The position numbers and the translations under genes are program-made. Shown here one piece after another: positions 1 through 50,405 of a stretch of DNA of 50,405 nucleotides. Position 1 is the stretch's first letter, and each line of letters starts with the position of its first letter. The stretch is taken from contig JAZQKG010000089.1 of assembly GCA_045542035.1 (NCBI GenBank), forward strand, positions 1-50,405. Direction: 5' to 3'. The DNA comes from Eubacteriales bacterium. Its GTDB lineage: Bacteria; Bacillota; Clostridia; Oscillospirales; CAG-272. The notes beneath the pieces are model-generated. The model searched no databases. It had not been told where the DNA came from and saw only the letters and a list, made by a program, of their open reading frames with translations.

Positions 1-11
1 CGATCCGACTT
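1..11 (-). other. MGI/BGISEQ sequencing adapter remnant (artifact)
   Basis: CGATCCGACTT is the reverse complement of AAGTCGGATCG, the start of the MGI read-2 adapter. SpoVG similarity breaks at this point. Confidence 0.85.
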
Positions 12-97
12 AGGCAGTCGTTAAAAGTAACCGACGCTATCGCTTTCATAGGACCCTCGTCAAAGAACTTTCTAATTTTGATATCTGTGATTTGCAT
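12..97 (-). CDS. spoVG: SpoVG, 5' part only (truncated at contig end)
   Basis: The minus strand reads MQITDIKIRKFFDEGPMKAIASVTFNDC, a typical SpoVG N-terminus, with AAAGGA as RBS. Not in the supplied ORF track. Confidence 0.85.
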
Positions 98-265
98 AAT
101 CATAATCCTTTCTATATAGTGTCTTTTTTGATGATACTGAATATATTATACAGTAAGAATGTTAAAAATATTCAAGAACCAAAAAAGCAAACCTTTAAAT
201 ATTTGTTTATTTTTTAATAACGGTTAATGTACAAATATTTAATTTGAGCCGAAGGAGGTAGTTTT

Positions 266-1687
266 TTGTCGGATTATAATTTTTGTTGTAAAAAGGAAGA
301 AATAGCCCAAATATTAAAAAACAGAGCATCCCGTGTGCATTTTGTTGGCGTGGGTGGCGTTGGAATGTATTCTCTTTTTATACTTACGAAGAGAATGGGA
401 GTTTGTGTCTCGGGAAGTGACAGGGAATCGTCGCGCTTTACAGATAAGCTGATTCAAATGGGAGAGAGCATAAATATAGGGCATAGGGAGGATTATGTGC
501 GCGGAAGTAATCTTGTCGTATATACGTCTGCGGTATCTTCTGAAAATCCCGAGATAAAATATGCAAATGAAAACGGAATACCGGTAGTATCACGCGCGGA
601 ATATCTCGGAACGGTTATGGAAAACTATCGAATAAGAATAGGCGTTTCCGGCACTCACGGAAAAAGCACCGTAACAGCCATGCTTTCCCGGATATTTGAA
701 TATGCCGAAAAAAAACCAACTACGGTTTTGGGAGCGGTTATTCCTAAGACGGATTTACCGATTAAAATCGGTGAAGAATATTATTTTATTTATGAAGCTT
801 GTGAATATAAAGACTCATTTCTTTACTTTTCACCGACAGCAGCGGTATATACCAATCTTGAATTTGACCATGTAGATTACTTTAAAGATATAGAGTCGCT
901 TGAAAATTCGTTTCTTAAATCAATGAATGGAGCAGATTTATGTGTTGTAAATACAGATGACGACCGATTGAGAGCGCTTATTCAATATATAAAAACTGAC
1001 ACGGTTACCTATGGGGAGTGTTACAACTCTCATTACCGAGCCGAAATTACAGAAGAAAATAAAGGATTTTACAAATTCGACGTATATTTACATAAAAAGA
1101 AGATTGCGCATGTGAGACTTGGTATTCCCGGAAGGTTTAACGTTTTAAACGCACTTGGAGCTTTTGCATTAGCGCATAAGCTCGGTGTGCATGAGGAGAT
1201 TATTTCAGAGGCTCTTTCAAGTTTTTCCGGAATTGAAAGAAGAATGGAACGAATAGGAGACTATGGCAAGCTTCATGTATACTATGATTATGCGCATCAT
1301 CCAACCGAAATAGAATGTACGGTAAGGACCGCGAGAGAAATGACGGGAGGAAAGGTATACGTTATATTTAAACCGCATACCTATTCAAGAACGGCAGGAC
1401 TTCTGCAGGAGTTCGTTAAGGCGCTTTCGACAGCTGACGGAGTATATCTTTGCGATATATCGGCAATACGAGAGGAGGCTATTGAAGGCGTAAGCTCGGA
1501 AAATCTCGCAAGGTTAATCGGGAGCAGAGCGACGCGCGCCGATGATGAAGAAATTAAAGCTAAAATTGACGAAGCGGGTATCGCCAAGGAAGTTGGTGCG
1601 CTTATTATTATGGGAGCTGCAAATATGGACTGTTTTAAAAATCAGTTTTTACAAAATGAAAAATACAAAAATACTATTGACAAATGA
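266..1687 (+). CDS. murC: UDP-N-acetylmuramate--L-alanine ligase
   Basis: Motifs HFVGVGGVGM, GTHGKST (P-loop), EACEY, TNLEFDHVD, DYAHHPTEI, FKPHTYSRT; GGAGG RBS before a TTG start. Confidence 0.95.
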   Translation: MSDYNFCCKKEEIAQILKNRASRVHFVGVGGVGMYSLFILTKRMGVCVSGSDRESSRFTDKLIQMGESINIGHREDYVRGSNLVVYTSAVSSENPEIKYANENGIPVVSRAEYLGTVMENYRIRIGVSGTHGKSTVTAMLSRIFEYAEKKPTTVLGAVIPKTDLPIKIGEEYYFIYEACEYKDSFLYFSPTAAVYTNLEFDHVDYFKDIESLENSFLKSMNGADLCVVNTDDDRLRALIQYIKTDTVTYGECYNSHYRAEITEENKGFYKFDVYLHKKKIAHVRLGIPGRFNVLNALGAFALAHKLGVHEEIISEALSSFSGIERRMERIGDYGKLHVYYDYAHHPTEIECTVRTAREMTGGKVYVIFKPHTYSRTAGLLQEFVKALSTADGVYLCDISAIREEAIEGVSSENLARLIGSRATRADDEEIKAKIDEAGIAKEVGALIIMGAANMDCFKNQFLQNEKYKNTIDK

Positions 1688-1705
1688 ATTATATAGGTGT
1701 ACAAT
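1677..1705 (+). promoter_or_regulatory. SigA-type promoter for mgtE
   Basis: TTGACA(1677-82)-N17-TACAAT(1700-05). Confidence 0.8.
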
Positions 1706-1711
1706 ATAGAA

Positions 1712-1878
1712 AAACATTAGGGGGTGAGACCGTGACTGACGGAGATAGTCGAAGTATAAAATACATAATGAATAAAATCGGTCGGCAGAAAATGCGGTCT
1801 CATACACGGTGCTTTTGGGTTTAGGTTCCTTGATGAGAATTTTTCTGCGCGCCTTTGGCGCGCTTTTTTCTGTCCGAC
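1712..1878 (+). promoter_or_regulatory. Structured 5' leader/attenuator upstream of mgtE (candidate Mg2+-responsive riboswitch, M-box-like)
   Basis: TGAGACCG(1725-32) pairs with CGGTCTCA(1795-1802); internal GACTG/TAGTC hairpin; leader terminator GCGCGCC-TTT-GGCGCGC-T6 (1847-1869). Confidence 0.6.
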
Positions 1879-1976
1879 GTAGGCAAGAGTGAATAATCCG
1901 AACGCTCTTTGAATTATTAATTTTCAGAGCTTTTGGCATTTATCTCTCTTACAAAGATGGAAACGGAGGATGGAAA

Positions 1977-3383
1977 ATGAAAGAAAACGTTGAAAAAGAA
2001 GCAACCCTTATTTCGTCTGATCAAATAGCTTTGGACGCAAACGAGCTTGTAAATCTGATAGAGAATAAGAAATTTGCAAGTCTTAAAAATGCGCTTTTCA
2101 GACTGCCTGCGGCAGATATTGCCGAGCTTTTTTATGAGATGGATGAAAAGCATCACGCGCTCATCTACCGCCTTTTGCCAAAGGAAACCGCGGCTGAGGT
2201 TTTTGTTGAGATGGACGCCGAGCTAAAGAAACAGATTATAAACTCATTTACAGATGGAGAGCTTTCCGATATGCTTGACGAGCTATATATCGACGATACT
2301 GTTGATATTATAGAAGAAATGCCGGCTGCGGTCGTTAAGCGCATAATCGGAAATTCAAGTAAAGAAAACCGCGGAATAATAAACAGATTGCTAAAATATC
2401 CGAAGGATTCCGCAGGCACGATAATGACGACGGAATACGTCAGATTTACGAAGGAAATGACGGTTGAGGAGGCGCTATCGCATATAAGGCGAGTCGCCAT
2501 AGATAAAGAAACTATTTATACCTGTTATATTACGGATGACAGAAGGCGCCTTATAGGTATAATAACTGCAAAAGAGCTTCTTATTGCGGATTTAAAAACC
2601 AAGCTATCCGATATTATGGAAGACTCTGTTGTTTTTGTAAATACGACGGATGACAGAGAAGACGTCGCGCGCAAATTTGACAGATACGGCTTTTTAGCTA
2701 TGCCTGTGGTTGACGCGGAGTGCAGGCTTGTAGGCATAGTAACGGTTGACGATGCTATTTCGGTTTTAAAGGAGGAGACTGAGGAGGATTTTGCTAAGAT
2801 GGCGGCAATAACTCCGAGCGAAAAGTCTTATCTTAAGACCTCTGCGCTGTCTTTGTGGAAGCATAGAATACCCTGGCTCATGCTGCTTATGGTTTCAGCC
2901 ACCCTTTCGAGTACGATATTAAATAGGTTTGAAGCAGCTCTTCCCGCAATCCTTCTGATATTCGTTCCAATGCTTATGGATACGGGCGGAAACTGCGGCT
3001 CGCAGGCGTCTGTAACCGTTATACGCGCGCTGTCAGTCGGTGAAGCGAGAATAGCAGACCTTCCGCGAATACTCTGGAAGGAAATGAGAGTCGGTGTTAT
3101 GTGCGGTTTAACGCTTGGAGCTGCGGCTTTCTTGAAGGTGCTCCTAATCGACAAGCTTTTAATGCAAAATCCGCAAATAACGCTAACTGTTGCGCTTTCG
3201 GTTTCGGCTGCGGTTGCTCTCACGATAATAACCGCTAAGATTATAGGCTCAACACTTCCTCTCCTTGCGAAAAAAATCGGATTCGACCCTGCCGTTATGG
3301 CATCTCCTTTTATAACTACGCTCGTTGACGCAATAGCGTTAGTAATGTATTTTCTCGTATCCTCGCTTTTAATCGGAGCGTAA
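1977..3383 (+). CDS. mgtE: Magnesium transporter MgtE
   Basis: N-domain, tandem CBS domains (SAGTIMTTEY, GIVTVDD), TM region with DTGGNCGSQ and DPAVMASPFITTLVD. Confidence 0.95.
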   Translation: MKENVEKEATLISSDQIALDANELVNLIENKKFASLKNALFRLPAADIAELFYEMDEKHHALIYRLLPKETAAEVFVEMDAELKKQIINSFTDGELSDMLDELYIDDTVDIIEEMPAAVVKRIIGNSSKENRGIINRLLKYPKDSAGTIMTTEYVRFTKEMTVEEALSHIRRVAIDKETIYTCYITDDRRRLIGIITAKELLIADLKTKLSDIMEDSVVFVNTTDDREDVARKFDRYGFLAMPVVDAECRLVGIVTVDDAISVLKEETEEDFAKMAAITPSEKSYLKTSALSLWKHRIPWLMLLMVSATLSSTILNRFEAALPAILLIFVPMLMDTGGNCGSQASVTVIRALSVGEARIADLPRILWKEMRVGVMCGLTLGAAAFLKVLLIDKLLMQNPQITLTVALSVSAAVALTIITAKIIGSTLPLLAKKIGFDPAVMASPFITTLVDAIALVMYFLVSSLLIGA

Positions 3384-3432
3384 GCTCTTATATAAAATTT
3401 TTAAATAAATCTTTTAAAATTTTTCAAAAGGA

Positions 3433-3461
3433 TTGAAATAAAGATTTGAATATGGTATAAT
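3433..3461 (+). promoter_or_regulatory. SigA-type promoter for asnS
   Basis: TTGAAA-N17-TATAAT with extended TG. Confidence 0.7.
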
Positions 3462-3494
3462 ATGTTATTATATATTCCATATGGAGATTTTAAA

Positions 3495-4889
3495 ATGGAA
3501 AGAACACTTGTAAAAAGCATTTATTCCGATTCGGCGAGCTTTGGCGGCAAGACTGTGACTGTCGGCGGATGGGTCAGAAACCTCAGAGATTCAAAGGCAT
3601 TCGGTTTTATCGACCTTAATGACGGCTCGTGCTTTGGAAGCATTCAGGTAGTATTTGAAAGAGATAAAATATTAAACTATGATGAAATTGCATCGATGAA
3701 CGTCGGCGCGGCGCTCGTAGTTACGGGAGAACTTACTCTAACTCCCGGCGCAAAGCAGCCGTTTGAGCTTAAGGCAACTAAGGTTGAGGTTGAGGGAACT
3801 TCAACGCCCGACTATCCGCTTCAGCCCAAGCGCCATACCCCCGAGTTTTTGAGAGAGCAGGCATATCTCAGACCGAGAACTAATCTTTTTTCCGCTGTAT
3901 TCAGAGTAAGAAGCGAAGTTGCTTACGCTATTCATTCCTTCTTCCACAATAGAGGATTCGTTTACGTTCATACACCGATTATAACAGGCTCTGATGCAGA
4001 GGGCGCGGGTGAAATGTTCAGAGTAACCACTCTCGACCCTGAAAATCCCCCGAGAACCGAGGACGGAAAGATAGATTATTCAAAGGATTTCTTTGGAAAG
4101 AGCACTAATCTTACCGTATCGGGACAGCTTGAGGGTGAAACCTACGCTATGGCGTTCGGTAACATATATACGTTCGGTCCGACATTCAGAGCGGAAAATT
4201 CAAACACAGCCCGCCATGCCGCTGAATTCTGGATGATAGAGCCGGAGATAGCGTTTGCAGACCTTAACGACGATATGCAGCTTGCCTGGGATATGATAAA
4301 ATACATTATCAATCACGTAATGGATAACTGTGCCCAGGAGCTTGAATTTTTCAATAAATTTGTAGATAAAACACTGCTTGAGCGTCTTACAGCGCTTCGC
4401 GATGCCGATTACGCAAAGGTAACGTATACCGAGGCTATTGAGATACTTGAAAAATCGGGCGCTGATTTTAAATATCCCGTATATTGGGGTGTTGACCTTC
4501 AGACCGAGCATGAGAGATATCTTACGGAGCAAGTATACAAAAAGCCTATATTCCTTATCGATTATCCGAAGGAAATAAAGGCTTTCTATATGAGACAAAA
4601 TGACGACGGTAAGACGGTTGCCGCAATGGACCTTTTAGTTCCCGGCGTCGGTGAGATTATCGGCGGCTCACAGCGTGAGGAGAGACTTGACGTTCTTTCC
4701 GCAAGAATGAAGGAGCTTGGGCTCAACGAGGATGACTATTGGTGGTATATGAACCTTCGTAAATACGGAGGAACAAAGCACGCGGGCTTCGGTCTCGGCT
4801 TTGAGCGTATCATTATGTATATTACCGGAGTTTCCAATATCCGCGACGTTCTTCCTTACCCGAGAACAGTCGGCAACGCAGAATTTTAA
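3495..4889 (+). CDS. asnS: Asparagine--tRNA ligase
   Basis: OB-fold GWVR; [10 protein letters not shown]; [25 protein letters not shown]; GFGLGFER. Start moved to ATG 3495 after a GGAG RBS. Confidence 0.97.
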
Positions 4890-4924
4890 TAAATTAGACA
4901 AACATTATTTAAGCATAAACTAAC

Positions 4925-4967
4925 AAAACAGAGATATTGTGCACGCAACACAGTATCTCTGTTTTTT
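4925..4967. terminator. Bidirectional intrinsic terminator
   Basis: AAAACAGAGATATTGTG...CACAGTATCTCTGTTTTTT between convergent genes. Confidence 0.85.
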
Positions 4968-4970
4968 CTA

Positions 4971-6551
4971 TCAATTTTCAGTTTTAACACGCGTTGGAAT
5001 GCAGCATACAGCGATGGCAAATATAAGCAAGAAGAAGAGTCCTGCTCCAAGTCCTATTGCGTAACCCGAGGGAGCTAATGTGTTAACGCATATACCGATA
5101 CCTATAAATACTGCAATTGATGCGGCAAAGGCAAGAGAAGCAAAAATGAGTGTAAGTATCTTAGCGATGAGAGCTAATATGTGCAAATATTTGCAGCCTG
5201 TGAAATAGGCGAGATTTTGTTGAAGTAACAGTCCCGCGCATATGACTGTAACTAAAAACAGCAAACCGATTACTGATATGGCAGGGCTGATATCAGCTTC
5301 AGTAGAGCCGGCAAGTATTTCAACAAGGTATTGTCCGTTATGGTCATCAGCAAAACCGTTATTTATTTCGCTCTTGCTATATTCTCCAAACAGTTCAAAC
5401 TGTTCTAAGAAATATAATTTTTTACCATCCTCACTGTAATTCTGAATATTTGTGATAGAGTCAATTTCTGATTCATCTAAGAGAAATTTTTCAAACAATG
5501 AAAAATATACAGGAATTTTTCCTACGCTTTTGTTATCTCTACCTTCAAAAATCGTTCTTACCGATGTTGTAAAAATTGGGGTAAAACACATGCATATAAC
5601 GAGAATAGAAAGAACAGACGAAACCGAGCGTAAGACAATATTGCTTACCTTTGCTTTTCTGCAGTCAAAGATGAATGACAGAGTTAATAAAGCTACTATC
5701 GTAATAAGAGAAACAACAAAAATCGCAATTGCTCCGCTGCCCATAATAACCTCGTTGCCCACGTTGCTCATATAAGCAAAGAATGCGGTATATGTTATCA
5801 GAACAAATGCAGGAACTGCACAAAGTAATGACAGGGCAACATTATAAAAACGCTTTCGTTTGTTTCTCATTAGTCCGAAGCTGCATATAAAGTTGAGAAT
5901 TGAGAAAACAAGGAAAACAAATGTAATTAATATATAAAGCAATGAAATTATCGCAATAGTTACATGAGAAACATTCGTTTTTGTATTTTCTGTTTGCAAA
6001 TCCAAGCGATAACCTAATAACATTATCCTTTCCAAATTTTCTTCCACCTTTTTCTTTTCTCTTGTGGAAAGGTTGTCAATATCAACATCTGCGAATAGGT
6101 CGTCATAAGCGTATTCCAGATCGTCATAAAGGGAAGAATCACTTTTGTTTTCATACTCTCGCACAGAGTCAAACAGATATATTATTCCGTCGACAGCAGA
6201 ATGAGATACCGAGAAATTAAAGTCCTCATCAGTGAGTTCGTTGCCAAAAAAATCTTTGAATCTCCAATTAAATATTGGAGCAAAAGAAAGAGCAAAAATT
6301 GTTATTGCCACTGCGAGCAATATGGAGTTTCGAACAAGGTTTACAATGAAGTTCTTCTTTTGTTTTTTCGGTTTGTTCTCTGCTGCTTCCTCTTGTAATT
6401 CGGGATTTTCGTGTGATAACTGCTGAAGCATCACGGATGACTTGCTTTGCGAGTTTGTTTCGGTGCTGTTGGGTTGCTGTTTTCCGCAAGCGTGGCAGAA
6501 CACGGCGCTTTCATCTAATGATGCGGCACAGTAAATACAGTATTTTTGCAT
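4971..6551 (-). CDS. Zinc-ribbon-domain polytopic membrane protein
   Basis: N-terminal CIYC..FCHACG zinc ribbon, then two similar modules (TM-FxPIF, acidic soluble loop, about three TMs); GGAGG RBS. Confidence 0.8.
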   Translation of the reverse strand: MQKYCIYCAASLDESAVFCHACGKQQPNSTETNSQSKSSVMLQQLSHENPELQEEAAENKPKKQKKNFIVNLVRNSILLAVAITIFALSFAPIFNWRFKDFFGNELTDEDFNFSVSHSAVDGIIYLFDSVREYENKSDSSLYDDLEYAYDDLFADVDIDNLSTREKKKVEENLERIMLLGYRLDLQTENTKTNVSHVTIAIISLLYILITFVFLVFSILNFICSFGLMRNKRKRFYNVALSLLCAVPAFVLITYTAFFAYMSNVGNEVIMGSGAIAIFVVSLITIVALLTLSFIFDCRKAKVSNIVLRSVSSVLSILVICMCFTPIFTTSVRTIFEGRDNKSVGKIPVYFSLFEKFLLDESEIDSITNIQNYSEDGKKLYFLEQFELFGEYSKSEINNGFADDHNGQYLVEILAGSTEADISPAISVIGLLFLVTVICAGLLLQQNLAYFTGCKYLHILALIAKILTLIFASLAFAASIAVFIGIGICVNTLAPSGYAIGLGAGLFFLLIFAIAVCCIPTRVKTEN

Positions 6552-6582
6552 AAAAACCTCCTAATAGTAAAGTCTATAATTA

Positions 6583-6628
6583 ATTATAACCTGAAACAGA
6601 TTAAAAGTCAATACCCTGAAACAGATTA
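6583..6628. promoter_or_regulatory. Leftward promoter with two identical operator-like boxes
   Basis: CCTGAAACAGATTA at 6590-6603 and 6615-6628. Minus-strand TTGACT(6611-06)-N17-TATAAT(6588-83). Confidence 0.7.
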
Positions 6629-6665
6629 TAATATAATAATTTTAGTTAGCTTTAGGGGGTGTCAA

Positions 6666-6878
6666 ATGTACAGGCGGATTAGGGATTTGCGTGAAGATAA
6701 TGATATGAATCAGACCGCGGTGGCAAAAATCCTTGGAATGTCACAAACGGGATACTCTAAATATGAAACCGGTGAAAATGATATTCCAACATCTGTATTA
6801 ATTAAACTCGCGAGATTTTATAACACAAGTGTAGATTACTTGCTTGGAGAAACAAATTGCAAAAAAAGATATCCGTAA
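6666..6878 (+). CDS. XRE/Cro-C1 family HTH transcriptional regulator (70 aa)
   Basis: RIRDLREDNDMNQTAVAKILGMSQTGYSKYETGENDIP...SVDYLLG; ATG 6666 follows AGGGGG. Confidence 0.92.
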   Translation: MYRRIRDLREDNDMNQTAVAKILGMSQTGYSKYETGENDIPTSVLIKLARFYNTSVDYLLGETNCKKRYP

Positions 6879-6895
6879 AAAGTTGTTGTGATGAT

Positions 6896-6927
6896 AAAAA
6901 ATCTCCGCGCTCTTTCAGGGCGCGGAG
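6896..6927 (-). terminator. Terminator of the atp-pepT transcript
   Basis: CTCCGCGCTCT-TTC-AGGGCGCGGAG hairpin with an A-run on its left. Confidence 0.75.
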
Positions 6928-6931
6928 TCAA

Positions 6932-8158
6932 TTATTTTTTGCCGTCTTTGACGGCGTTTTCTATAATTTTTGCGATTATATCGGATATTTTCTCCATCGA
7001 TTCGACCGATATAAATTCAAATCTCGAGTGAAAGTTCTCACCGCCGGTGCAAAGGTTGGGGCAGGGAAGACCCATAAACGAGAGTCTTGCTCCGTCTGTT
7101 CCACCTCTTATCGGAACTACGACGGGGCGTATGCTAAGCTCCTCCATAGCTGCTTTTGCTCTGTCAACGATGAACATACAAGGCTCAATTTTTTCTTTCA
7201 TATTGTAATACGAGTCTTTTATTTCAATATCAAGAGTGCCGTCGCCGTATTTTTCGTTGATTCTATTCGCAGCATCCTCAAATACCCGTTTTTTCTCTTC
7301 AAACTTATATTTGTCGTGGTCGCGTATAATGTAGCTGAGCTTTGCAAGCTCGATTTCACCCGACATTGATATAAGGTGGTGAAATCCCTCGTATTTTTCG
7401 GTTTTCTCGGGAATTTCGTCCTCGGGTAAGAGCGAATTAAATTCACACGCTATAAGAGATGCGTTTTTCATTCTGCCTTTTGCCGTTCCGGGATGAATTG
7501 AAACTCCGTGAACGGTTATCTTTGCGCTTGCGGCATTGAAGTTCTCATATTCAAGCTCACCGATAGGACCGCCGTCAACGGTGTAGGCATAATCTGCGCC
7601 AAATGCTTCTACGTCAAATCTGTCAGCGCCTCGTCCAATCTCCTCATCTGGAGTAAAGGCTACCGAAATTTTTCCGTGGGGAATACCCGACTCGATAATT
7701 TTTTCAAGAGCTGTCATAATCTCGGCAATTCCTGCTTTATCGTCAGCGCCGATAAGCGTAGTTCCGTCACTCGTTATAATGTGATGACCTTCGTAATCCG
7801 AAAGATAGGGATAATCCGAAATCTTGAGACAGATATTCTTTTCTTCGTTCAAAAGAATGTCTCCGCCCTTGTAATCGACTACCCTAAGCTTAACGTTTTC
7901 GTCACACGCCTCTGGGGATGTGTCCATATGAGCGATAAAACCTATGGAATTTACTTCGGTATCGATATTCTTTTCAAGGGATGCGTAAACGTATCCGTAC
8001 TTGTCAACTCTCGCGTCGCTAAGACCAAGCGCGAGGAGTTCGTCTTTTAGTATATTTGCAAGTATAAGTTGCTTTTTTGTGCTTGGGCAGCTTTCGCTCG
8101 CCTCGTCAGACATCGTCGGATATTTTGCGTAGTTAAAAAATCTTTCGTACGCTCTCAT
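6932..8158 (-). CDS. pepT: Peptidase T (M20B tripeptidase)
   Basis: GFIAHMDTS, GADDKAG, FTPDEEIGRG, YENFNAA, PIRGGTDG, NFHS. Start moved to MRAYERF. Confidence 0.95.
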   Translation of the reverse strand: MRAYERFFNYAKYPTMSDEASESCPSTKKQLILANILKDELLALGLSDARVDKYGYVYASLEKNIDTEVNSIGFIAHMDTSPEACDENVKLRVVDYKGGDILLNEEKNICLKISDYPYLSDYEGHHIITSDGTTLIGADDKAGIAEIMTALEKIIESGIPHGKISVAFTPDEEIGRGADRFDVEAFGADYAYTVDGGPIGELEYENFNAASAKITVHGVSIHPGTAKGRMKNASLIACEFNSLLPEDEIPEKTEKYEGFHHLISMSGEIELAKLSYIIRDHDKYKFEEKKRVFEDAANRINEKYGDGTLDIEIKDSYYNMKEKIEPCMFIVDRAKAAMEELSIRPVVVPIRGGTDGARLSFMGLPCPNLCTGGENFHSRFEFISVESMEKISDIIAKIIENAVKDGKK

Positions 8159-8174
8159 ATTTTTTTGACCTTCT

Positions 8175-8576
8175 TTAATGATTTTTCGCAATATTGATGC
8201 GGTTTATAGCTCTTGCAAGCTTTGCTTTTGCTATACGGATGGCTTTGTCGTCGGTTTCGTGCGAGAGAGCTTCCTCGGCGCGAAGCTTTGCTTCTTTCGC
8301 GCGGTTTAAATCGATTTCATCGGCAAATTCAAATGTGGTAGAGACAAGCTTTACTTCGCCTCCTTTTACGGAGATAAAGCCTCCGGCGGCGGATGCTTCC
8401 TTTGAGACACCGTTTGCGACGAGCTTAGCTCTTCCGATTCCAAGCGATGCGAAATAGTCAGCGTGTCCTCTCATTATTTCAACGTCGCCTTGCTCGGTTC
8501 TTACGAGGATAGATTCAGCGTTTCCGTCAAAAACCATTCTGTCGGGAGTGACTATCTGTAGATGAAATTCATTCAT
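8175..8576 (-). CDS. atpC: ATP synthase F1 epsilon
   Basis: LQIVTPDR, EFADEIDLNRA, LARAINR; operon position. Confidence 0.95.
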   Translation of the reverse strand: MNEFHLQIVTPDRMVFDGNAESILVRTEQGDVEIMRGHADYFASLGIGRAKLVANGVSKEASAAGGFISVKGGEVKLVSTTFEFADEIDLNRAKEAKLRAEEALSHETDDKAIRIAKAKLARAINRINIAKNH

Positions 8577-8578
8577 AA

Positions 8579-9997
<1,419 letters not shown>

Positions 9998-10029
9998 TTA
10001 ACTTAGGAGTTTTAAATTTCAAAGGCTTA

Positions 10030-10881
10030 TTAAAGAGCCTCAGAACCGGAAACGATTTCCGTGATTTCCTGTGTTATAACAGCCTGACGAGCTCTGTTGT
10101 ATTTGAGCATCAGAGTGTCTATCATTTCGGCAGCGTTTTTGTTTGCCGCATTCATAGAGCTTCGTCTTGCTCCGGATTCCGAAGCTAACGATTCGCACAC
10201 TGCGGAATATATTATACCACCGACGTATTCGGGAATAATTTTTTCGAGGAGCTCTTCCGCATCTCCTTCAAAAATGGGGTCGGGAGAAAATTCTTTTTTC
10301 TCATTTTCGCTTCTTTCAAGAGGAAGAAGCTCTTCGTATACGGGAAGCTGAGATATCATTGAGACAAATTTGGTGTAAACCAAAATGACGTTTGAGATAT
10401 CTCCGCATCTGAAAGCTTCGCATATAATAGACGAGGCATTAAGCGCTCCGCCTACACCGACGTTTGCTACGAATCCGAAATTGGTGGAAAATATGTCGCG
10501 GCCTCTGTGAGCATAGTACTCGAGAGCCTTCTTTCCAATAGGAAGATATACAGCGTCTTTATCCTTCGAAAGCGCCTCTGTCAGGCGGAAAATATTCGAA
10601 TTGTATCCGCCCGCAAGTCCTCTGTCACCCGCAATTACGACGAAAAGCGTTTTGCCTTCTTCCTTTTGTTCATGCCATACAGACGATGAGGCTTCGGATG
10701 AATTCTCGATGCTGCTTATGGCTTCGCTGAGAACCTCGTAATAAGGACGCGATTTTTCTGCTTTTTCCTTGGCGCGTCTTAATTTAGAGGTGGCAACGAG
10801 TTCCATTGCTTTCGTTATCTGCATCGTGCTTTGCACGCTTTTCATGCGTGATTTTATATCATTCATGGAGGCTCCCGCCAT
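10030..10881 (-). CDS. atpG: ATP synthase F1 gamma
   Basis: QITKAMELVA, DRGLAGGYN, YNRARQAVITQEITEIV. Confidence 0.98.
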   Translation of the reverse strand: MAGASMNDIKSRMKSVQSTMQITKAMELVATSKLRRAKEKAEKSRPYYEVLSEAISSIENSSEASSSVWHEQKEEGKTLFVVIAGDRGLAGGYNSNIFRLTEALSKDKDAVYLPIGKKALEYYAHRGRDIFSTNFGFVANVGVGGALNASSIICEAFRCGDISNVILVYTKFVSMISQLPVYEELLPLERSENEKKEFSPDPIFEGDAEELLEKIIPEYVGGIIYSAVCESLASESGARRSSMNAANKNAAEMIDTLMLKYNRARQAVITQEITEIVSGSEAL

Positions 10882-10897
10882 AGCAACCCCGCCTTTC

Positions 10898-12412
10898 TTA
10901 TTCTTTGTTCAAAAATTTGTTTTTGCAGTATATTATTGCTTCGCGAAGCTCTGCAGTCGTTTCGTCTGTGAGCGCACCCGTGTCACGTATTGACGAAAGC
11001 AATTCTTCTTTTGTGGCAACGAGGTATTCAAAAAGCTCCTCTTCAAAGCTGTGAATATCTTCTATCTCTATTTCTTTAAGAAGATTGTTTACAACAGCGA
11101 ATATTATAGCTACCTGAAGCTCTACCGCAATGGGAGAGTTTCTGTCCTGCTTCAATACTTCGACGATTCTCTGGCCCTGGTCAAGTCTTGCTTTCGTGTC
11201 TGCGTCAAGGTCCGAGCCGAACTGCGCAAATCCCTGAAGCTCTCTGTACTGAGAGTAGAGGAGCTTAAGAGTTCCGGCAACCTTTTTCATAGCTTTTATC
11301 TGCGCGTTTCCTCCGACACGGGATACAGAGATTCCGGGGTTAACCGCAGGGCGTACGCCCGAATGGAAAAGCTCTGTCTCAAGGAATATCTGTCCGTCGG
11401 TAATAGAAATTACGTTGGTCGGAATATAAGCCGAAACGTCTCCCGCCTGAGTCTCAATTATAGGAAGAGCGGTAAGAGAACCTCCTCCGTATTCCGGGGC
11501 AAGTCTCGCTGCGCGTTCAAGAAGTCTTGAGTGAAGGTAGAATACGTCTCCGGGATAAGCCTCTCTGCCCGGCGGGCGTCTTATAAGAAGGGAAAGGGCG
11601 CGGTATGCGACGGCGTGCTTTGAAAGGTCGTCGTAAACGATAAGCACGTCGCGTCCCTTATCCATAAAGTATTCGCCCATAGCGCATCCGGAGTACGGAG
11701 CTATATATTGAAGGGGCGCAGACTCTGACGCGGTTGCCGAAACGACAATGGTGTAATCCATAGCGCCGTTTTTGTAAAGGGTATCAACTACGTTTGTAAC
11801 CGTCGACTGCTTCTGACCTATAGCGACGTATATGCATATAACGTTTTTGCCTTTTTGATTTATAATAGTGTCGGTTGCTATAACCGTTTTACCGGTCTGT
11901 CTGTCTCCGATTATAAGCTCTCTCTGTCCTCTTCCGATAGGAATCATAGAGTCGATAGCTTTAATACCTGTCTGAAGCGGAACCGAAACCGATTTTCTTT
12001 CTATAATGCCGTAGGCGCGTCTTTCGATAGGACTGTACTCCGCAGCTTCGATAGGTCCTTTTGCGTCTATAGGCTGACCGAGGGCGTTGACGACTCTTCC
12101 AATCATAGCCTCACCGACAGGAACCGAAACGACGCGGCCAGTGCGCTTAACAAGGCTGCCCTCGCTTATTCCTACGTCGTTACCGAGAAGAACGGCGCTG
12201 ACAAAGGTTTCTTCAAGGTTAAGAGCCATACCGAACGTTCCGTTTGAAAATTCAAGCAGCTCGTTTGCCTTGCACTTATCAAGTCCGTGAACCTTTGAAA
12301 TACCGTCGCCGACAGAGATAACGTAGCCTATCTCATCCTGCTCGGTTTTCTTCGAGTAGTTCTTTATTTGTTCTTTGATTATCTTACTGATATCATCAAT
12401 TCTGGACTGCAT
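10898..12412 (-). CDS. atpA: ATP synthase F1 alpha
   Basis: [32 protein letters not shown]. Confidence 0.99.
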
Positions 12413-12422
12413 TTTATCACCG

Positions 12423-12965
12423 TTAAATTACTGTATTTTTTAGGCCTTCTTCAAATTTGTCAAGCCTTGTCTTAACCGATCCGTCAATCTGAATTCCCGA
12501 ATATCTGATTTTCACTCCTCCGAGAATCTTCGGATCAACCGTATTTTTGATTATTATTCGCTTGCCCGTAATTTTAGCAAGCTTTGCTTTCATTGCGTCA
12601 AGCTGACTCTGCGTCATAGCGATAGCGGTAACAGCCTCAACGTGTTCTATCCCGCGCGACTCGTCATACAAAGCAAAATAGGTTTTCGCAACCTCGGAAA
12701 AAGAAAACACAGAGCGCCTTTCGCATAAAATCTTGATAAGATTTCTAACGCTTTCACAAAGAGGGTTAAACGCCTCGTCAATAAGCGTAAGCTTTTCTGC
12801 TTTCGTTATTGCCGGAGTGTCAAGCAATTTTACGTATTCCGGATTTTTTGAAAATATTTCGTTTGCGGCTCTGACGTCGTCAAGCGCGGCTTCCGTATTG
12901 CCGCCCTCCTCCGAAAGCATGAAAAGGGCTTTGCCGTATTCATTACTAACAGCCATATCATTCAC
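12423..12965 (-). CDS. atpH: ATP synthase F1 delta
   Basis: [21 protein letters not shown]; operon position. Start could be 12956. Confidence 0.95.
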
Positions 12966-13476
12966 CTATTTGGTTTATAAACTCGTCAATGAGGTCTTTA
13001 TGCTCGTCGTTTTTCACGTCGCGCTCAATTACAGCTGCCGCAATGCTTATCGCCATATCGGAAACCTCGTTTTTGACTTCGTTTATGGCTCTCTTCTTTT
13101 CGAGTTCAACCTGCTCGGTTGCGCGTTCAAGCGTTCTTTGCGCCTTCACGTTTGCTTCTGCAAGTATTTCTTCTTCCTTAAGCTGAGCCTTGCGCACCGC
13201 TTTTTTAAGAATTTCTTCGCTTTCCTCGTTCGCGCGCTCAAGCTTCTCCTCGTATTCCGCCTTGAGAGTCGCGGCTGACGCGCGCGAATTCTCAGCGTCC
13301 GAATACATATCGTCTATTTCCTTCTGCCTCGAATCTATCATATTCTTGATAGGCTTGAAAAGCAGCTTTTTAAGAAACAGATAAAGAACGAGAAGGTTGC
13401 ACCAAGCGAAAATCATCGTCCAGAAGTTTACGCCTACAAACGCCTCGAATTTATCTAAAAAAACTTCTATTCCCAT
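12958..13476 (-). CDS. atpF: ATP synthase F0 subunit b
   Basis: N-terminal TM, then KPIKNMIDSRQKEI and a long coiled coil. Confidence 0.95.
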   Translation of the reverse strand: MGIEVFLDKFEAFVGVNFWTMIFAWCNLLVLYLFLKKLLFKPIKNMIDSRQKEIDDMYSDAENSRASAATLKAEYEEKLERANEESEEILKKAVRKAQLKEEEILAEANVKAQRTLERATEQVELEKKRAINEVKNEVSDMAISIAAAVIERDVKNDEHKDLIDEFINQIGE

Positions 13477-13502
13477 GAAATGTGGTTGGCCTTTCTTTAT
13501 TC

Positions 13503-13757
13503 TTACTTAATGTTCATAAACATAAGAAGAAGCGAGATAACGAGAGAGTAGATACCTGTTGTCTCGGTAATAGCGCATCCGAGAATCATATTGGTACGAA
13601 GATTGCCTGCCGTTTCGGGATTTCTTGCCATACCCTCAAGAGCCTTTCCTACCGCATTACCTTCTCCGATAGCGGGACCGATAGCGCCAAGACCCATACA
13701 AAGACCTGCGCCAAGCGCTCTTGCAGCAGCAACTATTGAACCTGTTAAACCTTCCAT
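13503..13757 (-). CDS. atpE: ATP synthase F0 subunit c (Na+-type signature)
   Basis: GAIGPAIGEG, ARNPE loop, ITETTGIY. Confidence 0.97.
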   Translation of the reverse strand: MEGLTGSIVAAARALGAGLCMGLGAIGPAIGEGNAVGKALEGMARNPETAGNLRTNMILGCAITETTGIYSLVISLLLMFMNIK

Positions 13758-13801
13758 TTTTCAAATCCTCCTAAAAGTATATTATATATTTTTTTATAAA
13801 A

Positions 13802-14572
13802 TTAATTATTATTTTCCGAATCCGAACTTTCTTTGGGTGGGGGGCATGCGCCTCCAACGTAAACCATCGTAAGAAGAGAGAATACGAGCGCCTGAACAAA
13901 TCCCGAGAACAGGTCGAAATACACAGAAAGAAATGCGGGAATACCGACCTGCATAAACGGAATATTTCCGATTATACCGGGTATCCAGCCGAATATTAGA
14001 TTTGATACGAGCGCAAGCGCCGCATAAACGAGAGAAGTAAGAACAGAGCCGCCGGCAACGTTACCGAAGTGACGGAATGCCATTGATATCGGCTGAGCAA
14101 TCTCACTGACAATATTCATAGGCGTCATTACGACTATTGGCTCGGTAAAACCTTTAAGCCATGCTCTAAAACCAAAATTTTTAATATTGTTGTACCACAC
14201 CATAACCGAAGTTATGAGCGCCCACGCAAGCGTTACCGAAAGGTCTGCCGTTACGGAGCGGAATATCTGAGTCATTCCTATAAGCGTTCCGATAATTGAA
14301 GAAAGGAAAAGCGTTCCTATATATGGAGCAAATTTTAAATTATGCTTTCCCATCGTGTCTTCAACGAGATTATATAGCATTGTAACGAGCTTTTCCACGA
14401 CTACCTGAAAACGTCCGGGACGCTTGGTTATTTTCTTGCTTATTACAACGCTTGCAATTATCAGAATCAGCGTAACTGCAAGAAGCGAAAGCATCGTTTG
14501 CGTAACGTTAATATCAAACCAAGGCGTATGAATTACAAAATATACTTTAGGGCCGTTTACGGATAAATCCAT
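13802..14572 (-). CDS. atpB: ATP synthase F0 subunit a
   Basis: TADLSVT, PISMAFRHFGNVAGG, FSGFVQALVFSLLT. Confidence 0.96.
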   Translation of the reverse strand: MDLSVNGPKVYFVIHTPWFDINVTQTMLSLLAVTLILIIASVVISKKITKRPGRFQVVVEKLVTMLYNLVEDTMGKHNLKFAPYIGTLFLSSIIGTLIGMTQIFRSVTADLSVTLAWALITSVMVWYNNIKNFGFRAWLKGFTEPIVVMTPMNIVSEIAQPISMAFRHFGNVAGGSVLTSLVYAALALVSNLIFGWIPGIIGNIPFMQVGIPAFLSVYFDLFSGFVQALVFSLLTMVYVGGACPPPKESSDSENNN

Positions 14573-15030
14573 TATTCATCACCTTTCCTGAACTTTTGTC
14601 TTATAAGAGATTCCACAGTTATTATGGGGCGGAGCATAAGAAGCGGAACGAGAGTTGCGATAACGTCGAACCATTTAAGTACGAACGCAATGATAAGCGC
14701 GGCAAGCATCGTAAGAGTCCGTATAATAAACGAGACCTTAACGGCGTTTTGAAGGCTTGCCCCGTGCTCAGCGGCAAATTTTTCCGCCTCCTCGTCATCC
14801 ATTTCCTTCGTTCCGCGGGCTTCTACGGCTCTGTCAAACGCGCGGCTTGTTGATATCGCGAGAAATAAAAAGTTAAGCACTGTAACCGCAGTACCGAGCG
14901 AGACTCCCGTTATTACTTTGTACGAAAATTTGTTAATTATCAAATAAACGCCGCATACAATAAGCGAAACTATTATTTCTCCAATCAAGATAAAAGATGT
15001 TTCATAGAGCGGCAAATTCTTATTTTTCAT
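14572..15030 (-). CDS. atpI: ATP synthase subunit I-like membrane protein
   Basis: Four TMs, directly upstream of atpB with a 1-nt overlap. Confidence 0.75.
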   Translation of the reverse strand: MKNKNLPLYETSFILIGEIIVSLIVCGVYLIINKFSYKVITGVSLGTAVTVLNFLFLAISTSRAFDRAVEARGTKEMDDEEAEKFAAEHGASLQNAVKVSFIIRTLTMLAALIIAFVLKWFDVIATLVPLLMLRPIITVESLIRQKFRKGDE

Positions 15031-15301
15031 TAGTTTTGTTTCCTGTTTTCGTGTCTTTTTCTTTCTGCTTTTCGAGCCGTTCGAGATTTTCTGACGCGCT
15101 TATCGCAAACCTGACCATTGAAATAAGTCCGATTAAAACCCCAACCGCTATAAATATTGCGTATAACCATTCCGGAGCGCCGACTCGCTTAACTAAAAGC
15201 CAGCAAATAGCGAAAAGAAGCGCAGCCGGAGTTAAAAGGCTGAATATAGCCTGTGACATAATATTCAACCCATACATAAATCCAAAAAACTTTTTGTGCA
15301 T
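15020..15301 (-). CDS. AtpZ/AtpI-family small membrane protein (first gene of atp operon)
   Basis: Two TMs with a charged tail; overlaps atpI. Confidence 0.7.
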   Translation of the reverse strand: MHKKFFGFMYGLNIMSQAIFSLLTPAALLFAICWLLVKRVGAPEWLYAIFIAVGVLIGLISMVRFAISASENLERLEKQKEKDTKTGNKTNEK

Positions 15302-15338
15302 TTCGAACCTTAAATCCAGATAAATATCATTAAATATT

Positions 15339-15367
15339 ATAATACCACAAAATCACTCGTAAATCAA
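15339..15367 (-). promoter_or_regulatory. atp operon promoter
   Basis: TTGATT-N17-TATTAT with extended TG. Confidence 0.55.
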
Positions 15368-15469
15368 TACTTTAGATAAAAGTTAATAATTTATTAGGTA
15401 AACCTAAAATTTATCATAACGGAACAGCTGGGGAAGTTGAGTAGCTCTTTAACGGTATAACGTTTTGAT

Positions 15470-15509
15470 AAAAAATGCCCTTGAGATAAAATGTCCTCAG
15501 GGCGTTTTT
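15470..15509 (-). terminator. Terminator of the nucleoside salvage operon
   Basis: AAAAATGCCCT...AGGGCGTTTTT inverted repeat just after the pdp stop. Confidence 0.7.
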
Positions 15510-15513
15510 CTTG

Positions 15514-16818
15514 TTATTCAATAATAGTTTTATAGATTAATTTTGATTTTTCAGGCTTTTTATCGGTGAAAGAAAGCGCACGTAGAAACAGCTTTTTCGC
15601 TTCCTTTAAAGAGTTCTTATCGTTTGTAAAGAGCGTCGCGAGAACGTCACCCTCGACAATTTTGTCGCCTGCCTTTTTATTAAGAACTATACCTGCAGTG
15701 TAGTCTATTTTATCTTCTTTCGTTTTTCTTCCCGCGCCAAGCTCCATAGCGCAAAGACCTATTGCTTCCGCGTCCATACTTGATATATACCCGTTTCGCT
15801 CGGCGATGATTTTATGCTCAAACGATGACTTTGGGAATAGGTCGGTATTGTCTATCAGACTTACGTCTCCTCCTTGAGCAGAAATCCACTCCTTGAATTT
15901 CAGAAGGGCGGCGCCGCTTGTGAGCGCTTGCTTAGCTTTTTCTTTCGCTTGTTCGAATGAAATTGACAGAGAAAGCGATGCCATGGCTGCGGCAAGGGAT
16001 ATGCATATTTCGGCAAGGTCCGACGGACCTTCTCCCTTAAGCGTTGCGATAGCTTCCTTTACCTCAAGAATATTTCCAATGCCGTACCCCAGAGGGATAT
16101 CCATATTCGTTATCAGAGCTGCGGTCCTTCTTCCGCACATTTTACCGATGCTGACCATATTTAAAGCAAGCATCTCGGCATCCTCTGGTGTTTTTACAAA
16201 CGCTCCGGAACCGCATTTGACGTCAAGCACAATAGAGTGAGCTCCCGAGGGAAGCTTTTTTCCCATTATTGATGACGTGATAAGAGGGATTGAATCGACA
16301 GTTGCGGTTACGTCACGCAAGGCGTAAAGCTTTTTATCTGCCGGAGCAAGATTTCCGCTTTGGCTTATAACGGCAACACCTATATCTCTGATCTGTTTTT
16401 GAAAAGCATCTTTTGATATATCAACTTTATATCCGGGAAACGATTCAAGCTTATCAATAGTTCCGCCTGTGTGACCGAGACCTCTTCCGCTCATTTTAGC
16501 TACTTTGCATCCAAGAGTAGCCGCAAGCGGAGCAACGATAAGAGTTGTCTTATCTCCGACTCCTCCGGTTGAATGCTTATCAGCCGATAAATTTCCAAAT
16601 TCGGAAAGGTCTACGAAATCACCGGAATTTGCGATAGCGTCCGTAAGAATATAGGTTTCCTCTTTGTTCATACCGTTAAGGCATATTGCCATCAGAAGCG
16701 CCGATACTTGATAGTCGGGAATCTTGCCTGCGGTGTATTCTGAAATGAAGAACCTAATCTCGTCTTCTGTGAGAGTCTCGCTCCTTTTTTTCTTGTTGAT
16801 TAAATCGTACATTCTCAT
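15514..16818 (-). CDS. pdp: Pyrimidine-nucleoside (thymidine) phosphorylase
   Basis: DKHSTGGVGDK, KMSGRGLGHTGGTIDKLES, LYALRDVTATV. Confidence 0.96.
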   Translation of the reverse strand: MRMYDLINKKKRSETLTEDEIRFFISEYTAGKIPDYQVSALLMAICLNGMNKEETYILTDAIANSGDFVDLSEFGNLSADKHSTGGVGDKTTLIVAPLAATLGCKVAKMSGRGLGHTGGTIDKLESFPGYKVDISKDAFQKQIRDIGVAVISQSGNLAPADKKLYALRDVTATVDSIPLITSSIMGKKLPSGAHSIVLDVKCGSGAFVKTPEDAEMLALNMVSIGKMCGRRTAALITNMDIPLGYGIGNILEVKEAIATLKGEGPSDLAEICISLAAAMASLSLSISFEQAKEKAKQALTSGAALLKFKEWISAQGGDVSLIDNTDLFPKSSFEHKIIAERNGYISSMDAEAIGLCAMELGAGRKTKEDKIDYTAGIVLNKKAGDKIVEGDVLATLFTNDKNSLKEAKKLFLRALSFTDKKPEKSKLIYKTIIE

Positions 16819-17225
16819 TTTAAATAATCCTCATTGAAACTGTATGGCAAAAGCTCGGAAAATGAAATTTCACGCTCTTTTGAGAGAATAATTCTGAAAT
16901 CCGGGGAGCAGAATTCTGCCATAACCTGCCTGCAAACTCCGCACGGCGGGAATAATTCTTTAGGAGCTTCTCCGCTCGTGCCGCCCGCTACGGCAATTGC
17001 TTCAAATTCCCGCACTCCCGCATTTATCGCAGAGAAAAAAGCGACTCTTTCAGCGCATACAGAGGGGGAGTAAGCCGAGTTTTCAATATTTGCTCCCGTA
17101 TATATCTTTCCGGATTTTGACAATAAAGCAGCTCCGACAGAAATTTTGGAATATGGAGAGTATGAGTTTTCTCTTGCGGCACACGCCGTATTATAGAGCT
17201 CTTTTTTTGATACCGTCTTTTTCAT
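16815..17225 (-). CDS. cdd: Cytidine deaminase
   Basis: YSPYS, GANIEN, CAER, PCGVCRQ. Confidence 0.96.
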   Translation of the reverse strand: MKKTVSKKELYNTACAARENSYSPYSKISVGAALLSKSGKIYTGANIENSAYSPSVCAERVAFFSAINAGVREFEAIAVAGGTSGEAPKELFPPCGVCRQVMAEFCSPDFRIILSKEREISFSELLPYSFNEDYLK

Positions 17226-18388
17226 TTCAATATGTCCTTGCTTATAATTTCACACGCATCGGGAGTAAAGCTCACGCCAAGCATATCGCATACGGCGCCT
17301 GCTACCGTGCCAAAGCATTCCTTGGTTCCAAGATTAAGCGGCTTAATTCCATTGCCAAAGATTAGGAGCGGAGTGTATTCTCTCGTATGGTCGGTGGAAT
17401 TATCGGACGGATCGCATCCGTGGTCTGCGGTGATGATAAGAACGTCATCATCGCTCATTTTCTCTGTAAATTCTCCAAGCCAAGCGTCAAATTCGTTTAG
17501 CGCGTGAGCATAGCCTATGGCATTCTGTCTGTGACCGTAGCTTGAGTCAAAGTCGACGAGATTTATGAAGGCGAGTCCCGAAAAATCCTTCTCTATAAGC
17601 TCTGACGTTATCTTCATTCCATCTGTGTTACCGTGAGAAACAATTGCTTCCGTAATACCGCATCCCGCAAAAATATCTCTTATTTTTCCGACGGAAATAA
17701 CGTCAAGCCCAGAGTCTTTAATAGCATCAAGCATGGTTCTTTTCGGTGGCTCGATAGAAAAGTCGCGTCTGTTTGCAGTTCTTACGTAGTTGCCCTCATT
17801 TCCAATAAAGGGACGCGCGATAACTCTGCCTACCGAATGCTCACCGACGAGTATTTTTCTGGCAATGCGGCAAATCTCATAGAGCTTTTCCGGCGGAACA
17901 GTTTCTTCGTGAGCGGCTATTTGAAAAACGCTGTCCGCGGAAGTGTAAACAATAAGGTCACCGCTGCTTTCGTGAATAGCACCGTAATCTTTTATAACCT
18001 CCGTTCCCGAATAGGGTTTGTTACAAAGGACCTTTTTGCCGGTTGCTTTTGTAAATGCATCTATTATTTCTTTAGGAAATCCGTCTGGGTATGTTTTTAA
18101 GGAACTTTTTGAAACAATACCTGCAATTTCCCAATGACCGATAGTGGTATCTTTTCCCGCGCTTAGCTCACGAAGTCTGCCGAAAGCAGCGAGTGGGGAA
18201 TTCGTTTTTGTTATGAAATCGATCCCGTCAATATTGCCAAGCCCCATTTTTTCAAGATTCGGAAGATTTAAAAGACCTGTATTATATACGCTCCTTAACG
18301 TGTTTGCTCCTTCGTCTTCAAAGCTTTTTGCATCCGGAGCTTCACCGATTCCAAGTGAATCAAGTATTATCAAAAATATTCTTTTCAT
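17222..18388 (-). CDS. deoB: Phosphopentomutase
   Basis: LDSLGIG, GKDTTIGHWE, YTSADSVFQIAAHE, TADHGCDP. Confidence 0.97.
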   Translation of the reverse strand: MKRIFLIILDSLGIGEAPDAKSFEDEGANTLRSVYNTGLLNLPNLEKMGLGNIDGIDFITKTNSPLAAFGRLRELSAGKDTTIGHWEIAGIVSKSSLKTYPDGFPKEIIDAFTKATGKKVLCNKPYSGTEVIKDYGAIHESSGDLIVYTSADSVFQIAAHEETVPPEKLYEICRIARKILVGEHSVGRVIARPFIGNEGNYVRTANRRDFSIEPPKRTMLDAIKDSGLDVISVGKIRDIFAGCGITEAIVSHGNTDGMKITSELIEKDFSGLAFINLVDFDSSYGHRQNAIGYAHALNEFDAWLGEFTEKMSDDDVLIITADHGCDPSDNSTDHTREYTPLLIFGNGIKPLNLGTKECFGTVAGAVCDMLGVSFTPDACEIISKDILK

Positions 18389-18407
18389 ATCTTTTAACCG
18401 TTTTAAA

Positions 18408-19130
18408 TTAAAGTCTTATGGCGGTGTTTAACGCAATTTCCATCATTTCGGTGAATGAGTTTTGTCTTGCTTCAGCGTCAAGCGATTCACCTGTCAAGAG
18501 GTGGTCGGAAACGGTGCATATAGCAAGAGCCGATTTTCCTGCGTAAGCTGCGTTCATATAAAGAGCCGCCGCTTCCATCTCGACTCCGAGAACTCCGAGC
18601 TTTTGCCATTTTTTTTGCGCGTCACTATTCGCGTTATAAAAAATATCTGAGGAGAGAAGATTTCCAACCGCGTATCTTGCGCCTATCTTTTCAGCCTCTT
18701 CAATTGCTGTTTTCATCATTTTATAGTCGGCAATCGGAGCAAACGTTCCCTCGAGATTATACTGAACGGCAAAATTGGTTGTGGTCGAAGCTCCCATGCC
18801 TATAATTATATCGCGAACCTTTACGTTTTCCGACATTGCACCGACAGAACCGATTCTCATTATATTTTCGACTCCGAAGAAATTATAAAGCTCGTATGAG
18901 TATATACCGATAGAAGGCATGCCCATGCCGCTTGCCATAACCGAAACACGCTCACCCTTATAGGTTCCTGTGTAACCCTGTATTCCTCTTACATTGTTTA
19001 TAAGTTTCGCGTTTTCGAGAAAGTTTTTTGCGATAAACTGTGAGCGAAGCGGGTCGCCCGGCATAAGCACGGTTTTCGCAAAATCCTCAGGGGAGGCGTT
19101 TATATGAGGCGTAGGATAATTTTTATTCAT
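18408..19130 (-). CDS. deoD: Purine-nucleoside phosphorylase DeoD type
   Basis: TPHI, MPGDPLR, GMGMPSIGIY, VEMEAAALY. Confidence 0.97.
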   Translation of the reverse strand: MNKNYPTPHINASPEDFAKTVLMPGDPLRSQFIAKNFLENAKLINNVRGIQGYTGTYKGERVSVMASGMGMPSIGIYSYELYNFFGVENIMRIGSVGAMSENVKVRDIIIGMGASTTTNFAVQYNLEGTFAPIADYKMMKTAIEEAEKIGARYAVGNLLSSDIFYNANSDAQKKWQKLGVLGVEMEAAALYMNAAYAGKSALAICTVSDHLLTGESLDAEARQNSFTEMMEIALNTAIRL

Positions 19131-19155
19131 AATAAAGTCCTTTCGTCGATTAAGT

Positions 19156-19821
19156 TTAATAACCGGATCCGTTTTCCTGTTTTGCTATTTTCACAATTCT
19201 GCTTGTGCCAAGCCTTGATGCTCCAAGCTTAATGAAGTTCTCGGCATCCTCAAGAGATGATATGCCGCCCGCGGCTTTGATTTTTACGTTTTTACCCACG
19301 TGCTTTGCGAAAAGTGAAATATCCTCAGCCGTCGCGCCGCCGGTTGAAAAGCCTGTAGACGTTTTAATATAATCAGCGCCCGCACGTGTCACCACGTCGC
19401 ACATTTTTATCTTTTCCTCTTCTGAGAGAAGGCAGGTTTCTATTATTACCTTCAGAACTTTATTTCCGCATGCGGCTTTGAGAATTTTAATTTCGTCGCA
19501 GACGGCATCATAATGTCCTGCTTTTGCTTCTCCAATATTGATAACCATATCTATTTCGTCAGCTCCCGAGGAGAGCGCGTCCTCGGTTTCGAATAGCTTC
19601 GCCTTTGTTGTTGAATATCCGTTAGGAAAGCCTATAACCGTACATATTTTAACTCTTCCGTCTGCATATTTTGAAGCTCTTTTTACAAAGCTTGGAGGAA
19701 TACATACCGAGGCTGTTGAGTATTTTATTCCGTCATCAATAATAGCTTTGATTTCCTCCCAGGTCGCAGTTTGAGAGAGAAGGGTGTGGTCACACACCGA
19801 AAGAATTTCGTTAACGTTCAT
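19156..19821 (-). CDS. deoC: Deoxyribose-phosphate aldolase
   Basis: [33 protein letters not shown]. Start 19821 overlaps the tdk stop (ATGA). Confidence 0.96.
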
Positions 19822-20402
19822 TTTGATTTTTGCTCCTTTATCTTTTTCATCCAACACTTGTGGCACATAGCGAGATAAGTGTCATTGCCGCCAAGGAAGA
19901 CCTGTTCACCCGAGGTAATTACATTTCCGAAACCGTCTATTCTCGCGCTGACGGTTGCTTTTGACCCGCATTCGCAAATCGTCTTGATTTCCGAAAGCGA
20001 ATCCGAAATTTCAAGAAGTCTTTTCGAGCCGGGGAAGAGTCTTGTGAGGAAGTCGGTTCTGAGTCCAAAGCAGAGAACGGGAATATTTAGTTCGTCAACA
20101 ATGAGTCTCAGCTCATCTATTTGCCGTTCGGTGAAAAATTGGCTCTCGTCAGAAATGATAACGTCGATATCATTTAGCTTTTTTGAAAACAGGTCGTAAA
20201 TATTGGTGTTTTTATCTATCGACTCGCATTTTGAAGAAAGACCAATCCTTGAGGTAAGCATATCGCAGCCGTCGCGCGTGTCTGTCGAGGGCTTTATCAG
20301 CCACACCTTCATACCGCGCTCCTCATAATTGAATTTGGTTATCAGCGCTTGAGCTGTTTTTGACGATCCCATAGCGCCGTATTTAAAGTATAATTTAGCC
20401 AT
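19818..20402 (-). CDS. tdk: Thymidine kinase
   Basis: [24 protein letters not shown]...CHKC zinc site. Confidence 0.96.
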
Positions 20403-20587
20403 AATTGCTCCAATGATTCATATATTAAAATAAGTATATCATAAATAACAAAAAAATAAAAGGGGAAACAGTGAATTTTATTTATTTTGGTTAATTTTCA
20501 CAAAAAAATCAAATTTCTTTAAAAGGGTGGAAATTTACGAAAAAATGTGTTACAATATACAATATGTTTTGTAAAAGGAGTATGCCG

Positions 20588-22699
20588 ATGAAGCTTATAA
20601 TAGCCGAAAAGCCAAGCCTTGCAAGAAATATTTGCGCAGGCATTGGTAAAATGGAGAAAAAAGACGGTTATTTTATAAATGAGAATTATATCGTAAGCTG
20701 GGCTTTCGGTCATCTCTTTTCTTTAGCGGACGTTGAGAGCTATACAGGAGCGGAAAGCGGTTCGGGATGGACGCTTGATAACCTTCCTTGCTTTCCCGAA
20801 AAATTTAAATTCGAACTAAGACGCGGTGAGGATAAAAAGGTTGATTATGGCGTAGCAAAGCAGTTTAAGGTTCTTGAGGTGCTGTGCAACAGAGATGACG
20901 TTGACACTATTGTAAACGCCGGGGACGCTGACCGCGAGGGAGAAATAATAGTTAGACTTTGCGTTGATAACGCCCTAAAAACAGAAAAGCCGCAAAAGCG
21001 TCTATGGCTTCCCGATCAAACACCCGAGACTGTAAGAGCAGCGCTTCTCGATATGAAGGAAGAAACTGAGTACGATAATCTCGCAAACGAGGGTTACGCG
21101 CGTACTTATATTGATTGGTTGTATGGAGTTAATTTAACACGGTATGCCACCATCAGAACGGGAAAGCTTCTCAGAGTCGGACGCGTAATCGTTCCTATTG
21201 TGCGCGCTATATACGAGCGCGATATGGAAATAAAAAATTTCAAGCCCGAAACATATTACGTTATACGCTCAAACGAGGAGACGAACGGGGAGCGTGTAGA
21301 ATTAATCAGTAAACAAAAATTTACAAAAGACGAGCTTGCAAAGGCCGATGAGACATCTTCTTTGTATAATAGCGCGGGAGCTGTTGTTATAAGCGCCGAA
21401 AGCAAAAAGGATACGGTTCACCCCGGAAAACTATATTCTCTTTCAACGCTTCAGAATACTCTCGGTAAAAAATACAAGATGAGTATGAGCGAGAGCCTTA
21501 AGATTATACAGAAGCTTTACGAGGACGGGTATCTTACCTATCCGAGAACGAACTCCGAGTATCTTGCCACGGCTGAAAAGGATAAGATGAAGGCGATTAT
21601 TTCAAACGTCTCAAAGCTTGGATATCCCGTCAGGTTCAAGGATTCAAAATATATTTTCGACGATTCTAAAATTGAATCACACTCGGCTCTTACTCCTACA
21701 TATAAAATACCTTCGTCGGAGAAGCTATCGGAGAAGGAGAAGCAGGTTTATTCTACGGTGTTTCGCAGATTTGTAGCTGTGTTTTGCGCTGAGGAATGCG
21801 TTGCCGAAAAGAGCGAGATAAAAATAAAAGTCGGTGATTTGGAGGAGTTTTCTTTAAAGGGAACTGTTATGCTTGAGCCCGGTTGGACAAAGTATGACGA
21901 TTATACTCAAAAAGATAAGATTCTTCCTAAACTTACTGTCGGCGACTCGGTTAATATTCGTTTTGAGCCTGCCGAGCGTCAGACAACGCCTCCAAGGCAT
22001 TATACGATAGAGACGCTTAATAATTATCTGAAGAATCCCTTCAAGGACGATAAAGCAAAGGCGAAGGAGCTTGAGGAAAGCGGAGAGGTGGATGATGCTG
22101 ATGATTACCGCGCAATATTTGAGGGACTTGAGCTTGGAACCGAAGCGACGAGGACGGGAATTATAGATAACGCAAAAAAGAGCGGATATATCAATCTGAA
22201 AAAGGACGTTTATACAATTCTTGAGGGCGGAGAATATCTTATTGAATCGCTTGAAAAGCTTTCAATTGCTATGGATAAGTATAAGACGAGCGAGCTCGGC
22301 AAAGCGCTTAAAAAGGTTTTTCGCGGTGAGATGAGCGTTATGGACAGCGTCTCGCTTGCCGAGGGGGAAATTGCTGAAATATTTAAGCGCGGAGGCTCGG
22401 CGCCCGTGCCTACAAATATAAATACCGGCTCATACGGTGAAATCGTAGGAAAATGCCCAATATGCGGAAGAAACATCGTGAGAGGTAAAACAAGCTACGG
22501 ATGCATGGGATATAATGACGGATGCGAATTTCGCGTTGGAATCAATATATGTAAAAAAAGCATACCGATAAATGAGGTAAGACGCCTTCTTGAAACGGGT
22601 TCTACAGCTAAGCTTAGCGGATTTATATCAAAGAACGGAAAACGCTTTGACGGTAAGCTTGTGTTAAAGGACGGAGCGGCGGTTTTCAGTTTTGATTAA
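20588..22699 (+). CDS. topB: Type IA DNA topoisomerase (TopB-like)
   Basis: IAEKPS, AGDADREGE, LTYPRT (catalytic Tyr), GTEATR, C-terminal CPICG and FISKNGKRF repeat. Confidence 0.9.
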   Translation: MKLIIAEKPSLARNICAGIGKMEKKDGYFINENYIVSWAFGHLFSLADVESYTGAESGSGWTLDNLPCFPEKFKFELRRGEDKKVDYGVAKQFKVLEVLCNRDDVDTIVNAGDADREGEIIVRLCVDNALKTEKPQKRLWLPDQTPETVRAALLDMKEETEYDNLANEGYARTYIDWLYGVNLTRYATIRTGKLLRVGRVIVPIVRAIYERDMEIKNFKPETYYVIRSNEETNGERVELISKQKFTKDELAKADETSSLYNSAGAVVISAESKKDTVHPGKLYSLSTLQNTLGKKYKMSMSESLKIIQKLYEDGYLTYPRTNSEYLATAEKDKMKAIISNVSKLGYPVRFKDSKYIFDDSKIESHSALTPTYKIPSSEKLSEKEKQVYSTVFRRFVAVFCAEECVAEKSEIKIKVGDLEEFSLKGTVMLEPGWTKYDDYTQKDKILPKLTVGDSVNIRFEPAERQTTPPRHYTIETLNNYLKNPFKDDKAKAKELEESGEVDDADDYRAIFEGLELGTEATRTGIIDNAKKSGYINLKKDVYTILEGGEYLIESLEKLSIAMDKYKTSELGKALKKVFRGEMSVMDSVSLAEGEIAEIFKRGGSAPVPTNINTGSYGEIVGKCPICGRNIVRGKTSYGCMGYNDGCEFRVGINICKKSIPINEVRRLLETGSTAKLSGFISKNGKRFDGKLVLKDGAAVFSFD

Positions 22700-22711
22700 C
22701 TCGCGGTTGTA

Positions 22712-22737
22712 ACTCAAATTTTAATTTGGCATAGTAT
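22712..22737 (+). promoter_or_regulatory. Possible mother-cell (SigK/SigE-like) promoter
   Basis: AC(22712-13)-N16-CATAGTAT(22730-37). Confidence 0.4.
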
Positions 22738-22788
22738 GATACTAAGCGGAACGAAATCCGCAATAGTAACTCCCGGAGGAAAACATAC

Positions 22789-22887
22789 ATGAATAACAAT
22801 TGCTTATGCCATCTCTTTGACGACAACTGCACTTGGATTATTATCCTCGCAATCGTTATCGTTTTCTGTTGCTGCTGCAATCACTGA
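22789..22887 (+). CDS. 32-aa Cys-rich single-TM small protein (probably spore-associated)
   Basis: MNNNCLCHLFDDNCTWIIILAIVIVFCCCCNH; GGAGG RBS; own terminator. Below the ORF-track cutoff. Confidence 0.75.
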   Translation: MNNNCLCHLFDDNCTWIIILAIVIVFCCCCNH

Positions 22888-22930
22888 TTACAGAACGACA
22901 TTTAGAGTAGCCGCGGCTCTCCGAATAGGC

Positions 22931-22966
22931 AAAAAACAGTTGCGCTGAAAGGTGCAACTGTTTTTT
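22931..22966 (+). terminator. Intrinsic terminator
   Basis: AAAAAACAGTTGCGCT-GAAA-GGTGCAACTGTTTTTT. Confidence 0.88.
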
Positions 22967-23027
22967 GTAATAAAAAAAGAAATACCGCCGTATATTTAAA
23001 TACAGATTAAAATAACGGAGGATTTTT

Positions 23028-23495
23028 ATGTTTATATATTCTGTTCGCGCGTCTACTATACGCTTTTTTTCGGTCATAGCGCTTACGTTAGTTGTTCTTG
23101 TTGGAATTCTTGCCTTTGGAGGCGGAGGGGAGACATCGGTGTTTGCCGCTTCGGCAAAGGTTGATTTTTCGGGAATAAAAACAAATGAGGAGCGCGTAGC
23201 TTTTATTTCGCAATTCGGCGTTAAGGTGGGGGCGCAGGCTGTTGAAACTGTAGATTTCAGAGTTCCCGAAAATTTTGACAGAGTAATCGCAGGGTATAAC
23301 GAAATTCAGAAGTCGCAAGGGCTTGACCTTTCGAGGTATAAGAATAAAAAGGTAACGAGATATACCTATGAGGCTGCTGATTATAACGGGAAGGGCGCAT
23401 TTGTAAATCTCGTGATTTATAAAGGAACTGTAATTGCCTGTGATATATCGTCTACAGACCCCGACGGATTTATTGAGCCGCTTATAAAGCTTTAA
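23028..23495 (+). CDS. DUF4830-like exported protein
   Basis: N-terminal TM; TNEERVAFI..G, YNEIQKSQGLDLSRYK.K.V.RYTY, VIACDISS. Confidence 0.75.
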   Translation: MFIYSVRASTIRFFSVIALTLVVLVGILAFGGGGETSVFAASAKVDFSGIKTNEERVAFISQFGVKVGAQAVETVDFRVPENFDRVIAGYNEIQKSQGLDLSRYKNKKVTRYTYEAADYNGKGAFVNLVIYKGTVIACDISSTDPDGFIEPLIKL

Positions 23496-23514
23496 TATTT
23501 TTGAATTTTATGCA

Positions 23515-23552
23515 TAGAATGCCGCCTTCGTTACTTCGATGGCGGCATTCTA
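23515..23552. terminator. Terminator hairpin between convergent genes
   Basis: TAGAATGCCGCC...GGCGGCATTCTA. Confidence 0.75.
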
Positions 23553-23555
23553 AAA

Positions 23556-24485
23556 TTATTTGTTTTTTTCTGTCTTTTTATAGTAAATAACAAGAATAAA
23601 TGAGAGCGCGAAGCCTAAGGCGAGCATTACTGCGCACATTACCCAATGAAAAACAGACGTCGGAAGCGTGGAAAGAGTAAATCCCGATTCCTTAGCGGTG
23701 GAAATATAGATTGAAGGAACCGAGCCTATAATAAATCCGAGTATCGCGAAATATGTTCCTCTCGGAAAGTTCTTTAAAAGATATTTCATAATTTTTGAAA
23801 TAAGAATAAATCCTATGCCTATTCCAAGCGCCGTACATCCAAGCACGGCAAGCGATGTTCCTACGTCCTTACCCACGAGAAGATGCTCCGTTGCCATATT
23901 AACTATGGGGTTGTAGTATCCGAATATGAGCAAAAGCATACTTCCGGAAATACCGGGAACTACAAGAGCTGTTGAGCCTATAAGACCAATAATCACAAGC
24001 AACAAATAGCCTCCGAAGTTAAGACCGAACAGATTAACGTCCCCGCTCACGGGAAGGAATGAAAGCGAGGCTGCGGCTATAAGAGGAATAGCGCAGGCTG
24101 CAATGTTGGTTGGTTTGATTTTGCCTTCGAGCTTATCGGTAATAGAGGGAAGACCGCCTATTGCAAGCCCTACGAAAAGACAGACTGTTGGAAACGGAAA
24201 ATTTTCAAGCGCCCAGCTAAGAGGAAAGAGGAGCGAAACAACTCCCATTACCATACCGATAGCTATCGGTAAGAGAGTCAGTATGCTTTTTTTGAAGTTT
24301 TTTATTATATCGGCAATTGCACTAACGAGCTTTTCGTATATTCCGAGAATTGCGGCAATCGAGCCTCCTGAAAAGCCTGGAATAATAAAGGCAATGCCAA
24401 TTGCGAATCCGCGTATAACGTCAAGAAGAAAATCGCGAGGGTTCGATTTTTTTTGCTCGGTTTGCGCAATTTTGCTTTCTTCCAT
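23556..24485 (-). CDS. DUF368 family membrane protein (putative undecaprenyl-phosphate translocase)
   Basis: Duplicated IPGFSGGSIA...GIY and VPGISGSMLLL..GYY motifs. Confidence 0.9.
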   Translation of the reverse strand: MEESKIAQTEQKKSNPRDFLLDVIRGFAIGIAFIIPGFSGGSIAAILGIYEKLVSAIADIIKNFKKSILTLLPIAIGMVMGVVSLLFPLSWALENFPFPTVCLFVGLAIGGLPSITDKLEGKIKPTNIAACAIPLIAAASLSFLPVSGDVNLFGLNFGGYLLLVIIGLIGSTALVVPGISGSMLLLIFGYYNPIVNMATEHLLVGKDVGTSLAVLGCTALGIGIGFILISKIMKYLLKNFPRGTYFAILGFIIGSVPSIYISTAKESGFTLSTLPTSVFHWVMCAVMLALGFALSFILVIYYKKTEKNK

Positions 24486-24566
24486 AATTTTGTTAATTTT
24501 CCTTTCTACTTTAAAGAGCTATACCGTTAAGGTAAAATCTTTGTTTTGTTATATTTTGTCGAAAAT

Positions 24567-25685
24567 TTATTTTTCGAATTCATTTGCGACGTCTATCAAA
24601 AGTTCGGGAATATTAAGCTTTTGCGGGCATACTTCCGCGCACCTTCCGCATTTTATGCAGTCGGATGCTTTCCCTTTTGAAACCGTATGAACGCCGTTGT
24701 AATAGAATCCCGGATTCCATCCCTTGAATGTTTTCTTAGAATTAAGACAGGCAAAGAGGTCCGGTATGGAAATATTCTTCGGACATACCTCTGTACAGTA
24801 TCTGCATGCTGTGCAAGGGATAACGTCCTGAGCCTTGAAAATCTTGCAGACCTTGTCAATCGCCTCTTTTTCATAACTTTTGAGAGGAATAAAATCCTTC
24901 ATATATGAGATGTTGTCTTCCATTTGTTCAAGACTGCTCATTCCGGAAAGGACGGTAATAACGTTTTTAAAGCTTGCGGCGAATCTTATAGCGTAGCTTG
25001 CGTATGAGCCGCCTCCAAGCGAGTCAAATATCTCTTTTGCTTCATCGGGCAGACTAACGAGGCTGCCGCCTTTAACCGGCTCCATAACTATGACAGGCTT
25101 GTTATATTTCTCGCACACCTCAAGGCAAAGCCTTCCTTGAACGGCGGCATCATCATAATCAATGTAGTTTAACTGAATCTGAACAACCTCTATTTCGGGA
25201 TGCTCTGAGAGTATTCTTTCAAGAAGTGACGCTTCGTCGTGAAATGATATTCCGAAGTGCTTGAATTTGCCCTCTGCCATTATCTCAAGCGCAGTTTCAT
25301 AGGCGCGCTCACGGGTGTATTTTTCGTATAGCTTTGCGCTTTGCGCGTGCATGAAGTAAAAATCGAAATATTCAACACCGCACGCTTTAAGCTGACTTTC
25401 AAAGAGCGGGCGGATTTCCTCCTTTTTTTTGAAATGGAAGGTGGAAAGCTTGTTAGTCAGCACGTAACTTTCTCTTGGATATCGTTTTACAAGACAGTCG
25501 CGAAGAGATGTTTCGCTTAAACCGTCAATGTATCCGTGCGCGGTGTCAAAATAATTAAAGCCGTTTTCCATAAAAGCATCTATCATTTTATTAAGCTCTT
25601 TGTAATCTACCTCTTTGTCGAGCATTGGAAAACGCATACAGCCGAAGCCGAGCTTCTTTTTTATCTCGGGAAAGGACTTATACAT
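24567..25685 (-). CDS. Aldo/keto reductase with C-terminal 4Fe-4S domain
   Basis: LGFGCMRFP, YFDTA, VMEPVKGG, CTACRYC..CP, CIKCGRC..CPQ. Confidence 0.92.
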   Translation of the reverse strand: MYKSFPEIKKKLGFGCMRFPMLDKEVDYKELNKMIDAFMENGFNYFDTAHGYIDGLSETSLRDCLVKRYPRESYVLTNKLSTFHFKKKEEIRPLFESQLKACGVEYFDFYFMHAQSAKLYEKYTRERAYETALEIMAEGKFKHFGISFHDEASLLERILSEHPEIEVVQIQLNYIDYDDAAVQGRLCLEVCEKYNKPVIVMEPVKGGSLVSLPDEAKEIFDSLGGGSYASYAIRFAASFKNVITVLSGMSSLEQMEDNISYMKDFIPLKSYEKEAIDKVCKIFKAQDVIPCTACRYCTEVCPKNISIPDLFACLNSKKTFKGWNPGFYYNGVHTVSKGKASDCIKCGRCAEVCPQKLNIPELLIDVANEFEK

Positions 25686-25688
25686 ATA

Positions 25689-25991
25689 TTAATCCTCAAA
25701 TTTATATTTATTCAAATCAACTCTAAAACCAACGACTTCAATTCCTTCAGCTTCAAGCTTTTTCTTTTGCATAAAAATCCCTCCGAAAGCAAAATTCTCA
25801 GAGAGCTTTCCTTTTGAATTTACGACTCTGTAACAAGGGAATTTTTCTTCGTCGGGATTATTATGTAAAATATTACCCACCGCCCGCGCAAAATTTTTAT
25901 TTCCAATATGCTTTGCTATCTCGCCGTAGGTGGTGACTTTTCCTCTGGGAATTGTGAGTAGGTACGCGAATACCTTATCTCTCATTACCAA
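25689..25991 (-). CDS. MGMT/Ogt-family alkylguanine repair protein (DNA-binding domain only)
   Basis: IPRGKVTTYGEIA, ARAVGN, PCYRVV, QKKKLEAEGI. Start may be 25985. Confidence 0.88.
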   Translation of the reverse strand: MVMRDKVFAYLLTIPRGKVTTYGEIAKHIGNKNFARAVGNILHNNPDEEKFPCYRVVNSKGKLSENFAFGGIFMQKKKLEAEGIEVVGFRVDLNKYKFED

Positions 25992-27181
25992 TACATTTTG
26001 AAGTCGGGGTTAAGGTATCTTGAGAGAGCCTCGAGATAGAAGTAGTCACCGTAAACGGCTGTCTGGTCTATACCGAGCCTCTGAGGAAGCGCAGCAGTAA
26101 CGTGGAAGAGAAGCCCCTCATAGTCAATTCCAAGCTCGCCCGTGCATCTGTCAATCGTTGAATCAAGCATTTGAGCAGCAGCGCTTTCGAAAACAGGCTT
26201 TTGCTCAGCGTCATCGGGAAGCATTTTGCACATCTCGTGCATACCGCAAATAGAGATAACTCCTGCGGATGCGTCTTTGATAACCTTATCCGAAACGAAG
26301 TCGAAATCCCATGCGGGAATAAGGTCATCGGAGAGGTGGTTAAGCATAAAATAGGTTACATCTCTATGTACGTCTATAAGATATTTTTCGTTGCTGTAGC
26401 CGTATGCCGCCGGGAAGCCGAAAACGCCCCATGAGTGACCGCGTGACCAGCAGGAATCGTCGCTTCTTCCTTGCAGTGTAACGCCTCTTACGGGAGCTGC
26501 CGTTTCAACGTCAAACTGATAATGATGGTACGTTGAAGCATCGTTTCTTACGAGATATTGCTCTGTCGTTTTAACGTGAGCCGACGCGGCTTCCGCATAT
26601 TCCTTTTTGCCGGTTTCCTCAGCCGCCCAGAAGAGAAGGGGAGCATTCATAAGCGAGTCCATCATAGTTCTTGCATCCTCAACGTGTCCTGCCGCCCAGC
26701 CTTTCCAGTCACGGATAATAAACTTACCCTTCTTCGAATATCCGGTATTGTAGAAATACTCTGCGGCATCAAGGGCAGTTTGTCTATCCGCTTCGTTTCC
26801 TGTAAGTCTGTAGGAAGCAACGCAGGAAGGAAGGAAAGCAAATCCAACGTCGTGGTCGTCAACGCCGATTCTGTCGTCAAGTCTCTGTCTGAATGTAGCG
26901 GTGAGTTTTTCCGCCATATCCTTAAAGAATTTGTTGCCTGTAAGCTCGTATGCGCGCCAATAGCATCCGGCATACATACCGCCTACCCAGTTTTTGTTAT
27001 TATCGTATTCATATTTGTAATTTATAGACCAACAGCTCGGAAATTCAAGTCCGTGCTCTTTTCCCATTTTCTCAAGTCTGTCAGCAGCTTCTGATGCTGC
27101 TTTGATAAGCTTTTCCTTTGAAATAGTGTAGGGCTTTGAAAATCTTTCGGGATTTGTGAGAGTGATCTTTTCTGTAACCAT
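25985..27181 (-). CDS. Glycoside hydrolase family 88 (unsaturated glucuronyl hydrolase-like)
   Basis: DHDVGF, MMDSLMN, STYH, SCWSRGHSW, DASA, YGDYFYLEAL. Confidence 0.9.
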   Translation of the reverse strand: MVTEKITLTNPERFSKPYTISKEKLIKAASEAADRLEKMGKEHGLEFPSCWSINYKYEYDNNKNWVGGMYAGCYWRAYELTGNKFFKDMAEKLTATFRQRLDDRIGVDDHDVGFAFLPSCVASYRLTGNEADRQTALDAAEYFYNTGYSKKGKFIIRDWKGWAAGHVEDARTMMDSLMNAPLLFWAAEETGKKEYAEAASAHVKTTEQYLVRNDASTYHHYQFDVETAAPVRGVTLQGRSDDSCWSRGHSWGVFGFPAAYGYSNEKYLIDVHRDVTYFMLNHLSDDLIPAWDFDFVSDKVIKDASAGVISICGMHEMCKMLPDDAEQKPVFESAAAQMLDSTIDRCTGELGIDYEGLLFHVTAALPQRLGIDQTAVYGDYFYLEALSRYLNPDFKMYW

Positions 27182-27238
27182 AATACTTACCTTTCTTTGA
27201 TTGCATATATTTTTAATACAAAAGTATTTACTAAATTA

Positions 27239-27267
27239 ATTATACATGTTTAATAATGCTATGTCAA
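27239..27267 (-). promoter_or_regulatory. SigA promoter for GH88
   Basis: TTGACA-N17-TATAAT, full consensus. Confidence 0.8.
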
Positions 27268-27515
27268 GTTTTTTTCAACATAATTTGTTATTTATTTCCC
27301 AGTGCGGTTGTTAGACTTTTTCGAGCTCAATTTTATAGTCGTTTTCGTGACTTTTGCCGTCGGTGCCCACGCAGTAAGGAGTAACAACGGGCATATAACG
27401 ACAACAACAAGCTTAGGATATTTTGCGGTATAAATATAATCGAAAAATTGTATTGACTTTTTTTATAAGGTATGCTATGATTATAGTCGTATATAATTTC
27501 TGGCAGGTAAATTTT

Positions 27516-28388
27516 ATGAAAACAAGAGCTTTTATATTTATAGTTTTAGCGGGAATTTTTTGGGGAACATCAGGAATTTTTGTTCATTATCTTGCGCCAT
27601 ACGGTTTTACGTCCATACAAATGACGGCTATGCGTGCTACAGTATCTTTTGTGGTAATGGGAGTCTACGTTCTTATAAAAAACCGCGGGCTTTTTAAAGT
27701 TAATCTTAAAGAAATTCTTTTGTTTTTCGGAAGCGGTCTTTCTTTTTTATTAACTGCAACGTTTTATTATACCTCTATGCAGCTCTCTTCCGTCGCGACA
27801 GCGGTGGTTTTGATGTATACCGCACCTGCTATAGTTATGGTTTATTCTGTACTTTTTCTTGGAGAGAAATTAACAAAGCTCAAGACCGTTGCCGTAGCCG
27901 TAATGCTTATAGGCTGCTGTCTTGTGTCCGGCATTGTTGGAGGCATGAAATTTAATGCGCTTGGAATCCTTTTCGGAGTGCTTTCGGGAATATCCTACAG
28001 TGCATATAATATATTCACGAAAATAGAGATGAAAAAGGGAAGCAGCGCAGTTTCGGCAACTCTCTATAATTTCCTGTTTGCATCGGTTGGTGCTGTAATT
28101 ATATGCGATCCGATAAATATGTCGGCAAATTTTTTAAGCAAACCCGAGTTTACTATACCTATGGCAGTAGCCTGCGGTATTGTGACCTGTATTGCACCGT
28201 ATTTTCTTTACACGGTTGCCATGAAAACGCTTCCCGCGGGAACCGCATCAGCCCTTGGTATTGTTGAGCCTATGGCGGCGACTGTGTTTAGCGTTATCGT
28301 TTTGCATGAAAGCCTTAACCTTTTTTCCGCGATAGGCGTTGTAATGATTCTCGGAGCTGTGTTTTTGCTTGGTCGCGAGGACGGATGA
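27516..28388 (+). CDS. EamA/DMT family transporter
   Basis: Two EamA repeats, about 10 TMs (LAGIFWGT, LMYTAP, EPMAAT); upstream TTGACT-N17-TATGAT. Confidence 0.92.
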   Translation: MKTRAFIFIVLAGIFWGTSGIFVHYLAPYGFTSIQMTAMRATVSFVVMGVYVLIKNRGLFKVNLKEILLFFGSGLSFLLTATFYYTSMQLSSVATAVVLMYTAPAIVMVYSVLFLGEKLTKLKTVAVAVMLIGCCLVSGIVGGMKFNALGILFGVLSGISYSAYNIFTKIEMKKGSSAVSATLYNFLFASVGAVIICDPINMSANFLSKPEFTIPMAVACGIVTCIAPYFLYTVAMKTLPAGTASALGIVEPMAATVFSVIVLHESLNLFSAIGVVMILGAVFLLGREDG

Positions 28389-28637
28389 TGTATGTAGATG
28401 CTAACCGTTATTCTTACGGTATTTTGCGTTACATGGGGGATAATATAAAATCGTCACAGAGGATGCGGTCTTTACCGCCATTACAGAAATATGCTGAGCA
28501 AATAGCGCGCGTATGCTCTTTACGTTGACGAAAATGCATACAGAGATTTCTGCGTTGTGGTAACCGATGAAGAGATAGCACTTGCCAAAAAGCTTGCATT
28601 CGAAGCGGTTATTGAAGAGGGCTATAAGCTTAACTGA
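28385..28637 (+). pseudogene. Frameshifted remnant of an unidentified gene
   Basis: Protein-like segments in different frames, ending AYALYVDENAYRDFCVVVTDEEIALAKKLAFEAVIEEGYKLN*. Confidence 0.35.
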
Positions 28638-28646
28638 GTTATCTTT

Positions 28647-28696
28647 TAATAAAAAAGTTGTAAATTCACATAAGCGAATTTACAACTTTTTTATTA
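28647..28696. terminator. Bidirectional terminator
   Basis: TAATAAAAAAGTTGTAAATTC...GAATTTACAACTTTTTTATTA. Confidence 0.85.
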
Positions 28697-29146
28697 TTTC
28701 TTTTTTGTCATACTTACTTTAATAACTGCTTTTTTAATTGTCTTCGGTTCTGCTGCAGCTCTGTTGGGCAGATGAGCTTCTTCGGGATAGAGAATAATTG
28801 CTTCACCGCTTGTATATATAACGGCTTCTGATTTCTCGTCAAAATTGTAAAGAGCCGCATCTTCGCCTTCCGAATAAGGCTTCATTATTCCAAGTTCTGC
28901 TTTGGGAGTATAGTAGATCTTTTCATCTCCCGATATAAGATACTGTATGTCAACGTACTTTTCATGCGCTTCCATCAGAGGCTTTTCTTCTTTTGTATCG
29001 CATGACTGAACGTTAACGTAACAGAATTCACCGAATTCGTATCTTTTGTTTTCGGTATCGCAATCTGCTCCCCTCAAAAACTCGATTGCTTCGTTTGGAA
29101 TGTCAAAATATTTTTTAATGTCTTCAATTCTTGTTAGCTTTATCAT
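28694..29146 (-). CDS. YhcH/YjgK/YiaL (DUF386) family protein
   Basis: EAHEKYVDIQY..SGDE, D...Y, YPEEAHLP, KKAVIKV. Confidence 0.92.
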   Translation of the reverse strand: MIKLTRIEDIKKYFDIPNEAIEFLRGADCDTENKRYEFGEFCYVNVQSCDTKEEKPLMEAHEKYVDIQYLISGDEKIYYTPKAELGIMKPYSEGEDAALYNFDEKSEAVIYTSGEAIILYPEEAHLPNRAAAEPKTIKKAVIKVSMTKKK

Positions 29147-29173
29147 ACTGTTTCTCCGTTTATATTTTTGTAA

Positions 29174-29445
29174 TTAAAATTCAAGATTACAGCTAATCTC
29201 GTACTCGCCGTATCCGGCGGAAATAATGAAGCTGTCTGCGGCTTTGATGCTTTTATTTTCGATTTTGCCGTTGCCGCTTGTGCAGCACACGCAGACAAAG
29301 GAATCACCATCTCTGAAAAAGCTTGAATGAGCTTGTATAATATGTTTAGTAACCGTGAAATATTCACACGCCCCCAGAGTTTCGCCTTTGAAAACAGTCT
29401 TTCCATTTCTGATTTTGGAATAAGTGAAAGAGTCTTTAAATAGTC
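29174..29445 (-). pseudogene. C-terminal remnant of a class I mannose-6-phosphate isomerase-like cupin
   Basis: An alternative frame with no ATG reads LGACEYFTVTKH...DSFVCVCCTSGNGKIENKSIKAADSFIISAGYGEYEISCNLEF*. Confidence 0.55.
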
Positions 29446-29606
29446 ATCTGTTGATCGGCTGTCAGTAAGCTTACAGGCAGGACGGACTATTCCTGTCTTA
29501 TTAAATGGCAGATCCATAGCAAAAACGGCATTAAACCTCTTTATCTATAATTCTGCGCGTTCTTGTGAGCTTTCATGGGCATCGGCGCTATCTCAATAAT
29601 GATCGG

Positions 29607-30317
29607 TTATACAATTTTTTGCTTCTGACTTTTTATGTTTCTTATTTTATTTTCAAAATTCAGTTTTTGAATAAATTGAGCGGTGGCAACGTCTTCCGTA
29701 TCTATCCATTCTTCTCCGTATGTAAATATAGCCATTCTGGGACCCGTGTCGTTCATAAGTGTGTTTTTATCTTTATATTTGAAAAGGAAAAGCAGGGTGA
29801 CGTATATATCTCCGGAGCATCCGCTTATATGACATGAAAATATTAGGGAGAGAATTATGTATAGCGCCGGGTTAATAAGGAAGGTGATAATGAGAGCGGG
29901 AATAAACAAAACTGTGAAAAGTATAAGCGGAGCAGTTACCGAAACAAGAGCTGTTTTGCGGTATGTAAATATGTGAGGAACACCGCAAAAAGCACAGCTC
30001 CAGCTTAGACCGAAGGTAAGCTTTTCTCCGGTCAGTTTTTTGTATGCAAAACCGTGAGTCAACTCGTGAAGTATGATGTAAACGATGTATCCTGTGAAAA
30101 AGAACAAGAAAATCGTTATAAATTTGTTCCCCTCAAGAGCGCCTAAAAAATCATTTTTGCGAAGCATAACAGGAAGCGCGCATACAGCTAAAGCCAGAGC
30201 AAGAATAACGAACGATATAAGTGTCAGAATCAATCCGAACAAAGCGTTTGTTGCGTCTATGGATTTTTCAAGTCGGTAACCTTTAGGCAGTTCCTTTTCA
30301 AATGTCTTTTCCTTCAT
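29607..30317 (-). CDS. DUF3267-like membrane zinc metalloprotease
   Basis: HELTHG (HExxH), APL, GCSGDIY, NDTG motifs; multiple TMs. Confidence 0.85.
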   Translation of the reverse strand: MKEKTFEKELPKGYRLEKSIDATNALFGLILTLISFVILALALAVCALPVMLRKNDFLGALEGNKFITIFLFFFTGYIVYIILHELTHGFAYKKLTGEKLTFGLSWSCAFCGVPHIFTYRKTALVSVTAPLILFTVLFIPALIITFLINPALYIILSLIFSCHISGCSGDIYVTLLFLFKYKDKNTLMNDTGPRMAIFTYGEEWIDTEDVATAQFIQKLNFENKIRNIKSQKQKIV

Positions 30318-30396
30318 TTCATTTCTCCTTTCGATATGTTATACTAAACTGCTGTAAAATGAATTTTTAAGTTTTGCTCGAAAATCACTTTTGCCC

Positions 30397-30750
30397 CTAT
30401 GTGTTTTCCTTTGCGGTGGTGATGGAAGCAATAAGCAATTTACGGATTTTACTGCATTTTGCGAACATATCCTTATACTCTTCCTCGGTTATCATGCGCG
30501 TGTCTTTAAACAAGCCGAGCCAATAATCGGTTTCGTAGCACTCTTTCAAAGCAATTTGAAATTTATTGATAAAATCCGCTTTACTTGCCGCATAGTTTGT
30601 TTCGTGGATATTTGCACCGATGCTTGTACCGCTTCGCAATACTTGGTTTAATAATACGTTGCTTTTACGGTTTTCTTTAATTTCGGTGCAAAGATTAACG
30701 ATATCAACGGCAAATTGTTTTGATAAATCAACTAAAAAGTTTTCTTTCAT
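30397..30750 (-). CDS. Four-helix-bundle protein (23S rRNA IVP-like family)
   Basis: SKQFAVDIV, NQVLRSGTSIGANIHE, SKADFINKFQIALKECYETDYWL; GAGGT RBS before ATG 30750. Confidence 0.92.
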   Translation of the reverse strand: MKENFLVDLSKQFAVDIVNLCTEIKENRKSNVLLNQVLRSGTSIGANIHETNYAASKADFINKFQIALKECYETDYWLGLFKDTRMITEEEYKDMFAKCSKIRKLLIASITTAKENT

Positions 30751-30767
30751 CGTAAGACCTCGTTTGA

Positions 30768-30960
30768 ATGATTTGACACTTTGTGTCATGAATTGATGCT
30801 GTCGCATCATGATTTCTCGTCGGCGTTCCGCCTCCTCCATGAATTGACGCTACGCGTCATTGAATGAATCGCGCATCCAACCTTATGCCCCGCAGGGCAA
30901 TTCATGGCGAGGCCAATTCATGAGTGCCACGCACTCAAATCATGCGCTCGCGCAATTCAT
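30768..30960. repeat. Inverted double array of ATGAWTT-linked mini-hairpins
   Basis: Left: ATGATTT/ATGAATT at 30768, 30788, 30809, 30839 and ATGAATC at 30864. Right: AATTCAT/AAATCAT at 30899, 30915, 30937, 30954. Linkers are separated by short GC hairpins. Confidence 0.9.
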
Positions 30961-32335
30961 TGTCGAGTCCTCGTGTCAGAGACACGACGGACTCGACGTG
31001 TCCTGTCGCGGGAAACAAATCAAACGGTGTTACTTCACCACAGGAGTACCCGAGGGCTTTGAATCGAGCTGCGTCTCTTGCGAGAGTTGTGGGGTTGCAC
31101 GAGATATATACGATGCGCTTAGGAGAGAGGGAAGCGACGTAATTTATCAGTCTTTCGTCGCAGCCAGCGCGCGGCGGGTCAAGCACCACGATTGTGGGCT
31201 TGATTTGCTTTCCGAGCTCTCTTTCTGCGTTGTCGAGGAGCTTTTCTGTGTTCGATGCGTCACCCGTGTAGAATTTAGCGTTTGTTAGATTTGCATTTTC
31301 TGCGTTTTCTCTTGCGCACAAAACGGCGCTTTCAATTATCTCAATGCCGATAAGCTCACCGACCTCATTCGCCATTGAAAGCCCGATTGAGCCGGCTCCG
31401 CAATACAAGTCGAGCAAGGTGTCGTTTTTTGTCGGCGCGGCAAGCTCCTTTGCTTTAGCGTAAAGCAATTCCGCTGCATCATGATTGACTTGATAAAATG
31501 AGGGAGCGGTTATTTTGAGTTTGACACCTCCAAGTATATCGTAAATATAATCTCTTCCGTACAAGGTTATGAATTTGTTTCCGAGAATAACGTTAGTCTT
31601 GTCTTTGTTGGTGTTCAAAAGAATCCCAACAATGTTTGTAAATTGCTTGTTTATAGAATTTACAAGCTCATTGGAGTGGGGAAGCGCAGTTCCGTTAATA
31701 ACGAGGGTAAGAAGTATTTCATCGGTCAGCTCACCCCGCCTCAAATATATGTGCCTTAGCAGACCTGCGTTTTTTTCTTCGTCATATACTGAGATATCGT
31801 GTTTTTTGAAAAAGTCGGCAAGGTGATTTATAACGTCGGCAAATATTTTTGGAGCAAGAGGACAGTCTCTTGCTTCTGTAACTCTGTGGCTTTTTGGCGC
31901 GTAAAAACCGATAACGTAGTCTCCGTTTTTATCTTTAGATATAGGATATTGAGCTTTGTTTCGGTATTCGTTGACAGACGGAGAGGCTACAAGCTTGGTA
32001 ATAACAGCATCGGAAAGCCCTGCTTTTACGAAAGCCTCTTGTACGTCATTCCTTTTTATTTCTTTCTCGTGTTCGTATGAAATCTTTTTATACGCGCAGC
32101 TTGTACAAGCATTGACATAGCAACGGTTTTCGTCTCTTATCGGTGATTTTTTAATAAAATTCTCTACACGCCCCACGGCATAAGAGGATGACGTTTTGAT
32201 TATTCTTGCGTTAACTTCGTCTCCCGTGACAGCGCCGGAAACAAAGATAACAAGCCCCTCGTTGCGACCAACGCCAAAACCAAGGTTGGTTATAGAAGTT
32301 ATTTCAAGTTTAATTATATCGTTCTTTTTAATCAT
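30935..32335 (-). CDS. rlmD: 23S rRNA (uracil-1939-C5)-methyltransferase
   Basis: TRAM domain, C..CTSC Fe-S motif, YRNKAQ, SFYQVN, DLYCGAG, DPPRAG, YISCNP, DLFP.TGHVE. Confidence 0.95.
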   Translation of the reverse strand: MIKKNDIIKLEITSITNLGFGVGRNEGLVIFVSGAVTGDEVNARIIKTSSSYAVGRVENFIKKSPIRDENRCYVNACTSCAYKKISYEHEKEIKRNDVQEAFVKAGLSDAVITKLVASPSVNEYRNKAQYPISKDKNGDYVIGFYAPKSHRVTEARDCPLAPKIFADVINHLADFFKKHDISVYDEEKNAGLLRHIYLRRGELTDEILLTLVINGTALPHSNELVNSINKQFTNIVGILLNTNKDKTNVILGNKFITLYGRDYIYDILGGVKLKITAPSFYQVNHDAAELLYAKAKELAAPTKNDTLLDLYCGAGSIGLSMANEVGELIGIEIIESAVLCARENAENANLTNAKFYTGDASNTEKLLDNAERELGKQIKPTIVVLDPPRAGCDERLINYVASLSPKRIVYISCNPTTLARDAARFKALGYSCGEVTPFDLFPATGHVESVVSLTRGLDNELRERMI

Positions 32336-32362
32336 AATTCTAAAAGCAAACAATTATTTGCG

Positions 32363-33199
32363 TTATATAAATTCCTCTTTAAATTTTTTTCGCCATTCCT
32401 TAGGCGTTACACCGAATGTTGCGCGAAAAGTTTTCGTAAAATACGATGCGTCTGTAAAGCCTGTTTCCTCAGCAATTTCGGCAATGCTTTTTTTTGTAAG
32501 CTCAAGCATTTTTTTAGATGCCTTGAGTCTGTAAGATATAATATACTGCCTGAGCGTTATGCCTTTCTTTTCTTTAAGCACCCGACTTACGTAGAACGGA
32601 TGATAACCGAAAATAGCTCCGATCTCGGTATTTGATATCTCTTCCGAATAGTTTTCACGGATATACGTGTCAAGCGATTCAACCATTCTTGCCGGTAATG
32701 CGTTTTCACTTACCGTTTCTGATACTTTGAGTAATATCAGCTTGAGCATAGCGGATATTTCCGCGCGCCACTGTCCCTCTGCCGACGTTGCAATGTTTCC
32801 CATTCTTATAAACGTGTCTCGCTCTGATTCCATATCCTCAAGTATGTGAACGACGTCAAACGGCGCAAAGTCACCGGTATGGCATCTTGAAGGCTCAAAG
32901 TCTTCCGGTGCTGACGGTGGGATTTTTTCTGTCTCATTACTCCAGCAGTCCGTGGGGTCAAACGTTATTATTGCCGCCCGCAGATATTGAGCTTTCAGCT
33001 TGTATTTTACTCCAGCGGGGATGTATAAAAGATGTCCCGGAGTCATATGAAATTTCTTGTTGTTTTCAATATTTACGGCAATATCTCCCGATATTAAATA
33101 TATAACTTTGCAATCATACGCTTGGCATTCGTCGGCTCTGTTTATCGTTTCATATATGCCGACAGAGCGTATAAATGGGTTAAGTTTTGAAATTTCCAT
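32363..33199 (-). CDS. AraC family transcriptional regulator
   Basis: N-terminal cupin; C-terminal SIAEIAEETGFTDASYFTKTFRATFGVTP. Start moved to MEISKLN. Confidence 0.93.
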   Translation of the reverse strand: MEISKLNPFIRSVGIYETINRADECQAYDCKVIYLISGDIAVNIENNKKFHMTPGHLLYIPAGVKYKLKAQYLRAAIITFDPTDCWSNETEKIPPSAPEDFEPSRCHTGDFAPFDVVHILEDMESERDTFIRMGNIATSAEGQWRAEISAMLKLILLKVSETVSENALPARMVESLDTYIRENYSEEISNTEIGAIFGYHPFYVSRVLKEKKGITLRQYIISYRLKASKKMLELTKKSIAEIAEETGFTDASYFTKTFRATFGVTPKEWRKKFKEEFI

Positions 33200-33321
33200 T
33201 TTTTCACAACCTTTTTCTGTAATTTGGTTAGTTTTATTATACTTATAGGCTATTCTTGAGTTTATTTTATCATAAAGAATAAATAAAATCAAGAATAAAT
33301 AAAAAACTTTGTCAAAATCTA

Positions 33322-33350
33322 TTGACAAAATGAAAAATATGTGATAGAAT
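33322..33350 (+). promoter_or_regulatory. tRNA-Glu promoter
   Basis: TTGACA-N17-TAGAAT with extended TG. Confidence 0.8.
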
Positions 33351-33368
33351 AATCAAGCAATTGAAAAT

Positions 33369-33443
33369 GGCTCGTTGGTCAAGCGGCTAAGACACGGCCC
33401 TCTCAAGGCTGAAACGGGAGTTCGATTCTCCCACGAGTCACCA
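33369..33443 (+). tRNA. tRNA-Glu (anticodon CTC)
   Basis: Cloverleaf GGCTCGT...ACGAGTC-A-CCA; anticodon arm CGGCC-CTCTCAA-GGCTG; GTTCGATT T-loop. Confidence 0.96.
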
Positions 33444-33450
33444 CAGAATT

Positions 33451-33474
33451 AAGCACCCGAAAGGGTGCTTTTTT
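33451..33474 (+). terminator. tRNA terminator
   Basis: AAGCACCC-GAAA-GGGTGCTTTTTT. Confidence 0.9.
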
Positions 33475-33591
33475 CATTCCGATTTTATCTCTATTTGACT
33501 GTTTTTAAGTTCATATTGTTCCTCTGAATTTAGTGACACATAAATTGACAAGTGCGAAACTATATTTCACATAGCAAAAAGAGCAGGGCTT

Positions 33592-33693
33592 ATGATAGGC
33601 TCAATTTTAGATCACGCTCCAACTCTTGCCGCTGTCTTTGGATTAGAGCTTCCCGAAGCTATGGGCAACCCCGTGTACGAAATATTTAAATAG
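33592..33693 (+). pseudogene. C-terminal remnant of an alkaline-phosphatase-superfamily protein
   Basis: GSILDHAPTLAAVFGLELPEAMGNPVYEIFK* resembles the D.APT...LG.....G C-terminal motif; the upstream part is missing. Confidence 0.5.
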
Positions 33694-33722
33694 CATGTAA
33701 ATATTTATTTCCAAACTAAAAT

Positions 33723-33748
33723 AAAAAAGCGCTGTTTGGCGCTTTTTT
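33723..33748 (-). terminator. folT-folC terminator
   Basis: AAAAAAGCGCT-GTTT-GGCGCTTTTTT. Confidence 0.75.
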
Positions 33749-35009
33749 AGATGTACTTGATTAAGTCTGAATAGGTGTACAGTGAGCCGAGGCATACAAG
33801 CGGAATCTTTGCTTCCTTAGCCGCTTTTTTTGCAGCTTTGAAAGCATCTTCGATACTCTCGTGCGGCACTGAGGGAACGCCTGCGGAAGAAAGAACTTCC
33901 GCATAATTTTCGGCAGTGAGAGCTCTTGGACTTTGGGGGGTAAGTGTAAACGCACGCTTGGCAATTTTTGAAAGCTCACGTGCTATAAAGTTATAATCCT
34001 TGTCGCGAAGAACACCCGTAAGAACGTAAATTTTTTCGTCCTTGAAATAATGCTTTATACTTGCAACGGCGCTTGTAATTCCTTGCGGGTTGTGCGCTCC
34101 GTCAAAGATTATAAGAGGCTCTTTTGAAAGAATTTCAAATCTTGCAAGCCACTTTGCAGTCTTAAGTCCGGCTTTGACAGCGCTTTCTGGAATTTCAAGT
34201 CCTCGCGTTCTCAAAATATCAATTGCTTCCAAAACGAGAGACGCGTTTTTCGGCTGATACAGTCCGAGAAGATTTATCTTTATGTCTTTGTGTGTCCTAT
34301 AGTCGAAGGTGCTTCCGTCAAGTGTTGAAGAAAGATTTAAAATATCTTTGTAATTTACGTCGAAAAACTCGGATTTGCGTTCTGACGCCGTGTTTCTTAT
34401 AACCTCTCTTGCGGAGTCATCCTCACCGCCGTAGAGTATAGGAGAGGAGTCTTTTATGATACCTGCTTTCTCGGCGGCAATTTTTTCAATCGTGTCACCA
34501 AGATAGTCGGTGTGGTCAAGCGCTATTCCGGTTATAACCGAGAGAAGCGGTTCTCTGATTATATTGGTGGAGTCCAGTCTGCCTCCCATTCCTGCTTCAA
34601 GAACGACTACGTCGCAAGCCGATTCGTAAAAATACTCGAAGGCGATAGCCGTTATAAGCTCAAATTCGGTTGGCTTGTCCTTCATTGAATCTGCAATTGG
34701 ACGTATTTTTTCGGTTAGCTTGGCAAGCGTTTCGTTCGGGATGTTTTCGCCCATCACGCGCATTCGTTCGTTAAATTCCTTTATATACGGCGATGTATAA
34801 AGTCCGGCTTTATATCCTGCAGCTTTAAGTATGGATTCAAGCATAGAGCAGAAAGAACCTTTACCGTTAGTTCCCGCGACGTGTACGAACTTTAATTTTC
34901 TTTCGGGGTGTCCGAGCTTTTCGCAAAGCTCGCCTATTCTTTCAAGTCCCGGTTTGCAAAATGTCCAATTAACGCTGTGAATATAATCTAAAGCTTCACC
35001 GTAAGTCAT
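33747..35009 (-). CDS. folC: Folylpolyglutamate synthase/dihydrofolate synthase
   Basis: HVAGTNGKGS, EAGMGGRLDSTN, DHTDYLG, EKAGIIK, DGAHNP, GSLY. Confidence 0.96.
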   Translation of the reverse strand: MTYGEALDYIHSVNWTFCKPGLERIGELCEKLGHPERKLKFVHVAGTNGKGSFCSMLESILKAAGYKAGLYTSPYIKEFNERMRVMGENIPNETLAKLTEKIRPIADSMKDKPTEFELITAIAFEYFYESACDVVVLEAGMGGRLDSTNIIREPLLSVITGIALDHTDYLGDTIEKIAAEKAGIIKDSSPILYGGEDDSAREVIRNTASERKSEFFDVNYKDILNLSSTLDGSTFDYRTHKDIKINLLGLYQPKNASLVLEAIDILRTRGLEIPESAVKAGLKTAKWLARFEILSKEPLIIFDGAHNPQGITSAVASIKHYFKDEKIYVLTGVLRDKDYNFIARELSKIAKRAFTLTPQSPRALTAENYAEVLSSAGVPSVPHESIEDAFKAAKKAAKEAKIPLVCLGSLYTYSDLIKYI

Positions 35010-35572
35010 TTCTTTTTACTCATTCTTTCTATCTGCCTCACAAATGCAGAATTTCTTAATAACAAATAAATGATAATACATTCAGCTGTCGCAACCAGCG
35101 CGTAATTTAGTAGGCGCCAAGCAACAAATTCCCAGTATCCAAGCTCGTATTTTGAAAGATACCAAACGGCAAGACCCGCCGATTTTATAAGCACAGAACC
35201 GACTATATGAGCTGCAACGGTTGAAGCCACTACTTTAAGTAAGAGCGGTTTTTTGACGATGTAGTTAGCTATAAATCCGGAAACAAGACCTACCGACGCC
35301 GCTCCAACTGTGATAATAGGGTTAATTGAATATCCGTACAGAACGCATCCGATAAGGTCTGCAACAGTACCGACGAGGGCGCCGGCAATCGGTCCGAGAG
35401 AAAAACCGGCAATAATTATAGGTAGGTTTTCAAAGCTTATTCTGATAAAATCCTGAAAGGGATTGGGAATTTGCAGAAATTTTCCTAAAATAATGCTCAT
35501 TGCCGATAAAATTCCCGCAAAGCAAAGGCCCTGCAAACTGCCGAAAACAGGCCATCTTTTCATTTTTTGCAT
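35006..35572 (-). CDS. folT: Folate ECF transporter S component
   Basis: Six-TM S-component pattern (RISFENLP...GP..G...G.VADLIG) behind a THF riboswitch; GGAGG RBS before ATG 35572. Confidence 0.88.
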   Translation of the reverse strand: MQKMKRWPVFGSLQGLCFAGILSAMSIILGKFLQIPNPFQDFIRISFENLPIIIAGFSLGPIAGALVGTVADLIGCVLYGYSINPIITVGAASVGLVSGFIANYIVKKPLLLKVVASTVAAHIVGSVLIKSAGLAVWYLSKYELGYWEFVAWRLLNYALVATAECIIIYLLLRNSAFVRQIERMSKKK

Positions 35573-35645
35573 AAAAAATACCTCCAAAATACAGATTTAC
35601 ATCTTCCGTACCATGGGGGCGACATAGATATGGGGCTTCCTACGG

Positions 35646-35757
35646 TAACAGTGGGATGCGAAAAACATACCGCAGAAAGTAAAATTCCTTTCATTTCGTT
35701 CGAGTGACAACTCCCCGTCCACCCGACACTGAATAACGCATGCTTTTCTACTCTGTT
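35646..35757 (-). ncRNA. THF riboswitch
   Basis: ACAGAGUAGA..GCGUUA..AGUGU..GGGGAGUUGUCAC..AACGAA..GCGGUA..GCAUCCCACUGU matches the THF aptamer; promoter TTGAAA-N17-TACAAT just upstream; controls folT-folC. Confidence 0.92.
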
Positions 35758-35947
35758 ATGTATGGATATATTGTAGCACAAACTTTTGCGGATTTCAATA
35801 GGTTTTTGACATTTTTTCATAGCCTATTAAATAAAGTCAATAGATTTAAGAAAAAGATAAAAATGTTAGCAAACTAAAAAAGCTCAAAATAGAATGGCGG
35901 TTAGAGTTTAATTGTACTATAATTCAAACGGTTGATCAATGTCTTTT

Positions 35948-36018
35948 TGATACCCCCCCTTAACGTAGTCTCGAAATTTTTTGTTTTTTCGAGTGTCTAC
36001 TCTAAGGGGATTATATCA
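35948..36018 (-). mobile_element. Probable solo end of an IS3-family element / tiny MITE
   Basis: TGATATAATCCCCTTAGAGTAGACA...CTACGTTAAGGGGGGGTATCA: TG...CA termini with an imperfect inverted repeat; no transposase. Confidence 0.45.
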
Positions 36019-36036
36019 ATATTGTTTTTCCTCGCT

Positions 36037-38439
36037 TTAATTATGTTTTTGAATTTTTTCAGCGTATCTGACGGCTTCCATTGCGTCTTTTGCGTATTTA
36101 TCCGCGCCGATTCTTTCAGCGTAATCTGCCGTAAGAACTGCTCCGCCAACGATTATTTTTACGCTTGGTTTGGTGTCTTTTAGCATTTTGACTGTTTTTG
36201 CCATAGCAGGCAGAGTTGTGGTCATAAGTGCGCTGAGCCCTACAAACACAGCATTCGACTCGACAGCCGCATTAACAACGGCTTCCGGCGCGACGTCGCG
36301 CCCGAGGTCAATAACGTTAAATCCGTAGTTTTCGAGAATCAGTTTAACTATGTTTTTACCTATATCATGAATGTCGCCTTCTACCGTGGCGATAACAAAC
36401 GGACCTTTTCCTGATGTTTTAGCGTCGGACGACATATGGCTCTTTATGACTTCAAAAGAGCTTTTTGCCGCTTCTGCGCTCATAAGAAGTTGGGGAAGAA
36501 ATACGGTTTTATTTTCATATCCGACGCCAACGGTGTTAAGCGCGGGTATAATATCTGATTCGACTATATCAAGCGGAGACGAAATCTTTAGAAGCTCTTT
36601 TGTGATTTCTCCAGCCCTTTCCTTCAGACCTTTTCCTATCGCTCGCGAAAGTTCTGATTTATAATCATTACATATTCGAATATCCGGTGGTTGAGAAACT
36701 GCGGATGTTTGCGCAAAAAGATGCTGAGAATTTATAAATTCAGCGCAATTTTTATCAAGTCCTTTAAGCACTCTGTATGCGAAATAGGTTTTCATCATAT
36801 CAGAAGAGTAAGGATTCATTATAGCCGCTGAAAGACCGTTTTCAAGAGCTAAAGCAAGAAACGTTCCGTTAACGGCATCTCTGTTCGGAAGACCGTAAGA
36901 TATGTTTGAAACTCCGAGAGACGTGTGGCATCCAAGCTTGTATTTGATTTCCTTCATTGCAAAGAGCGTGCTTATAGCAGCGTCCGAGGATGCGCTTACG
37001 GTCATAGCAAGAGTATCAAAGATTATATCTTTTTTACTTATTCCGTATTTTTTCGCTGTCTTAAGTATTTTTTTTGCTATTCTAATTCGTTCCTCAGGAC
37101 TGTTCGGGATTCCGTTTTCATCAAGAGTTAAAGCGATAACCGCACCACCGTATTTTTTTGCAAGAGGAAATACGGTTTTCATGCTTTCAGTTTTACCGTT
37201 TACGGAATTAATAAGCGGTTTTCCGTTATAGTATCTTAGAGCAGATTCCATCGCTGTGTAGTTAGCCGTGTCAATTTGAAGAGGAATGTCTACTACGGCT
37301 TGAATTTCGCATACGGTAGAGGCGAGCATTTCTTTTTCATCAATTTCCGGTAAACCAACGTTTACATCGAGAATATGAACGCCTTTTTCTTGCTGCTGTA
37401 CTGCTTCGTTCAGTATATAGTCGACGTCCTTGTTGATAAGAGCTTCTTTTAAGCGTTTTTTGCCGGTTGGGTTTATCCGCTCACCGATAAGTATTGGCGA
37501 ATTTTCAAATATTACGGCATGGGTATATGATGTTACGGCAGTAATATTCTTTTCTTCAATCGGTTGCGGTTTGATTTGTTTCGTTTTTTTGACAAGAGCT
37601 TCTATATATTCCGGTGTCGTTCCGCAGCAGCCGCCGATGACTCGGACACCCATCTCGGCCAAATTGCTGACCTCGTTTGCAAATTCCTCGGCACACACGT
37701 CAAATACAGTCTCACCGTTTGCAATTTTCGGAAGACCTGCGTTTGGTTTTAAAACGACAGGAACAGAGGCGTATTCAAGAAGCTTATCTGCAACCGTCCG
37801 AAGTTGCTTTGGACCGAGTGAGCAGTTTGCACCTATCGCATCAGCTCCCATGCCCTCAAGCATAAAAGCCATGACCTCAGGCGTAGCTCCGGTCATAAGC
37901 TTTCCGTCTTCTCCGTAGGCATTTGTGACTATAACCGGCAGATTTGAGTTTTCCTTGGCGGCAAGCAATGCGGCTTTCGTTTCATAGCTGTCATTCATCG
38001 TTTCGATTATAATAAGCTCAGCGCCGTATTTTACACCAAGCTTGACTGTTTTTGAAAACAGTGTTACGGCATCCTCAAAGTCAAGGTCTCCGTAAGGGCG
38101 TAGAAGCTTTCCCGAAGGACCGATATCAAGAGCGATAAATTTTTCCTGCGGAGCTTGGCTTTGTATTCGTGCGTTTTTTGCGTTTTCGATCGCATGAGCG
38201 ACAATATTCTCAAGCTCCTCTTCGGTGAATTTTAATATGTTCGCGCCGAAGGTGTTTGCCGAGATAACGTTACTTCCCGAGTCAAAATAGCTTTTGTGAA
38301 TATTTGTAATGATATCCGGGTGTGTGATATTCCAAAGCTCCGGATATTCTCCCGGCTCAAGACCAAGCTTCTGGAGCAGAGTGCCCATTCCGCCGTCAAG
38401 ATATACGATATTGTTTTTTAAAAAGTCAGAAAATTTCAT
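36037..38439 (-). CDS. metH: Cobalamin-dependent methionine synthase (Hcy, pterin and B12 domains; no activation domain)
   Basis: LDGGMGT, GANCSLGP, GGCCGTTP, IGERINPTG, GDIHDIGKNIV, SALMTTT. Confidence 0.93.
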   Translation of the reverse strand: MKFSDFLKNNIVYLDGGMGTLLQKLGLEPGEYPELWNITHPDIITNIHKSYFDSGSNVISANTFGANILKFTEEELENIVAHAIENAKNARIQSQAPQEKFIALDIGPSGKLLRPYGDLDFEDAVTLFSKTVKLGVKYGAELIIIETMNDSYETKAALLAAKENSNLPVIVTNAYGEDGKLMTGATPEVMAFMLEGMGADAIGANCSLGPKQLRTVADKLLEYASVPVVLKPNAGLPKIANGETVFDVCAEEFANEVSNLAEMGVRVIGGCCGTTPEYIEALVKKTKQIKPQPIEEKNITAVTSYTHAVIFENSPILIGERINPTGKKRLKEALINKDVDYILNEAVQQQEKGVHILDVNVGLPEIDEKEMLASTVCEIQAVVDIPLQIDTANYTAMESALRYYNGKPLINSVNGKTESMKTVFPLAKKYGGAVIALTLDENGIPNSPEERIRIAKKILKTAKKYGISKKDIIFDTLAMTVSASSDAAISTLFAMKEIKYKLGCHTSLGVSNISYGLPNRDAVNGTFLALALENGLSAAIMNPYSSDMMKTYFAYRVLKGLDKNCAEFINSQHLFAQTSAVSQPPDIRICNDYKSELSRAIGKGLKERAGEITKELLKISSPLDIVESDIIPALNTVGVGYENKTVFLPQLLMSAEAAKSSFEVIKSHMSSDAKTSGKGPFVIATVEGDIHDIGKNIVKLILENYGFNVIDLGRDVAPEAVVNAAVESNAVFVGLSALMTTTLPAMAKTVKMLKDTKPSVKIIVGGAVLTADYAERIGADKYAKDAMEAVRYAEKIQKHN

Positions 38440-39023
38440 TTTTCAATTCCTATAAACGCCGTTACAGATTTTGTGGGAGACATAAGCAGACTGTCTCCGA
38501 GAGTTAGTCCTATATTTCTTTGAGGGGAGAGTAGCTTGAAAATTTCTTCTTGAACTTTGAGCGGAAGATCCCCATATCCCGCGCTGAACCGATTGCGTGC
38601 AGATTTTTTGAAAGACTTAACGTCTTCATAGAATATATCGCAAAGCGCCTCGATTCTTTCAGCTCCGATTGATTGAAAAATGAGAGCCTTCGCAGGAGAG
38701 ATTTTTGAGTATTTATGAATAAGGCGGTCGATTCCAATTCCTACGGTCGCGGCAAAAATAATGACCGAGTCGCACCCGTGTAGATTTTTTGCAAGGCTTT
38801 TTGAATTTACGGAAAAATAAGAAAAATCGCATTTGTCTTCAAAAATTGAAAGGGGAGCTTCATAAAAGCATACTTTATATGTAAGCATACTTCGTGCATC
38901 TTTAATGCATTCTCTGATGAGAGATAGAAGAGATTCTTCGGCTTCTTTTGCTCCGGCATACCTTAATATCTCTTTTTCGGAGATCAGGGGCTCACTATAA
39001 GATTTCGTTATAACCGTGTTCAT
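38436..39023 (-). CDS. Stand-alone MetH reactivation (SAM-binding) domain
   Basis: EILRY, FAATVG, RFSAGYGDLPL, MSPTKSVTAFIG. Confidence 0.88.
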   Translation of the reverse strand: MNTVITKSYSEPLISEKEILRYAGAKEAEESLLSLIRECIKDARSMLTYKVCFYEAPLSIFEDKCDFSYFSVNSKSLAKNLHGCDSVIIFAATVGIGIDRLIHKYSKISPAKALIFQSIGAERIEALCDIFYEDVKSFKKSARNRFSAGYGDLPLKVQEEIFKLLSPQRNIGLTLGDSLLMSPTKSVTAFIGIEK

Positions 39024-39898
39024 TTTCCAAGAATATCTGAAAGATTATCCTGAATCTTTCTTGCAACGTCAGGCTTGTTCATAGAATATACGTGGACGTT
39101 TGTGACGTTATTTGCGTAAAGATCAATAATCTGATCGGTTGCATATGCGATTCCTGCCTGCATCATAGCTTTGGGATCGTGGCCGAATTTATCAACAAGA
39201 TTTACGAAGCGCCTTGGCATAAACGAGCCGGAAAGCTTGATTGCGCGCTCTATCTGATTTGAATTCGTGATAGGCATAATTCCCGGGATTACGGGAACAG
39301 TTATACCTGCCTCGCGAATTTTATATAGAAAATTATAGAGAAGATTGTTATCAAAAAACATCTGCGTGGTTAAAAAATCGCAACCTGCGTCAACTTTTTC
39401 TTTTAACTTTTTTATATCTTCCTTTTGATTTATGCTTTCCGGATGAACTTCGGGATAGCACGCTCCGCCAATGCAGAAGTTAGGGTTCGATTCTCTAAGC
39501 TCACGTATTAAATCTATCGCATGGGAATAATCCCATCCTGAACGGTCCTCGTCCTTAAGTGAATCGGGAATGTCACCTCTGAGCGCCATAACGTTTTCTA
39601 TTCCGTATTTTTTTATTTCACGAATTTTTTCGCTTACCCTTTTTTTAGTCGAGGAAACACAGGTAAGATGAGCGAGCGTCGGAACACCGTAAAGATCTTT
39701 TATGTTTTTTGCTATATCAAGCGTGTATCTGCTCGTGCCGCCGCCAGCTCCGTACGTGACGCTCATAAACGAAGGCTTGAGCTTAGCGATTTCCTCCGTA
39801 GCGGATTTTACGCTTTCAAAAACCGTTTCCGTCTTTGGAGGGAAAACCTCGAATGACATAGACAAAGTTTCACTTTTGAGTATATCCTTTATTTTCAT
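39020..39898 (-). CDS. metF: Methylenetetrahydrofolate reductase
   Basis: SFEVFPPK, SVTYGAGG, AHLTC, ALRGD, TQMFFD, PGIMPI, HVYSMN. Confidence 0.96.
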   Translation of the reverse strand: MKIKDILKSETLSMSFEVFPPKTETVFESVKSATEEIAKLKPSFMSVTYGAGGGTSRYTLDIAKNIKDLYGVPTLAHLTCVSSTKKRVSEKIREIKKYGIENVMALRGDIPDSLKDEDRSGWDYSHAIDLIRELRESNPNFCIGGACYPEVHPESINQKEDIKKLKEKVDAGCDFLTTQMFFDNNLLYNFLYKIREAGITVPVIPGIMPITNSNQIERAIKLSGSFMPRRFVNLVDKFGHDPKAMMQAGIAYATDQIIDLYANNVTNVHVYSMNKPDVARKIQDNLSDILGK

Positions 39899-39921
39899 CA
39901 AAAACACCTGCCTTTTTCTAT

Positions 39922-40014
39922 ATTATACTACTTGGAAAAATTAAAATCAATAGCTTGTAAATTTTTTTATATTTACACGTTTGTCTTGAATCAGAAAATG
40001 TTTTTTGGTATAAT
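39922..40014. promoter_or_regulatory. Divergent SigA promoters (metF leftward, Y-family polymerase rightward)
   Basis: Minus: TTGATT(39950-45)-N17-TATAAT(39927-22). Plus: TTGAAT(39986-91)-N17-TATAAT(40009-14). Confidence 0.7.
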
Positions 40015-40046
40015 AATTTCAGAAAGTAAATTTTAATGGAGGCGTA

Positions 40047-41579
40047 TTGATAGTGAAAGAAAAAACCTACGTTGCAATAGATTTGAAATCGTTTTACGCT
40101 TCCGTTGAATGTATTGAACGCGGACTCGATCCTATGACGACCAATCTTGTGGTAGCAGATAGGGAGAGAACTGAAAAAACCATCTGTCTCGCAGTTTCTC
40201 CACCGCTCAAAAGCTACGGTATACCGGGAAGAGCGAGGCTGTTTGAGGTAGTAAGCAAGGTCAGGGAGGCAAATTCTGTAAGACGGCGTAAGATAGGCGG
40301 CAGAAGATTTTCAGCAAAATCGGTAAATGCAGGTGAACTTCTTGAAAATCCAAGTCTTGAAATAGATTATATCACCGCGCCTCCGCGAATGGCTCTTTAT
40401 ATGGAATACAGTACGAGAATATATAAAGTATATCTGAAATACGTAGCGCCTGAGGATATACACGTATATTCAATAGACGAGGTTTTTATAGAAGCAACTC
40501 CTTATCTCAAAACGCTGGGAATCTGCGGCCGCGAATTCGCAAAAAGAATAATAAAGGATGTCATATCCTCAACCGGAATAACCGCAACGGCAGGAATTGG
40601 AACTAATATGTATCTTGCTAAGGTTGCAATGGATATCGTTGCAAAGCACGTGCCTGCGGACAGTGACGGCGTGAGAATCTCGGAGATTGACGAGATGTCG
40701 TACAGACGCCTTTTGTGGCGTCATAAGCCGATAACAGATTTCTGGCGAGTCGGAAAGGGCTATGAGCGTACACTCACCTCTCACGGACTTTACACCATGG
40801 GGGACATTGCAAGATGTTCGCTTGGAGATGACGGTTCATATTACAATGAGGATTTACTTTACAAGCTTTTTGGAGTAAACGCAGAGCTGCTTATAGATCA
40901 CGCATGGGGATTTGAGCCATGCACTATGGCGGATATAAAGGCGTACAAACCCGAATTTAACAGTATGGGGTCGGGGCAGGTGCTTCATTGCCCATATGAA
41001 TTTGAAAAGGCAAGAATCATAGCTCGTGAAATGGCAGATATGCTTGTTCTTGATCTTGTTGAAAAAAGACTTGTTACCGACAGTATTGCTTTAACAGTTG
41101 GATATGATATTGAAAACTTGACAGATAAAAGAATCAACTCCGAGTACAAAGGAGAAATAACGACCGATTATTACGGAAGACGTGTGCCAAAGCATGCTCA
41201 CGGCACTGCTTCTCTCGAGAAATATTCGTCGTCCGCCAAGGCGATAGTCGAGGCTGTTGATCAATTGTATCTAAGGATAGTCGATAAAAATCTTCTTATA
41301 AGAAGAATAAATATTACCGCAAACAGACTTATCGGGGAAGACGAAATAGCATCGGTTGCGGTGAAGGCCGAGCAGATCAGTGTTTTTGACATTGGAGAGG
41401 ATTTTGAAAAGCGTAAGGCTGATGAAGCAAGAATTTTGAAAAAAGAAAAAAAGAAACAAATGGCAATAATAGATATAAAGAAAAAGTTTGGAAAGAATGC
41501 GATTTTAAAAGGTATGAATTTTGAAGACGGAGCTACCGCAAAGGACCGTAATTCGCAAATCGGCGGTCATAAAGCGTAG
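40047..41579 (+). CDS. Y-family DNA polymerase (UmuC/YqjW-like)
   Basis: IDLKSFYASVEC, YSIDEVFI, TAGIGTNMYLAK, FWRVG, IKKKFGKNAILKG...IGGHKA. Confidence 0.93.
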   Translation: MIVKEKTYVAIDLKSFYASVECIERGLDPMTTNLVVADRERTEKTICLAVSPPLKSYGIPGRARLFEVVSKVREANSVRRRKIGGRRFSAKSVNAGELLENPSLEIDYITAPPRMALYMEYSTRIYKVYLKYVAPEDIHVYSIDEVFIEATPYLKTLGICGREFAKRIIKDVISSTGITATAGIGTNMYLAKVAMDIVAKHVPADSDGVRISEIDEMSYRRLLWRHKPITDFWRVGKGYERTLTSHGLYTMGDIARCSLGDDGSYYNEDLLYKLFGVNAELLIDHAWGFEPCTMADIKAYKPEFNSMGSGQVLHCPYEFEKARIIAREMADMLVLDLVEKRLVTDSIALTVGYDIENLTDKRINSEYKGEITTDYYGRRVPKHAHGTASLEKYSSSAKAIVEAVDQLYLRIVDKNLLIRRINITANRLIGEDEIASVAVKAEQISVFDIGEDFEKRKADEARILKKEKKKQMAIIDIKKKFGKNAILKGMNFEDGATAKDRNSQIGGHKA

Positions 41580-41592
41580 TCAGGGGTGAGTT

Positions 41593-42039
41593 ATGGATAA
41601 GCATGAAAATTCAGCATATGACGATATAATAAATCTCCCCTGTCCTGTTTCATCAAAGCATCCGAGAATGCCGATAGGTGACAGAGCGGCGCAGTTTTCT
41701 CCGTTTGCCGCGCTGGTTGGGTATGAGGATGCTATTACTGAAACGGGAAGAGTCACCGATGATAAGCATGAGCTTTCGGAGGAGGCAAAAACCGTTCTTG
41801 ATGAAAAACTTCGGATTATAATGAATTTAACCGAAGATTTGCCGATTTTAGAAATCACGTATTTTGTCGCGGATAAGCGGAAGAATGGCGGCTCATACGT
41901 AACGGTTATCGGACATATTAAAAGAATTGACGAATATAGGCGCAAGGTAATTATGGAAGATAAGACTGTAATTCCAATTGACGATATATTTGAGATTGAA
42001 GGGGATGCGCTAAATAGGTTTTACAAAAACGGTTTTTAG
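41593..42039 (+). CDS. YolD-like protein
   Basis: YDDIINLP..S.KHPRM...RAAQFSPFAAL.GY; directly downstream of the Y-family polymerase. Confidence 0.88.
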   Translation: MDKHENSAYDDIINLPCPVSSKHPRMPIGDRAAQFSPFAALVGYEDAITETGRVTDDKHELSEEAKTVLDEKLRIIMNLTEDLPILEITYFVADKRKNGGSYVTVIGHIKRIDEYRRKVIMEDKTVIPIDDIFEIEGDALNRFYKNGF

Positions 42040-42141
42040 ATGCTGCACAAAATATATATACAAAACTAACAAAAAATAAGAAGCTGTTGATTGAAAAAAA
42101 CTCTTTGTGTTATCATATAAAAACTCCAAGGGAGAATTATA

Positions 42142-42422
42142 TTGCGAGCGAAAAAAATACGTAACATATGAAGAATTCAGCGCTGCGGGAGACGTGCAAC
42201 CAAGGATTTTCTCGCAAAGCATCGCACGATTACGCGAATGAGAATGGGCTTCCCGTTATTGCGGACAGAAGCAAAACCTATTATATCTCGGAGACGAGAA
42301 TCAACGGAAAGGTAGAGTTTGCAGTAATTAAAACTGACGTAGACTGGAACGGAACCATTAGCGTTAAAAACTGCACCCTTGAAAACACCGATTTCTCCGG
42401 ATACGACGAGGGGTGTTCCTGA
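42142..42422 (+). pseudogene. Frameshifted, truncated remnant of a parallel beta-helix (pectin-lyase-fold) carbohydrate enzyme
   Basis: Across three frames: KYVTYEEFSAAGD / ATKDFLA / KASHDYANENGLPVIADRSKTYYI, matching the V.DFGA.GDG.TDD..AI N-terminal motif. Confidence 0.55.
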
Positions 42423-42445
42423 TTTTGAATAAAATAATATAGAAA

Positions 42446-42482
42446 AAGCGGGTAGCTCAATTCAAAAATGAGCTACCCGCTT
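42446..42482. terminator. Terminator-like hairpin
   Basis: AAGCGGGTAGCTCA...TGAGCTACCCGCTT. Confidence 0.7.
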
Positions 42483-42618
42483 ATGCATTAAGGGGGGAAG
42501 GGGAATTTTGAGCGAAAATCTTCGTTCTTTAAGGCGAGAATCGTACGAAAGTACGATTTTATTTTCAGTAATTTTCGGTTACGTCTAAATGCGCCATCAC
42601 CTTTTTTGACTAAGCAGT

Positions 42619-43089
42619 TCAATCCATATAAACCTTTTTCATTCTGACGGCAATTTTCGGTCTATCGTTATAGTCGGTGGGAATTGAAGCTATTTCGTCA
42701 ACAGCGTCCATACCCGAAATAACCTTACCGAATGCCGCGTACTGACCGTCAAGGTGCGGAGCGTCGTCGTGCATAATAAAGAACTGCGATGAAGCAGAGT
42801 TAGGGTCAAAGGCGCGAGCCATGGAAATAACGCCGCGTTCGTGCTTTATTGGGTTGTTGTGTCCGTTTGCGCGGAATTCGCCCTTTATGTTCTTCTCGGC
42901 ACCGCCCATACCGTTTCCGAGAGGGTCTCCGCCCTGAATCATAAAACCCGGAATAATTCTATGAAAGGTAAGTCCGTTATAAAATCCCCGCTTTACGAGA
43001 GCTTCAAAGTTTTTGACTGTTTCGGGAGCTGCTTCGGGATAAAGCTCGAGTTCAATTTTTTGACCGTTTTCCATTTCAATGATTACCAT
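42619..43089 (-). CDS. ppiB: Cyclophilin-type peptidyl-prolyl isomerase
   Basis: FHRIIPGFMIQGGDP, SMAR, SQFFI, HLDGQYAAFGKV. Confidence 0.95.
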   Translation of the reverse strand: MVIIEMENGQKIELELYPEAAPETVKNFEALVKRGFYNGLTFHRIIPGFMIQGGDPLGNGMGGAEKNIKGEFRANGHNNPIKHERGVISMARAFDPNSASSQFFIMHDDAPHLDGQYAAFGKVISGMDAVDEIASIPTDYNDRPKIAVRMKKVYMD

Positions 43090-43164
43090 TTTTTGTTCTC
43101 CTATAATAAAAAATTGTTAAGTTGACTATAATTTATATAATGAATGTTTTTGGGGTTCTCTAAA

Positions 43165-44217
43165 ATGAATAAAGAGAAAATAGAATATTATTCTCATTTA
43201 ACTATTACAGTCGTTGGAATTATGGTTTTGCTATACGTGTTCTTTCGATATCTTCTTTTTGTTACATTGCCTTTTTTAATATCGTGGGCGGTTGCTTTTT
43301 CAATACGGCCGTTAGCTATTAAAATTTCCTCGGGAACACGTATCCCGTGTAAAGTAATCAGCACCGCTCTTACGGTTCTTATTGTTCTAGGCGGTATTGC
43401 TGTCATAGTAAGCGCTGTCGCGTATGCGGTTGGTGAAGCATGGGAATTTCTTTCGGATGCGCGCGATAGCGGAGTTCTGTATAACGTTCTTGATAAAATA
43501 ATGAATCCGATAAGCGGAATTCTTGGCGATAAAGAGGGAGCGGAAGAACTTGAGAGTCATATAAGCGAGGCTGTCAGCGGAATGCTGACGTCACTGCTAT
43601 CGGGAATTGTCGGTGGACTCACTTCATTTATTACATCGGTTCCAAAGGCTCTTATTTTCGTGCTTGTAACCGTAATATCATCAATATATTTTTCCCTTGA
43701 CCTTGAAAATATAAATGCGTTTGTAAAAAACAAGCTACCTAAAAAGGCATCTTTGTGGCTTGTGAATTTTAAAAATAAGTTTTTGAAAACTATGATAAAA
43801 TATCTTCGTTCCTACGCAATTATAATGCTCATGACCTTTATAATAATGCTTTTCGGTTTCCTCATTTTAGGAATAAAATACGCTGTTCTTTTTGCTTTTA
43901 TCGTGGCGCTGCTTGATGCGTTGCCTCTTATCGGCGTTGGAACTGTTCTCGTTCCTTGGAGCGTATACCAGATCGTTTTCGGGAATACACGGCTCGGTAT
44001 AGGCCTTGTTATTCTTTTTATAACACATGCGGTCACAAGACAATTCATAGAGCCTAAGATTGTGGGGAAGAATCTTGGAATTCATCCCGTTATAAGCTTA
44101 ATACTTTTGTACGTCGGATATTGCTTCTTTGGATTTATGGGACTATTTTTAATACCGCTTCTTACCGTAGCTATAAATATTTTAATAAACAAAGATGATT
44201 CGTCCGAGGTCTCGTAA
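43165..44217 (+). CDS. ytvI: Sporulation integral membrane protein YtvI (AI-2E family)
   Basis: LPFLISW, LDALPLIGVGTVLVPW, RQFIEPKIVGKNLGIHP. Confidence 0.88.
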   Translation: MNKEKIEYYSHLTITVVGIMVLLYVFFRYLLFVTLPFLISWAVAFSIRPLAIKISSGTRIPCKVISTALTVLIVLGGIAVIVSAVAYAVGEAWEFLSDARDSGVLYNVLDKIMNPISGILGDKEGAEELESHISEAVSGMLTSLLSGIVGGLTSFITSVPKALIFVLVTVISSIYFSLDLENINAFVKNKLPKKASLWLVNFKNKFLKTMIKYLRSYAIIMLMTFIIMLFGFLILGIKYAVLFAFIVALLDALPLIGVGTVLVPWSVYQIVFGNTRLGIGLVILFITHAVTRQFIEPKIVGKNLGIHPVISLILLYVGYCFFGFMGLFLIPLLTVAINILINKDDSSEVS

Positions 44218-44895
44218 CGGCTCGTCTGAAAGTGAGATGGGTATGAAATTTTCCTGCTTTATTGCTTGTAATATAATATCGCTGTCACGGTGAGTTTTAA
44301 TGTCTCCGAGAAAATAAACCTCATTTTTATATACTCCTGACGCGCCCCCTATAAAGCCGTATTCATGAGGGGGAAGGGAAATGTCTCCGTCGTTAATTGC
44401 GGTAACGTTTATTCCCCGCTGCGCGAGCGCTTTTTGCATACCCCTGTCAGCCGTTATTGCCGAATTTCCAAATGCTAAAACGGTGCAGGCGGGATATCCT
44501 TGCTTAACGGAAATAATTTTAAGTCCCAAGCTTTTAGAAAAATCCTTAACTGCTAAAGACGCGGTGTCTTCTTTTAAGAAAATAAGATTTCCAACCGTCA
44601 GCGCATTGAATATCGCGTCGTTAGGATATTTTTCTGAAATATATTCATCACAAAAGGTAATATCGGTATTAGGCGCAAGCTCTCTAATATCAGAAAATAG
44701 ATATGGAAAGGCTTCGCAATATTCTACGCTTGAAATAATTCTGTTTCCGATTTTTGCCATAAGCATATCCGGATGGCTTGAGAGAGCCGCCGGTAGCTTT
44801 TTGAAAGGGGGGCATTTTATAACTTGGAAGCCATGTTTGATTAACCCTCTTTCACACTTTTCGGATATTCTTTCATCAACTATAGCGCATTTCAT
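44182..44895 (-). CDS. Conserved Clostridia protein (DUF6873-like, GME/pentein-type fold)
   Basis: SHPDM, YPND..FN, VKQGY..C, ITAD.G, I.L....YGFIGGASG, L.D.G motifs. Confidence 0.7.
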   Translation of the reverse strand: MKCAIVDERISEKCERGLIKHGFQVIKCPPFKKLPAALSSHPDMLMAKIGNRIISSVEYCEAFPYLFSDIRELAPNTDITFCDEYISEKYPNDAIFNALTVGNLIFLKEDTASLAVKDFSKSLGLKIISVKQGYPACTVLAFGNSAITADRGMQKALAQRGINVTAINDGDISLPPHEYGFIGGASGVYKNEVYFLGDIKTHRDSDIILQAIKQENFIPISLSDEPLRDLGRIIFVY

Positions 44896-44906
44896 ATTGT
44901 ATAATT

Positions 44907-44937
44907 AAAAAACTCCGCACCTAAGCGGAGTTTTTTT
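44907..44937 (-). terminator. rpmB terminator
   Basis: AAAAAACTCCGC-ACCTAA-GCGGAGTTTTTT. Confidence 0.85.
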
Positions 44938-44941
44938 GACC

Positions 44942-45127
44942 TTAAGCGCGCTCGATCTTTCCGGAACGAAGGCAACGGGAGCAAACGTAAACGGAACAGT
45001 TAGTACCGTTAACTACTGCCTTTACCTTACGGATGTTGGGCTTCCAGGTTCTGTTGGTCTTACGGTTAGAGTGGGAAACGTTGTGTCCAAAGGTAACGCC
45101 CTTACCGCAAATGCTACATTTAGCCAT
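44942..45127 (-). CDS. rpmB: 50S ribosomal protein L28 (Zn-binding form)
   Basis: MAKCSICGK..FGHNVSHSNRKTNRTWKPN...VCSRCLRSGK. Confidence 0.98.
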   Translation of the reverse strand: MAKCSICGKGVTFGHNVSHSNRKTNRTWKPNIRKVKAVVNGTNCSVYVCSRCLRSGKIERA

Positions 45128-45258
45128 ATTGACACCTCCTAAAATCTCGCCACGGAGGACGGAATTTTATATAAATTTATTTGTTAGCACAAATTGACGA
45201 AATACATTATAACATATAATTTTGAAAAAAGCAAGAGTTTTTTTATTTTTTCTGATAC

Positions 45259-46059
45259 TTATTTTCCAAGGGTAAGAGTTTTTTGGTATGCCGCTCTTAC
45301 CGCGTTTGCCGCAGACGCTCTGAAAGCGCCCTCTTCAAGCGCGTGAACACCCGCTATTGTGCTTCCGCCGGGACTGCATACGGCATCCTTAAGCTCACCT
45401 GGGTGTTTGCTGCTTGCTTTTACGGTTTCTGCAGCTCCTATAAGCGTTTCGCAAGCGTAGAGAAGCGCCTTATCACGCGGAAGTCCGCATTCAACTCCGC
45501 CGTCAGCAAGAGCTTCTATAAACATATATACGAATGCGGGACCGCATCCGGAAACAGCCGATGCGGCATCTATAAGCTTTTCGGGAATTGTGTCAAGTCT
45601 TCCCGAATACTCCATAATTCTCTCAAATCCCTCGGCAATTTCGTCGGTGACATTTTCATTTTTACACCATAAGGTCATTCCTTTGCCCACACCTACGGGT
45701 ATGTTTGGCATTATTCTTATGACGGGAAGCCCGCTAATCGAAAACGCTTTTTCAATTGCTTCAACCGAAACGCCGGCAGCCATACTTACGATTGCGAAGT
45801 TTTTGCGTCCGGAAGCAGTCCTTGATATTTCCGCAGCCGCAGCTTTTATAATGTTGGGCTTTACCGCGAGAAAAATGTAATCACATTCCTTTGCTATATA
45901 TTCGTTAGATTTAAATTCAGCTCCGATTTCTTCCGCAGCTTTCTTTGCTTTATCTTCGTCTTTGTCATAAAGATAAACATTGGTATCGTTACTCTTTGCA
46001 GCTGCCTTTGCAAGAGCGGAGCCCATGTTCCCGGCTCCTATAAATCCAACCTTGACCAT
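45259..46059 (-). CDS. proC: Pyrroline-5-carboxylate reductase
   Basis: GFIGAGNMG, LAVKP, RIMPN, SGCGPA, VCSPGGSTI. Confidence 0.96.
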   Translation of the reverse strand: MVKVGFIGAGNMGSALAKAAAKSNDTNVYLYDKDEDKAKKAAEEIGAEFKSNEYIAKECDYIFLAVKPNIIKAAAAEISRTASGRKNFAIVSMAAGVSVEAIEKAFSISGLPVIRIMPNIPVGVGKGMTLWCKNENVTDEIAEGFERIMEYSGRLDTIPEKLIDAASAVSGCGPAFVYMFIEALADGGVECGLPRDKALLYACETLIGAAETVKASSKHPGELKDAVCSPGGSTIAGVHALEEGAFRASAANAVRAAYQKTLTLGK

Positions 46060-46079
46060 AATAATCTCCAATCTGTCGT

Positions 46080-47330
46080 TTAACGGATTTGTCCGTTTCC
46101 GTGAATTATATATTTGTAGGTAGTAAGCTCTTCAATACCGAGAGGGCCTCTCGCGTGCATTTTCTGGGTCGATATACCCATCTCGCAACCGAGTCCGAAT
46201 TCACCTCCGTCGGTAAATCTTGTCGAAGCGTTAACGTACACAGCGGCGCTGTCGGTATTCATCGTAAAATAATCGGCAGCTTTATCGTTTTCCGTGATTA
46301 TCGCCTCGCTGTGCTGAGTCGAATGCTCAAGTATATGAGATACTGCGTCTTCAACGGAACCGACGATTCCAACTGCAAGAATGTAATCGAGATACTCGGT
46401 GTCAAATCCGTCGTCGCCAAGAGGGGATGCGTTAATAATTTTTAATGCTTCCTTATCGCATCTTAGTTCTACCGGGTTAGTTTTTCTTTCGTCCGTAAGC
46501 TTAGCTTTAAGCAGGGGAAGGAATTCTTTCGCTATATCCTTGTGAACAAGACAAACCTCAGCCGCATTGCAAACCGAAGGACGGCTTGTTTTTGCATTTT
46601 CAATAATCTTAATAGCTTTATTTAAATCGGCATCCTTATCTACGTAAATATGGCATATTCCCGTGCCTGTTTCGAGGCAGGGAACGGTTGCGTTTTCAAC
46701 ACAGGCGGATATAAGTCCTTTGCCTCCTCTCGGGATGAGCAGGTCGATATATCCTTTAGCCTTCATAAGCTCGTTTGCGCTATCTCTTGTGATGTCGCTT
46801 ACAAGCTGCACGGCGCTTTTTGGCAGTCCTGCGAGCGAAAGTCCCTCTTCAAGCGCGTCAACGATAGCTCTTGCGGAATTGTACGCCTCTTTTCCTCCGC
46901 GCAGAATGCATACGTTGCCGCTTTTTAAGGCGAGAGCCGCCGCATCAGAGGTAACGTTCGGTCTGCTTTCGTAAATTATTGCTATAACGCCAATTGGAAC
47001 AGAGACTTTATCTATAACGAGCCCGTTTGGGCGAACCGTTTCTTTCAAAGTTTTTCCAAGCGGTGAGGGAAGCTTTGCTATTTCCCGTATTCCGTCAGCC
47101 ATTGCTGAGATTCTTGACTCGGTAAGCGTCAGCCTGTCTATCATTACGGGTGATATCTTATCCTTCGCAAGCTCAATATCTTTTGTATTTTCCGCAAGTA
47201 TTTTTTGTGTGTTACAGACCAGCGCGTCAGCCATTTTGAGAAGAGCTTCATTTATCTTTTTATCGTTTACGCCGCGAATGGCTTTGACGGTTTCTTTTGC
47301 GGTTATAAGAATTCTTTTTGTTGATGTCAT
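46080..47330 (-). CDS. proA: Gamma-glutamyl phosphate reductase
   Basis: IYESRPNVT, SVCNAAE, NASTRFTDG..FGLG.E.GISTQKMHARGP. Confidence 0.97.
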   Translation of the reverse strand: MTSTKRILITAKETVKAIRGVNDKKINEALLKMADALVCNTQKILAENTKDIELAKDKISPVMIDRLTLTESRISAMADGIREIAKLPSPLGKTLKETVRPNGLVIDKVSVPIGVIAIIYESRPNVTSDAAALALKSGNVCILRGGKEAYNSARAIVDALEEGLSLAGLPKSAVQLVSDITRDSANELMKAKGYIDLLIPRGGKGLISACVENATVPCLETGTGICHIYVDKDADLNKAIKIIENAKTSRPSVCNAAEVCLVHKDIAKEFLPLLKAKLTDERKTNPVELRCDKEALKIINASPLGDDGFDTEYLDYILAVGIVGSVEDAVSHILEHSTQHSEAIITENDKAADYFTMNTDSAAVYVNASTRFTDGGEFGLGCEMGISTQKMHARGPLGIEELTTYKYIIHGNGQIR

Positions 47331-47334
47331 AATT

Positions 47335-48105
47335 TTATTTCTTCTTTGCGTGGAATTTTGTTCCGACGGATTCACCGTCTGCAATTTTATAAAGAAGCTC
47401 GGGGTATGCTCCGTTTGCTATTATCATATCGCATCCCGCCTCGGTTGCTATTTTTGCGGCTTTGATTTTTGTGTACATTCCGCCGGTTCCGAGATTTGAG
47501 CCTGCGCCCCCACCAAGAGCTTCTATTTCGTGAGTGATGCTTTCAACGGCTGGGATAAGTTCTGCGTTCTTATCCTTATGAGGATCGCCTGTATAGAGTC
47601 CGTCTATATCCGAGAGCAGTATAAGCAAATCGGCAGAAACACCTTCGGCAACGAGCGCCGCGAGAGTATCGTTATCTCCGAATTCAATTTCCTCGGTTGC
47701 GACGGTATCGTTTTCGTTTATGATGGGGAGAACACCAAATTCAAGAAGCCTAGTCACCGTTGCCTCGAATTTTTTGTGCCTATCCTCACACTTTAGGTCG
47801 GGAGCAGTAAGGAGTATCTGAGCTACCGTGCGGTTGTGCGTTCCGAATTCTTTATCATATATATACATAAGCTCGCACTGTCCGACAGCAGCGGCAGCCT
47901 GTTTTCCTGCGATATCATTAGGCCGCTCCTTGAGATTAAGCTTTCCGACACCCATTCCTATAGCTCCCGAGGAAACAAGTATTACTTGATTTCCCGCATT
48001 CATAAGGTCTGCGACGATTTTACACAGTGATTCAATTCTGCGGATGTTTACGCATCCGTTCTGGTATGTAAGGGTAGATGTTCCTATTTTTATAACGATT
48101 TTCAT
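47335..48105 (-). CDS. proB: Glutamate 5-kinase (no PUA domain)
   Basis: KIGTSTL, VSSGAI, AAVGQ, INENDTV, FGDNDTL, GTGGM.TK. Confidence 0.96.
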   Translation of the reverse strand: MKIVIKIGTSTLTYQNGCVNIRRIESLCKIVADLMNAGNQVILVSSGAIGMGVGKLNLKERPNDIAGKQAAAAVGQCELMYIYDKEFGTHNRTVAQILLTAPDLKCEDRHKKFEATVTRLLEFGVLPIINENDTVATEEIEFGDNDTLAALVAEGVSADLLILLSDIDGLYTGDPHKDKNAELIPAVESITHEIEALGGGAGSNLGTGGMYTKIKAAKIATEAGCDMIIANGAYPELLYKIADGESVGTKFHAKKK

Positions 48106-48233
48106 TTTTTCGTTCCTCTGTAAAACTTGTATATGATGTAAGTGATATGTACACCGAGCGAATCGATAACGGTTGCCCGTGAGCTGAGACTGTCAATGAT
48201 AGGCGCCTTGAAAATGGGAAATAATATATATTG

Positions 48234-48262
48234 ATTTTAACACATCAATTGCTTAAATTCAA
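48234..48262 (-). promoter_or_regulatory. proBAC promoter
   Basis: TTGAAT-N17-TAAAAT with extended TG. Confidence 0.6.
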
Positions 48263-48298
48263 TAGTTTTAATAAAACAAATTATATGGTTTTGTTATC

Positions 48299-49684
48299 TT
48301 ATACTGAATCTTTCGCTTTTTCTCTCTTTTTTATCTCGCCTGATATACGTTTGAGGAGTATAGCGGCAAGAATCGTTGCAAGGAAGTTAACTCCAACGAA
48401 GTTGAACCATATTCCGTCAAGTCCAAAGCTCCAGAGCGCTCCGAGAAGAATTACGGGAAAAACAAGAGCAACCGCAACTGACATAATAGTCGCCTGAATC
48501 GGTTTTTCAATAGCGCTCAGAAAGCTTTGCGTGGTAACGGCAATCCAACGGAAAAGATACGCAAAACAGAAAAGCTTTATTGCTCGAGTTGATATTTCAA
48601 GAAGCTTTGTGTCGTTCGCGTTTGCAAAAAGAGACGCGACCGTTCCGGAAAAGAAGAAGAGTATCGACGTCGAAATAAGACCTACGATGCACGTTCCAAC
48701 GTATGCGCATTTAACTATTTTTTTAACACGGGTGTAGTTTTCAGCTCCCCAGTTGTAACCAAGAGCGGGAGCGAGAGAGTCGCTTATACCGTATAGCAGC
48801 GGCCAGCACAAGTCGCTTGAATACATAAGGACTGCGTAAACTGCGACAGCCGTAGTTCCACCGCCCTCACCGAAAGCGCTTACACCGAGTGACATAAGGG
48901 ATATATTCATAAGTATCGACGTTACGCGCCCGGATATATTGCTTAAAAATATAGGAGATCCGCAAGCTGTTATTTGTTTAAGCATTCCTAATTTGAATTT
49001 CGGCTTTACAAACTTGAGAAGCGTTCTTTTCATAAGGAACGGTATCATTGCAATGATAGAGCAGGTGCACATTGATAGCGATGTTGCAAGTGCTGAACCG
49101 ACAACGTCCATTTTAAGAGCGAGAAGGAAAAAGGTTAAAAGACCTATAGTAAACAGGTTGCAGAAAATATTAATTACCATACTCGTCTTAACGAATCCGC
49201 TTATGCGAAGGTAGTTATCCATTGCAAAGAAAATCGTTGAAAGCGGACTGCACAGTGCATAGGTGCGAAGATATCTGACAGACGTGTTCAGCAATACGTC
49301 ATCAGCGCCCATCATTCGAGCAAGAGGTTCAGCGGCAAAAAACATGACGCTTCCCATAAATACAGAAGCGATAAATATCATAATTACCGAGCAGGAGAAA
49401 ACGTTGTTCGCGGTTTCGCGGTCTCCCTTTCCAAGCGCTATTGATATCGGAACCGAAGCGCCAACACCGATAAGATCGGTAAGAGAGAAATTAATCATAA
49501 CTAGTGGGAATGCAATATTGACAGCCGCAAACGCTCCCTCTCCAAGTATTTGACCTATAAATATGCCTTCAACGATGCTGTATATCGACATGGCGAACAT
49601 GCTTATCATTCCCGGCATTGCCACAATAAAGAAAAGCTTCCATGGCTTCATTGTAGCATACATAACTTCAGCTTTTAATTTCAT
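48299..49684 (-). CDS. MATE family efflux transporter
   Basis: About 12 TMs in two MatE repeats (GQILGEGAFAAVNIAFP, GSALAT, GYNWGA, GLDGIW). Confidence 0.93.
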   Translation of the reverse strand: MKLKAEVMYATMKPWKLFFIVAMPGMISMFAMSIYSIVEGIFIGQILGEGAFAAVNIAFPLVMINFSLTDLIGVGASVPISIALGKGDRETANNVFSCSVIMIFIASVFMGSVMFFAAEPLARMMGADDVLLNTSVRYLRTYALCSPLSTIFFAMDNYLRISGFVKTSMVINIFCNLFTIGLLTFFLLALKMDVVGSALATSLSMCTCSIIAMIPFLMKRTLLKFVKPKFKLGMLKQITACGSPIFLSNISGRVTSILMNISLMSLGVSAFGEGGGTTAVAVYAVLMYSSDLCWPLLYGISDSLAPALGYNWGAENYTRVKKIVKCAYVGTCIVGLISTSILFFFSGTVASLFANANDTKLLEISTRAIKLFCFAYLFRWIAVTTQSFLSAIEKPIQATIMSVAVALVFPVILLGALWSFGLDGIWFNFVGVNFLATILAAILLKRISGEIKKREKAKDSV

Positions 49685-49714
49685 TTTACTATATATTCCG
49701 TTTTGCGTTTATTG

Positions 49715-49765
49715 ATATCATATGAAATACTATGATATTATATTATATTTTAATATTATTGTCAA
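49715..49765 (-). promoter_or_regulatory. MATE promoter with an inverted-repeat operator
   Basis: TTGACA(49765-60)-N17-TATAAT(49742-37); ATATCATA-N8-TATGATAT at 49715-38. Confidence 0.65.
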
Positions 49766-50006
49766 GAGATATAACAACTCCTTCAATTAAAAAAAGAAAA
49801 GGTGCTCGGTGCGCACGCTTTTCTTTGAATATGATAATAGGAGCGAACAAAGTTCGGCTGATCGGTCAATTCATTGTTTTATCAATTTCCAAAATTCTAT
49901 TTCCAGCTCTTTCTTGAATAAAAGTTTTTTGGAATTTTTTGCAAAATACAGATGATGCTGTGCCTGCAGCGCAAATGAAAAATCCGAAAGCACTGCTTCC
50001 GGATTT

Positions 50007-50081
50007 TGGCAGGGGTAGCAAGATTCGAACTTACGAATAAAGGAGTCAAAGTCCTTTGCCTTACCGCTTGGCGATACCCCT
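50007..50081 (-). tRNA. tRNA-Gln (anticodon TTG)
   Basis: AGGGGTA...TACCCCT-G-CCA; anticodon arm AAGGA-CTTTGAC-TCCTT; TTCGAAT T-loop; upstream TTGACA-N17-TATAAT (50154-50126). Confidence 0.96.
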
Positions 50082-50371
50082 GGATGATATTAAATTTATA
50101 CTTTAATTACAAACTTGACTTAGAGATTATAACATAAAAAATATGTTATGTCAAGATGAAAGCTTGCTTTTTTTAAAAATCAATTAAATTGCTTTAAAAT
50201 AAAACCGACCGCAAGGGTCGGAAAAGAAGCTGGGTATTGCTATGCGTGGAATGCTATGCAAATAACGTTCCGCAATTTATCTATGGGAATCTTTTGCTCC
50301 GCATAACGCAAGATACCGCCGATGGCGGTATGCGGCCTGCTCACAAGGTGAGCGTCCGTTCAGCAAGCCCC

Positions 50372-50405
50372 AAGTCGGAGGCCAAGCGGTCTTAGGAAGA
50401 CAATG
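50372..50405 (+). other. MGI/BGISEQ sequencing adapter (artifact)
   Basis: AAGTCGGAGGCCAAGCGGTCTTAGGAAGACAA at 50372-50403. Confidence 0.95.

Follow-up and report, generated by a model that had tools for sequence, protein, structure and literature searches.

The hairpin-ladder array between rlmD and a small four-helix-bundle protein (IVP) gene in the 50,405-nt stretch of DNA analysed here (the window) forms, together with that gene, one conserved two-part module. In the reading that we favour, and that we hold to be about evenly poised between right and wrong, the array would be a cis binding platform of a pentameric, Avd-like IVP, most likely in the form of RNA, carried in a small cassette without an adjoining recombinase or reverse transcriptase (RT). 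What is newly recognised is a protein partner and an insertion signature for an element of the Gut-1 type, the Gut-1 motif itself being already catalogued. The rlmD gene, the array, the IVP gene and a DUF3267 gene all lie on the minus strand, and the features of the locus are as follows.

30935..32353, minus strand: gene for an rlmD/RumA-type 23S rRNA (uracil-5) methyltransferase, an open reading frame matching Pfam tRNA_U5-meth_tr (1.3e-24) and TRAM
30962..30997, minus strand: tail hairpin of 36 nt, the rlmD codons for (H)VESVVSL plus their reverse complement, recognised from inverted repeats (arms 30962-30977 and 30981-30997, one bulged C)
30887..30960, minus strand: distal arm of the array (rlmD side), with linkers at 30954-60, 30937-43, 30915-21 and 30899-905 reading ATGAWTT on the minus strand (sequence and inverted repeats)
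30944-53, 30922-36, 30906-14 and 30887-98, minus strand: hairpins of the distal arm
30859..30886, minus strand: array centre of about 28 nt with a degenerate fifth linker (GATTCAT on the minus strand, 30864-70), recognised from sequence
30768..30858, minus strand: proximal arm of the array (IVP side), with linkers at 30839-45, 30809-15, 30788-94 and 30768-74 reading AAWTCAT on the minus strand (sequence and inverted repeats)
30846-58, 30816-38 (a GGAG..CGAG unit), 30795-808 and 30775-87, minus strand: hairpins of the proximal arm
30397..30750, minus strand: gene for the IVP, a four-helix-bundle protein of 117 aa (PF05635, TIGR02436), with start MKENF at 30750 and Shine-Dalgarno GAGG at 30758-61
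30318..30396, minus strand: conserved non-coding block (..CATTTTACAGCAGTTTAGTATAACATATCGAA plus ribosome-binding site), the downstream edge of the inserted segment before DUF3267, kept in relatives
29607..30317, minus strand: DUF3267 gene

Positions 30768-30960 hold nine copies of a 7-nt linker (ATGAWTT, later its complement) with eight differing mini-hairpins between them. On the plus strand, the distal block carries AATTCAT at 30899, 30915 and 30954 and AAATCAT at 30937, and its hairpins are GCCC-CGCA-GGGC, GGC-GAG-GCC, GAGTGC-CAC-GCACTC and GCGC-TC-GCGC. The proximal block carries ATGATTT at 30768 and 30809, further linkers at 30788 and 30839, and ATGAATC at 30864, with the hairpins GACAC-TTT-GTGTC, GATGC-TGTC-GCATC, GGCG-TTC-CGCC (within CTCGTC..TCCTCC) and GACGC-TAC-GCGTC. 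The eight hairpins and the linker coordinates had been listed in an earlier note on this DNA, and all are present in the sequence as given there. That note had the array begin past the end of rlmD; the rlmD reading frame extends nine codons into it and has its stop there, at 30935-30937. As to the extent of the element, the note was right about the array, and the 36-nt hairpin at 30962-30997 also belongs to it. The last linker ends 7 nt ahead of the IVP Shine-Dalgarno. Exact ATGAATT/AATTCAT sites number 19 in the window, which is about chance (16.5 expected), and five of them fall inside 170 nt of the array. The arm architecture of the distal type was found in 28 distinct loci, and both the unit order of the proximal arm and the centre (GAATTGC..GCAATTC) are kept in relatives. 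The block CATTTTACAGCAGTTTAGTATAACATATCGAA has one exact match in the window, at 30330-30361. In metatranscriptome contigs (one RNA run, Logan contigs of relatives) a depth peak lies over 30742-30843, with strand, ends and level not readable; it is a hint at most, and stretches lacking coverage carry no weight.

The window IVP matched PF05635 over residues 7-107 (E 2.4e-25; 89.2 bits against a cut-off of 33.8) and TIGR02436 (E 8.6e-29; 99.9 bits against a cut-off of 24). A promoter scan of the window detected no promoter or terminator among rlmD, the array and IVP, suggesting that the array is transcribed together with both genes. Since there is no room for a promoter between the array and IVP, IVP would be read through from rlmD.

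The association between array and protein was examined from the side of the protein, at the 80 nearest IVP loci from different GTDB species, which came from gut MAGs labelled Acutalibacteraceae, Oscillospiraceae, Christensenellaceae and similar. Arrays were called with a strict detector that asks for an exact 6-mer at least three times in direct and then at least three times in inverted orientation. This inspection of the flanks of four-helix-bundle homologues, which the earlier note had recommended, placed a strict array within 400 nt upstream of 46 of 76 IVP genes, downstream of 0 of 75 and far upstream of 0 of 72. When any 6-mer repeated at least five times was counted at 141 IVP loci, the figures were 104 of 130 upstream, 11 of 135 downstream and 6 of 92 far upstream. 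With a crude detector, arrays were called at 17 of 40 PF05635 loci taken in rank order, 16 of them right at the IVP start; at least seven further arrays among these 40 loci were missed by the detector and are visible by eye. The linker types at the rank-ordered loci include GTGATG, CTAAAT, ATGAAG, GTGAAG, ATGATG, TAATGA, AGTTAT and GGTATT, and IVP-associated arrays as a whole comprise at least 17 linker classes. IVP loci devoid of hairpin arrays carried contiguous period-7 repeats in all 16 examined, many of them reaching into the Shine-Dalgarno sequence, and contiguous period-7 repeats were also found with more distant IVPs on IMG/VR contigs.

The linker class co-diverges with the IVP sequence. 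It was common to 44 of 53 IVP pairs with at least 80% identity, versus 6 of 1524 pairs below 60%. The coupling to four-helix-bundle (PF05635) genes that had been proposed from a single locus is therefore borne out in many species and with many linker types, the class changing along with the protein. Genes of PF05635 or TIGR02436 were present in 74 of the 101 genomes searched, at 1-10 copies per genome. We found no conserved gene downstream of IVP, where the neighbours are diverse, and the PADLOC defence models gave no match for three IVPs. At many loci a strong sigma-70 promoter (TTGACA-17-TATAAT with TG) is located between the array and IVP, with a terminator-like hairpin upstream. At those loci the array consequently lies outside the IVP mRNA and may not be transcribed.

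The array was then considered as a folded structure. The 261-nt array strand gave a folding energy of -107.4 kcal/mol (z = -4.83), which none of 200 shuffles equalled. Among 106 distinct arrays, 317 of 533 inter-linker segments (59%) close with at least four Watson-Crick pairs, as against 5.2% in shuffles, and 480 of the 533 are distinct in sequence; that the hairpins differ while their pairing is kept, as first noticed in the window, is hence true across the 106 arrays. Within a single array, identical hairpin segments were seen in only 2 of 1250 pairs. The stems are near-purely Watson-Crick (G.T makes up 2-3% of pairs) and the loops are strongly asymmetric, with TNC on the strand bearing the ATGAAT-like linker, equivalent to GNA on its complement. 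Seen from the strand opposite to the Rfam orientation of Gut-1, C-GNA-G loops are favoured. C-GNA-G is a hyper-stable DNA mini-hairpin, and the near-pure Watson-Crick stems with GNA loops fit DNA as well as RNA. In the tail hairpin, 13 pairs keep their pairing via double changes among 13 related loci. The maintenance of stems despite differing sequence, the orthogonality of the stems and the asymmetry of the loops argue for selection on the folding of a single strand, and are compatible with either RNA or DNA.

Pairing between the linkers fared differently. The earlier note had them pair in nested order, and we observed no covariation for this; RNAalifold does draw linker helices, but each such pair is invariant. 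As all linkers of an array are identical, they vary only in concert and cannot lend covariation support to nested pairing. The AAATCAT/ATGATTT change that had been regarded as compensatory proved private to the window copy: in 20 orientable arrays, proximal AAATCAT occurred in 28 of 76 cases and distal ATGATTT in 2 of 71, an imbalance that speaks against strict linker pairing. With its pairs invariant and AAATCAT uncompensated in the other arm, nested linker pairing as a selected structure was dropped. The predicted long stem with stacked four-way junctions was recovered in part only by minimum-free-energy folding.

Concerning known RNA families, an Rfam search of window positions 29000-33000 gave no family at E≤1. 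The ATGAATT array of the window went unrecognised by the model of Gut-1 (RF01706) and does not reach its gathering score (≥50 bits), and the link to Gut-1 therefore comes from sister arrays only. The Gut-1 consensus reads UGAAAU-hairpin-GUGAAAU-hairpin-GUGAAAU-hairpin-UGAAAU, that is, three mini-hairpins parted by a repeated 7-nt linker (GUGAAAU), as in one arm of an array. The arms in the window have the same architecture, at least three mini-hairpins with an identical linker of about 7 nt between them. In GTGAAAT/ATGAAAT-type arrays that precede IVP (for example at locus L131), RF01706 has a match in each of the two arms, and it also matches 8 of 20 diverse IVP loci. In the genome from which the window derives it has five matches, one of them at C35:196-265 with 70 bits, and the window array is not among them. 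Judged by these matches, Gut-1 is one arm of one subtype (GTGAAAT) of the array family. To our knowledge, Gut-1 has been an orphan motif since 2010. In the passages on the motif in Weinberg et al. 2010 (PMC2864571), it is rated as 'certainly' an RNA with no cis-regulatory role, its occurrence is given as 'human gut only', and a single 77-nt arm with no partner is presented. That description mentions neither a second, inverted arm nor the tail hairpin, the diversity of linkers or the linkage to IVP. We found no full-text literature tying Gut-1 or heptad arrays to IVP genes, and the supplement of Weinberg 2010 may mention gene context.

We also examined where the modules are inserted. At 30 rlmD loci of the genus, 15 carried an array at the rlmD tail, of five linker types (ATGAATT, GTGAAGTT, GTGATAT, GCGATAT and TCGATAT). 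Comparison of the junction between rlmD and DUF3267 in related genomes, another suggestion of the earlier note, yielded array-less rlmD tails that end in ..HVESVVCLTRK*, lack the tail hairpin and are followed by the same conserved non-coding block that precedes DUF3267 in the window. Extra copies of the rlmD tail were present 1-1.5 kb downstream at 11 of the 30 rlmD loci, so that the earlier statement on rlmD 3' ends as integration hotspots in Bacillota is borne out for this genus. The tails of queA are duplicated likewise, and the host-tail duplication amounts to about 20 nt or more at both queA and rlmD; no short target-site duplication was seen at the arrays, which display this long duplication instead. 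Of the 57 genomes in which rlmD was matched, at least 20 have an IVP gene no more than about 1.3 kb downstream of it.

The 36-nt tail hairpin marks the boundary of the element and is likely a palindromic att-like site. A hairpin made of the host tail and its complement also opens the arrays after queA and a GGGtGRT gene, and probably those after spoIVB, and its sequence follows the tail of each host gene. The insertion signature is thus an inverted copy of the last codons of the host gene. Stable-RNA genes serve as hosts too, with modules placed after tRNA, tmRNA or RNase P RNA genes, beyond their terminators. At two loci (L102 and L103) a large serine recombinase gene runs into an rlmD-like tail directly upstream of array and IVP, and at two others (L194:1216-1696 and L197) inverted copies of the arms enclose cargo. 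No recombinase, RT or transposase consistently adjoins the arrays or IVP (the 264 flanking ORFs scanned contained no RT), as expected of the small cassette at gene tails, with neither recombinase nor RT beside it, that had been envisaged. The sole RVT_1 match in the source genome (C13:79125-79574) is weak (E 6e-8) and is situated on another contig. The Y1/RAYT transposase PF01797 was detected in one of five array-bearing genomes (G062), and not in G000, G023, G038 or G056, each of which is 64-87% complete. The search for linkage to RAYT transposases or RTs that the note had called for hence brought no consistent association, and a RAYT/Y1 transposase was rejected as a general driver.

Arrays also occur away from IVP genes. 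In the whole 1.55-Mb source genome, the strict detector responded in 6 of 7609 400-nt intervals; five were at three true arrays, and the remaining one, on contig C61, was inspected and discarded as a false positive. The genome contains a second ATGAATT-type array, an orphan without IVP at C10:815-990, and two arrays with (G/A)TGAAAT linkers on contigs C34 and C35. Of 101 related genomes, 26 contain a three-linker pattern, at as many as 25 places in one genome; a reversed control pattern had no match. In 28 parsed loci the architecture is constant, consisting of the tail hairpin, 3-5 units of linker and hairpin, the centre and 3-5 inverted units. IVP adjoins 1 of the 28 copies selected by this pattern, the other flanks being mostly unrelated housekeeping genes. 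Orphans of the ATGAATT type are numerous in genomes G062 and G038, and no ATGAATT array was present at the four IVP loci examined in each (one locus per genome was unreadable), indicating that arrays can persist and spread without a cognate IVP. The idea that an IVP mobilises or serves only the same-linker arrays of its own genome is unsupported, taking into account these orphans whose linker is absent at the readable IVP loci. Dispersal as a REP-like repeat unlinked to IVP had been named in the earlier note as evidence that would count against it. Dispersed orphans do exist, on C10 and in large numbers in G062 and G038, yet the coupling to IVP holds.

A profile built from 24 IVPs matched PDB 2RLD at 1.2e-50 and 2GSC at 2.3e-15, entries with five chains each, and by homology the window IVP is predicted to be homopentameric. 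We know of no function for PF05635/TIGR02436 proteins outside the Avd of DGRs. Avd forms a pentamer with positive charge, and its specific binding to a segment of non-coding RNA has been described (PMC6182149, in the part on Avd). According to the sections of a cryo-EM preprint that deal with this complex, Avd binds an RNA stem-loop via all five protomers, with flipped-out bases in the crevices between protomers, and putative Avd-binding stem-loops are present in 207 of 278 DGRs (bioRxiv 10.1101/2023.10.23.563531). This lends substance to the kinship with Avd that the earlier note had named. On the homology with Avd, the repeats at IVP starts, their extension into the Shine-Dalgarno sequence and the co-divergence of linker and protein we base the view, held at even odds, that the IVP pentamer has its cognate platform in the array. 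The rating of Gut-1, one arm of a sister subtype, as 'certainly' an RNA counts in its favour as well.

We infer physical binding of IVP to the array, in RNA form rather than as ssDNA or dsDNA, along with autoregulation and a means of spread, which might operate as follows. The platform would display identical linkers of 6-8 nt (here AUGAAUU / AAUUCAU) between short, differing mini-hairpins, usually four in one orientation and four inverted, and the pentamer would bind it, most likely as RNA. Four linkers is the commonest count in an arm (136 of 212 arms), and the numerology of five linkers for five subunits was accordingly found not usable. In the window the array would be part of the rlmD-IVP intercistronic transcript, ending 7 nt before the Shine-Dalgarno sequence, where bound IVP could control its own translation or the stability of the RNA and assemble an RNP. 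Orphan arrays would act as additional IVP binding sites. The module would insert at the 3' tails of conserved and stable-RNA genes, opening with an inverted copy of the last codons of its host. A broader idea, which we regard as possible and rather doubtful, is that PF05635 proteins are programmable, sequence-reading pentameric binders of RNA or ssDNA, each clade with its own word of about 7 nt, contiguous or spaced by hairpins. The orthogonal mini-hairpins would fold away and so bring the 7-nt words together; IVP and array would be an RT-less relative of Avd-Sp in a minimal cassette, and the orphans dispersed sites.

Three other explanations stay alive, owing to the loci with a promoter between array and IVP, to the Watson-Crick stems and their GNA loops, and to orphans that lack a cognate IVP. 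We consider it unlikely that the array is a free-standing structured ncRNA, an sRNA of the Gut-1 class, with IVP sharing its favoured surroundings behind tRNA and housekeeping genes or using it as an upstream insulator and no protein contact involved. The orphan arrays beside many unrelated genes and the promoter that parts array from IVP at many loci would agree with such an RNA, as would the rating of Gut-1, in the published passages on the motif, as a likely independent ncRNA that is not cis-regulatory (PMC2864571). A weak hint comes from metatranscriptome data, in which the summed depth was 128-466 on the proximal arm versus 2.5-30 in the flanks and DNA runs were flatter, although contig depth cannot rank the parts. 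A shared neighbourhood, however, does not account for the way in which the linker class tracks the IVP sequence, and it leaves unexplained both the period-7 repeats abutting the Shine-Dalgarno sequence in hairpin-free IVP subfamilies and the absence of arrays downstream of IVP (0 of 75).

If the array were a DNA site for recombination or integration, folded as a single strand or a cruciform (akin to attC or to an attP arm), small gene cassettes with IVP as their commonest cargo would be inserted at palindromic gene tails by a recombinase acting in trans. The tail hairpin as a near-perfect palindrome derived from the host gene tail, the duplicated rlmD and queA tails, the large serine recombinase genes at L102 and L103, the Watson-Crick stems with GNA loops and the arms flanking cargo at L194 and L197 would all fit. 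Nevertheless, no recombinase is consistently linked, the crossover could sit wholly in the tail palindrome with the array as a bystander, and neither the contiguous heptads over the Shine-Dalgarno sequence in other IVP subfamilies nor the co-divergence of linker and IVP is explained; we judge such a site to be quite improbable. At least 17 linker classes, each tied to its own IVP clade, and a fixed position relative to the IVP start are hard to reconcile with a functionless selfish repeat of the REP/BIME or MITE type, whose hairpins would arise from template-switch errors and whose linkage to IVP would reflect descent from a few loci. True REPs conserve the palindrome, and here the linker alone is conserved; Y1/RAYT was found in one of five array-bearing genomes, four of the five assemblies being 64-87% complete. 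The dispersal (26 of 101 genomes, as many as 25 matches in one of them, none for the reversed control), the intergenic location beside unrelated housekeeping genes and the inversion of the arms like terminal inverted repeats do resemble such an element, which we nonetheless deem very unlikely here.

Several known systems can be compared with the platform reading that we favour. In DGR targets a hairpin lies just past the 3' end of the gene, a placement comparable to that found here. There is a likeness to DGR Avd and its Sp RNA, where, in the sections of the preprint on the complex, the structured non-coding RNA neighbours the gene for the homologous, pentameric four-helix-bundle protein that binds it (bioRxiv 10.1101/2023.10.23.563531); binding of the array by IVP would be the counterpart. 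A DGR has an RT and TR/VR beside the Avd-like gene, whereas no RT lies beside IVP, the only RVT_1 match being the weak one on another contig, and the DGR RNA forms one long stem-loop instead of a multi-hairpin platform with repeated linkers. The 23S rRNA intervening sequences of Coxiella and Leptospira, in the portion of PMC4990558 devoted to them, likewise combine an S23p/IVP ORF in a small selfish element with stable-RNA genes and stem-forming flanks, but are located within helices of the 23S rRNA, are cut out by RNase III and are portrayed there without a repeated-linker array. The module here is found downstream of tRNA, tmRNA, RNase P or protein genes.

Similar to REP/BIME elements and MITEs, the arrays are short, dispersed, intergenic and hairpin-forming, often stand at gene 3' ends and form mosaics of alternating orientation. 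They differ from REP/BIME in that the linker and not the palindrome is the conserved part (480 distinct segments among 533), in that a consistent Y1/RAYT link is lacking, and in that they are tightly tied to one protein family. With regard to MITEs and other transposons defined by terminal inverted repeats, a short target-site duplication and a parent transposase, the arms here are inverted and can flank cargo, the host tail is duplicated at length where no short duplication was seen, and no transposase lies beside the arrays. An integron attC, a single imperfect hairpin with R/L core boxes recognised by IntI, is visibly different from eight hairpins with repeated linkers. As an analogy of working, ring proteins of the TRAP type bind tandem short RNA repeats; a homo-oligomeric ring could likewise read one repeat per subunit, with repeats running into the leader or the Shine-Dalgarno sequence of a regulated gene. 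TRAP is unrelated in fold and family, and the four repeats per arm here contrast with five subunits of a protein whose binding is putative.

Gut-1-type arrays and IVP belong together, and what is conserved in the arrays and diverges along with the protein is the repeated linker, not the sequence of the hairpins. The rlmD and queA tails in gut Oscillospirales constitute a hotspot of cassette accretion, which bears on the spread of small non-autonomous elements. The pairing gives both the IVP family, a very large orphan family, and the Gut-1 motif a directly testable partner. If PF05635 proteins should prove to be programmable binders, these two orphans would be accounted for together, and the arrays would represent a natural modular code of protein-RNA recognition.

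In related genomes, the last ~25-30 nt of rlmD (..THVESVVCL..) are present again 1-1.5 kb downstream of the real end of the gene. Such extra tail copies were found at 11 rlmD loci (L033, L038, L039, L041, L042, L043, L050, L054, L055, L058 and L060). At these loci, each extra copy is preceded by a conserved non-coding stretch and marks the beginning of a new small cassette, and some of the cassettes contain a second hairpin-ladder array with a different linker type. It looks as if small integrative cassettes have accumulated in tandem at a single att-like site.

A conserved non-coding block was also recognized in the window, ahead of the DUF3267 gene:
30318-30396, - strand: ~80-nt conserved non-coding block, promoter- or leader-like, with an RBS at its end, preceding DUF3267
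As this block is also found in related genomes after rlmD tails that lack an array, where it lies ahead of different genes, it may be a cassette leader in common use.

An rlmD-like tail also forms the end of large serine recombinase genes (..VETVICLNK*, ..THVECCVLL..) at two loci (L102:2-1000 and L103:1-1023). In both, the recombinase gene is directly followed by the tail hairpin, in which the last codons of the host gene pair with their complement, and then by the array and the gene for the four-helix-bundle protein IVP. The IVPs of these loci are the closest relatives of the window IVP, with 85-90% identity. Here a larger element has probably integrated into the same palindrome, the tail hairpin.

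Downstream of queA in related genomes, one or two tandem elements of ~150 nt are present where the hairpin ladder is absent (L202-L224). A duplicate of the queA tail delimits each of them, and the sequence at the far end of the element (..CTAATCAGCA) is the complement of this tail. These elements are a second type of small tail-targeting element. Arms can also enclose cargo. In one related genome (L194:1216-1696, G062:C25), a gene of ~77 aa with its own promoter and terminator is flanked by two mirror-image copies of one four-hairpin arm, an arrangement that is TIR-like, with cargo. A 3-kb version carries a LexA-like repressor (L197:1340-4506).

In the window's own genome, an orphan array directly adjoins a GC-rich, apparently structured non-coding region of ~300 nt (C10:480-780, L011), which has a promoter-like site and a terminator of its own. 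No Rfam family matched this region at the gathering threshold, and an 89-nt part of it recurs ~500 nt away with 92% identity.

The IVP adjoining another array of this genome (C35:425-586, L229) is a 53-aa remnant with an internal deletion, and that on C28 (7493-7801) is interrupted by an in-frame TAG; the latter belongs to the heptad-repeat type, with four upstream copies of TTGAAAA. The window IVP may therefore be the sole intact copy in the assembly. In PMC10910872, '23S rRNA IVP' is one of the proteins listed as having an enhanced score for association with CRISPR arrays; we speculate that IVP-adjacent repeat arrays might have contributed to this score.
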